Assembly: GCA_951406725.2 (NCBI GenBank)
Contig: OX597832.1
Span: 64,790,001-64,854,000, forward strand
Origin: Octopus vulgaris
Taxonomy: Eukaryota
Direction: 5' to 3'
Length of the DNA stretch: 64,000 nt
The notes beneath the pieces are model-generated. The model was not told the DNA's origin and made no database searches. It was given only the letters and a program-made list of their open reading frames with translations. Of this stretch, positions 1-64,000 are shown piece by piece (within the stretch, counting starts at the first letter, position 1; each line of letters starts with the position of its first letter). Both the position numbers and the translations under genes were made by a program.

Positions 1-91
1 AGACACTTGCCCAAGATGCCACGCAGTGGGACTGAACCCGGAACCATGTGGTTGGTTAGCAAGCTACTTACCACACAGCCACTCCTACGCC
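1..91 (-). mobile_element. tRNA-derived SINE family A, 5' head (truncated by window edge)
   Basis: Reverse complement matches the head of the full copy at 7692 (ggcgtaggagtggctgtgtggtaagtagcttgc...ggttccgggttcagtccc, Pol III A/B-box-like). Confidence 0.85.
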
Positions 92-751
92 TATAAATAT
101 ATGCATATTTATGAACATATATATGTACACACATTCTATATATAACCTTTTATGAATATACGAATATATGTAAGTATTATATACATTACAGTCTATATGT
201 ATGTGTGAGTGTGCAAGTGCGCGTGTGTGTGTAGTTTTAAGTAGATATTTGGTGCGTGCTGTTTTACTAAGGACTATTTTTATACCAAACATACTGCAGT
301 CTATTTTGGGGTCTTGTACTGTAGATGCAGGAAACGCAAAACACCGTACCCAAATGTTGTTTTAACCGTGTAAACTCTTACCGTTAATAAAGATTATCCA
401 AACTTATCTCAACATCATAATATTTCTCATCGCTTCATTAACACCAGCGTTCACACATCATGTCAGTTATCTCAAGGAAGTATGTCCCATAACACATCTG
501 GCATGTAATGACCCAGTCAGAATATGTTTTCTAACTGCAATCAATGATTACAGGATGTGCCACTTTAGTTTATATACACACATCTTCCACTCATCCATCT
601 TTCACGGTCTGGTTGTCTTTATTTGAAGTTCTGTTAAAACGGCTTGCCTGTAATTGGGCTCGTTTGTATATGTGTATCTGTGTATGTGTGTGTGTGTGCG
701 TGTGAAATAAATATGTGTAGAATAAGAGGTAGAGTAAGGTAAGTGGAAAAT

Positions 752-839
<88 letters not shown>

Positions 840-844
840 GTATA

Positions 845-879
<35 letters not shown>

Positions 880-943
880 GTATATCTATATATATATATA
901 TATATATATACATATGTATATCTATATATATATATATATATAC

Positions 944-1021
<78 letters not shown>

Positions 1022-1022
1022 C

Positions 1023-1053
<31 letters not shown>

Positions 1054-1058
1054 GTATA

Positions 1059-1093
<35 letters not shown>

Positions 1094-1100
1094 GTATATC

Positions 1101-1157
<57 letters not shown>
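752..1157. repeat. Compound (TA)n microsatellite with periodic CATATGTATATC interruptions
   Basis: Directly visible; the source of several spurious YI-rich ORFs. Confidence 0.95.
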
Positions 1158-1265
1158 TGGCCTGCTCGTTGAGCCAGCAGGGTGACGTCATTTGAAGGCT
1201 AAAACGATGCGAAGCGCATTGTGACCAGCGATGTGTAGCAACATCTGATAGCCTGGTCAGTCAAG

Positions 1266-1343
<78 letters not shown>

Positions 1344-2089
1344 CATGTGTACATAGTTACACATGTATTCTCTGCCTCTCTCGTTATCCATACGTAGGTC
1401 CAAATATTATACGTACAAACATACGTCAATGGTTGATGATTCATACATTTGTTATTTGTAGTTTCTTACACGAGAATTACAAATGTAACCAGGGAAGCAA
1501 TTTCGTGAAACACAGGAAGCTTGCACCACCACCACAAAGAAAAATCAAACTATTTTTCTCATAGTTGTGTGGCTCATCCTGTGCTAACTACACATCGCTG
1601 AGGAGTTTTCAAAGAAACAAAACGCACCTGTATTTCTTACATAGCTGTGAAAATTCAAGCGCACTCTCTGAAGCTTATCTTCGCGCAAGATTGAGTTCAT
1701 CCCCTTGTGTCACGTTTGAGGAATAAATTCTAAAACTATAGAATGTCATTTTATAGCGTTTATATTTTAACGCTTATAATTAACAGATATTTTTAGCTCG
1801 CCATATTTCATGTGTTCCCTATCCATGACTGGTCAACATGATAGATCAAACTGGTTGGGCTGGATTGCCCATGCAGGGATTGGATTGCCCACTGTAAGGC
1901 AACAGCCTCAGCATATTCTTTTCACCAACCACGGTCTGATGTGTAGACTGTGAATTTGAGCTGAAGACCATACTAGCTTGATGAATCGACTCTGCCACAC
2001 TTGCTCGACATGGCCTGGCAATGCGGGTGGGGGGGAGCTTTCTTATACTCATACTTAGGAATGGTTAAATCTATTACATTCACACTAAC

Positions 2090-2234
2090 ATTCAATTGGT
2101 ACTTATTTTACCGACCCTGAAAAAATGAAAGGTGAAGTCGACATCAGCGGAATTTGAACTCAGAACGTCAGGACTGGTAAAATACCGCTAAGCATTTTGC
2201 CCTGCATGTTAACGATCCCGCCAGTTCGCTGCCC
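2090..2234 (-). mobile_element. SINE family B (Meta/MESC-like central domain), degenerate
   Basis: Reverse complement similar to 19405-19560 (gttctgagttcaaattccg..gtcgactt..cctttcat...aaataagtacca). Confidence 0.75.
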
Positions 2235-2652
2235 TAATCGAACAGGTTAATCCCATAATAATTTATACCATTGCTGCATGTATGCATTCTAGCGCTTTTT
2301 GTTGCATACTTTAGAGGAAATCAGTGCATAACCATTGCCGGGATATTTTACTCATCTCATTGCTCGCACATGTATCGGGGTTTATTTCTAAACACCTTCA
2401 TCAGAAAGAAAAAATAATAAACAAGAATAAATATTGAACTGATTGTATCGGTCACCATTACAACATAATTCAGTCAATGCTTATAAATATTGCGACCATC
2501 TAAAACCTAAAGGGAACGCAGATCATTATTTTTCTCACGAAGTAAAGAGTCCTTTATATAGATGTTGACATGCACAAAGTAATATGTTTGGAATGTTATT
2601 CTTTGAGAAATAACGACATATGTTGTTTCATTCTGAAACTGAAACGAAGTTT

Positions 2653-2697
2653 GTCTCCCGACTCGAGTTTCACGCAACTCCCCTCATCAGGCGAGAC
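2653..2697 (-). ncRNA. Minimal type-I hammerhead ribozyme motif (Penelope-like element/retrozyme type)
   Basis: Minus strand reads gtctcgc-CTGATGA-ggggagttgcgt-GAAA-CTCGAG-TC-gggagac. Core intact, palindromic stem III, stem I 6/7 bp, stem II degraded. Confidence 0.7.
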
Positions 2698-3636
2698 TGG
2701 GAAAACGTGCTATTATTAGGAGCGTATGAGTGAATATCTGTGTGTATATGTATACACAGCATGGGTTGTGAGTGGCCTAGAGCTTGTGTTTAATCATGGG
2801 TCAGCCTTCTAGTGCTTTTCCTTGGTTGTATATGGTATATCTGTTGTATAGCATTTCTATTTCTTGCAATTGTGGGTGCTTTGTTGGTGGTGGCCGATTT
2901 TGTTTTGTATTATTTCATGTATTATGATAATTTTTTGTTAATATATATAGAGAGGAAGAGAGGGGAGACAGAGGGCAGGAGACTGAAGAGAAAGGTAGAA
3001 ATAATGGTCTACGGGAATGAGTTAATGGCAACTATAAAAAAGATTAAGTGAAATAGATGAAGTGAATAGTGTCAGACAAATAAAAGACAAAAACGAAAAC
3101 ATTCTTAGTTACAGAGGAACTAATCGAAAGTGAATTGCAAAAGAAAGACAAAGCCTTTCCGAAAGAAGAAATCAAAATGCATGTAATTTGTAAAGTAGAA
3201 GAAGGAAGGAAAAATGACAAGGAATAAGCAAAAGCAAAAGGAAAAGTAAAAGATTACGGTGGAAAGCACAAAGCAAAATGATTAAGCATAATTGAAAGAA
3301 GATCGCAAAAAACACCTAAATAATTATGACGGGTACTAGGCTGGAATAGACATACCTAGGCGTATGTCTGCATGCGAATGTAATTGTAAACATATATAGA
3401 AATTAATGTGCCTACGTGCATATATGTGCCTGGATATGAATGCGCAGCAACGAAATTGTTAAAGGAGCGAAATATAGCTATAGCGTATGTCACTAACAGC
3501 ACTTATATTGACTAACGACTAGATAAGATTCAATGAGAGAAAGTCTTCTTTTATGGTAAATTCTAATGACCAAATGGATTATACGATTATATAGCTCGCC
3601 ACAATAACCACAATGTTTGCTGTCAAGTTCTACTAC

Positions 3637-3671
<35 letters not shown>

Positions 3672-4324
3672 CACCCGGGTGCTGTGCATGTGTGTATGTA
3701 TGTATATATATGTATATTTACATACAAATCATCAAGTTTAACAAAGCGTTCAACTATCCAAATACATGTACGAAATCTAGATTGCTACTTAAAAGCGGAA
3801 CTGTTAGTGTAGTTTGTAACATTGGTGGTATTATTAGTAGTGATATTATTTATTGTTCGAGGCGTTGGTTTGATATAAACAACAAACCGCAACGAGAGTA
3901 AGCTATTACGCACTTATAGTACTTTAATTCCATAATGTAGGGAAACGCACTTACTAACTGCGAGTTTAATGCAGTATTTTATGCAATGAAACCGTATTAA
4001 TGATATTTGTGTATGGCAATACAAGTTGGCGGAAGTGAAAAGCAACAAAAGAAAATGGTCGCTCCAACGATATAATAGAAATATGTAATGATGTGTGAAA
4101 GAGAAAAAAATAAAGAGAGAGAAAAAAAGAGGAAGAGCAGAACAAAGGTATTGTCAAAAACAGCCGTCTTTGTTAGTTTATTTCGCTTTCCACTACGTTA
4201 ATTATAACAATTGTTGTAAAAATAAAAATGGACAAAACAAAGGTAAGCATACAGAAATGAAGTGAGCTGTTCGACAAATGTGCCCGTGAGTTTGTGTGAG
4301 TATTTGCGTATGTGTATGTGCACA

Positions 4325-4378
<54 letters not shown>

Positions 4379-4588
4379 CACGTAACTCACAATTGTACAT
4401 ATCTATATGTGTGTGTGCGTAAATCTACATATGCTCATAAATGATGCACGCGTATGTATATGTGCAAATGTGTAATTATATTCACACGCTTACACAAGCA
4501 CATACACACATTCATATATATATATATATATGCATATATATGTGTGTGTGTTTGTGTGTATGTATATATATATATATATATGTATATT

Positions 4589-4619
<31 letters not shown>

Positions 4620-5788
4620 ATATATATATGTATATACTTGTTAATTTGCAAATGTGGTATTCCCTTTCATCCATATTTGTGAACCATTTACTCAATCCTC
4701 AATGCTACAGATGAATTTGCTATTTAGTATTTTCAATCCCCGTCTCCTCTCAATAGCATTGACGTTGATGAAATAAATAATTTGGTTCCTTTCTTGTATT
4801 ATTGTTGTTGGTTTGGTTGTTTTTCACAGCATCGTGAGCAACAATGCGTTGTGTCGAGTACAACTTCCTTCCAAGTCCCTTGTGGCAAATATACGAACCA
4901 CCCACCCATCCACCCCATTACTAGCACTACATTTGTGTGCTTATACGACGTTTTATTTTCTCCTTGCTATTGTAGTCTTCTTTACCCTTTTGGGAAATAA
5001 ACAAATAATATTAAAAATTGTTATCATTTTGTGTTAAGTAATTATAATTGTATTATGAGCTTTTACTCCCCATCCAAATCCAGCCCTGTGAGCCATGGGT
5101 ATGCGCTATTTCTTCTTTCTTTATCTATTGTATTGAAGTAATACATTTGGCAATATATGCACAACATTTATTTTGTGCTATTTTCCCTATAGTCTGTTCA
5201 TTTGACGATCGTTAATGGATTTGTCTGCTATTTTAAGTATTGATAGAGTACCCATTCTTTTGGGGATTACGTATGTTCCTTACCCGCCATTTTCTGGTTA
5301 TCTCTATTTCCTGATCTGATTGCGTAATCTCTCCATTCACAAATTATATAGCGTCACATATGGACTGTCACATATGACGTTTTGAGTTCAAATGTCACCG
5401 GGGTCGACTTTGCCTTTCATACTTTCGGGTTGATAAAAAAAAGTACCAAATGAGTAGTGGGAACGGGGGAATCCACTTATCCACCCCCTTGATATTTCCG
5501 GAACTGTGCTAAAAATTTGAAACCAGTATTTTATTATTACTTTATGGGTAGCGGAAAAATACCTTGAATTTTACTTCAGTGGAATTTCAGCAGAGAACAT
5601 TTCAACTTCTGTAAATAACCTGCCAATACCACGCACATGAATTACAAAGACAATGAAACGGGTGGATTGAAAGAAAACACTTTGAAATGGAAACAACTGT
5701 TTTCTGAACTCGGAACAAGCCTTCATGCTGAGGACAATTGTCTACTACCCTAACACATTGAAAGAAAAAAATGATTCTCCTGTCCTTT

Positions 5789-5838
<50 letters not shown>

Positions 5839-6036
5839 CTGTCCTTTGAAGAACTGTTGTTGTTGAGATTTGCGTTTGCTTTTACATACGAGGACCCTCA
5901 AGGAAGGAGAGTTTCGTGGATGGTCTTTATGAAGCGACAACCAAAACTCTCAACTTTGAAATCACTTTCTAACTTCTGACAATTAACATTAACGAGAAAA
6001 TGACATATCTTTACACGTCTCTACACATATAGTAAG

Positions 6037-6340
6037 CTGCGTGGTCCAGTCGTTAGGCTATTCGCCTTACAATCGTAAAGTCGCGAGATCGATTCCCAGC
6101 GGCACATTGTGCCACTGAGGAAGCATTGTATTTCATGCTGTTCCAGTACACTCAGCGGCAAACATGAATAGTAGCTGATAAGAGCCAGTCTTATATTCTG
6201 CGTCGCGCTGAATCTCCCAGAGGTCCCCATCAAGAGCACGTGTATCTGTGGAGAACTCACTTGCACTTTAATTTCATGAGCAGGCTGTTCCGTTGCTCGT
6301 TCCATCAGGCGACTTCAATGTTGTAACTGGGGGAGTGTTA
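6037..6340 (+). mobile_element. tRNA-derived SINE (family C-related), degenerate
   Basis: Head gcgtggtccagtcgttagg...tcgattccc and body gctgttccagtacactcagc resemble the copy at 11461. Confidence 0.6.
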
Positions 6341-6719
6341 GATGTATACAAAGTTATTTAATGAGTACGTGTATGTGGAGTGAATACACAAAGTACGTCT
6401 GTAAGAATACAACCATGTATATAAAGACACACACTATATTACACATGCACAATATATTATATATGCAAGCGCCTCTGATTCTACATGAGATATTTGCCAA
6501 CAGCATTCCACCATTGAATTCTACGTCTCTTCATTATAATTTTTACACTTTTTTTTTCGTTATAAACATTTTTAACAAGCAAATTAACAAATGTGCTTTA
6601 GCAAGAAATACGAGTTGCAGATACGTTTTTAACTGACACAATACGATACTTCGTATTAGCTGCATTGTAATTCATTTCTGTAATGGCTTACACATTAATA
6701 TAAGCAGTTATCACATGTG

Positions 6720-6751
<32 letters not shown>

Positions 6752-6765
6752 TGAATGCATGTATG

Positions 6766-6810
<45 letters not shown>

Positions 6811-6998
6811 GTACATAGTGAGAAATAGTGATGAATGTGATTCTTTGTACATATAAGCAGATCTACATACTGTATGTCAGTGTGCTTATATGTGAGTTTG
6901 TGTGTAAATACTATGTGAATGTAGATATATATCTATCTATATATATGTATATATATTACATATATTTGTACATATATATATACATCATATACATATGT

Positions 6999-7055
<57 letters not shown>

Positions 7056-7281
7056 TATATACATATATAGATGTATATGTATATACATATATCTATCTAT
7101 CTATCTATCTATATATATATATATATATATATAGGCCCGAAATATTGGGGTAGGTGACCAGTCGATTAGATTCACCCCAGTACGCAACTGGTACTTAATA
7201 TATACATATATAGATATAGAGGCATACATATATATACATATATAGACATATGGACATATATATATACATATACATACTTAC

Positions 7282-7316
<35 letters not shown>

Positions 7317-7325
7317 TATATATAT

Positions 7326-7500
7326 ATTTTTTTCCTCTGTCCTCCCGTCTCGTGATCTTTCTTTCTCGTATGTTTCCGACGAAGAGCTCCGCTCGAAACG
7401 TCATACCCTCCTTCTTCCATTTTCCTTAAGCGCCTAATAATAATAATACTGTAATTGTTCCACGTGTTGTTGTTTTTTCTGTTTTCCCGTTTGGATTAAC
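7326..7500 (+). mobile_element. ~180-bp hammerhead-bearing element (Penelope-like terminal remnant) inserted in (TA)n
   Basis: Homologous to the reverse complement of 32755-32932. Contains the HHR motif at 7372-7406: gttt-CCGACGA-a-gagc-tcc-gctc-GAAA-CG-TC-atac. Confidence 0.7.
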
Positions 7501-7620
7501 CTAAATATATATATATATGTACATATAAATATATATACATACACATATACATATATATATACAAATATACACATATACATATAGATACCTATAAATATGC
7601 ATTTACACATATATTTACAT

Positions 7621-7661
<41 letters not shown>

Positions 7662-7691
7662 AACATATATATACACATATATATACACATA

Positions 7692-8088
7692 GGCGCAGGA
7701 GTGGCTGTGTGGTAAGTAGCTTGCTAACCAACCACATGGTTCCGGGTTCAGTCCCACTGCGTGGCATCTTGGGCAAGTGTCTTCTGCTATAGCCCCGGGC
7801 CGACCAATGCCTTGTGAGTGGATTTGGTAGACGGAAACTGAAAGAAGCCTGTCGTATATATGTATATATGTATATATGTGTGTTTGTGTGTCTGTGTTTG
7901 TCCCCCTAGCATTGCTTGACAACCGATGCTGGTGTGTTTACGTCCCCGTCTCTTAGCGGTTCGGGAAAAGGAGACCGATAGAATAAGTACTAGGCTTACA
8001 AAGAATAAGTCCCGGGGTCGATTTGATCGACTAAAGGCGGTGCTCCAGCATGGCCGTAGCCAAATGACTGAAACAAGTAAAAGAGAAA
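7692..8088 (+). mobile_element. Full-length tRNA-derived SINE family A (CORE-like domain)
   Basis: tRNA-like head with A/B boxes, CORE-like cttgggcaagtgtctt, internal (TA/TG)n, and 3' tail cagcatggccg..aaatgactgaaacaagtaaaaga. More than 10 related copies in the window. Confidence 0.9.
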
Positions 8089-8298
8089 AAGGGTAATATG
8101 CATATACATATATATATATACATATATACATAAGCAATAATAAATCTCTGGACGAGGTATAATAGGTATGATAGGACACAGAGAGTGTGTCAATAGCCAG
8201 CTGGAGATGTTCTCCTGGGGTTACATGCTAGAGTAGAATCCACCCTTTGTGTTAGCCACATTTAAGTGGCAAATACACACATATACATATATATACAT

Positions 8299-8339
<41 letters not shown>

Positions 8340-8340
8340 A

Positions 8341-8391
<51 letters not shown>

Positions 8392-9281
8392 TATATATAT
8401 ATTTATATACATATATATACATTTACATATATATGAACATATACATACATATATATATATATACACACACACAGATACACACAGACACACACACATATAT
8501 AACTACACATTTTTGAACATACATTGCATGCGTGTGTATATATATATATTTGTGAGGAAGCCGATACGTAACTGTGATATGTGCGTTGTGTATGTCGCTT
8601 CACTGGCATCATTTGTTCTCACCAGAAATCCCATATAATGCGCAAAAACAGTAGAAACTGTTTATTTCCTACACTACAAGAAAAATTAACTATATGTTGC
8701 TCCATTAGTCTTTTAAAATGTCTATAGCGAGCTTAGAATTGAATACATTTTCTACAACAACCTCATTACAAACAGAACCGTATAATGTTTCCTCGTAGTC
8801 TTAATGGAATCCTGGAATTAGAAGAAACAGTAGTTGTACCAAACTGCTAAATTTATTACCATTAAACGAATATATTTGGTCGGAAACAAACATGGAAGTA
8901 AGCACATTTACAAAACATACATGCACAAACACAGACACACAAACATAAATATAATACGCATACAAACAAATATAGAAATAGCACCGACAAACGGGCTTAC
9001 AATATAATTGAACGTGTGTGTTTGTGTGTGTGTGTGTGTATAGTGACAACTTAATTTATATAACAACGAGAAAACCCAGAACACGTGAGCATGGGAGAAT
9101 GCGAAATACTAAATGCGTAAAAATCATGGCGTATAACTTGTATCACTGCCGTACACACACACACACACACACACACATTTATTTATATACATACATATAT
9201 ATATACGGTACTGTGAGTGTGTGTATAATTTGTATGTTCATGCATGTGTGAATTTGTGTGGGTTTGAATTAAACTAAATAC

Positions 9282-9360
9282 ATATGCGGGTGTATTTCAT
9301 GATATGTATTGGGTAGGTAGTATACATACTCAATACATATCATGAAATATACCCGCATAT
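9282..9360. repeat. Near-perfect 38-bp-arm palindrome
   Basis: atatgcgggtgtatttcatgatatgtattgggtaggta / tacatactcaatacatatcatgaaatatacccgcatat; 3 differences, 3-nt loop. Confidence 0.9.
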
Positions 9361-9490
9361 ATATATGTATACTACCTACCTACCTACCAACCTACGTGTG
9401 TTTATGTGTAAATACCCACAAATTATATTTCGTATTTATAGATACATTTATATATGTATATTGATGTGCCTAAATATATTTCTAACAGTC

Positions 9491-9527
<37 letters not shown>

Positions 9528-9766
9528 TACATACATACATTCATACATACATACATACATACATACATACTTGTAGGTAAGTATGTGAGCATATTTGCAT
9601 AAATGTATATGTAATAGTGTGTGTGTAAGTGTATATGACTGTGTGTAAGTGTTATATATATACACAGATATATATAGTGTATATATATATAATATAAAAA
9701 TATATATATATACATGTATATACATAGTGTGCATATACAATTTACAATATATATGTATGTATATTA

Positions 9767-9810
<44 letters not shown>

Positions 9811-10448
9811 GATCTCTGAAATGTGCTCATTACTCATATCAGTACTGTCACGTACAGGTATAAAATTATTTACACAAAACCTGACACAACACACATATGT
9901 CCATAGACATACACATACATTAATGCAGGTGGTATTTTATTCTAATTGTTTCTGTAGCAGCTCATTTAGTGTCTTTTATTTTTTTGTACATTTGTCGGTG
10001 CATTTTTTATTGCTTTCAGCTTTCTGACGAAGATAACATGTAGTCTTGTAAATATTGCAAAGCAAGCATTTTGCAAGACTAACAAATATTTTTAGACCTC
10101 ATACAGACTGCCAGTAGCATTTAGAGAGAGAGGGGGGGGAGAGACAGAGAGGGACAGGGAGAGAGAGAGGGACAGGGGGAGAGAGAGAAAGACAGAAAGA
10201 GAGAGAGAGAGATGCTGAAAGGTCGGACAAATCAAAGTGTATTTGGAATATCGCAAAATGAAATGGCAATCAGAAGAGGAATAGAACAAACAAAAACGGA
10301 AGCAAATGACGCAATCGTATTCTGCCCAGAATTCTTCAGAAGGTAAATATTTGTGTGTGTGTATGTGTAAATGTATATACATATGACCGTGTGTGTGTGT
10401 GTGTGTGTGTGTGTGGTAATAAACATAGTTTTTTTCTTATGTACACGC

Positions 10449-10481
<33 letters not shown>

Positions 10482-11460
10482 CAAATACGTATAAACAAAC
10501 GCATGTATATGGTCTTGAATACCAACACAGTATATGCACATTTATATGTGTGTCTATATTTACACGCGTAACTATATGCATACAGCATACACGCAAATTA
10601 ATTTATACACCCTCAAATATACAGATACACATACATATAAACATTCTTTTATACAAGCGTAGGTATGAATTATGCGCAGAAATGTGCGCCTATATTTATA
10701 CACATACTATAAATATGCGCGTGCATACGGTAAATTATGTGTGTGTATTTGTGTGTTGTTTTGTATATGTGTGTGTACGTATCACGTCAAGAAATACTAA
10801 AGAAATATTAAAGCGATTTTTCGGACCATTGCAACAACGAAGAGTATATACTAGAGAAAAACAGAGAAAAGAAAAAAATAAGAGGAAACAAACACATTAT
10901 CGAAAATGAACGATGCTCAGTAGTATAAATATAAAAACCAATGCTGCTACTTCGTATGTTCCTACATAACGTAGGAACAGTGAAAGTGTCTAGTTGCCAA
11001 TTACTGAATTAATGCTATTTTAGCGTCAAATTTCTCCGAACGCCCTAAGTAATTTTTTTCGTTTCTTATCTCTACTCGGGAAAAACGGTAAATTACTGAC
11101 TTTTGTGATATTTTCGTTCCTACACGCAGAATCTAAAATTGCTGATGATAGCAAATGAAAATCTGTTCTTACTTCATGAACACCTCTCATTTAATAAATG
11201 AAAGAAAACAGATGTACACATTTTTGGTGTAGTTCTATTTTCTATAACATGTGATATCTGCGAAGGTGCATGATCTGGTGGTTAGGGTGTTTCGATTCTC
11301 GGAGCGGGCGGTGCATTATGTTGTTGAACAAAACATTTTATTTTACATCATTCCCAGTCGATAAAGCTGTAAATAAGTTCCATCAACGGCTGGGAATCTT
11401 ACCTTGCCATGGATTGTTGGCAAGAAAACACAGTTAAACACCTGCTTTATGAGTCTGAGT

Positions 11461-11706
11461 GGAGGTGCGTGGCTTAGTGGTTAGGGTGTTGAACTCATGA
11501 TCGTAAGATTGTGGTTTCGATTCCAGGACCGGGCGATGCGTTGTGTTCTTGAACAAAACACTTCATTTCACGTTGCTCCAGTCCCCTCAGCTGGCAAAAA
11601 TGAGTAATCCTGCGACAGACCGGCGTCCCGTCCAGGTGAGGAATTTCTACGTCACTGAAACTGGGAAACCGGCCCTTAAGAGCCTGGCATGACTCGAGAA
11701 GGAACA
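11461..11706 (+). mobile_element. tRNA-derived SINE family C (V-domain-like); a decayed copy lies just upstream at ~11262-11400
   Basis: A box tggcttagtggttagg, B box gtttcgattcc, V-SINE-like cctgcgacagaccggcgtcccgtccagg. The tail ...ctcgagaaggaac is shared with 54089-54384. Confidence 0.8.
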
Positions 11707-11966
11707 ATTTTTTTTTATGAGTCTGAAGGGGTCATATGCAGAACTAAGTCTATATAACTGTGGAGGAAGAAATGGGGGAATCAAGACAACAAGGAATCTG
11801 TAATATTGCAACGTTCTATCAAAAATACCCGGTGATATGACGATGCTGCTTACCTTCTTTTAGGAAAGGCCCAATGCCAGCTATTCCTCGTTTTAATCGG
11901 CTTAAACCATCGGCAGAAAATCTTAATGGTAATGGTCCCTGCCTGAGTAAGTGGTAAAGACTGTCG

Positions 11967-11968
<2 letters not shown>

Positions 11969-12014
<46 letters not shown>

Positions 12015-12025
12015 GCTACTACTAC
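11969..12025. repeat. (CTA)n microsatellite
   Basis: Directly visible. Confidence 0.95.
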
Positions 12026-12030
12026 ATATG

Positions 12031-12252
12031 ATTTAAATGCAGTGCCATCTTCAGCTGCACGAAATATAGAATATTTTAAACACTCTCCTACAAAAGAAAT
12101 TTCTTCCTAATTCTTACTGTTAAAATATTTAAGAAAAATTATATTAATATGTCCTACTTGTTAAAAAATCCATATTTTGTGCAGCTAAAGTGCATTTAAA
12201 TTGGTGATTGCATTGTCCATTTAAATGGAGCCGCCTGAAACGGTCGTACTGC
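12031..12252. mobile_element. Inverted pair of decayed hammerhead-containing Penelope-like termini
   Basis: 12031-12080 and 12160-12201 are imperfect inverted repeats. The minus copy keeps gcag-CTGAAGA-tggc; the plus copy keeps gcc-t-GAAA-CGGTCG-TA-ctgc. Confidence 0.55.
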
Positions 12253-12879
12253 GTTACTACTTGATATCCTGTTGCTTATTTTGCTTTTATTCACCTTATT
12301 TCGAGCTCTGCGGATAATACCGGACTGACTTGGTGTTTCAACTGAAGAACCTAGTTCAACTGAATCTTAATTATATATATATATATTACACAACGAGCGC
12401 TTGCACAGTTTTTTCTTCGAAATTCATTTCACTCAGACGTCATTGTTCGACCTTGGGCTATAGTAGATAAAACAATCCCTAGGTGCTACACCGTCAGACT
12501 GAACCCGAATCCAGGTAGTTTCAAGGAAGTTGCTTAACCGCAAAATCATTGTCTGCGCGTAAATCTTTCTATAAATTTCATAAAATTTTGGAAATAGTTA
12601 CTTACAAGTCACATACGAAGCTGAGTGGGCTCATTAATTCATGTTAATCGAAATATATTGACAAAACTACTTTACGTTCTCCGTCATATTCTAGCAGACA
12701 AAATAAATAAAATTTAAAGGGAAGAAAATATCATGACAAGAATAAAAAAGCCAAATAAATATACACACAATCAAAATTTCTAAAATTGATAAATATATAA
12801 AATAAAATAAAAATGACAATCATAAATGCAGAAAAGAATAAATATTTTACTCTCAATTATAAATACACACAAACACAAA

Positions 12880-12912
<33 letters not shown>

Positions 12913-13292
12913 TTCTCTTTAATCGTTTGTTTCAATGATTAGACTGCAGCCATGCTGGGGCAACGGCATGAAGAATTTTTAGTTGAATGAATCGATCGCA
13001 GTACTTATTCTATCGGATTTATTTTGCCCAACCGCTAAGTTATATTCACGTAAACAGACGAACGTCGATTGTCAAACGGTAGGGCTGCCCAAAAGCAGAC
13101 AATTCTACCCCCATATATATATATATTTATATATATATATATATACGATGGGCTTCTTTCAGTTTCCGTCTACCGAATCCACTTTGCTTGGCCTGAGGCT
13201 ATAGTAGCAGACACTTGCTCAAGGTGTTAAACAGTGCAATTGAACTTGGAGCTACGTGGCTGAGAAGCAAGCTACTTACCACACAGCCACGC
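12913..13292 (-). mobile_element. SINE family A, near full length, diverged (another remnant at ~12395-12560)
   Basis: Reverse-complement similarity to 7692-8088. Confidence 0.85.
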
Positions 13293-13352
13293 TTGAAAAT
13301 AAATATATATGCATATTTTAAAAAAGAATGTATTAATGATAAAACCAATAGC

Positions 13353-13387
<35 letters not shown>

Positions 13388-15659
13388 AGGCATAAAAAAT
13401 GTATATAAAAATAAGATTTTTTGATTAATTCGATATATAGAAATGGTTTGAATGTTATTTTGGTTTATTTATGTAAATTATTGTCCTTGCGTTTTGTGTC
13501 GAAGTCTATGGTTGGCGCTGGAAGCTATGATGTTGGGGGTTAAATGGAGGAACTGTGGAAAATATTTGTTTTGCGTGTAAGCATCGGACTTTATTGAATA
13601 ATTATAGAAGGGTCAGAACCGCAGTTCAATAACGTTAATCGATCTACTGAGCTATTACCGAAACTTTCTTTCTCTTCCTACTTCTCGATCTGTGAACGCA
13701 GGGGTTGGGGCGTAAAGGTTTAGACTGGCGTCTATACTTATTTTACATGCATAACTATATTCATACATACACACCGATTCCGAGATACGTACTCTAAGAA
13801 CTTGCAAATAATTTCATTTATTCAATTTGGTTTCGGCTAATCTATCTGTCTGTTCGTGTTTTGGGAAGACGTGTGGCCTTTTCACTAGGGTGTAGAGTGC
13901 GTACTCTTAAGGACGTGTAGGCACGACTCCTGGAGTGGTCGGCTTACTGTTACCTTGCTCTGGACACATCATTACACGTTATTCCAGTCTACTCAACTAT
14001 AAGTGTGTATCAACCAAGAACTGGCGAAGTCCTTTCCTTCTAGCTATTATTTCTTAATGTCATGCTGAAGCAAACGTGAAGCTATCGACAGCGTTTCCAT
14101 GTCTATTCGCGACTATACAGGCACCTAATACAATTAGCGAAAGCATGATACAAGCTAACACATCCTTTCAGCCCGTTAGAGACAGTGATGCCGTTGCATA
14201 TTTACACATACCATGATGTATGTATATTTATACACGTACAGGTATACAATAAAATTATATATATTCTCTACATTATATGATTTGTGTTAATACAGTTCCA
14301 GTCTTTGCTTGCATCGCAATTTTTAGCAATGATACAAACACAGATAGCAAAACATTGACATTACTATATTTGTTAGGACGTATACTTGCGAGTGTGTGCG
14401 TGTGTAAGAGTATGTCTGTGCGAGAGTGTTTGCGCCTGTGTGTGAGTGAGCTTGAAGATGGCACATAATTGCTACTGTTCAGAACGATTATATTTGCCGG
14501 TCAGTATTTCCGGTAAACTCGTTGATGCTCTCCACTGTGAAACACCTTGCGGAAGAACTATGCTTCCTTACTCTCCAAAAACCATTTTTATATTCACCAG
14601 TGAAACATTTCTTCATTTTCTTCATTACACTGGCTCCTTTCATATTTTCTTTATTATTAGCAAAAAAGCCTTCAAGTCATCGAAGACGTGGTCTTTCAGT
14701 TTATTTCTATTACTTTTCTTCTATTAATTCAAATTCCAAAAAGGTATTTTATTTGCATTTCTTTGACTGCAGATACGGCTCATAAGCTGGAAACAAATCT
14801 TTTGTTCGTTGGTTCTAACGGAAAATTTCAAAGAAGACATTGCATGTGAGAGGTTAACTCCGTCTCAGTCACCGAAATCACACCGAGAATGGTTGGCTTT
14901 GAATTTTAATCGAGGTCTCTGTGGAAACGCTCTCCTCTCTTTTTACACCAGCCTGTATAAACTTTCGCTGTCTTTTCTAATCCCCACTCACGCCACCACA
15001 ACAACCACGGATTCGCAGTGTTGCTTTATTTCATTTTTTTCTTCATTATTTCGATCTTCTACGTTCTTTCTCTCGTTCTTGGTCAGTCTGTCTATATTTT
15101 TCATTCCATAACATTTCTGTAGCTATCTCTCTATTACTCCTCCTCTGTGTATGTGTGTATACATATATATATATGTCTATATCGCCCCTCTCTTACCTCT
15201 GTCTATATCCCTGTCCATATATCTCTCTCTCTATTACATCTATCTATCTCTATCACTTCCTCTCCCTCTATTTCTCTCCCTCTTTCTGTCTTTCTCTGTC
15301 TGTATCTCCCTCGGTCACTCACTTCTTATATCCTGCCCCCTGTCTGCCTCTCTCCTCATCCTCCGTCACCTTTCAGCATTTATTTATATCTTTCAACAGT
15401 TCGGCAGAAAAATAAATGAATAAATAAATAAACAAATGAAAGTTCAACAAACAATCGATGAAGTTTTTATTTCTTCGTAAAGGCCGTTAACCAGTTTACA
15501 AGTGAGAGATCAATGAAATGATCAACTTCAAATACCTATCGATTTACAAACTGATCACTAAAACATTTAAAAGCAACAACACTCGCAAATACAAACAAAG
15601 AACGTAAAAAAATAAACAAATTAAAGATGATAATAGTAATAATGATAAAAATGCTTTAA

Positions 15660-15867
15660 AGTTTTGGCACAAGGCCAGCAATTTTAAGGGAGGGGTAATG
15701 TCAGTTTTATCGACTCTAGTACCATAGTGGCACTTCTTTTATGGACCACCGAAAGGATGAAAGGCAAAATCAACCACAGCGGAATTTGAACTCAGAACGT
15801 AAGACGGACGAAATGCCACGAAGCGTATTGTCCGACGATACTAACGATTTGGCCAGCTCGCCGCCTT
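15660..15867 (-). mobile_element. SINE family B, followed by (AAT)n(CAT)n at 15868-15954
   Basis: Reverse complement starts aaggcggcgagctggc, as at 19405. Confidence 0.8.
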
Positions 15868-15882
15868 AATAATAATAATAAC

Positions 15883-15957
<75 letters not shown>

Positions 15958-16430
15958 TTTTACTCTAGTAAAAAGGATTATTATTATTATTACCTTTATG
16001 TCATTGAGCCGCACACTCACGAAAGGATAAACGACAAAGTCGGCCTCGGCGGAATAATGATGCTGATGCTGATGATGATTTAAAATAAAATTGAATGAAA
16101 AAGCAAAACTGCATTGAACGAAGACTATATTTCAGAATAAAATAAAATAAAATAAAAACTAAGGGTATGAAATACGAATGATTGAAATATAAAACAATTT
16201 AAGATTTAAATATAAAATAAAATAACATGTACTAATTTGAAATAAAATAAGCTATAATATAATTAAATTAATTATAAGGTAAAATATAATGAAGTATTAT
16301 AAAATAAAATGTGATGAAATAATAATAAGAGATAAATTGAAATATAACTGTTTCAAAATTTTTCCATAAAGTCATCAATTATAGAGGAGTTGGTGGGAGG
16401 GGGTTAGTCGACTCCAGTACTTATTAAATC

Positions 16431-16640
16431 TGGTAATTATTTTGTCTCTTTTACTGAACTGTTATGACCTGGGGACGTAAACAACCCAACACCACATTTG
16501 CCATGGTAGGACACACAAATGCATATCTATAAACACGACAGACTTCCACGTAGCTTCCCGTCTATCAAATTCGAACCAGGGTGTACTAGAAAACACTCGT
16601 TCAAGCTACTGCGCAGTGGGTCCACGTGGACTGCAAAGCT
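16431..16640 (-). mobile_element. SINE family A, degenerate
   Basis: ggggacgtaaacaacc, tctatcaaattc and accacgcagccatgc match family A in reverse. Confidence 0.65.
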
Positions 16641-16879
16641 TCTAAACCACGCAGCCATGCAAAATAAATATCAAAACATTATCAAGTAAAATAATAAAAA
16701 AAAAGAAAACTAATAAATCAACACAAAACAATTACGAAGCGAAAAAAGCAACTTTTTTGAAAATTTGATCTGTGCATAATCGATATTTCACATTTATTGG
16801 TTAACTTGGTTAAGTTGAATGTTTCGAGTTTTTGGTAACACGTTTGAAGTTGTTTTTATTGATGGTTGCTATTGTTGTA

Positions 16880-17590
16880 GTTGTTGTTGTTGCGGTCTTT
16901 TAGTTGTAGGTCAAACCTGATTGACTGGAGCTATGATCAAAAGCATACCTGCCTTCACCATCATTTTGCTTTGCTTAAAGAATTTCAGACCATTTAAAAC
17001 AACTTGTCTTTAAAATGTGCTGTTTGGAGATTTGGTTGCTATTTTCAGTAATTCAAATGGTCACAGAGAGGATCACATATTAGTTGTTGTTTTGCTGTTC
17101 AGGCGAAACTCTGATCAAAGTCATACCAACCGTGACCATCTCATAGTTTCCTTATGATAAGAGATAATTGCCATTTCAAACAACGTGTCTTGAGATAGTG
17201 GAAATTTGATTGCTATTTCTAGCAATTCAATCGACCACCTAGAGGTTCTCTCGTAGTCCTTAACAGAAATTGCATAGCAGTAGCTTCTTGTTGGCGTTAT
17301 TGATCCTTGAGCATAACTTGACGGAGATTTGACCGCTGTTTCTAGAATGTCGTGGTGGGGTGGACGACGACATTAAGGATCCCTCGATAATTCATTCATG
17401 TTTCGCACAAGGTCAGCTATAGGTGCGCCGACAAGTGTCCAACAGCATTCCAGCCATAATCATCACAGCATTTTCTAAACGGAAAATATGGCCATCTCTT
17501 TGTAACATTTCTAGTATATGGTTAAAGGAAACTTTACTGCTATGTCTAATATTTTCAACAACCATACAGCAAGTGCATTGTTGTTGTTCT
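16880..17590. repeat. 3-4 degenerate tandem units (~170-200 bp) of an interspersed repeat
   Basis: Recurring motifs tgatcaaa..catacc..ccatc, ccatttaaaacaac.tgtctt and ggagatttg.ttgctatttctag, separated by (TTG)n. Confidence 0.6.
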
Positions 17591-18399
17591 CGTTGTTATT
17601 CTTGTACGTTCGTGCTGTTGTAACCTTATTCCTTTCTACTCTAAGCACAAGGCCCGACATTTTTGGGTAGGAGACCAGTCGATTAGATCGACCCCAGTAC
17701 GCAACTGGTACTTAATTTATCGATTCCGAAAACTATTTCTGCAGTTGTTATATATCAGTCTTTGGAGTTTCTTCTTGCAGTCCTCACTTCTATGCGCGCG
17801 TGTGTGTGTGTATATATTTCTGCGATGATACTTGTGTGGGAGGGCGTGCACGTTCACATGAGTTTATACGTGATTTTGTGCGTGCGTATGTTTGTATGCA
17901 CGCAGGTGTCCGAGACGAATTTCTTCTTTTATTTCCGATACATACACACACACATATATAATATTGTGGGAGTGACGACACCCTCCACAAGGCACATTCT
18001 ACTTCTCCCTTTAAATAACATGTTTCAGTCTCTCAGGAGGAGCAATCTATCTTTCTGACCTGCAATTTCTATGAGAATATGAAGTCTAAGGATTCTGCCA
18101 GGTTGTCGCCTTTAATAATACTAATAAGAATTATTATTATTATGCTTTCTGATTGAAACACAAGACCAGGAATTTTAGAGGGAGAGAATTACTCAATACA
18201 ATCAAGAGAAGTACTCCGACTGGTACTTTCAAAGGACAAACAAGACAAGAAACGAACTTGTTGGAAGAATAAACAAGTACACGTTAGAAATACATAAAAA
18301 AGCAAAATTGACCTCGGCAGAATTTGAACCCAGAATGAGCAGACGGATGACATGCCGCTAAGCATTTTGCCAGCTCACCGCCTTAATAATAATAATAAT

Positions 18400-18732
18400 A
18401 ACAAGAGCACCCAGAGAGCGCAAACCTCCGCCAGGGCAACACCATGTCCTCTTAGCGATTAGCTGGAGATGATTTTTAAAATGAGAATATCTGCTCTCAC
18501 AAACGAGGATATTAAAAAGGAAATCAACCGCTCTCAAAAATTAAGTAAAATATCAGGAACAACAATCCAGAATCCTTGTTCTGTACCAAGTCGATCCCAA
18601 AATCAAATCAGTTCGTGCCAGTCATGAGGCCAAACATCCCTGAAATCTTCATCCAAATCTATCTTGTCCACGGACAAACAAACAAACGCTACCGAAACAA
18701 TATCTCCACTTAACCAAAAGCGGAGGTAATAA
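18400..18732 (-). mobile_element. DINE-1/HINE-like non-autonomous Helentron element
   Basis: Minus strand begins ttattacctccgc...gtggag, then a (GTTT)n microsatellite, the inverted subterminal repeat ggcggaggt, and a 3' stem-loop gcgctc-tct-gggtgc before a T-rich end. This is the DINE-1/HINE architecture. Confidence 0.7.
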
Positions 18733-19404
18733 TGGTTTCAAATTTTGCCACAAGGACAGAAATTTGGGGGAAGAGGATGAGTCGATTACATGGACCCCAG
18801 TGATCAACTGGTACTTATGTTATCGATCCCGAAAGAAGGAACGGTAAAGTCGACCTCAGCGGAATTTGAACGCTAAATATAGAGACGAGCGAAATACCGC
18901 TAAGCATTTCATCCAGCGCGCTAATGATTCTGCCAGTTCGCCACCTTAAGAATAATAATAACCGTAATAATTTCGGTACAAGGACAACAATTTTTAGGGG
19001 AGGCATTAATCGTTTACATTGATCCCAATACAAATCTGGTGCTGTATTTTATTGGTCCCAAAATGTTGAAATGCAAAGCTCACCTCTGCAGGATTTGAAC
19101 TGGAAACGGAAAGAATCTGAACTTTCAAAGCGTTTGTTTTGACGTTCAAGTGATTCTGCTTCTTCACCATTCTCTTCAGAAGAGATTTTGATTAAAGTGC
19201 AAGTGGACTGGACGAAACCGTCGACCACAGTAGGTGACTGGTATCATTTTATGTTGTCCACGAATAAATAAAATATAATTAAACGCAGCGTGATTTGAAC
19301 TGAGAACCTTAAGAATTGCAAGAAATATCACAAAGCGTTTTGTTTGATGCCCTTCTGAATCTGTCAGCCCACCGCCTGTTGCATGACAAGAATAAAAATT
19401 CTTT

Positions 19405-19787
19405 AAGGCGGCGAGCTGGTAGAAACCTTAGCACGCCGGGCGAAATGCGTAACCGTATTTCGTCTGCCGTTACGTTCTGAGTTCAAATTCCACCGAGGTC
19501 AACTTAGTCTTTCATCCTTTCGGGGTCAATTAAATAAGTACCAGTTACGCACTGGGGTCGATGTAATCGACTTAATCCGTTTGTCTGTCATTGTTTGTCC
19601 CCTCTATGTTTAGCCCCTTGTGGGCAGTAAAGAAATAGGTATATCGTCTGCCTTTACGTTCTGAGTTCAAATTCCACCGAGGTCGACTTTGCCTTTCATC
19701 CTTTCGAGGTCGATAAATTAGGTAACAGTTGCGTACTGAAGTCGATCTAATCAAAAATTTCGGGCCTTGTACATAGAGTAGAAAAGA
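19405..19787 (+). mobile_element. SINE family B, best-preserved copy with internal duplication of the central domain
   Basis: Head aaggcggcgagctgg. The motif gttctgagttcaaattccaccgaggtc.actt.g.ctttcatcctttcg occurs twice. Confidence 0.9.
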
Positions 19788-20903
19788 ATAATGAAAATTC
19801 GAAATTTTAAAACAAGTCGAGTAATGTTTTAGAAGGGAAAGAGTTCCACGATTACATTGACCCCGGTGCTCAATTGGCACTTATTTTGTTAAGTCCGAAA
19901 TGATGAAAGAGAAAGTCACCCTTGGTGGATTTTTGACCAAATTATGTAAAGAACCAGAAGAAATACCGCTTGGTATTTATCACGACGCACCACTTATTCT
20001 TTCATCTTTTTAGCATTTTTCAAAATAATAATATTTTACTATAGGAGCATGATGATTACTCCTGTATGAAACTGGTATTAATTTTATCAACCCTTAAATG
20101 ATGAAGTACAAGTTTGACCTCAGTTAATACTTGTACTTGAAGTGTTAAACGTAAAAATTTATAATTCGTATTCCATTTTCTTTTAATGAAAAAAATCCGT
20201 TTATTTCCTTAAATTCAATTTATTTTTTGTTTCAAATTACCAATTTAAAGTTTATTTTTTCATCTTTCCACTCTTTCGTTAGATGCAAATACCACAAGTT
20301 TTATCAATTAGACCTTTCAAAAGATACGAATGAAATAGATGAAGAAACTATAGACAGCTTGCTACTATTGCCAAGAAATTAGTACACTGAAAACAAAATA
20401 AAACATTATCTGAACAAAATTAACGACAACAAAAAGAAATTTCCACAACAAAAACGATGACCGAAAATAAATAATTTTTTTCAGATATTTCAGGTATTAG
20501 TAATTATATAAATTCTGTTTTATTGTAATGCAGCGTTGAAAGATTGTGCAAATTCCTGCCTGTCCACTTAGAACACTGTTCTAAATTCTATTGTAGGTCA
20601 TTTCTCGGATATTTTATAATGAATTGAAGTTCTCTTGGGAATTAACGTTTTCGTTTTTCTCATAAAACATGAAGTCGACAATACATTGAAAGCAGCCATT
20701 TTTCATGAGCGACACTCCTGCTAAGTTTACTTCTTGTTCGTGCCACTGAGTGACGAGTGACCGGGAGCGAATAAGTACTAAGTATTTACTTTTTACGGTC
20801 ACTGCGTCAAGTTTTTGTCCAATAACAATAGGATATACACAATATTATCACACACACACATGTTTACATGTACACAAAATACCATGTATGTATATATATA
20901 TAC

Positions 20904-20946
<43 letters not shown>

Positions 20947-21793
20947 CAAAGTACTATTTATATATATAAAATATTCATTATGTATATATATATATATATG
21001 TACAAAGTACTATTTATATATATAAAGTCTTCATTATATATTTATATACAATACCATGTATAAGTGTAGTTTTTAGGAACGAAATACGTACAAAATATAC
21101 GTACAGAACATTAATATCACGCTAGTTATTCAATGCATTATTCAATTCCTGGTGTAATTTATCGCCGAGCCGAGGTTGGACATTTTACTTTGTAGGACAT
21201 AATTTCACAAAACGTATGAACTTTCTTTATAGATATTATTTAAAAGGTCTTGCTCTTTTCAGTTGCTGTAGAAAGTAGCAGGGTTTAGAAATTAAACTAT
21301 CAGGCAACAATGTAGATATATTTACGTATGTGACAGACGTTATTTGTTTTGTTCTTGTAAATCGACGGTTTGGTAACCCGTAAATACTTGGTTCGTATTC
21401 ACTCAAGGAATCTGTAACTCTTTCAGTCTTAAATGCATGCTTTTAATATATTTCGCTTTATTCTTCCATTTATAAAAACTGTAGCCAGATCCTGATTGTT
21501 TCTTTACTGGTGCTCTTTCAATACCATTCGAATTCAAAAGCGACTTTCTACGAAGGACGGTTCCTGTTTTGCCAACTAAATTTCAACCCATCTACATTCA
21601 CCTTAACATTGTCTACAAATGCTTCGATGAACGTTGTTCTGTTGTTTCTGATCTGAAAGTTTACCTTTCGACGGAGCTCATCTCTCGACTATTTCTCAAC
21701 CTTTCAATATAGTACCATTTTTATTAAAAGAATTTATGTGTTAGTATATATCTAATTTATGAAACTCATCTTCGATTTTCCCCACATTTCTCT

Positions 21794-21829
<36 letters not shown>

Positions 21830-22653
21830 GCGTGTATGTGTGTGTGTGTAAATTTACGTCGTTGCCAAATTGTTTCATGTCAAAAATACATAGGTATCAT
21901 AGGATGAGAAATTTGAAACAACTGTGTTTATAAATAAATTTATTATTTTGCATCGCATAGTAGTCATGTTAGTTTTTAGGACAATTCCTCGTTAAAGGAC
22001 CAAGTGTTTATCATTTACTAACACTGTTAGTCCTCTTTTGGCAGCTATACCTCAGCCTTTCACTATTCCACGAGACATTGCCTGTGCCTTCATATACTTT
22101 CATGGGTGTTTACTTGATGTTACTTATCGACAGAATCTCTCCCTCCTCTCACAATTCTTATACTTACATCGCTGTCCCTATTTTTAAATAATTTCCAACA
22201 CATTCGTTGCTTGGTGATTTTATTACTGGTTAGTTGCGGTCTTGTTGGGATAGTAACCTACTCTTAAAATGGACGAAGAAGTAGGATAGGGAAAAGAAGT
22301 AATGCTAACTCAAGAGAAACTCGTCTCTTTTAATATAGGAACAATCTGCCAAAAAACTATGGGAAGCTACTAAGAAGCATAGTAAACTAAAGTCTGGTGG
22401 CCGCAGAAAGCTGAAAAGTTGAATACTATTCCTAACATTATCCTTGAAGATATTGGTGTATACATACATACACTTTTACAAGAGGTGTCACAGTAACTTT
22501 GAGGTTTCGGCTGCACACCTTCGTCAAAATGTCAGACTGCTAGCAGAGCGAAACCCCAAAGACACTCAGTCACACTTCTTCCGAAATTCTAACGAATGGA
22601 ATAATTTGTTTGTATAATGTTAAATAAAAACAAACCACACATATACACAAACA

Positions 22654-22998
22654 TGTGTGTTAAGAAGCTTGCTGCCGCACCACAGAGCGCCTTCGGCAAG
22701 TGTCTTCTGCTGTTTATTCGGGGCGACCAAGGGCTTGTGAGGTGATTTGGAAAACGGAAACTGATAGAAGCTCGTCGTACTTGCGTGTGTGTTTTAGTCT
22801 TCCCCTACCGTATGACAACTGACACTCGTGTGTTTACGTGCCCGTAACTTAGCGATTAAGCAAACAGAACCGATAGCATAAGTTCCATGCTTAAAAATAT
22901 TGAAGTACAAGGGTCGATTCCTTCAACTAAAAATTCTTCATGGTGGTGCCCCAGCATGGCCGCGGTTTTAACGACTAAAACAAGTAAAAGGCAAAAGA
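22654..22998 (+). mobile_element. SINE family A
   Basis: ggcaagtgtcttctgct...acggaaactga...ccagcatggccgc...aaacaagtaaaa. Confidence 0.85.
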
Positions 22999-24020
22999 TG
23001 TATACAGAAAGATTTACAAGAAAATCGCATGGCTGATTAAAAATGTATTAAGAATTCATAACAACACAAATGGATGGCCTTACGCGAAATGTAATCAAAG
23101 GACTTATATCTAATTACCGCAGCGATGTGCTGCGCATGTGTGGAGGTTGCCTGTAGATTATTTGTTCAAAGCGATTATATTTGTCCGTACCTAATACCGA
23201 TTTCTGATATCTGTTTCTGATATGATGTCCTGATGAAGAGAGGAAATGTCAACACTTCTGTCAGAAATACATTATTGATTAGTGAATTATGAGGAGGAGA
23301 TTACGACCTCAGCAATGTTTGCATATAGAATGCAAAAAGACTATTGAATAGCAGAAGGTATTCACTGCAGCACTAAAAGTATCTCTATGATCAGTCGGAC
23401 TTTATGCAACGAAATTTTGCTGAAATTGTGTAGAGAAGGAAAAAAAATGAAAACAAATTAATGGAAATTGTAAACGAATGTTTTAACTGTCATCATGATT
23501 TTTATACACACAAAATATATTTTGTTTATACATATTATGTGTTATATATGTGTGTGTGTATACGTTGCTATATTCGTGCTTATATATATGTACACTTCAT
23601 GTTTATTTTCATCTCATGTTCTATATAAAAATAATTTAACATTAAACTGAAGATTAACCAGTACATTTTTGTAGGGTATATATAACTAGTATATGTACAG
23701 TCAACACCTTCTATACACACACACACATCTGTATACATACATATATATATATTATATACACATATTTATATATATATGCACATTTACATATAAACGTGCA
23801 TACATGCATTAAATGACATTTTGATGGTTACTCCAAAGTATTGCCAGGTGAATGGAACACTCATGCTTTGCCCATTTCAAAACTTCGAATCACTCGCAAT
23901 AAATTATTAAAATGATCAAATTCTACTTTTACATTTAGTCTTTCATCTGCTTAATGTTTATTGCTTTTATGGTTTTAAACTTTAGCACTCAAAACACACT
24001 CACACATGTTTGTGTGTGTG

Positions 24021-24078
<58 letters not shown>

Positions 24079-24431
24079 CAATAAATTTTAGTGCATCAGC
24101 GAATATGACGTTACAGTTTATACTCAATCCTGACGAGACTCCTAAAAGAGTAATACAAAGGAAAACAAACCAAATCGAGTAAGAATTAGTTTCTAAAATT
24201 ATTGATTAACTGTTAAAGAGGAAGCGGGTTCCAGTGTGATGTGATCTTACAGTCATTCAGACGCCTTATCTGTTAATTCGAGTGTTATAGATATCGATCC
24301 ACATATCCGTGCATTTGTTTGTAGCAATAGATAGAGAGAAGGAGAGGCGGTGAGAAAGAGAGAGAGAGAGAGAGAGCAAATGTGTGTGTGTGACAGAGGG
24401 AAATAGACGGAGATGTGTGTGTGTTCACGCG

Positions 24432-24530
<99 letters not shown>

Positions 24531-25902
24531 TTGGGAGAGATACAGCGGTCGTCTCACTAACACGTTCCGTTTAATCAAGCGAGTAATGTAACTGATAAAC
24601 GATATATGTGTATGAATAAGTGTGTCGCTTAGGCATAGCAACAAGCATTATTGAAGTATATCTTTATATATATATGTACTGTATATAAAAAGAACATTAA
24701 TTGTGAATAAAAACAGTAACAAATGGTTCCTAACAATAGGCAAAAGACCATCCATATTCAGTGTTTGGTGATGAGGCGTTAAATCGATTTAATATAAACC
24801 TCGTTCAGGTGACTCATTCTTTCGATCATTGATCAGAGAAGGAGGAATGGTGAAGCTGACTTCCAAGGGAGTTGATCTGTGAATCTTACAATCCATGGTA
24901 TCGATATTCTATGGATTTTGGAAATTGACACCTAAAGGCCAGAAGAGGTGAACGACGGAGGTTCTGGTGTATTTCATTAGTTATTCTATCGACGGAGCGG
25001 AAATGTTACAGGCACAATCGATCACCGTGGGACATGAACTCAGAGTTTGTCTTAGAAAGGAATTAAATACCGCATCGTATTTCGTGAACCAAGTTACCGG
25101 TTCTGCTAATTCGCCCATCTGCGAGAACATTGATTTCCAGAAATTACACAAACCATCATATTATGTCGAATTAAATCGACACGAGTTAATCTGTGGTACT
25201 TCTTTTTATTGATTCCTATATTGATGAAAGCCAAAAACACTTTTTCAGAATGTCTGGACCACTAAAAGGGTCGAATGTATACTCAATTGAAAAAACCCTT
25301 CTAAATGCTCGTATCAGAGTGGGCTTTGCTAAACTCATGCGAAGGTATCCAGTGTAGTGTTAAACAAGGTGGAGCTTTACGCCTGTCACTGAAAAACAAG
25401 GATGAAACTTCCGAATGGCTTTCAAACCTTTTTTGTGTTCCAAATTTCGTACACAATATTTTGGCCGATCCGATATCAATGTTCATGGTGCTACAGAGTG
25501 GGATCGAGCGTGAAGCAACCATACTGTAACACAGACAAGTTAACAATTCTGCCACACTTGTACTCCATTAAAGAACCACTACTATATATTGTACAGCGTT
25601 AAAAACATACAGTTATATAAGAGTATTTATAACTATACTGAACTGACTGTTACACTATATTACATTATGGGATGATACACTCATAAATTGTAGTGTTTTA
25701 AATTTGTCTGAAATCAATTTCTAGTATACAATACTTCAATAAACTTGTTTAGTTCAACAAGGAAAGCATACACAAACTATAGACCATGAAAAATACAATA
25801 AAATAAACAAACTGTAAACAAGAAAAATTCGTTAGACCCAACATTTCTTCCATCTTGTGTAAATCGTGAGCACAATCAATGACCTTAAAACGCAGACGAT
25901 AG

Positions 25903-25968
25903 TTTGGCGCCAAAATTCGATAGTTAGCTGATGACTCAGTGTATCATTCGATCCGCCATGTTTATTGG
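25903..25968 (-). promoter_or_regulatory. Promoter-like motif cluster: E2F palindrome, AP-1, YY1, CCAAT
   Basis: TTTGGCGCCAAA 25903-25914, TGACTCA 25932-25938, CCGCCATGTT 25953-25962 and ATTGG 25964-25968, all in non-repeat sequence. Confidence 0.45.
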
Positions 25969-26358
25969 GACAAAATTACAAGGAAATGCTGAGATATGTT
26001 AAATAGGTTTAATATTATATTCACCTTCAAGCTATGCTTGATTAGTTCACATTATTGCCTGTCTCTGTCAACAAGTCTAATGAAGCATTAAAAAGAAAAC
26101 GAACTTATAGAATCCTCAAATACACACACACACACACACACTTATGTATACACACACGGACACACACTGCAAAATACAGTATTATACACAAAACATTCAC
26201 AAACATAAAAAATGTGCACACAAAAAATAAGGACGCATAAATACAGAGGAATGAGGATAAATCAATTTTACAACCTGCCTATTTATTTATTCTTGTGTTA
26301 TCTGCAATAATAATGTTTAGTAGTTTTACCTCTATAAACTTATGCAAACACATAATCA

Positions 26359-26401
<43 letters not shown>

Positions 26402-27309
26402 TAGATAAGTAGATAGATAGACACAAACACATAATTATATATATATATAGCCATTGTTGGATAACGATCTGGAAAAGACTACTCCATACAAAAAGTAAAG
26501 TACAGTAATATTTTAAGCTGTTCCAACGTAACAGACCACTGAACAGGCTTAAATCTACACTGTTGAACTTTAAATGTGTATAACATAATCTGACTTGCAT
26601 GAAACGGATTCAATCTTGCCTCAGTCCTTAAGTTGTTCATCATTTTATCAACCATAAAAGAATTGATGAAAGATTCTACATAGAAAGGGTTTGAGTTGTG
26701 GTAAGGCCAGAGTCGATGAACTCGAACCTAGTAAAACATTGATGGGCTCCACTTGGCCGTGTTGGTGTTACTCACCCTTTATATTTCTGCCGTGGCTTTT
26801 ATTTTGGCATAATCTTCAAAACGTTTACCCAGATGCTTTTTTTTATAAATATATTTTCGGCTTCGTAATTTCTAGTTCAAATCTTTCTGCCACGCATTCT
26901 TCTGGGATCAGTAAAATTATACTCAAGTAATGAACCAAGATTTAATCGAGAAACTATTCCTGTTCGTATTTTTTATTCATATTATTTCATATAACTGTTA
27001 TTCAGAGTGATAGGTTTATAGTTGGATTACCGTAGTCATCGTGGTGTTGATTATTATCTCTGTTGTTGCTATTCTGTTTTCTTGGAATGGTTGTCATTAT
27101 TTCTTTCCTGCTTGTTCTGAAGTTCATCGTATGTGATGTCAACTTTAGATTTTTGAATGCCATCGTTTTGAAGTTATTCCTTTATACTTGTTGTGTTTAT
27201 ATATATTTATGCCAAAAAGCAATGTTGGCTTCAAGGTTTTTTTTTTTATACATAAAAATAAAACGTTCTGGAAATGTCAACACTTTTCTTGACATATATA
27301 TTTTAAAGT

Positions 27310-28300
27310 AAGGTGTTATGTGCAAGAGAACATCGTAAAGAAATAAAGAATGAAAGGTGAATACAAAGAAGGAAAGAAAGAGATGGAGGAAGTGAGAGAA
27401 TTCGTGGAATGATGTTAATGGTAAAGAATATATGAATAAGTAGTAAAACTTTAGATATAATGAAAGGAAAATAGTAACTAGTAAGAGATATATTGAAAGA
27501 AAGGATATAATAGTCAAAGGATCAGAAAGAGACAGCAACAACACAAACAAATATGAAGGGAAAACTTTTAGCTCAGCAGAATGAAGATATTTAGTTAAGC
27601 AGAATAAAAACTTCATGTAAAGAAAAATATAAGACAAATTTAGGAAATATCAAAGTAGACTGGAAAGATAAAAAAACAGTCCAACAAAACAAAAATATGG
27701 TTGTTTGAAGGAACGAAAGAATAATAAATAAAAGAACATGATTGATAAATAAGAGATATGTAAGAGAGAATAACGGCTTTTGGAGATGTAGGAAGGATAG
27801 AGAGGGTGAAATTTGTAAGAAAGTCGGATACGAAAATGAGAGATAGAGAGCTTGAAGGCAAATGAGATTACTTATTCATGAAGAATAGAAGAAAATACAG
27901 AAGCGTGAAAGAGGAAGGAAGGATGAAGAAACGAAAAGAGATATTGAAATGAAATAAGATGGAAAGATGAAGCTAAGGAAAATACGAGTGAATGTTTGAA
28001 AAAATACAATAACTAGATTATACAAAAAGTACAGTTTTAGAGAGGAAACATTAATAAAATGTATGAATAATGAAAATATAAATCGTTAGAAAATACATAA
28101 ATTGGGATAAGATCAATGACAAAATTAAAGAACGCCATAATGTAATAAAACAACGAAAAGAAAAAAGCCCCACCGAATTGTAATGTGGAAAGAAGAAAAA
28201 TGATTTTAAGGAAATCTTAATATGTAATAAAGAAAGATAGAAAGAAGCAAATAATGCATTAATTGAAACAAAGACGTAAAGAATTAGGGAAAATCCTTTA
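27310..28300. repeat. Purine-rich (A/G) low-complexity tract
   Basis: Strong A/G skew on + strand; produces F/L/S-rich spurious minus-strand ORFs. Confidence 0.75.
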
Positions 28301-29579
28301 AAAGGAGAAAAATACTACTTTTTCTCCAATTGCTTTCTCTTAGTAAAATAATCGTAAAATATATTTTAAAATTTCTTTGACATTCATAAAGTTCAAATAC
28401 ATATTTTTTTCAGAAGATTCATGTATGCACCCTACACTGCCCGCCCCTCCACTTTAAGCATGGACTATATATATAAATATATATATATATGGAATACGTC
28501 TCCAAATTAAAATACACACGTAAACACAGACATGCATATACACTGAAGCGCGCGTACAGACACACAGACACACACATACTTTCATACACAATTTAACACA
28601 CCTGATTGATTTTAGTTTACTTATGTATTATATCGATTTAATCAAACATTAATAGGAAGACAAAAAATATGCTTGCTCTTGCGTACTCTTGCGTAAATGG
28701 AGATCTATTTGTATCATTTGATTCCGTTAAGAAGCATTTTTTGTACCTATTTATCCGTGCTGTCTCTCTCTCTCTCTTTCTGTAAAGAAAGTACCGAATA
28801 GGTATATATATATATAAGCACATGTATATAGGTATAAACACACGTGCATATAGACAGTGTGTGAGAGGAGATTGACTATATGGCAATATGCTTCTCTGTG
28901 GTACACACAGCATGAGATTAAAGAGCAGCTTTCAATACAAAGGAAATATTCACAATGTGAAATTTAAATGTAAAAGAAAAAAGACATCAGATAACCACAC
29001 AACAAAACAAAACAACAATGATATTTTTTTTCGACTAAAGGGATATATTGTCGATTACATTCATATCTTTAACTTTGAAGTTAAACAGCTAGCATTTATC
29101 AAATAATAATTGTAGCTATTTAAAAACATTTCTACAATAACTGACACAATTACAATACTGCTTTATTTTTTGTTTTTTTTTAAACGGTGCAGTTATAAAC
29201 TTTAATTATGAGAGCTCTTATAATGGCAGCTGATATGTACGTCGGTTCTGAATGGTATGCTGTGTATAGAGAAACATGTATTTATGTTCTGTGCGCTTTG
29301 CTAAAAAAAAGAAATATTCTTTCTCCCATATTTCTCCAAAGCAGACACGAATCTCCTTCTTCTGTATTTAGAAAAGATAAATTTGGAAGCCATTTCTGTC
29401 TTTATAAATGTATTTAAATCACATACATAAATACGACTTGAAGAGCCGCTCAAATTTCTATCGCGACACGAAGTAAAACCAGAAAGAGAAGGCAAACTCC
29501 AAACTCAAATTATCTACTCAGTTTTGTTATTGTTCTTTTGTTCTTCTGCAACTGTCTCGATGATCTTAGAGTGGTCATC

Positions 29580-29870
29580 TTGCTCTTGTCTATACTTCTT
29601 TCAGTCATTAGATAGCGGCCATGCTGGAGCATCACATTGAAGGATTTTAGTCGGACAAATCCATGCCAGTACTTATTTTTTAAAGGCTGGTACATATTAT
29701 ATCGGTCTCTTTTGCCGACCAGCTAAGTTACAGGTACAGAAATAAACACACACAAACGACGAGCTTCCGCACAAGTTTCGTCTACCAAATTCCCTCACAA
29801 GATATTTGTCGATAAGGATCTATAGTAAAAAAAATACCTGTCCAAATTATTGCGCAGTTTGACTGAACCC
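29580..29870 (-). mobile_element. SINE family A, diverged
   Basis: ttcagtcattag..gcggccatgctggagca, atcggtctcttttgccga and tctaccaaattc.ctcacaag match family A in reverse. Confidence 0.8.
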
Positions 29871-31966
29871 ATCATGGAACAATGCATACACGGTTATGTA
29901 ACAAAGCATCTCGTACACCAATGCCAAGCAAAACATAAATATTCTCTACACATTGAAGCAGGGAGTAATGTGGTTTAATACACCTTACAACATAATCATA
30001 GCCATCGTTATGCTATAAAGCCATTTCTAATCCGACAACACTTCCAACCTAGGTAATGGTAATCCAAATTCTTTTATATTGATATCGCTATTGTTCCATT
30101 AATAATATTACTTCTCTTATTTGTTATCACATTCTAAAACGCAACTTTAAGTAAGTCTCACCACATTAAGCATTCAGTATAGAATTCCAGCTATCGCTTA
30201 GAGCAAATATCGGAGAAATTTTTATATCATTAACGTCTTCATAGAACCTTTGATAATTTATCAACCCCCATTATGTAAATGTCTTAAAATTAAAATATAT
30301 AATTTATAAAGAAATTCTTGATTTAAAAATAATAATCCTTTCGTTCATTTGAATCATTACCGATTTTTATTAAGAAAAATTAAATAAATTTAATGAAAAT
30401 GCTTAACAAAATTGATGAAGAATAAATTGTCAGCTATATTACATTGATGTTCTTGGAATATTTAATGTGAAATATGTATTTGGTAAATACTAGTTATTGC
30501 ATCAATATTTGGTTGGAAATTACATCGATTTAGCCTTAAGTTACTGAGTTCTTTCAAAGAGAGTTCACTAATAAGTCAGCACACTTAATGAAAATCCTTT
30601 CAGGTGTTGATCGACCATTTTGGATAACCAAAGAGACCGCTAGGAATCACTGTCGACCACTTTGAGGACCTTTAACTTAGAGCAACACCTCTCGTCAAAG
30701 AGATGGTTCCAGGACAAACTCTCATTATAGAAAGAAGAAATATATTTGACTCACCGCAAGCACGTTTAACCTTTAAAAACAGATTCTAACATCAAAAACA
30801 TTCATTCAAGTCGAATAACAAGTAATAATTCAGGTCTTTGTCTCAAATTGTTTCCAACAACAAAAGTGACAAATGTGTACTTGTATCAATAACGTAGCAA
30901 ACCCCATATAACAGTGGCACGACACTGTTATCAATTCTTTACTAAGACATTCACTAACCTAATACAAGCATTCATTGCTGGTATGAAACGTGTTGGCTCG
31001 GTCGTTTTAGTGCCGTCTATTTGCAGTCACTGATGTGTAATGACACGAGACGTTTTAATGTTTCTCTTGGTTTTATGCTTTTCGCCTTCTCTCCTCCACT
31101 CCTCCCTCTCTCCGTATGAAGAATGGAAGGTGTTTATGTGAGTCGTGTTCAGATCATAAATTGTCATAAATCTCTTTCCTCCTTCCATCCATCTCTCTTT
31201 GCATATGTCTATTTCTGCGTATGCACTTTCATCAAACAGGTCCAGTGTTCAGTTAGTCATACCAAATTGCCAGGGTCCAAACAGCAGCACTTATTCGTCG
31301 ACAGAACTAAAAGATTTCTTTACTGTTATAGAAGACAAAACATTGAAGACAACAACCGTCTTTTTGACACCAGGTGACACTCTCTAAGCATCCCTTGACT
31401 TGTTGAACGGTAAATCCAGTTACTTTCCCACACACTGTTGCATCGGAAGTAGCCGGAACCTAAATAACCTTCCTGATCTGTATTTCTAGCAAGCAATTGA
31501 GCAGTCTTGATATATAACTGTTCTTTAAATGTCGATAGAGTTAGCTAAAACCACGGTACTTACTCCACACAACGAAACCAACATCAGCGTGTATGCTTAA
31601 GCAGCAACAGCCGATGCTTTTAAATATGTGTATACAAAATTATTCTTAGTTCATCCATATACCATTGTCGTAGTCTTATACTTTAGTTATAAATGCAGTT
31701 TTCCATAGAATGTAGTGAAATACACAGGCGTAACATTGTGCATATTGTTGAAACTTACTTGCACTATCTCTAACACTAACTCGATAAATCAACCGCCTGA
31801 TTAGTGTGGAATGTTGAATCGAAGCTAATCGAACAGTTCTCGCGTAAGAGACAGATAAAACCTTATTAGTATAGAGATGTTAAATGAACGTTTAACAAGC
31901 AAACATATATGATCACATTCAGGATTTAACCGTGTACTCCGTCTTCACATGTATATATATAAATAT

Positions 31967-32023
<57 letters not shown>

Positions 32024-32499
32024 TTTCTTTTAAAACCTTTTGTCACTTTATGTTTTGAATATATCTCAGCTCATGACAGCCTCTGTATTTGCTGTAAACT
32101 AATCAACATGCAAGAATGTTGTTATTAGTACACTAAAATACATTAATATCATTCATATTTGTGCCAAAATAAATACAGTGCTTTCCCTTAAGATTTGCTT
32201 TTCATTTATTTAGAAAATTCGCTATTCAGTCAACAGCTTCACTGGGAATAAAGCAACATCAGTTGAAGATTTTCCAATTCACCATCGCTTTTTTTTTATT
32301 CCAAGTTGAAAAGAGGAGGAAGAGTAGGAAAAAATGTGTTTACTGACATAGTTTCTACTATTTTGTTAAACTACTGCAAACAGCAGTTTCTCTCTTTTTC
32401 ATTCACTTTCCTATCTGTGTGCTCACTGTCTTCCCCTATCTCTTTTCATTGTCAATTATATTTCTTTCACAACTAACTCTGCCATCTTTCTCTCTGTGT

Positions 32500-32560
<61 letters not shown>

Positions 32561-32710
32561 CATTTTCTTCATATTTACATGTATTCTTTCACATTTTGCT
32601 TTATTGGCATGAAACGCAACTAATGAGGTTATAAACACATGAAATTAAATATCTTAAAACACATTTACACTTACACACAAATGTACATAATGTGTAGTCA
32701 CAGAAATATA

Positions 32711-32754
<44 letters not shown>

Positions 32755-32755
<1 letters not shown>

Positions 32756-32930
32756 CTAATCCAAACGAAAACACAACGCGAGGGCGTGGAACAAGTATAG
32801 TGTTATTGGATGCACAGGAGAGAAGGAGAGTTTAACGTTTCCAGCGGAGCTCTTCGTCAGAAACATAGGAAGAGGAAAGATCCAAAGAAGGGAAGACGGA
32901 ATAAAAAAATCGCCAACGGTACACACGTGG

Positions 32931-32932
<2 letters not shown>
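32755..32932 (-). mobile_element. ~180-bp hammerhead-bearing element (same family as 7326-7500) inserted in (TA)n
   Basis: Minus strand 32830-32864 reads gttt-CTGACGA-a-gagc-tcc-gctg-GAAA-CG-TT-aaac. (TA)n on both sides. Confidence 0.75.
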
Positions 32933-32970
<38 letters not shown>

Positions 32971-33169
32971 GTGAATGAATTATCCTATGTTTATCGTCAG
33001 CATGGAAAATTGGTTTAACCGAAACCTGGGTAGCAAATTCACGTCAGAAACACGGTTGAAGCGACCTGTCCAAGGGTAGAAACTCCGGGTTCGTGTGCAG
33101 AAATTTGTGTGTTGTATATGAATAAATGAAAGAATGGAGACGAACGAAGATGTTAACAGAATTCCTTTA

Positions 33170-33251
33170 CTCTCGACATATGTTTCGAAGACAACAGGTT
33201 TTCATTCCAAAGGAATAAAGGGTGCATTGTGCAAGCTTCTCATCAGGAAAG
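33170..33251 (-). ncRNA. Type-I hammerhead ribozyme with extended stem II
   Basis: ctttc-CTGATGA-gaag...cttc-GAAA-CATATG-TC-gagag. Canonical core, 5-bp stem I (one G-U), palindromic stem III, GUC cleavage triplet. Confidence 0.8.
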
Positions 33252-33395
33252 AAAGGGAGCCTCTCTCGACAACAAGACATCTTTGACGTCAATTCTTCTA
33301 ACGGTTTTTTTAAAAAACACTCATTATCGTTTTGTTTACCATGTAGCCAGTCATCGAAATTTTTGTTTGTCTTGTTGCCGAGAGAGGCTCCCTTT

Positions 33396-33477
33396 CTCTC
33401 CCGATGAGAAGATTGCATAATGCACCCTTTATTCCTTTGGAATGAAAACATGTTGTCTTCGAAACATATGTCGAGAG
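33396..33477 (+). ncRNA. Type-I hammerhead ribozyme (U4C core variant) with extended stem II
   Basis: ctctc-CCGATGA-gaaga...tcttc-GAAA-CATATG-TC-gagag; perfect 5-bp stem I and a 5-bp base of stem II. Confidence 0.7.
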
Positions 33478-33495
33478 TAAAGGAATTTTCATTTA

Positions 33496-33497
<2 letters not shown>

Positions 33498-33541
<44 letters not shown>

Positions 33542-33728
33542 CATACATATATACATACATACATATATATATATACATACATATATATATATACATATAT
33601 ATATACATATATATATATACATATATATATATACATATATATATATACATATATATATACATATATATACATCTATATATATACATATATATACATATAT
33701 AAACATCTATATATACACATATATATAC

Positions 33729-33763
<35 letters not shown>

Positions 33764-33764
33764 C

Positions 33765-33849
<85 letters not shown>

Positions 33850-33891
33850 CATATATATATATGTATATATATATACATATATATATACATA

Positions 33892-33927
<36 letters not shown>

Positions 33928-33940
33928 TGTATGTATGTAT
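33498..33940. repeat. Compound (TA)n/(TACA)/(TATG)n microsatellite
   Basis: Directly visible. Confidence 0.95.
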
Positions 33941-33981
33941 GACCACAGCCTTAGGGATAAAACGTATAAAGGAATGCACAG

Positions 33982-34016
<35 letters not shown>

Positions 34017-34379
34017 ATCCATAGTTGCACTCCCCAGTTAGCATCACCTTTTTCATAGGGATATTTAGAAGAAAAGGCATATGTGTACGTACATTATATA
34101 CATGGAATATTATAATAAAGATGTGAAACTAATGAAACGACGATATCACATGGTGATAAGGATAATGGTGGCGATATTTATCACGATCAGGATTACAATG
34201 TTATTGAGGACGGCTCCGATGATTACCATCACAAAGGGGATATTTAAAGAGATGAACCTTTGTCGCTGTTAGAACTAGCAACATGATATGTACCAAAAAT
34301 GGGACATACCTAAAAACATTAAAGAAACAAGATTAAGGAGAAAAATTAGACAACGGGAAAATTATAGCAAGGCATGGGC

Positions 34380-35060
34380 AATAACTGGAGAAAGAAATCA
34401 AAGAGAAAGATAAGACCAACACTGGAAGTGGCTAAGGAAAGGAGATCCGAAAGGATGCATTGAGCGCTCAGGAACAAGCTCTGAGGACTAATTACAAGTT
34501 CCAAATAGATAAGAAAAGGGAATCACCACTTCGTAGGATGTGTGGTAGAAAAATCGAAACACTATTACATGTGAGTGGGTGTATCAAGCTGGACCAAAAG
34601 CACTACAAAAGGAGGTATGATAACGTGGCTAAGTTTGTTCACTTGAGATTGTGGGAGAAGTACGGTCTTGGAAGAACATGGAATATGAATAACATACGAA
34701 TATGACCGAGAAGGCGTCACTAAGAATGATAAGTATAAGATTTTGGGGGATTTTACAATCCCGTGTGACTCAGTGATTGATTCCCGAAGACCAGACATTG
34801 TTGTACTGGGTAGGGAGAAAAAGGAAACTAAGATCATAGATATTGCCATAACTTGGGACGTACATGTGGGTGACAAAGAGCTCGAAAATGTCGAAAAGTT
34901 ACTAAAACAGGAAATTGCAAGAATGTGGAAAATGAAGAGTAACTGCCATTCCAGTAATTGTTCGTGCTCCACTGGGAGCACGAACAACCAGCATTGAGAA
35001 ATGTAACGGAGAAACTGGAAGTGACATGATAGAAGAGCATGCTCTAAAAACGGCTCAGCT
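34380..35060 (+). mobile_element. Non-LTR retrotransposon 3' fragment, R4/Dong-like (zinc knuckle + restriction-like endonuclease), frameshifted
   Basis: Translations WKWLRKG, SAQEQALRTNY..RMCGRKIETLLHVSGC..KHYKRRYDNVAKFVH and GDFTIPCDSVIDSRRPDIVV..KIIDIAI match the CCHC + PD..D RLE C-terminus of R4-clade LINEs. Confidence 0.85.
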
Positions 35061-35254
35061 GTGGACAACGAAGATTTAGTGGTTATTGAGTGTTAAGTAT
35101 CTCCCACGACATTTAGTATCTACATATCAAGGCTTATGATTCGTGGAAAGAGACCCTGTGAGACCTATGACAACAGGTTGCTCCCCGCTCTCACAGAATT
35201 AACCAGAGCAAGTAAGTCGAAAGCTGTGACAAGTAAAATATAATAGTAATAATA

Positions 35255-35515
35255 ATGAACTCTCCTGCCGAAGCCGCGGTATGGTCGTTCAGCGTTTCCC
35301 GAACGACCAGCAGAAATGATTTGTTTATAGTGACGAAGTGTTCGTGTCACACATAAGCTCACTCTTTCTATCAAATCGACGTCGTCTGAACAGGTACACC
35401 GTGTGCCATGCGTCAGGTGCCCTAGTGATCGCACAACAACGCGAGGTGAAGTGCTTTGCTTATGAACACAACGAACCACCAGGTCCAGGAACTGAAACTA
35501 CGACCTCACGATCGC
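35255..35515 (-). mobile_element. tRNA-derived SINE with family-C-like head and a different tail
   Basis: Minus strand gatcgtgaggtcgtagtttcagttcctggacc..gttgtgttcataagcaaagcacttca resembles 11498-11570. Confidence 0.6.
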
Positions 35516-36728
35516 TTGTGATGATGACGATGTTTCCTTCGTTAATACTAAAGGTTAATTAAAACACTTGGGACGGTTTAGAACGAATGGAGGGTGAAAT
35601 AACCAAAGACATCTGAACAAAAGTTATGTAGCCGGAGTCGAATAAGAATCGGCAAAATTCGTGAAGACGGCTGTGCTGTGAATGCAAACAGATCAGGCAA
35701 TAACATCAGTAAGACTGAAACATTGATAAGTATAGAGATTATTTTTTTCTTTTGTAAGAAGGGAAAAAGTATTATTAAAGGAAATCACTAAACATACATC
35801 AAAACAGAAACGTGCGACAGGAGCAGCCAATAAATAACTAAATGAATGAAAATATAAAACAAAAGAGCAAAACATAAATTAGTGAAATAAAAAAAAAACT
35901 AAATATAAAAAAAATATTTTAAAAAAAGCATCGAAATACATTACAATAAAAGGAAACGAAGCAATTAATTATCTTCAGCGTATCGTTTTTGATTAGTTTT
36001 CGTATCCCCTGAAAGACGATCGAACAGATGCGATACACACTAGATTGTCTGTTTGTGCGTGTGTATGTGTATTATATACTCACACATACACAGTCACAAT
36101 CATACATATATATAGTCTGTCCCAGAATATTGTCAGGGTATTCCCATGCATACACACATATGCAGAGTCAGTACACGACCATGTGTATATGCATATGCCA
36201 TTACTGTGTGTGTGTACAACCCCACCACATATATATGTAGGTACATACATCCATATCTGTATGTGTGTGGTGTAGAATGCGTTTTTCTTTCATCTTCGAG
36301 AGAGCGTTACATCGCATTTGTGAGGTGATAAATTCGCATCTTATATATATTTATACACGCGCACACGTACACATTCACATAGCACACATATATATCTATG
36401 TGTGCCTGGGATTATACGTCGACATATACGATACAAATACCTACATACATCTGTTGATGAATTCCCGCGTATTTCAATACTTTTTTAGAACTATCTACAT
36501 GCATACCTATGTCATTTGTTTATTTATGCTTGTTTATTAATTTGCTGTACGAAAATAATTTGCTATCCAATTCCTTAAACTCATTAAATGCACAACACTA
36601 TCCAATAGGTTGTAGACACCTCTCCGATTTTAATGCCGATACATTTATCAGCGGAACAATAATAAATGCCAATATGTAAAAAAACACAACCATTATACAC
36701 GTACGTTATGTCCACAAATAAGCCAGTT

Positions 36729-36787
<59 letters not shown>

Positions 36788-37138
36788 CGTGTGTGCACGT
36801 AAAACACGCTTATACGGAGCAATGGTAGAAATTACACTGAATGCAATAAAGTAAAAAAGAAAACAATTGCGGTGCCATCTCTTTTATGTGTGTCTTTTAT
36901 TGATTCGTGAATCAACGTATATTCTTTACTTATTATATTCTCTTACAAACCTCAAATAATTGACAGTAACGAAGGAAGCAGTAACCTTATATGACTGCTT
37001 ATTCGCGCTCTCTGTCAAATGAAGTCCTGTAAAACGCTTCTTTGTTGCTGCATGCCACAATGTGCAGGTGTTTCTTTTCATCAATATTTTTAAAATGGGA
37101 TCAAGAGAAACCCCATCATCCACTTTGTGGTACGGACA

Positions 37139-37150
37139 TATGTATGTATG

Positions 37151-37184
<34 letters not shown>

Positions 37185-37267
37185 TGTATGATGTATGTAT
37201 GTATGTATGTATGTAAGTATGTATGTATGTATGTGTGTATGTATGTATGTATGTATGTATGTATGTC

Positions 37268-37303
<36 letters not shown>

Positions 37304-37331
37304 GCTAGCTAGCTAGCTAGCTATCTAGCTA
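37139..37331. repeat. (TATG)n-(TATC)n-(TAGC)n compound tetranucleotide microsatellite
   Basis: Directly visible. Confidence 0.95.
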
Positions 37332-37507
37332 TCCGTATGCATATTGCTAAATTAATAAAGGTGACACGTAAAATGCTTTAAACATTCATTACTTATGGAG
37401 AATAGTCTATGTGGTCATATAAACCTCCAACTGAAAAATGGGCATTTGTACGTCAGGGAATCACTTACTAATGTATATTTTCTATAGTAAATACACAGTA
37501 AAAGTAT

Positions 37508-37540
<33 letters not shown>

Positions 37541-38376
37541 ATACATACATACAAGCAGTTCCGTATAGCACAGTCATGTTATAGTGGCAAAAAATTTTAC
37601 AACCTCAGTGTAGGACAACTGCGAACCCAGTAGAGCGTAACATACAAAAGATTAACAGTCAGCAATAGCTCAGAAACAAGAGATCAAACATGTCTATCCC
37701 ATCTTCAGTAGCCTAATGGATATCCTTATGTTTTCGATACTTGCGCATTTGAATTCTATCCAGTGGTTTGAATGGTGTCAGACAGAACGCAGCCTGGGAA
37801 TTGATACAGAAGAGAGTGTGAGAATGCTGTGATACCAAAAATGTTGCAACCAATTAGAAATCATGCTCCTCATTAGCAAATACTGATTTAACTGTCATCT
37901 CACTCTTCAGATTTTCGATCGGTAATGAAAATTCGAGCAGGTGTAGCCAGTAGATATATAATTCTGAGCGGCGGCCGAATATTGTTGATAGGAAAAGTAG
38001 TAAAAGTCTAACCAAAAGACTGAACTTGGAAACAAAGTGTAGTTTCGAAAAGTTATTTGATCTTGATCTGCTTTGTTAGCAACAGGGAATTATATCTCCC
38101 TGGGGTTTGCATGCTCTTGAGAAGGAATCTGGAAATGTATAAGCTGCTCTGGCTTTGTAATGAAAAGTCTTGGTAGAAATATAAAGCATGGAAAATGCCA
38201 TGAAAGTTTTCAAGAGATTAAGTTTATCGTTTAAATATTTCTTCCGCGAAATTGTCAGAGTATGTCTTAATAATAAAACAAATTAATCTACATTATCATT
38301 ATTATTATCATTAATATTATTATTATTAATACTAGTGGTAGTGTCATCGTAGACTAAAGAAAGCAGAGGAGTAACT

Positions 38377-38602
38377 GTTTGCCTGTCCTTGTTTGTCCCC
38401 TCTGTGTTTAGCCCCTTGTGGGTAGTAAAGAAATAGGTATTTCGCCTCTATTTATGTTCTGAGTTCAAATCCCGCCGAGGTCGACTTTGCCTTTCATTGT
38501 TTCGGGGTCGATAAATTAAGTACCAGTTGCGTACTGGGGACGATCTAATCGATTGGCCCCTTACCCCCAAAATTTCGGGCCTTGTGCCTAGAGTTGAAAA
38601 GG
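38377..38602 (+). mobile_element. SINE family B, 3' half
   Basis: Similar to 19580-19787. Confidence 0.85.
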
Positions 38603-39582
38603 ATATTTTCTCGCTTTTTTAGACGAAAAAACCCTTTGTTGATTACCAGTTAATTTGGACCATAGTGTATTTTAGAACAATTTTTCAGATACCTAGTATA
38701 TCTTATTAGGAACTGAAGCCTTTTAGATTTTACTGCAAAATAACCAATTCCTCAGACAGACAAAGATATAAGCGGAGTGTCACTGCAAACCATTCATGAC
38801 AATGTGGGCGCATGTACTCAAAAATGGAGCAAGTGTTGTAGGCGCAGTCGGATGTCTGTCTCAGTAACGCTTAATATAATTCGATGAAGTGACTGCAAAG
38901 TATTTATGAGGATAGCAGTAGTTTGTCTACACTGATCTATATGGCTTTTGAAGGTACGTTCATATTGAATGTACGTTCGCACGTTCGGGTTGAAGGTACG
39001 TTTCAGCATATACTAATTTCTTAAGAGAATCTACTTTCTTCTTTTGGTTCTCTGTATTTCTAGAAAACATTTTCAATCGTATCATCTTCTGCAGGTAATA
39101 GAGATATACGCCCGATAATATTAAATGCCAACTTCTATAAAATGCCAGGAATATGATTAGGTTCCTTATCAATATAAAACAGTTTTATATTAGGTTGACA
39201 GGAGGGTATGAAAGTGTTTCGATTAATGTTTATGCTTGTCTAGCAAGGCGTCGATCCGTTGTTCGTGTTCCTTATATCCCTTATGTGAATCTACTGTTCT
39301 TTCCAGAAGGTTGTTTCATAATTTGCTTTCGAGTAATCAAAGAAACGGGCCAATCATGACCAGGGACAGACACTACTTTGGATCACACCACCCTTACCGC
39401 AAACAATAGCTTAAAATTTAAGAGAGCAGAGGTAAAGATTGAAAATAGGGATGCTGATAATATTCACTGAGATTAGAAGATGAATGGCAGAGATACTCCA
39501 GCGAAGTGAAAAGCTAATTTTGAATGTTCATGAATGAAAGACTAGAACAACCTTGCCAAGGAACACTGTCTATTGATCTATT

Positions 39583-39587
<5 letters not shown>

Positions 39588-39667
<80 letters not shown>
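39588..39667. repeat. (GA)n microsatellite
   Basis: Directly visible. Confidence 0.95.
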
Positions 39668-39670
<3 letters not shown>

Positions 39671-39936
39671 TACAGAATTAAGCCCACCATATAACGTGTT
39701 CAAAGATATATTCTATGTTTTAAGCATTCGAACCTGGCCCTTCCGATCCCTTCCCTCTCGCTTTTCATTCAGACTCCGATCTGGGTGTCAGCCACTTCCT
39801 TCTCTCTAGATTTCATGGATGGACAGAATAGTCATTGTCATTTCGTCTGTTTTTCCTCACCACTTCACATTTACTAGAAGATCAGCTGTGGCTTTGCTCG
39901 GAGAGAATTTTTGATCAATTGGTGAGGGTGCTGAAT

Positions 39937-40040
39937 AATGCTGATGACAGTTGACAAATGCTGATGAAGGTTGATAAATGCTTTTGAAGGTTGACAAATG
40001 CTGATGACTGTTGACTAATGCTGATGACGGTTGACTAATG
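39937..40040. repeat. 20-bp minisatellite x5 (aatgctgatgacggttgaca consensus)
   Basis: Five tandem units with small substitutions. Confidence 0.9.
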
Positions 40041-40070
40041 AATTATGTACTTATAAGTGTATGGATATAT

Positions 40071-40451
40071 TCTTTTACTTAGATGTTTCAGCCATTTGAC
40101 TGCAGCCATACTGGAGCACCGGCTGCAGTCGAACAAATCGACCCCAGGATTTATTCTTTTTAAGCCTAGAACATATTCTATCGGTCTCTTATACCGAACC
40201 GCTTAGTTACAGGGGCGTAAACTAACATGTTAAGCGATGGTAGGGGCAAAAACAGATACACAAACATATACATATATTTATATATACGACAGATTTCTTT
40301 CAGTTTCTGTCTGCCAAATCCACTCACAAGGCTTTGATCGGCTAGAGGTTATAGTAGAAGACACTTGCCCACGGTGCCACGCAGTAGGACTGAACCCGGA
40401 ACCATGTGATTGTTAAGCAAGCTTCTTAACACACATAGCCCCCCCATGCGC
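40071..40451 (-). mobile_element. SINE family A, full length
   Basis: Reverse complement is collinear with 7692-8088. Confidence 0.9.
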
Positions 40452-41253
40452 TTATATAAAATTTATTTGTAAAAGCCGCGCAGTTTTTATTCTTGGACTG
40501 GGTGGTACCATTTTCCACAAGCAAACCATCCTGCTTTCTTCCAGTCCACTGATCTTTAGATGAGCAACCCTGCGACGGACTGACGTCGATCAAGGGGAAT
40601 GATGTCACTTTGGTCATTTATACTTCATGGAAACCGGGTAACCGTTCCTGTGTCCAAGAACTCGATGCGATAATGTCCGGCGTTTGAGGATGTCGATGAT
40701 AAATTACCTCAATTAAGTAATCGGATTACATCACACTTAGGATTGAAAGTTCTCTTACTTCAAAATCTGAAAATACATACCTACTTTGATGTTTTCCGTC
40801 ACTATATCTGTAGCACCTCGTTTAGCTTTTGGCAGATCTACATACGTTTGTCAATATGCAATTAAAGTAGCTTGAGGGAACATACTTAAATATATTTCAC
40901 TCAATCCTTGATATTAAGATTTATTGACGGTCCTTGCAAATGCCATTCAAACTTGAAACTGTAATCACGTGAAGTGAATGTCAGAATTCTATCAGAATAT
41001 CTCGCTATAATTCAAGGTATAATGACATATTTTCCATTATGTTCACCATCTGGAACAATATCGCCTTCAATCAGGCGTTCTTAGAAATGGGTTTTCAGAA
41101 TTTCTGTTCCATTGCAAAGCCCATTATCCTTATATAAATTTCGCAATGGCATTGCAACCCTTACAATTCCAAAGGTAATATTAGGAGTTAGAATTCCAGC
41201 AAAGTTTACACCCGTTTAGAAAGTCGACTACATAATTGTACAAATTATCTTCA

Positions 41254-41329
<76 letters not shown>

Positions 41330-41429
41330 GCAAAATTATAGATATGCAACTATACATAGACACACACATATTTATATATCCACACATTCATATACACATG
41401 TTACATATTTTCACAAACACATACACACA

Positions 41430-41467
<38 letters not shown>

Positions 41468-41709
41468 TACGTGCATGTTTTATAAAGGTTTGAATACTAT
41501 ATCACGTTTCCATATTATATTTTTATTAATATTATTGCGTGGCGCGTATTTCGGATTGCTAGCCTATCCTGTGGTTTGGTGAGCCGGTCGTACTGCACTG
41601 GATAAAGGTAAGCAGTATCGGACTCACGGCTCTCCTCGAACTTAGATTACTTGTCACAGATCACACCGCATTTAGCCTGTACACATCTTCAAACTTATAC
41701 AAACATGAT

Positions 41710-41752
<43 letters not shown>

Positions 41753-42709
41753 TGATGTCATATATATATATATATACATGCTGACACTACTCTAAGTTTC
41801 ACCTTTGACTGTTCATCACTGTCGTGCGCTGTTTATGACGTTTAGAATGAGAACGTGAACTCATCGTTTCTCCGCAACATGTTGAACTCTATGCAAAAGT
41901 GATTATCTCTCGTGTTCGAAGATTTTACCTTTCACAGACTCAAGAAAAGCGTCGAGATCTTGTACAACTAAGAAAGGAATGAGGAAGGCTTTCAACACTT
42001 ACCGATATGAACATTTAGGTTCTAATGTATTTTGATATTTGTTCCATCAACCCTTATGGACGTTCTGCGCTCAGGCCTCCGTGGATTCTTTTGAAACCAC
42101 TGGAGCTATCTTTCTTCTGCATTGAACTGACGAGCGAATGTACTTTTCTGATATTTTACTTCCTAACATCATTTCTCGAATCAATGCTTTCGATACCCAT
42201 TCATTCAATGTATCATCCTAAATGCATACCTGTGCAATTATATTTCAGAATTCATACAGAGGTGCCTCATTTCATAAATTTTCTTTCTCATCCGAACAAA
42301 ATAACAACGTGCAATAGATAATAATCCTGATCCAGTTAGCTAATTCGAAGCAAAGCTTTATCATATTTACCCAAAGAAAATGTCACGCTGTGTGTGCACT
42401 GCTCTTTTCTAGTGCGGCCATTTTCACAAACAGAAAGACCATCACAATTTTAACTAGAACATGAATCAATGACCGTACTTAGATAACTAAATTTTGCATG
42501 CAACAGTTGTCAAATGAAAGAATGTCCGTTTATAAAACGTGTTCTGTGTATTTATGATGGTTTGCACACTAGAATGTGACATAATATGCATTCAATGTTC
42601 GATCTGTACGCTGATGTCAATGCAAATTTGACAAAAATAAAGATTTTGCCTGCATTTAGTGTGTTGGCCCTAACTGAACCATTCTCTGTGCGCCAGTAGG
42701 TTGGGCATC

Positions 42710-42896
42710 TTTTTGATCCTTTAACTGCTTTATTCAAATGTTGCAGCCATTCTGGAGCACGGCCTTGGAGGGTTGTAGTCAAGCAAAACGACCCCAGTAT
42801 GTATTTAAGCCTGGAACTTTTTCTGTCGCTTTCTTTTACCGAATTGCTGCGTTATGCAGACGTAAACTAAACAACACCGGCTGTGAAAATGGATGG

Positions 42897-42972
<76 letters not shown>

Positions 42973-43215
42973 AATTTGGTTGCTCTCAATATTTTCCTAA
43001 ATTCATTCACGAGGCATTGTTCTGGCCGAAACTGAAGACATGCTTATAATATCAATTTCAAATTTTGGCACAAGGCCAGAAATTTCGGGGGATGGGATAA
43101 GTCGAATACATCGACTCCAGTACTTAACTGGTACTTATTTTATCGGCCCCAAATGATGAAAGGCAACGTCAACTTGGTCGGAATTTGAACTCAAATATCT
43201 AACGATTCTGCTAAT
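42710..43215 (-). mobile_element. Adjacent degenerate SINE A (42710-43050) and SINE B (43055-43215)
   Basis: gcagccattctggagcac..cgaccccag (family A) and ttttggcacaaggccagaaatttcgggg..gaatttgaactc (family B). Confidence 0.7.
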
Positions 43216-43624
43216 CAAAAGCTTAATGTACAGCAAAACTAAATCAATGAGTGCAAACCAAGCATCTGAACTGCACATCACTGTGTATACATCAAATAAC
43301 ATTCGTCTGGAAATAATACTATATTTAGCTCCAACATACAGAGTGCTAGCTAGTATGTTTTATTATTGATCCTCCCATCGCGAATTACGAAAGAACGATG
43401 ACGTAATGACATCCCAGGTGAAATGAGGAACATGAAAGTATCTGCAGAGATAACTACTTGAACATTAATGATGAGATGGTAATGATTTTTATTCTCTTCA
43501 CTTATTATTACTTTCAGTTATCTTTTTAAAATTTCCGGTATGACATGAGTTGATACTAAAACACACACACACACACAATATAAACTCGTACATGCATTTA
43601 CATATACTTACGTGTATACATATA

Positions 43625-44220
43625 CAGTTGCGGCCAAATTGATCAGAACGGCATTGTTTTCGTCAGAAAAGTAAGTATAAGTTTTTATCAAAGTTGTTTT
43701 GTATTCTATAATTTTTACAGACAATAAATACAATATTAATTGGTATTGTATGAGATTTTGATATAATTTGAGTAGATAATACAAACGTTATGGATGATAT
43801 AGTGATTTACTGCAAAACCCATGGTGGCCAAAATGATCAGAACGATTGAAAAAATAACAAAATAATCAAAAAGTGACAGAGAATACTGGAATTATCTCAT
43901 ATTTAGTGTGAAGCCCTTTAGCTTCAACCAAAGTTTGACATTTTTTACTGCATGGGGAAATTAAATTTTCAATTTCTTGCTGGGTGATCTTATTCCATTC
44001 TTCCTGAAGGGCATTCCATAATTGCTCGGTTGTTTTAGGATTTCTGGCTTTCAAACATTCTTCTAGAATATTCCACACATTTTCAATAGGATTGAGGTCT
44101 GGAATTTGAGCAGGCCAATCCATAACAATAACCTTTTCAGCCTTGAGGAAGTTCATGACCACCTTAGCCTTGTGACATGGGGCATTGTCCTGCATGAATA
44201 TGGGTGGTCGCTTAGTTAAA
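43625..44220 (-). mobile_element. Tc1/mariner (DD34E) transposon 3' end: transposase C-terminus plus IR/DR-type terminal repeat
   Basis: ORF 43866-44195 QDNAPCHKAK...DWPAQIPDLNPIENVW...EEWNKI...KGLHTKY has 34 residues between D and E. The end is TA|CAGTTG at 43623-43630, with direct repeat ggccaaa.tgatcagaacg at 43632-43650 and 43826-43844. Confidence 0.92.
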
Positions 44221-44462
44221 TTTCTCTGTTGACCACTTTTGCTGCTACGATCAACAGTCCTCTACTACTAACCCCAACCACCACCAAGGTTGCCAAAATT
44301 ACGACCAACTACTACGACCAACAATCGCTACTGTTGCTACCATTGGAACACAAGGTAACAAAAAAGCGGTTGCTTTTAATACCAGCAAGAAACAATAATG
44401 GACTTCTTCAATACACTCAACAGGAATATAGCGATTATACCAACTACCGACAAAACACCACC

Positions 44463-44648
44463 ACATGGATTCTATTGAGAACAGTAAGAAACGATTATGA
44501 ACTTTTCAATTTTCACTTTGTATAATATTTTTGTTAAGGTTCGTTTTTTCAAGAACATGGATTCTATTGAGACCAGTAAGAAACGATTATGAACTTCTCC
44601 ATTACACTTTTTATAATATTTTTGATAAGGTTCGTTTTTTCAAGAACC
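44463..44648. repeat. 92-bp tandem duplication
   Basis: acatggattctattgaga.cagtaagaaacgattatgaactt...gttcgttttttcaaga starts at 44463 and again at 44555. Confidence 0.9.
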
Positions 44649-45675
44649 GAAACATGTAAAATTCATAAGAAAATTAAAATTTATCTAATATAGTGGCGTT
44701 TTCAAACTTCCTTTATACAAATATATACCCACTCGTATACGATCTACACTTATTATAAATAAATAAATATATATATAAACAGAAACGGGGGTTTTAATAG
44801 CTACGCCGCACCTCGAACAAGCTCCGAGTCGACTCTACGGTTGAAAGTGCATTTGTTACTTATCTACATTGCCCTACCAACACATGATACCTCCATGGTA
44901 GTTTTATAACACTGATAACCCTGTTATTTTATCTAGCCATTTTTGGCGTCTTATATGTTGATGTACCTAGATTATATTGAATCCTACTACATATGTGTGT
45001 ATGTAAGTATGCTTAATTGTTACCAACATGATTTCAGAAATAATTGAAAATGACCCGCTTTTGCAGGTATCTGAACAACAGATTTGAAGCGTATGTATTA
45101 GAAACAAGATTGAATCTCGATTTATTGAACTATCCCGCTGACGAAATAAAAAAAATTATAGCCTAATTTATATAACATTATATAAATGATATTATTAGTG
45201 GCAGAAAACCATGTCCTCAGCTGTCCTATGGTTTTTGAACCACCAGAGTGACCTTCCCTTATAGCAAGGAACCACACAATCCTTGTATTTTGAGATTATC
45301 TCTCCTAATTAGATTTCGTTCATTTGCCATTAAACGTTAATTTTATCTGCACTAGAAGCTGGGATACTTTTGATAAAGAATCTTATATGGCATTAGTATT
45401 AAGTCTATTTATCTGGTGATATGTGATTTAATGTATGCAGAACCTAAACAATGCATACGTTTATTTGACTCTCCCATATATTACATGCGCATACTTTCGT
45501 ATAAGCGAGTGTATATATATACAGATTCATGGAGTATATATTTGTTTACGTCTATCAAAGTGTATCTATGTATACACTCACATATAAATATATACATTTA
45601 CACACCCGAATATGTATATTCGTCTAAATAATATGCGTACAAATATGAATATATGCTTATATACATATGCATATA

Positions 45676-45725
<50 letters not shown>

Positions 45726-46354
45726 CGTATGTACTTATATTTACATGTATACGTGTATATGTATGTGCATCTATCTCTCTATATAAATATGTATTTATCC
45801 ATTTGCGTTTGTGCCTATATGAATAAATATCTGCCCCCTTCCCCACTATTTCTCTGTGTATATATATATATATATATATAATGAGAGGGAGAGAGAATGC
45901 GTGTGTATATTACGATATATGTGTGCGTGTGTGTTTACGTATGGTTGTTTGTATTAGAAATTCAGGTTGTCATCGTTCATTTGTTTTCTGTGATAATTCT
46001 TCCTGGAAATTGTTTTATTCTTCTGCTGTCCCAAACAATTTTATATGATTCTTTTGCCATTATACAAACGAAAGCTCAGATTCAGAGTGAGAGGCAGACG
46101 AACAGAATACGCCATTACTATTTTTGCTTCTCGGCTACAATTTACTTGAACTCTTCGAACTCAATTATTTTCAGAGTAAACATCGATTGTAAAAATAGCT
46201 AACTGATTCAATATCCTAACGTTTTGACCCTCAAAGATTTTTGTAGTTAGCATTCCCCCGAGAGACACGTTTAAAAACAAATGTAAGCATAGACAGAGAG
46301 TTTTATTAAGATCACAAAGATATATGCGCGCGTGCGTGCGTTTATATATATATT

Positions 46355-46385
<31 letters not shown>

Positions 46386-48052
46386 TCATATATCTATATG
46401 AATTTAGGGACGCATGTATGTGAATTTGATTGCACGTACACATATTTTCAAATATATACAAGTAGGTACCTACTGATATATATATATATATATATATATA
46501 ATTATACATAATTTCCTTCAGTGAGAGAGAGAATGAAGAAAGAGCGACAGAACTATGCACCATGTCCGTTCACACACATACACATATGCATACACATACA
46601 CACACACGTTTTCTAATCATATGCCTTGGGATTATTAATGCGTATACATTTATGAATGTGTATGTGTGTATGCATCTATTTTGAGATATGTAGGTATGTA
46701 TTATATTATATATGAAATTATGAATATACCAAGCAATTAGCCGGCGAATTTATGGAAACCATCGTGTCTTTTTCCTTGTGGTATTAATTTCGGCAATTTT
46801 GCCTTCTTATTTCAAATTCCACTCAGCTTACTGCATTTAGTGGATTATTCTCCCTTACACATATTTGAACCCAGTTTGCACTTTGTTGGACGTCTCCCAT
46901 ATATGCATCATCCAGTTTTGGAAACCCTGTAATAATTATGGGTCGCCTTCCTCCCTCGCCAAATATAGATATTTCTGATACAAAAAAAAAGACTGTCATT
47001 CGTATTTTTACTCAGGTGCAACTCCAATACTTCATCTTCCAAGCGCATCACTATGATCAAACTTTTAAATTTATCTCCCTTACGTTGAATAATTTCTATG
47101 GAAATTACGATCCATGCTCAGAAAGATCAGCGAGGTCCAAGGGAATCGATTATCAAACATTTTGTTCAGCTCCATTTAAGAATATTTATTTTCATTTCAA
47201 ATTATCGCCTGAAGGATTGTGATCAACTAAAAATTCTCAATACCAACAATGAGTAGGATCAGCTCTATAATATTAAATATATCCATCCATACATGTGTGC
47301 GCGTGGTTATGAATACAAACACCAATACTAGCAGAACAACATGTGTTAACCTAACAGAGCGTATCAATTTGATTAATTTGGCGCTACACACTCCGATTTG
47401 ACATTCTCGCAGGTGCGGGTCCGTTTACGTAGAGACTATATGTATAACATGCACACCGACAAGCGCACACATTTTATATCCTAATGGGATGTGTTTGTGT
47501 TTTATATTTGAATATGTCATGGTATTATATATAATTAGAAGTGTTCCTAAGCAGTTATAACATTGTATTTAATGAGGTAATAACAAATGTAAAGGTAGGA
47601 TGACATTATCATAGTGTCCATCTTATACTTGTTTTATCACGTGCTTTATCTCGTTGACATGTGTTATTTAAATTTGACCTCTTCATAGAAAAAGAAATTG
47701 TCATCCAAACATTTCAAACACAGATATCCTGTGAACACCGACATTTTGTTTAGATGTCGTCAGATCTAATAGGAAAATTCTATCTAGGCTTGTTTAAAAA
47801 AAAAAATACCAGCGGATAGTTTATATGAAACGAATCTTAAATGTCAATGACTGTCTGGCATTCTGTAATTATTTTATGCATGATTGAGTTCGAAAAGAAA
47901 ACAAACTGCAGCAAGGACGCTTCTGTTGTTGATATTAGAAAAATTTTCCTGCAGTGATAGCAATAATTACGTGTATGTACATTCATATATTGATAGCTAT
48001 GAAATCCAGTGTTTGAAGATAATTATAAATACATTTATACACACCTTATATT

Positions 48053-48117
<65 letters not shown>

Positions 48118-48349
48118 ACGTAAGTTGTACGTATATTTATATATTGGATGATATAATATGATAATGAAAATACATCGTGACTTAGAACTTCACTCTGAAC
48201 GATTATCAGAATCTCTTAATATTACGTCAACTACATGCATTTGTTATTTTCCTCTCGCGTAAAGATTCTTGTATTGCAGGATTTGTTCGAAGTGGGATAA
48301 CTCCTTATCTTTTTGAGAGAAAGATAAATAGACAGATAGACACAGTCAG

Positions 48350-49210
48350 CCTCTCTTATCAGCTGTGCCGATCGACCAAAATTATCACAGGCAGTCGAGG
48401 ATCCAAATGACATTCTAAATCTGAAAATCAACATTAATGCTATATACAATTGGGTTGATGAAAATAACATGCTAACATGAAGTTCAATGCTGAGAAGTTT
48501 CGAGAACTTCACTAACAGCCCACAAACAGACTACAATGAGAATACACTGGAAGGAGGAATGAGGGATGGTGCAGTAACAATGACAGAATCGGTGAGTGAC
48601 CTGGGAATTCCCACGAGTAATGATATAGTGCATATTACCAAGATGACGATGGCCACACTAAGCAGGCGAGTAGCAGGAAGAATGACACCATGCTACTCCT
48701 ATAGCGAACTTTCTTTCTCAATCGTCTCGATTCCTGCTCCCCACTCTGGTTCCGGCAGAGCGTCAAAATTGCGGCGGATTTTGAAGCAATCCAGTGCCAC
48801 TACATCAAGAATATTGACTCGGTGAAAGAGATGAGCTACAGGGAGAGGATAAAAGAACTAAAGCTCTACTCTCTAGAAAAAAAATGTGGAAGACTCGTGA
48901 TCTACATATGAAAGATCCCGAAATATCAAGCTCTCAACTTAGGAATTGTAAGTTATGCCAACCACCAAACTGGGCGGCACTGCATAGTATCAAGGGTTAC
49001 GTCTTCTCCTAGAATATGGACCAAGTATTATAACAACTTCGGTTTCAGGAGTCCACGACTATTCAACATTCTATCAAACAATTTCAGAGATTTGCAAGGT
49101 GGAGGTCTTCAAATGGCACCTGGACAAATTTTTATCTAAAATACCTGATGAACCCACATCGCAGCAAGAGGCACAAAGTAGAGCATCTCCGTCAACGCGC
49201 TACTTTACTA
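48350..49210 (+). mobile_element. CR1-like LINE ORF2 3' fragment (RT C-terminus and tail), heavily disrupted
   Basis: Translations AIYNWVDENNM..KFNAEKF, LEAIQ..YIKNIDSVKEMSYRERIKELKLYSLE and FKWHLDKFLSKIPDEP are typical CR1-clade ORF2 motifs; multiple frameshifts. Confidence 0.75.
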
Positions 49211-49976
49211 AAAACAGTACAGAAAACACACCCAAACAGAATGAAAGCTGGTGCTCCAGCGTGGCATCAACCTTTGACTGAAACCATTGGTAGAAAAAGT
49301 TTTATATATATATATATATATATAACACCTTAGGTAGGGTCTGAAATCATCGAATATTTCGAATTAACGATAATACCTGGTTGACATTAACATGCAATGA
49401 CAAATATTCAGGTATTTGACACCATTCTGTTTGCTGAAAGAACTTGGAAAATTCCATGTAATAGCAGTGTTTAGCACATAAACAACCAGCAAATATTCAA
49501 TATATAAATAACTAATTCTATCGAATCTTCAATGTTTCTTAAACTCTCTCTTTTTCCCTCTCTCATTTGCTAAGGTCTTTTGTCGTTAAGTAGCAAAGTG
49601 TCCGTATCTCGGTGCAGACGTACATAGTTTCATTCTGTATAGCGTGAAAAAGGTTCGATATTTTAAGTTGGTTAAAGGCAATGTCGTAATGGTATATTCC
49701 TTATTTCAAACTTTTACCAGTTTTTCATTATATGAGTTCTGACAGCTCATAAAATCGTTTGGTGTACTTCAATATTTTGTCCTTACATTTTATAGTATCT
49801 TGCAGATGTCATCGTTCATTCCATAAAAGCACACAATATTAAATATTTTTTAATGCTATCGAGTTGCCATATATATATGATTAAGGTGACATTTAAATAA
49901 GACTTTCCTAGCTGGTTATTTGTGTCTTACCTGTCCATAATGGTACCTATTTAACAGTCAAGGGGGTTACCAAATT

Positions 49977-50017
<41 letters not shown>

Positions 50018-50229
50018 ACACACATACCTGGCAATTATATGCATATAAACTCACATATATATATAAATATCTGTGTGTGTATATCTATATATATGCGTAT
50101 GTATATCTATATGTGTGTGTAAATCCATATATGTAGGTGTGTGTATATATATCTATATATATATGCACACACACACGGGCGTACACTAACACAGAAATAT
50201 TTATTGGCGCAACGGATACATAATCTTTA

Positions 50230-50850
50230 CCGTGATTTTCTTATATTTGTTAATTTTCTCTGTCTGTCTCGCTTTCACCGTTTGGCTCTCTTATTTCCTG
50301 TCTTTTTACTTCCATTCATCTTTTTATTCAATTATTTTTCGCCTCTTATTCAAACCCCACCTTCAAATGTATAACAAAAACAAAAATAATATCCTCTTAT
50401 TTTTCTTCATTTCATTTCAATTCTTACAACCACTTCTTCCTCCTCCCATTCCTCATCTCTTTCATTTCTTAACCTTTCTTCATAGCTTCCATTTTCCCCC
50501 GTCCATCACAACCTTTCTTTTCCTACAATTAATGTTTTGTACCTAATACCTCCATTATTCCTCAGAGCATTTTTTTTATATTTAAAAATGACTTTTATGA
50601 ATATTCGCTTTTTTTTATTCGTTGATACTTTTAACTCTTCTACAGTCTTCCTTACCAACGTCCTTCTATCCTTCCTCTCACTTTACCATTCCTTTTGTTC
50701 AATATGTCTCCAAATCATATTTTCTACCTTTCACATTTTTTCTGCTTCTCTTTCACCTTTACTGTGTACATCCTACTTTTCTTGGTCGTTATAACATCCA
50801 ATATATCATTCTACTCTATTTTTTTTTCATTTTATCTCTAAAATATTTTT
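50230..50850. repeat. Pyrimidine-rich low-complexity tract
   Basis: T/C skew on + strand; spurious F/L/S ORFs. Confidence 0.7.
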
Positions 50851-51436
50851 TTATATATCAATATCTACACGCACAAACACACACAGACAAGAAACTATAC
50901 ACATACATGAATATACATAAATATATATATATATACATACATATATATATATATATACATACATACATACAAATTCAGAAGTGAGTATATATGTACAGGC
51001 GAGTAAAATATGTGCATGTGTGTATATGCATATGAACGTTTGTAATATGAATATGGGCGCGCGCATACACAAACACAGACTTAGTTTTACAACCTATTTA
51101 GTATTTTTTTACAAGATTTTACTTCTAAAGATATAAAAACAACAAAATCATTGCAACATTGATCGACAGTAACGCCTTTGTCCATTGTGGCGGCTTAATA
51201 AACGTTTGCAACTTTACAAGTGGCCTTGTACAATTCCCTTCTTTGATAGATAGCAGATCTGTGAAGTTAGTTGGAGAATTGGCTTCTTCAACCTGCCAGA
51301 ACCAATCTTAATAATAGACACCGATTTCGGTGAATATAACTGTCATCGTATCTACATCTCCATATAACTTTGATCTCATAAAGCTATTATTTTTTTTATA
51401 CGAGTTATTTGTATGTGTGTGTATGCACATATATAC

Positions 51437-51500
<64 letters not shown>

Positions 51501-51633
51501 CAACGTGAATTTTCAACAACAGAGATAAGTTTTAGACGGCAATACATCAATGTGTCCTTTCCATTGCGGACCTTCAACAAGCGATCAATGAAAGATCACC
51601 ATTGCTCTATTTCTTCCCTTCACACCTCTCTCT

Positions 51634-51675
<42 letters not shown>

Positions 51676-51797
51676 GAGTAAGTGTGTGTATGCGTCAAAC
51701 GGACACATACTCATAAATGCAAACATTCACAGACAGATACAATAGCCTTTGTCGCTTCCTCTAACAATCTCTGCCTCTTTATACATACATACATATA

Positions 51798-51836
<39 letters not shown>

Positions 51837-52873
51837 TCTATATGGTGATCTATAATATATACATGCATACATATGTGCTATATATATATATATATATATA
51901 TACATATGAAGTGAGAAATGTGTTTGCATCTGTATTTATATACTTTACATACAAATACGCACCTATATTATTCATGGTAGAGTTGAGCATGTCATCTTTT
52001 CAATGCTGTCTTGCGGTGATCTTGGAAGTAACATTTGGAGTGAAGACAAGTGGAGAAAGGGCCAATGATATGGCCTTTTGGCATTATGTTAGACGTTTCC
52101 TTGTCGGATGATGTGATGAAGTTTATCAAAGACACTCAATAATCACACTGTAATGCTAACATTTCATTGGTATTTCATTTGTGTGTGTTGTGTATGGCAT
52201 GTGTTTTAGTCGCATACATGTATTTAAAATATATATTCCACTTATGGACATACATGTAACAAATATATCAATTTACCTACATATACTTAATGATATATTC
52301 TTTAAACACGTACGCATGCGCACCAGAAAATGTTCTTACATTTCCATCACTGATGCTGCTATTTTTATTTCTTAAAAAATTTTTTTGCGTCATGAGCTTC
52401 GAAATATCTAATTTGTTCAAAATATCTTCAAGCACCGTGACTTATCAAAATGGCTTCTTTGAAAATTATATATTTCCTCCGTTTAAATACAGTCAACGTC
52501 GCTGTTTTGCGTTCAGCGGACATATTTTAGCGGAAGAAGAACTAAAAAATTTACTGACTCATTACTTTTACGTATTCAATTTCTGTTATTATTTATTTGG
52601 TTTGTTAAAAAAAACAAAAAACACAACTTTTGAAGTTTTTAATTGGAAATAGTTTCCTCCAACGAGAATCGAAACTGGGTTTACTTGACGGTGTATATCA
52701 CTCGTAGCCAGCAGGCTACCTTGCACTTTACAGCATTTATCGATGCTGTGAATATTTGATTTAAAAACGTTTAGATTTTGACTGTAAGATATCCGCAGGA
52801 GATTCGAAAAATCGATTCTATATTTTCCTCCTTGTGACATGCAAGATTTCAGTGTATGTGAGTCTGTGTGTAT

Positions 52874-52930
<57 letters not shown>

Positions 52931-53785
52931 CACATGAAAAAATCGAAGTATAATAAAATACCGAACTAGTTCAGAATTTTTAACTTGTATTGGATTTTAT
53001 AAAAAAAATAGTTGAGAATGTATTTAAAAAGAGAGAAGAAAACATTTCTATATCGACTAAATTTGCGTGTGCGTCTGGAGAAAGCAGTATTATTGTGTGT
53101 GAAGTTTATTGTCTCAGATATCTAAAAGTTTTATTTTCTTTTTCCCTGGATTACAGCATTGAGTACTTCTCATTGACCCAACAACATGGCAACATAATAC
53201 AATACACACATGCGCGTGCACGTATATGTGTACGTATGGTAGGAAATGATCGATTCATTTGTGCTCCGTTCTAACTGCAGCACGTGAAGCTGGAGCATCT
53301 GACGCGACAGTTATATGAATGCAACCGAACAGACCAGGTCTTTAACCTACGGGTATTTTTTGCCGCCCGCGTGGGATTCCGTGAAGAATCTCATTGGTTC
53401 TCTTCTGATTCAAATTTCCGAAGATTTCTGTGTTCGTTTACCTGGGAATTATATAATTCTCAGACTCACAATATATATATATATATATAATCAATAATGA
53501 TAAAGGGTAAAATTAATTAATCAATTACTAATTAATAATTTTTCCAAGTAGTTCCGTATGTTAAAAGAACCATTATCGTTATTTTTTCTGTTTGCGTGAG
53601 TTGGGAGTATTGCTGGCTGGGAAATATGGTAGTGGAATACTATGTAACTGCTATTTCTAAATTTCGGTATGTGGTGAAGCAATTTTGCTGAACCCTAATT
53701 ATAATTATGCTTATAATTATAGATCGTTTTGGGATTTGGTTTGCAAGATCCTTTATGCGAGTTCGTGTGCTGAAGCATATTCTGT

Positions 53786-54036
53786 TGTGTCTGGGGAGAG
53801 TCATTTTCTTTTTGTGCCTTTTAATTTAACGCACTGGTAAAATTTCCACTCATTTCTTATTTTTATTTTCCTAAACTTTTCGTTGCATCTTGCAACTTTT
53901 TCAAGAGTCAAGACTATTGAAAGGGTTGCAAGACACAACGAAAATTTTAGGAAAATAAAAATAAGAAATGAGTGGCAATTTTACCAGTGCGTTAAATTAA
54001 AAGGCACAAAAAGAAAAGAAAACGACTCTCCCCAGA

Positions 54037-54040
<4 letters not shown>
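53786..54040. repeat. Long palindrome (~125-bp arms, 2-nt spacer) at the end of an AT-rich element starting ~53490
   Basis: tgtgtctggggagagtc...cgttgcatcttgcaactttttcaagagtc AA gactattgaaagggttgcaagacacaacg...gactctccccagacaca. Confidence 0.92.
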
Positions 54041-54087
<47 letters not shown>

Positions 54088-54088
54088 G

Positions 54089-54483
<395 letters not shown>

Positions 54484-56077
54484 CAACAGCATTAATAAAT
54501 TTATATTGTTGTGGAGATTGGATCTTCCGACGTTTTGGGTGAAACCCTTCTTTATACTGATGATGATACAGGGCAGGAAACACACCAGGTTAGATTTGAA
54601 GATTAAAATATAAATGTAAATCTTACAAGGATGTGGACGTTGCATACATCCACAGAAGGTTTTCGCTCCTCCATCTGCAGTGATTCCTAAAAAAGGAATT
54701 ACCGACACTTTAAATACTGCTCGCCGTGGCAAATTCTGTTCACTTATGCAATTATTCCAAATAATAATACAAGTCATGCCAACAGAGAACCATAAAACGC
54801 TATAGATTCCATGTTAGTCATGTATGCGTGTGCGAAAGTAGCCTTGTTAACTGGTTCTCATACGGAACCTTTGCAGACATATATACATTCATATGTATAT
54901 ACCACGTATGTATAAGACCTGATACAATGATCAAAGCAGAGTGCAGAACAATTTGTTGAATGTCTAGAAATTTTCAATGGGGTGGAAGGCATACACACTT
55001 ATAAGATGAAAGAACACTTGTAGACAATCGCTATGAAAAGCTTTGTAAAATATAAATACTGCAGTCTAGACGTAGTGATCTGCAACAGAAAGAATGTGTG
55101 CAGAGTAGTAAAAATCAATTTTATTGCAGACGTTAACATATTATTAAAGATAATTGAGAAAATTAAATATTTAACGAAAATTGAAGAAACATCGGCAGGT
55201 AGTCCATCCGGGCTATAACTTTAGATTCATACCTCTGATTATTGGAAGACATCGGTTATGTAACTAAATGGGTTAGTGCTAATTAGAGAACGAGAAAGCT
55301 CACGACTAATTAGAAAATTATCATTACAAGCCATTAATCAATTTATGAAAATTTGTAAATATTTCCACAAGATTAGCCTGTAATTTTACATATATTTACT
55401 TGCAGACTTTCAATATAGATATCTGTAACCTGTGTGTCTTCCCTGTCTTTGATGACGAATATGACAAATCTTAGAAGTGAACTGGAATAATGCAGGCGAT
55501 GGTGATGGCATACTTTAATGTCTACGAATACGTTAGGAAACTTCGCTAGACATAAAAGCCAGGACTAACAGCAGTTTATAGGAACCCATCACACAACACT
55601 TTTCATTGCCAATGTTGGTACCTGTTCGTTTATCTCGGGTTTTTATTAAGTGAATAATACAACATATGCGGAAAAAGGGTGTCGTTTAGAAACTTCAAGC
55701 TGTCGTAAGCATTGTGGATGGTCGCTAGGATGTACTTCTGTAGTACAAGCAAAATCTTTGACTGATCGCTGACCTACCGCAGATCAATCAGAGATAAGTA
55801 TACCACATAACATTTGAGCGACCCATGATATGTCAGATCAGTTATATATCAGTTATAAACAAGGCTAGACTGAACATATCAAACGCTGCGTGACTTAGGC
55901 ATCAAGAGCAGAAAGTGACTAATTATACCAGCCATTGATAACGTTCACATCAACAACAACCCTGAAAATATTTCAGGCGACAAAGGGTCAGTCCGAAGGG
56001 CCCGTGAATGATGCATCGTACAGCTTAGAGCATATCTACTGAACAGCGAAACCTGAAATTGATATTACATATCTTTA

Positions 56078-56360
56078 ATTTTTTACTAGTTTCAGTCACA
56101 TGATTGCTGCCATATACGTGCGCACATATATATTTATATATATTTGTTTTATATAAAACTATGACATTGATAACATCCAAAACAAAATGCTTCTTTCAGT
56201 TTCCGGCGGGCTTGTTTCAGTTTCCATCTACGAAATCCACTCTCAGAGCTTTGGTTGGCCCGAGACTATAGAAGTCTCTTGCCCAAGATGCCACACAGTG
56301 TAACAGAACGCGGAGCCATGTGGTTGGCAACCAATCTTCTTACTACACAGTCAAGCCTCC
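56078..56360 (-). mobile_element. SINE family A, degenerate
   Basis: tttcagtttccatctacgaaatccactc..cttgcccaagatgccac..ccatgtggttgg. Confidence 0.75.
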
Positions 56361-56889
56361 GTATATGCGCCACTCAGTTAAAATGAAAAAAACACACAGA
56401 CATGCTTGGATTAGACATACACACTCATACAGGTAATAGAGGAATAGTCCCAGCCATACACACAGTAACTCACTTATTTTCAAATCTCTGGAAAGGCGTC
56501 ATCTCTTTATTAGGGACTGATTTGAATCACTAAAACAAATTAAATAAATTTATACACGCAGACACAAACATGACAACCTAATTGGTTTTTGTCTAATATC
56601 CAATTAAAAAGACTCGTTTCTGAGCTGGGGATCGGCTCTTATTAAACAAGTTTGAAAAAGAAATAACGTAACGTACACACAAACACACAAACACACACAC
56701 TCAAAGAAATTTATGAGGGAGGTTTATTTAATTTCAACCTGCTTGCACGCTACAACTCCAGTATACAGGTTATGAGCACACATATCTACTCATAAACATC
56801 GCTGGCTATATTCATGCAACTAACTTGCTCAAAATACCTGAGTTTTGTGGGTAAATGAACAGACTGACATTTTTCTTTTAATATGCAAG

Positions 56890-57214
56890 AGCACAAGGAT
56901 GACTGTGCGGCTAAGAAGCTCGCTTTGCGATCATGTGGTTTTGGGTTCAGCCTCACTGCGCGGCACCCTAGGTAAATGGCTTATACAATATCTGCGAACA
57001 ATACCTTGTAAGTAAATTTGGGAAACGGAAACTGTGTGGAAGTCTATCGTGCTCATATGTAAGTGCATGCGTATTATTTTTGTCCCCCACGCAACGTATG
57101 ACAGCCGGTGTTGGTTTCTTTACATCCCTGTAAAATAGGTATATTTGTCCCACTAAAAAAACTTACAATGCGGCGCCCCAGTATGGCCGCAGTCCTATGG
57201 CTGAAGTAAGTAAA
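56890..57214 (+). mobile_element. SINE family A, diverged
   Basis: Head ..ggctaagaagct..gggttcagcctcactgcg and tail ccagtatggccgcagtc..ctgaagtaagtaaa. Confidence 0.75.
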
Positions 57215-57356
57215 TGATGAGAAAAAAACGAAAAAAGGGAACAGTTAACATACTATACAAGATTTTGCAGGGAGTTCGAACTATCACACTTCATATCTGC
57301 CTCCCGAAAAGAGCAGCCGATGCCGGTGCTCTTGCTTGGCATCTTGAGCAAGTGTC

Positions 57357-57679
57357 AACTTTGCCTTTCATCCTTTCGGAGTCGATTAATTAAGGACCAG
57401 TTACGCACTGGTGTCGATATAATCGACTTAATCAGTTTGTCTGTCCTTATTTGTCCTCTTTGTGTTTAGCCCCTTGTGGGTAGTAAAGAAATAGGTATTT
57501 CGTCTGCCGCTACGTTCTGAGTTCAAATTCAGCCGAGGTCGACTTTGCTTTTCATCCTTTCGGAGTCGATTAAATAAGTACTAGTTACGCACTGGAGTCG
57601 ATATAATCAACTTAATCCGTTCGTCTGTCCGTGTTTGTCCCCTCTATATTTAGCCCCCTTTGGGCAATAAAGAAATAAA
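57357..57679 (+). mobile_element. SINE family B, two tandem partial units; a decayed family C copy follows at ~57690-57870
   Basis: ctttgc.tttcatcctttcggagtcgatta..agttacgcactgg occurs twice. Confidence 0.85.
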
Positions 57680-58708
57680 TATCTTGTCACGATTACCAGA
57701 CCTAGTGTGCTTGAGCAAAACGTTTCATTTCAAGTTGGTCCGGTTCACGCAGTTGTAAATGAGTGGATCCTGCAACAAAATGGTATCCCGTTAAGAGGAG
57801 AAGATTTGATCTCGGGTACATATACGCCATGGGAACCGAGTAACCAGTCTTACGAGTTCTACAATTCGAGACAGTAACATTCGGGGTTTATCGTTTTATT
57901 GTTTCTTCGGTTCCAACTCTACTGCTCAAGTTATATCCCGATGGATATAACATTCCCCCCTCCTTTCCAGCGATCCCACAGATTCTTACATCATTCACAC
58001 GCACACGCTATCTATACACTATCAATGCTCAAAATTTATTACCCGTAGACAGAAACTTCATACTCTCCAGATTCGCTTTCTTCTATTTTCATGTATTCTG
58101 AAGCTTTTGCAATAATGTTCAACAAAATCTCAAAGGAGTCAAGTGTCTTATTTCACTGTAATTAGTCTAATTAAATTTAAAAGAAAGTAAAGAGCTAAAT
58201 GAGTGTGCATTATATATATATATATATATATATAATGTGAGTGTGGGCACGTGACTGTGTAGAGTCGTGTGTGTGTCTGAACCTGTGTATGTAGGTCTGT
58301 GCACACACATACATTTACATGCAAAGAGAGAAAAAGAGTGGGGATGTGACGTATATAGTGTAGAGAGAGAGGAAGAGCGAGAGAGAAGGTGATAGAGTGA
58401 TAGAGACTGAGAGAGAGAGAGAGAGTGAGAGAGAGAAATGTGAAAGAAACAGTTGGAGAGAATGTTAGCAGTATGAGGTGCATTATTTCTCTCCTTTTTT
58501 TATTAACGTTTGTTTGTAATTGTCAGATGAGAAAATAATAATGAAGCAAAAACTAAAAGAGAAAACAAAAGAAATAAAAAAAAAGAAAAGCTGCAGCATC
58601 TAAAACAACAACAGGAAGAAGAAAAATACAATAACAAAATCAACAACTCTTTATACAACACAAATAATAAGAACCGAAATTAAGATATAAAAATAAATCT
58701 AACGTCAA

Positions 58709-58834
58709 CCAATACGCTTTCGAAGACCAATCTTGGAACAAGATTTTATTTTTCTAAAAATATCACGTGACGTCTTGTCAAATACAGAGATTTAGATTTA
58801 GAATTATTGCAACAATAATGGTTTCCATGACAAC
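58709..58834. promoter_or_regulatory. Motif cluster: 2x CCAAT, overlapping E-box/CRE, RFX X-box
   Basis: CCAAT at 58709 and 58727, TCACGTGACGTC 58763-58774, GTTTCCATGACAAC 58821-58834. Confidence 0.5.
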
Positions 58835-59395
58835 GCCTAACTATTGTGGCTGCTGTGTGTTCCCAAGAGGGTAAAATATAAGCATATATATATATATATA
58901 TTACACACACACATACACATACACACACACACACAAATAGTTCTTAGAATATGTAGTCGTAGAGTTGGGAGAGGGTGTATAAATGGACTCAGTTGTGTGA
59001 GAAGAGATAATGAGGGGATTACTTGTCCATCTCCTTTACTAATGCCGTTTGTCAATTGTGAGCTATTTCCCAAAGTATCTCTTCCTACGCTTCTCAACCC
59101 CTGTCTCTGTGACAAACTGGCGTGTACTTAATGCCAATGAAGTTGTAGATGCGCTATCGATGAATACAAATAAATTCTTATTTGGGAGGTTAACGCTGAA
59201 ACCATATGTTGTAAACCTGTAGGAAATATGTGCAAATGGATTGCGATTTATTGTATGGATAATACTACTGGTGTACGTGGTTCACAAATAAAAATTCTGA
59301 ACCTCAGCAGTCGTGACAAAGGAATCGGAAACAATGTTCACTAACTAAGCTAGAGTTGGAAAAATAGCAGAGAGAGAGAGAGAAAGAGAGAGAGA

Positions 59396-59430
<35 letters not shown>

Positions 59431-59974
59431 CGGCTATAAGACAGGCAAACAATAAGCATAAGGAATGTATTTATATAGAACATCGTTAACACATTTATAT
59501 TATGTAACCAAGAATTATGCTTACAGTTGTTTCGGATAATCGATAACTGCTGCTATAACCATGAATATTTTGTAATGAAGTCTAGTCGCATTGTAGTTCT
59601 ATTAACAGGTACATTGACTTTGCACCACGGGCTTTCAAAATACATTCTTGTTCATACACCTAAAATCTTATTTCGCTTAATTACCTAATATGCATAGCTA
59701 GAGCATTGGTCATCGATTATGTGAAACAGCTATCAAGATAAGACTCGATTACATTTTGGATGACTAAAATGTGAAAATAGCAAGCAAAGTGATATCGTTG
59801 GTGTGCATCTAGAATTTCTATATTGATTTCTTTTACTGTTGATATCTGAGTAGAATATGCATCGCTAACAAGGTCAAGCAAGACCGAAGTATGTCTTTTG
59901 CAGTCACCAGTTGGTTTCAAATACATGAACCACTCTCAAACTGCATTATATATAATTTTCAAAAGTTTTTGCTA

Positions 59975-60046
59975 ATAGACCTTAGGGTGTTATATGTTAT
60001 CATATATAGACCTTAGGGTGTTATCATATATAGACCTTAGGGTGTT
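59975..60046. repeat. 3x short tandem repeat atagaccttagggtgtt
   Basis: Directly visible; each unit contains one TTAGGG. Confidence 0.9.
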
Positions 60047-62739
60047 GAAATTTCAAACCCTCCAACGAACATTTATTTAATAATTGTATAAATAATCTCG
60101 GTTAATCGAACTTGCGCACCCCAGTGTATTACTAGAGAGTCACAATATTTGTATTTGGTTTACAGAATATTCCTGGTGCCATTTATTCTCACCTATATTG
60201 TTGAAAATGATAGTTTTCTTTCTCTTGTCTTTGTTCCTGGAAGTTCCATCCATTTGAAAGTATTACCGTTTAACTATCTTACTAATCTCTTTAGAAAAAC
60301 AATCACGGAATCAGCAATTCCTAATTCTATATAGGGCATTAGAACCAAGTTTTAAAATGATGATTATTTTATTCATAACTTTATATTTTGCTCTCCCTTT
60401 TCATTGGAAGCATTCGAATTTCTCTTAATTTAACCATATTATTACTTCTGTTTTGTTTGTTTTGGAAACGCCTGGATGTCATGTTTTCATGCTTCTATAT
60501 AGGGGACCCATGCCAAATGAAAATAAATCAATATTACAAGATATGTTTTCGTTTTTCTAGTTTTGTTTTATTTTAATTTCCTCCCTGGTAACTGCATCCA
60601 CATTTCCATTTCTAATTAAGGTTTTACGTTTTCTCAACTTCTTAATTATGACAGGAAAATATTAATTGATTTACTTTCGATTAGTAAAATATTTTATCTC
60701 AGTTCACGTTTTCTGTTGCAACCTAAATTGAGCTGTAACACAAATAACGGTTAAACACTACTACCTGTATCAATGCTTCCTACTACTATCACCAGCAATC
60801 GCTAGTACATCCACAACCGCTTCTACTGCAGTCGCTGCAACGAAATCAACGACTCCTTCAACCATAATCTACACTTAAATCAGAGCCCACTATTCATAAA
60901 CCATTGAACACATTATAAAATGTAAGGCTAGGTACAGCTGATATTAAAACGAAGAGGTCATAGCTTGAACGCTGTTCATCACAACCATATTGGTTCGGGT
61001 TTCATCTAATATTTCTGTGTGCAACGCCACCACTTGACCAACCTCACTCTACCACCACATAAAAATATTTCACCCCTTCTCTCGATCACTCCCACCCAAA
61101 GCAACAACATTAACAAGAACAGCAACATAATGATTGCTATTATTCCTGCATTTCCTTGGTGCAATTACAAAGAGGGAAAAAATTATTGATAATAATTAAT
61201 AAAAATAATAAAGAAGATAAGAGAAACCGCAACTACAGTAACAATTTCGAAAAATATCAAAATACGAAAAGTACAATAAGATATAAAAATATTAAGAAAT
61301 ATGATAAGAAAGATTTCTTTAAAAAAAACAATAAAAAACGAAATGGAAAATGAACGAGAAATATATAAACATACTGAAATAAATAAATAAAAATAAATAA
61401 GTATAGTGAAATAATTTATAAAAAAACCTAAGAAAATAACAAACAAGAATATTAATATCGAGAATAATTTTCAACTAATAACAATATTAACAATAACAAC
61501 AAGAATGATAATGCAATAATTGTGTTATTCTATGTAAATATATTGAAAATTGGTTCCGTACATTTAGGCTTCACTAATTAAAAACTCACTAAAATAGCTG
61601 AAAACAAAATAAGATAATGGAAAGAACACTCCTATTACCAGAGAAAATAATGAAAGCCGTTTGTTTAGATTACAGATTCAAGAGAGTGTTTAGTATGTTT
61701 CTATGTCTCCAAGTGTGAATGTGATCGAGAAAATTTATATTAGTTTTTGGTACAAAGCTAGAATTTGATGGTTTTAATGAACATTTCGTGATACCTTAGA
61801 CTGTACATAAATGATTATAGGGTTGATTGAGACTGTGGATGTTATATGCAGAGATCACGGAAGAGTGAAACAAATGCAATGACACACTCAAAATATCCTT
61901 GACTGAATTTTCACAATTTATTTCTCTCCTCGGTTGTCTGCTTGCTGGTAACTTTTGAAATAAAACAGAAATAATGACATTCAGATTTGTATTTCGCAAT
62001 ATTCTTTTGAACAAAATCATCCATTATTTAAATTTTTAAAAACTCGTGATTACGTTTATCTAAGATATAGTGATTAATTGTTGCAAATGAATTAATGAAA
62101 CAAGATTTCTTTTCCCCCAAGACACCGACTTCATTTAGATTTCGAACTAGGCCACTCGGTACATATTGGCATTTTCTGTTCCCGTAATCGTCCAAAAATA
62201 TTTACTATGCTGTTGTTCCTTCTTGTTTAACCTATGTTAACGTCTATACACCGTTCCAGCAATGACCATTCCGTCTTTTGAACCCCTCCCCCCAAAAAAG
62301 GGATGTATCTAGAATCACAGGTATTGATGCATTAAATTCATTAAAATGGGATGGAATCCTATAATCCTCCTTATTATAACAAGTTGGATACAAATAGATT
62401 ATCTTGAACGTAAAAAACGAATTGTGAATAACGAAATTTGTAAACAATCTATACGTGTGTGTGTAAGTAGTGCAAGGAAAATATTGTAGAAATCAAAGTG
62501 TATGAAAGATGTACTGTAGTACAAATGATTGAGTAATCCTTTAGTTTCATCTTAAACTCTTTTTATATATAAGATGTTATTAAGGTGTGTTCATAAGAGA
62601 AAGAGATTGACAGAGTTATACAGAGAGCGGACACGGGTAGCAATGGATGCGTGTGCGCGTAGGTATTCTCTTTTCTTTACGTTTTTATCAGATTAATGTA
62701 TGTTTCGTTATGAATGCACTTATGGAGTAACTGTTCGTT

Positions 62740-62819
62740 CATGTATGTATACACACACACACGCACGCTCATATATACATACATATGCACACTCATATCT
62801 ACATACACACACATATACA

Positions 62820-62851
<32 letters not shown>

Positions 62852-63112
62852 CTCATACATACACGCTCATATACACACTCGCACACTGATATATACATAC
62901 ATAAACACACACAAATATACGTACATACACGCACACTGATATATATATATATATACATATACATACATACACACATATATATACACACACACATACATAC
63001 ATATACACACATAAGCACAAACACATACACACAGGTTTATATAAACATACAAACACACATATATAAACACATATACACGCATATATATATACACACACGC
63101 ACACCTATACAC
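62740..63112. repeat. Degenerate (CA/TA/CATA)n low-complexity tract
   Basis: Directly visible. Confidence 0.9.
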
Positions 63113-63779
63113 AAAGTTATTTAACACAAACGTACATCAGTGAATGTGTTTGGAGACATGCGGACTGAATTTTGTAGAGGTCGAAACATTTCGCATCTCC
63201 CTATTTAATACGATTCGGTGAACGACAATCCAGGGCTCTGCTTACTCCTATTATTGTAGCGTTGTAGCAAAGAAAGCCTAAGTATCTCATTTGTACAAAA
63301 CATAAATATATTAATAAAATAAATAATGTAAAAAAAATCCACAAGTTTTAGTAAATTGGTGAATATCATTTCGATAAGATTGTAGTGAACCAGAGGGAAA
63401 TCACCGAAAAATTGACTGTTTCGATCTACTGCAGCTCATAAGCTGCACCTAGAGCAAGAAATAATCAATGTAGCATCTCGCGTGGATTGATGACAAATTA
63501 ACCTTAAGGAAATAAGGAAGTTAATGTTAAGATTTTTAATGAATTCAAACTGTTAACAATAAATCAATATCTCGTGGATGAAAAAAGAAAATGTCTGCTT
63601 GTCAATGGCTAATATTTTGTGTGTTGTCACTAGTATGGTGGATGACTCTTCGTACGGTATGTTCGTTTTTTTAGACATTCTCTGTGATGCATATCCTTTA
63701 TGGAATTTCCCATAATTGTAAAGAAGAAAGTGTATGTGTATATGCATTTGTACACACACACACACTCTACACACACGAG

Positions 63780-63930
63780 GAGGCATGGCTGCGAAGGTAG
63801 GAAACTAGCTGTACAACCACTTGGTTTTCAGTTCAGTGTTATTATGCCGTGCCTTGGGCAAGTGTGTTTTGTAGCCTCAAGCTGACTGGTGCCGTGTGAG
63901 TAAATTCACGATTATATGGAAGCCCATCGT
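63780..63930 (+). mobile_element. SINE family A, 5' portion, degenerate
   Basis: ggcatggctgcgaaggtagg..ccttgggcaagtgtgt..gtgagtaaatt..gaagcccatcg. Confidence 0.65.
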
Positions 63931-64000
63931 GTGTGTATGACTATATATACTTACATACAAACAACAGGAATATTATTTTAAATATAAATAAATAGACGTT

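What the first reader, a model, noticed from the sequence alone, without database searches (positions are those of the whole stretch)
33160..33487. Twin-hammerhead foldback: a 120-bp inverted repeat with one ribozyme on each strand
Seen: two 120-bp arms of high identity around an 88-bp spacer. Each arm contains a complete type-I hammerhead (stem I ctYtc/gagag, CUGAUGA or CCGAUGA core, a 53-nt stem II with an internal ttattcc/ggaatga hairpin, GAAA, palindromic CATATG stem III, GUC cleavage site), pointing outward. Known: minimal hammerheads with palindromic stem III occur in Penelope-like element pLTRs and retrozymes and are thought to cleave as dimers; PLEs often form inverted pLTR arrangements. 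Inference: a transcript in either direction carries a ribozyme plus its own antisense copy. It could therefore switch between a 120-bp dsRNA (ADAR/Dicer substrate, ribozyme off) and a self-cleaving fold. The long stem II is atypical for minimal PLE hammerheads.
Basis: partly seen in the sequence, partly recalled or inferred. Interest (0 to 1): 0.8.

Follow-up and report, generated by a model that had tools for sequence, protein, structure and literature searches.

The report
Inverted Penelope-type insertion with hammerheads
This is two shortened copies of a common ribozyme-carrying repeat sitting head-to-head, most likely pasted in together by a Penelope-type jumping gene, a layout already described for that class, and a read-through RNA is predicted to be a locked hairpin, not an on/off switch.

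Summary
In detail: 120-nt arms (114 of 120 identical) around 88 nt, each with a type I hammerhead pattern and a 53-nt stem II; cuts would fall after 33472(+) and 33175(-). The switch reading fails. Public contigs show the arm and the 'spacer' are one continuous repeat. The unit is two 5'-truncated copies joined head-to-head at 33279/33281, and it spans about 32966-33503 between (TA)n tracts, with a ~150-nt tail on the left copy only. Thirteen other displayed head-to-head joints fall at scattered positions. This is the described inverted layout of Penelope-like elements (PLEs). The foldback beats the ribozyme fold by ~115 kcal/mol and zips before the ribozyme is complete. The right arm carries a rare U4C core change. 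Family variants favour the long stem II (6 of 11 improve pairing). No RT gene or tandem unit could be linked, so retrozyme versus autonomous PLE end stays open (about 65:35). The scan noted similar layouts before on other DNA of this genome. One unexplained oddity: 9 of 10 copy-specific changes go to C on the element's sense strand, in both arms.

The parts
32933..32965 (.). (TA)n tract on the left; likely insertion target
32966..33114 (-). ~150-nt one-sided 'tail' of the left copy, from the short end to the long end; begins with an AC-rich stretch
   Evidence: Contigs run across 33115 (records 3-6) and one runs into the TA tract (record 1); absent from the right copy
33115..33159 (-). 3' segment between ribozyme and the family's short end (about 33115); the right copy lacks 28 nt of it
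   Evidence: summed depth rises from 76,639 to 200,951 across 33104-33131 in run X3 (not a copy number)
33160..33279 (-). Left arm: inverted, 5'-truncated copy. Type I hammerhead with intact CUGAUGA core (33246-33240), GAAA (33186-33183), predicted cut after 33175; stem II weakened by three copy-level changes
   Evidence: loose end behind 33279 continues as the reverse complement of the spacer in 9 contigs
33279..33281 (.). Head-to-head inversion joint; about 1 nt unassigned, no microhomology seen
   Evidence: Loose ends behind 33279 and before 33281
33281..33367 (+). 'Spacer': upstream body of the right copy; the family continues further upstream in other copies
   Evidence: Contigs 33280-33373, 33286-33387, 33289-33396, 33312-33418, 33319-33409; 30-letter loose end before 33281 in 9 contigs
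33378..33400 (+). Upstream repeat of the cleavage-site words plus stem I 5' strand; predicted to form a hairpin that blocks stem I (mirror at 33247-33269 on -, where an upstream GUC is intact)
33368..33487 (+). Right arm: type I hammerhead with U4C core (33401-33407), 53-nt stem II (33408-33460), GAAA (33461-33464), predicted cut after 33472
33487..33503 (+). Short end of the right copy, merging into (TA)n
33499..33940 (.). (TA)n/(TACA)n tract on the right; likely insertion target

Best explanation
The feature is two 5'-truncated copies of one dispersed hammerhead-bearing repeat joined head-to-head between (TA)n tracts, most likely written in during one insertion by a Penelope-like element (PLE) reverse transcriptase/endonuclease. 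Inferred mechanism: the enzyme cuts both strands of a TA-rich target and primes cDNA at two internal start sites on the repeat's RNA. The 'long end' (about 32966) made the left copy and the 'short end' (about 33503, equal to 33115) made the right copy. Both cDNAs stopped early, 104 and 191 nt upstream of the ribozyme cut site, and were joined. Both arms hold a whole ribozyme only because both ran past it. The ribozyme likely works in the source RNA (processing to unit length, perhaps circles, possibly as a dimer or with protein help), not at this locus, where read-through RNA is predicted to be a locked hairpin. The repeat is more likely a non-autonomous retrozyme-type element (about 65%) than the 3' end of an autonomous PLE (about 35%). 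Shown: anatomy, repetitiveness, spacer continuity, variable joints, one-sided tail. Inferred: enzyme, priming, cleavage, circles.
For: Thousands of contigs lay on the 771-nt stretch (which includes a neighbouring repeat) in 4 of 4 runs, and 1574 on 32950-33345 in the one run re-laid. Spacer-to-right-arm contigs appear in all 4 runs, and loose ends show each copy is cut short at the joint. Of 27 joints, 15 were shown; 13 of these are head-to-head joints within this repeat, with arm starts scattered from -182 to +164 nt relative to the cut site. The ends are asymmetric: a tail on one copy only. Both flanks are (TA)n. An adjacent inverted 5'-truncated copy, a one-sided tail and microsatellite targeting are described PLE traits (PMC8557442; PMC3846280). 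Hammerhead pairs 100-700 bp apart on opposite strands were already reported (PMC4209133). A PLE protein extends both target strands from two internal RNA start sites, using uncleaved RNA (PMC11167929). Ribozyme constraint: 0 of 15 core positions among 14 variable sites (P=0.14 alone); 6 of 11 variants at paired positions improve pairing, against 9-14% expected (P 0.0002-0.002).
Against: No RT or GIY-YIG ORF could be linked, and no tandem unit was seen: no genome is held, and the collection scans were blank. The tail is ~150 nt against 30-40 nt described. A TSD cannot be read inside (TA)n. 4 of 11 paired variants break a pair, and the share that merely keeps pairing (7 of 11) is not above chance (P 0.02-0.30). 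Linkage between variants cannot be seen in these tables. Two supporting variants (33413, 33414) appear but not, and 37 variant rows were not shown. The joint table cannot show copies whose joints lie upstream of the spacer, so '1 of 13 with two whole ribozymes' understates that share. No Rfam hammerhead match. In the isolated 120-nt arms the minimum-energy fold is not the ribozyme.
Confidence: 0.88

Rival explanations
1. Regulatory switch: a read-through RNA toggles between a 120-bp duplex (ribozyme off) and a self-cleaving fold.
For: Each strand does carry a ribozyme plus its antisense copy; a duplex would be a plausible ADAR/Dicer substrate (established knowledge).
Against: The duplex is favoured by 115-117 kcal/mol, and stem I pair probability is about 1e-74. 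The antisense arm is transcribed first and zips with the emerging ribozyme. Joints vary among copies. The right arm has U4C, reported to reduce activity considerably in vitro (PMC3088659 passage). The left arm's stem II is weakened (type I fold -13.0 vs -21.9 kcal/mol).
Confidence: 0.03
2. A MITE or other DNA transposon whose terminal inverted repeats happen to contain a hammerhead.
For: Long inverted arms, short non-coding middle, TA flanks; a DDE_3 transposase fragment lies elsewhere in the window.
Against: The ends are asymmetric (left copy ~150 nt longer). The middle is continuous with one arm and extends beyond the joint in other copies. Joints vary.
Confidence: 0.03
3. A single insertion later turned into a palindrome by a DNA replication or repair slip, or an assembly foldback artefact.
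For: No listed contig bridges this exact junction; palindromes are common in the window.
Against: The arms differ at 6 of 120 sites, three derived in each arm. The left copy holds 28 nt plus a tail that the right lacks, and the right holds 87 nt that the left lacks, so neither is a simple copy of the other. Each ends at a family end.
Confidence: 0.05

Closest known systems
Inverted 5'-truncated pLTR insertions of endonuclease-bearing Penelope-like elements (PMC3846280; PMC8557442 Fig. 2 legend; opposite-strand hammerhead pairs in PMC4209133)
   Same: Head-to-head 5'-truncated copies, extension at one end only, (TA)n target, type I hammerhead near the 3' end
   Different: Tail ~150 nt rather than 30-40 nt; no ORF linked; ribozyme is not the minimal type
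Metazoan non-LTR retrozymes (PMC7229834; bioRxiv 10.64898/2026.07.22.740005)
   Same: Non-coding, low-GC, dispersed repeat with a canonical type I hammerhead (2-bp stem III plus palindromic tetraloop); proposed to be mobilised by PLEs
   Different: Tandem units and circular RNA not shown here; at least 431 nt of continuous family sequence, at the upper end of the 150-450 bp described; 53-nt two-helix stem II; 'inverted' occurs 0 times in the main text of PMC7229834 and once, in a reference title, in the preprint
Hydra-clade PLE hammerheads and PLE-X1_sMoe (PMC8557442 File S2)
   Same: Hammerhead about 90-210 nt from the 3' end and (TA)n preference in the Hydra clade; PLE-X1_sMoe has a stem II of 9 bp plus a 34-nt loop, so a ~52-nt stem II has a precedent in PLEs
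   Different: Listed Hydra hammerheads, including Hydra-1_oBim, have short stem II and different sequence; ten short motifs of this repeat found no relevant match in that supplement

Membership tests
Type I hammerhead ribozyme | Conserved core (CUGANGA, GAAA, NUH, G10.1-C11.1) | tested here: met
   Left arm complete; right arm has U4C where 99% or more of family depth has U
Type I hammerhead ribozyme | Three helices around the core, stem I open | tested here: met
   Stem I 5+5 bp, stem II up to 12 positions plus a distal 8-bp hairpin, stem III 2 bp or an 8-bp dimer
Type I hammerhead ribozyme | Covariation of helices among copies | tested here: inconclusive
   6 of 11 paired variants improve pairing, 1 keeps it, 4 break it; one possible two-sided change (33392/33482) cannot be phased
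Type I hammerhead ribozyme | Match to Rfam hammerhead models | tested here: not met
   No hit at gathering score or at E<=10; the long stem II is a likely reason (inference)
Type I hammerhead ribozyme | Self-cleavage; loop I-loop II tertiary contact | not testable with these tools
   Contigs cannot show RNA ends; no listed holder is on record as RNA
Minimal PLE hammerhead (min-HHR, PMC4209133) | Helix I 4-5 bp, helix II 7-8 bp with an unpaired base at its 5' end, little or no helix III | tested here: not met
   10-bp stem I, no extra base between A9 and G10.1, 53-nt stem II, 2-bp stem III with tetraloop
EN+ Penelope-like element insertion | Adjacent inverted 5'-truncated copy, head-to-head | tested here: met
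EN+ Penelope-like element insertion | Tail at one end only | tested here: met
   ~150 nt on the left copy only, longer than the described 30-40 nt
EN+ Penelope-like element insertion | Microsatellite target or TSD | tested here: inconclusive
   (TA)n on both sides; a TSD cannot be read inside it
EN+ Penelope-like element insertion | Linked RT + GIY-YIG ORF | not testable with these tools
   No genome held; no such ORF seen in the unit or among window ORFs of 120 aa or more
Metazoan non-LTR retrozyme | Non-coding repeat with type I hammerhead | tested here: met
   No credible ORF in the 401 nt of family sequence held in the window
Metazoan non-LTR retrozyme | Head-to-tail tandem units of 150-450 bp | tested here: inconclusive
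   No go-back joint among displayed rows; the unit may be longer than the part held
Metazoan non-LTR retrozyme | Circular RNA expressed | not testable with these tools
   Only contigs available
MITE | Fixed symmetric terminal inverted repeats around a distinct middle | tested here: not met
   Asymmetric ends, middle continuous with one arm, variable joints

The most novel reading that the evidence does not exclude
The two arms are separately made first-strand cDNAs, and each picked up about 2% changes during insertion, nearly all to G on the cDNA strand (9 of 10 copy-specific changes are to C on the element's sense strand, flipping direction on the chromosome exactly at the inversion joint). 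A mutagenic PLE copying step, by dG misincorporation or editing of the cDNA in the RNA-DNA hybrid, would explain the long-noted hypervariability of PLE hammerheads and retrozymes, and twin-armed insertions would let it be measured genome-wide.
Probability: 0.1. Interest if true: 0.6.

Novelty: new member of a known kind. Interest (0 to 1): 0.22.

Why it matters
As a locus it is ordinary: one insertion among many of a PLE-type repeat. The family is of modest interest. Its hammerhead has a long two-helix stem II that appears constrained, an upstream hairpin is predicted to block it, and its tail is several times longer than those described, which marks two candidate RT start sites that can be tested in vitro. 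If the strand-specific drift to C holds across other copies, it would point to a mutagenic copying step and address an open question raised in PMC4209133.

Tried and rejected
Whole-genome census: no genome held. Exact-pattern scans found 0 loci in viral contigs, metagenome contigs and prokaryote genomes; as expected for an animal repeat, these blanks carry no weight. Rfam: no hammerhead hit; the weak MIR4416 hit (31.9 bits vs cut-off 70) only reflects the hairpin. Expression: no RNA holder listed; run X13 is only guessed to be RNA and gives contigs, so it is not evidence either way. Motif searches in the PMC8557442 supplement: 9 of 10 motifs absent and 1 hit in unrelated sequence; line breaks and cut cells there can hide matches. 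Earlier findings by sequence and near this place: nothing. Alternative type III fold using the upstream GUC (33268 on -): only 3 bp of stem III and 3-4 kcal/mol worse than type I, and the minimum-energy hairpin sits in a different register; rejected as a second cut site (under 10%), kept as a blocking hairpin. An ADAR-edited foldback RNA copied back whole: rejected, because edits would then be A>G on one chromosomal strand in both arms, whereas the direction flips at the joint. The 109-codon frame across the left arm (33167-33496, -): its spacer and left-arm part (66 aa) had no Pfam match, and it only exists across the inversion joint. Pile-up of 5' truncations at the cut site: not seen among 13 displayed joints. 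Literature searches listed no paper on this family or on a twin-hammerhead antisense switch; only listings were seen for most hits, and bioRxiv supplements were closed.

Full report
Observation. The left arm 33160-33279 (read on -) and right arm 33368-33487 (+) align without gaps at 114 of 120 positions, with 88 nt between. A hammerhead descriptor run on both strands of the window hits only these arms: cores at 33401(+) and 33246(-), 53 nt between the core halves, cuts after 33472 and 33175. A similar descriptor gave no hit in 60 of 60 shuffled windows. Rfam reports no hammerhead. The window looks like an AT-rich, microsatellite-rich animal genome. 'Octopus-like' is my guess and the wording of earlier notes; it was not tested.

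The unit is larger than reported. A further 17-nt match follows a 28-nt gap in the right copy. The right copy then runs into a (TA)n/(TACA)n tract at 33499-33940. The left copy continues about 150 nt further, to a (TA)n tract ending near 32965. Both ends finish in similar pyrimidine-rich words that merge with TA.

What the family looks like. No genome is held, and four collection scans were blank. Twenty of 24 listed runs, from 10 studies, hold part of the stretch; none is on record as RNA. I laid 4 of them on 32740-33510 and 1 again on 32950-33345. Every part of 33000-33490 is covered by many diverged contigs, so it is a dispersed repeat; depth is not a copy number. Contigs join the 'spacer' to the right arm in all 4 runs. 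Behind 33279, nine contigs continue with the reverse complement of the spacer. Before 33281, nine contigs continue with 30 further pyrimidine-rich letters. So the element reads upstream body, spacer, ribozyme, short end, tail, long end: at least 431 nt. The locus is two 5'-truncated copies head-to-head, starting 104 and 191 nt upstream of the cut site. Contigs cross 33115, linking the tail to the ribozyme part, while summed depth in X3 rises about 2.6-fold there, which suggests many copies stop at the short end (the step is not seen in X1, where contigs split between the arms). Of 27 joints, 15 were displayed. Thirteen of these are head-to-head joints within this repeat, with arm starts from -182 to +164; 1 of 13 keeps a whole ribozyme on both arms. 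That share is biased low, because joints upstream of the spacer cannot be displayed; the scatter is the robust point.

The ribozyme. Stem I is 5 bp, a bulged U and 5 bp. Stem II is a helix of up to 12 positions, an internal loop and an 8-bp distal hairpin. Stem III is 2 bp with a tetraloop, part of a perfect 8-nt palindrome that pairs as a dimer at -7.0 kcal/mol. I took this structure from the motif and the fold before scoring the variants, though the variant table was already in view when I fixed the outer pairs of stem II. Of 15 displayed family variants in the arm (14 sites), none is in the 15 core positions (P=0.14). Eleven are at paired positions: 6 improve pairing, 1 keeps it and 4 break it. 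Improvement is expected in 9-14% of random changes (P 0.0002-0.002), whereas keeping a pair at all is not above chance. These P values treat variants as independent, 37 rows were hidden, and two supporting variants did not reappear. A diverged subfamily (13 contigs, loose end behind 33196) still shows the distal hairpin by eye, while one contig replaces 49 nt of stem II by 5. The right arm's U4C is rare in the family, and U4C lowers activity considerably in vitro (PMC3088659, passage). The left arm has an intact core but a weakened stem II. An upstream repeat of the cut-site words is predicted to form a hairpin with the stem I strand, so the ribozyme is not the minimum-energy fold of either 120-nt arm. 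Without the first 7 nt of the arm, the right arm folds with stems I and II. I read this as a blocker; a PLE hammerhead that needed its protein to cleave is described (PMC11167929).

The switch. For the whole inverted repeat the best fold is -205 (+) and -216 (-) kcal/mol. Forcing the ribozyme helices costs 115 and 117. During transcription the antisense arm comes first: 37 of 40 right-arm bases are paired once the core is made, and 100 of 105 at the cut site. There is no window in which the ribozyme competes. Only a transcript starting inside the spacer would carry a free ribozyme. A duplex for ADAR or Dicer remains possible if the locus is read through; nothing here tests it.

Mechanism and comparison. 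PLE insertions are often 5'-truncated with an adjacent inverted copy, carry a tail at one end and favour microsatellites (PMC8557442, passages; supplement part 2 of 59). Head-to-head is the usual orientation (PMC3846280, passages). Hammerheads 100-700 bp apart on opposite strands were reported in 2014 (PMC4209133, parts 1-2 of 4). A purified PLE protein cuts and extends both target strands from two internal RNA sites whose spacing is the tail, and does not need ribozyme cleavage (PMC11167929, parts 1-2 of 4). The anatomy here fits that: long end and short end as the two start sites, uncleaved or re-ligated RNA as template. These steps are inferred. The ribozyme resembles canonical retrozyme hammerheads more than minimal PLE ones (PMC7229834, parts 2-3 of 6 and passages), and retrozymes are argued to be non-autonomous PLE derivatives (bioRxiv 10.64898/2026.07.22.740005, part 1 of 5 and passages). 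A ~52-nt stem II has a PLE precedent in PLE-X1_sMoe. I could not show tandem units or an RT gene, so it works like a PLE-mobilised retrozyme but membership is open. Earlier notes on this genome describe an inverted twin hammerhead with long stem II and a ~493-nt two-armed retrozyme. They agree with my reading, but I could not match sequences, so they are leads only.

An oddity. Polarised by the family majority, all 6 arm differences are changes to C on the element's sense strand, three per arm; one of them (33412) is also a common family variant. Taking the 10 sites where about 94% or more of depth differs from the window (33012, 33093, 33140, 33159, 33197, 33229, 33347, 33378, 33398, 33402), 9 go to C and none to G (two-sided P=0.004). 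The arms lie on opposite chromosomal strands, so this follows the element, not the chromosome. The neighbouring repeat shows 2 of 6 displayed majority differences to C. The pattern was noticed after the fact, n is small, the right-side list may be incomplete, and the runs may come from other individuals or species. It is a lead, not a result.

Verdict. Real, well above chance, and mostly ordinary: a new member of a known kind. Interest 0.22.

Noticed in passing
window 32755-32932 (-): A second repeat between (TA)n tracts, directly left of the finding, carrying a minimal PLE-type hammerhead (core near 32860). It has far higher contig depth than the finding, and the family majority at 32842 restores the stem II closing pair.
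   Followed up: partly
window 2655-2700 (-): Short hammerhead-like motif with CUGAUGA, GAAA, palindromic stem III and a GUC site; stem I has a mismatch, so my descriptor missed it.
   Followed up: partly
window 34300-35260 (+): Broken 3' part of an R2-superfamily-like retrotransposon: zinc-knuckle and PD-(D/E)xK-like motifs by eye (motif names recalled; no Pfam match above cut-off), ending in (TAA)n. Earlier notes report rearranged hammerheads in such 3' UTRs; not checked here.
   Followed up: partly
window 53786-54040: A 255-nt near-perfect palindrome (89%) beside a CA/TA tract; no hammerhead hit by my descriptor; possibly another foldback insertion or a MITE.
   Followed up: no
window 9278-9364 and 18780-19752: Further inverted repeats: an 87-nt palindrome and 175-nt arms at 77%.
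   Followed up: no
window 43866-44261 (-): Tc1/mariner transposase fragment, Pfam DDE_3 E 7e-12.
   Followed up: yes
window 33378-33400 (+) and 33247-33269 (-): The nine letters around the cut site recur 93 nt upstream and compete for the same stem I strand: predicted blocker hairpin, or a weak type III second site.
   Followed up: partly
contigs of run X3 laid on window 32969-33173: Two contigs join the ribozyme's 3' side to the TA end through different 29-37-nt segments, suggesting sister families with the same ribozyme end and different tails.
   Followed up: no
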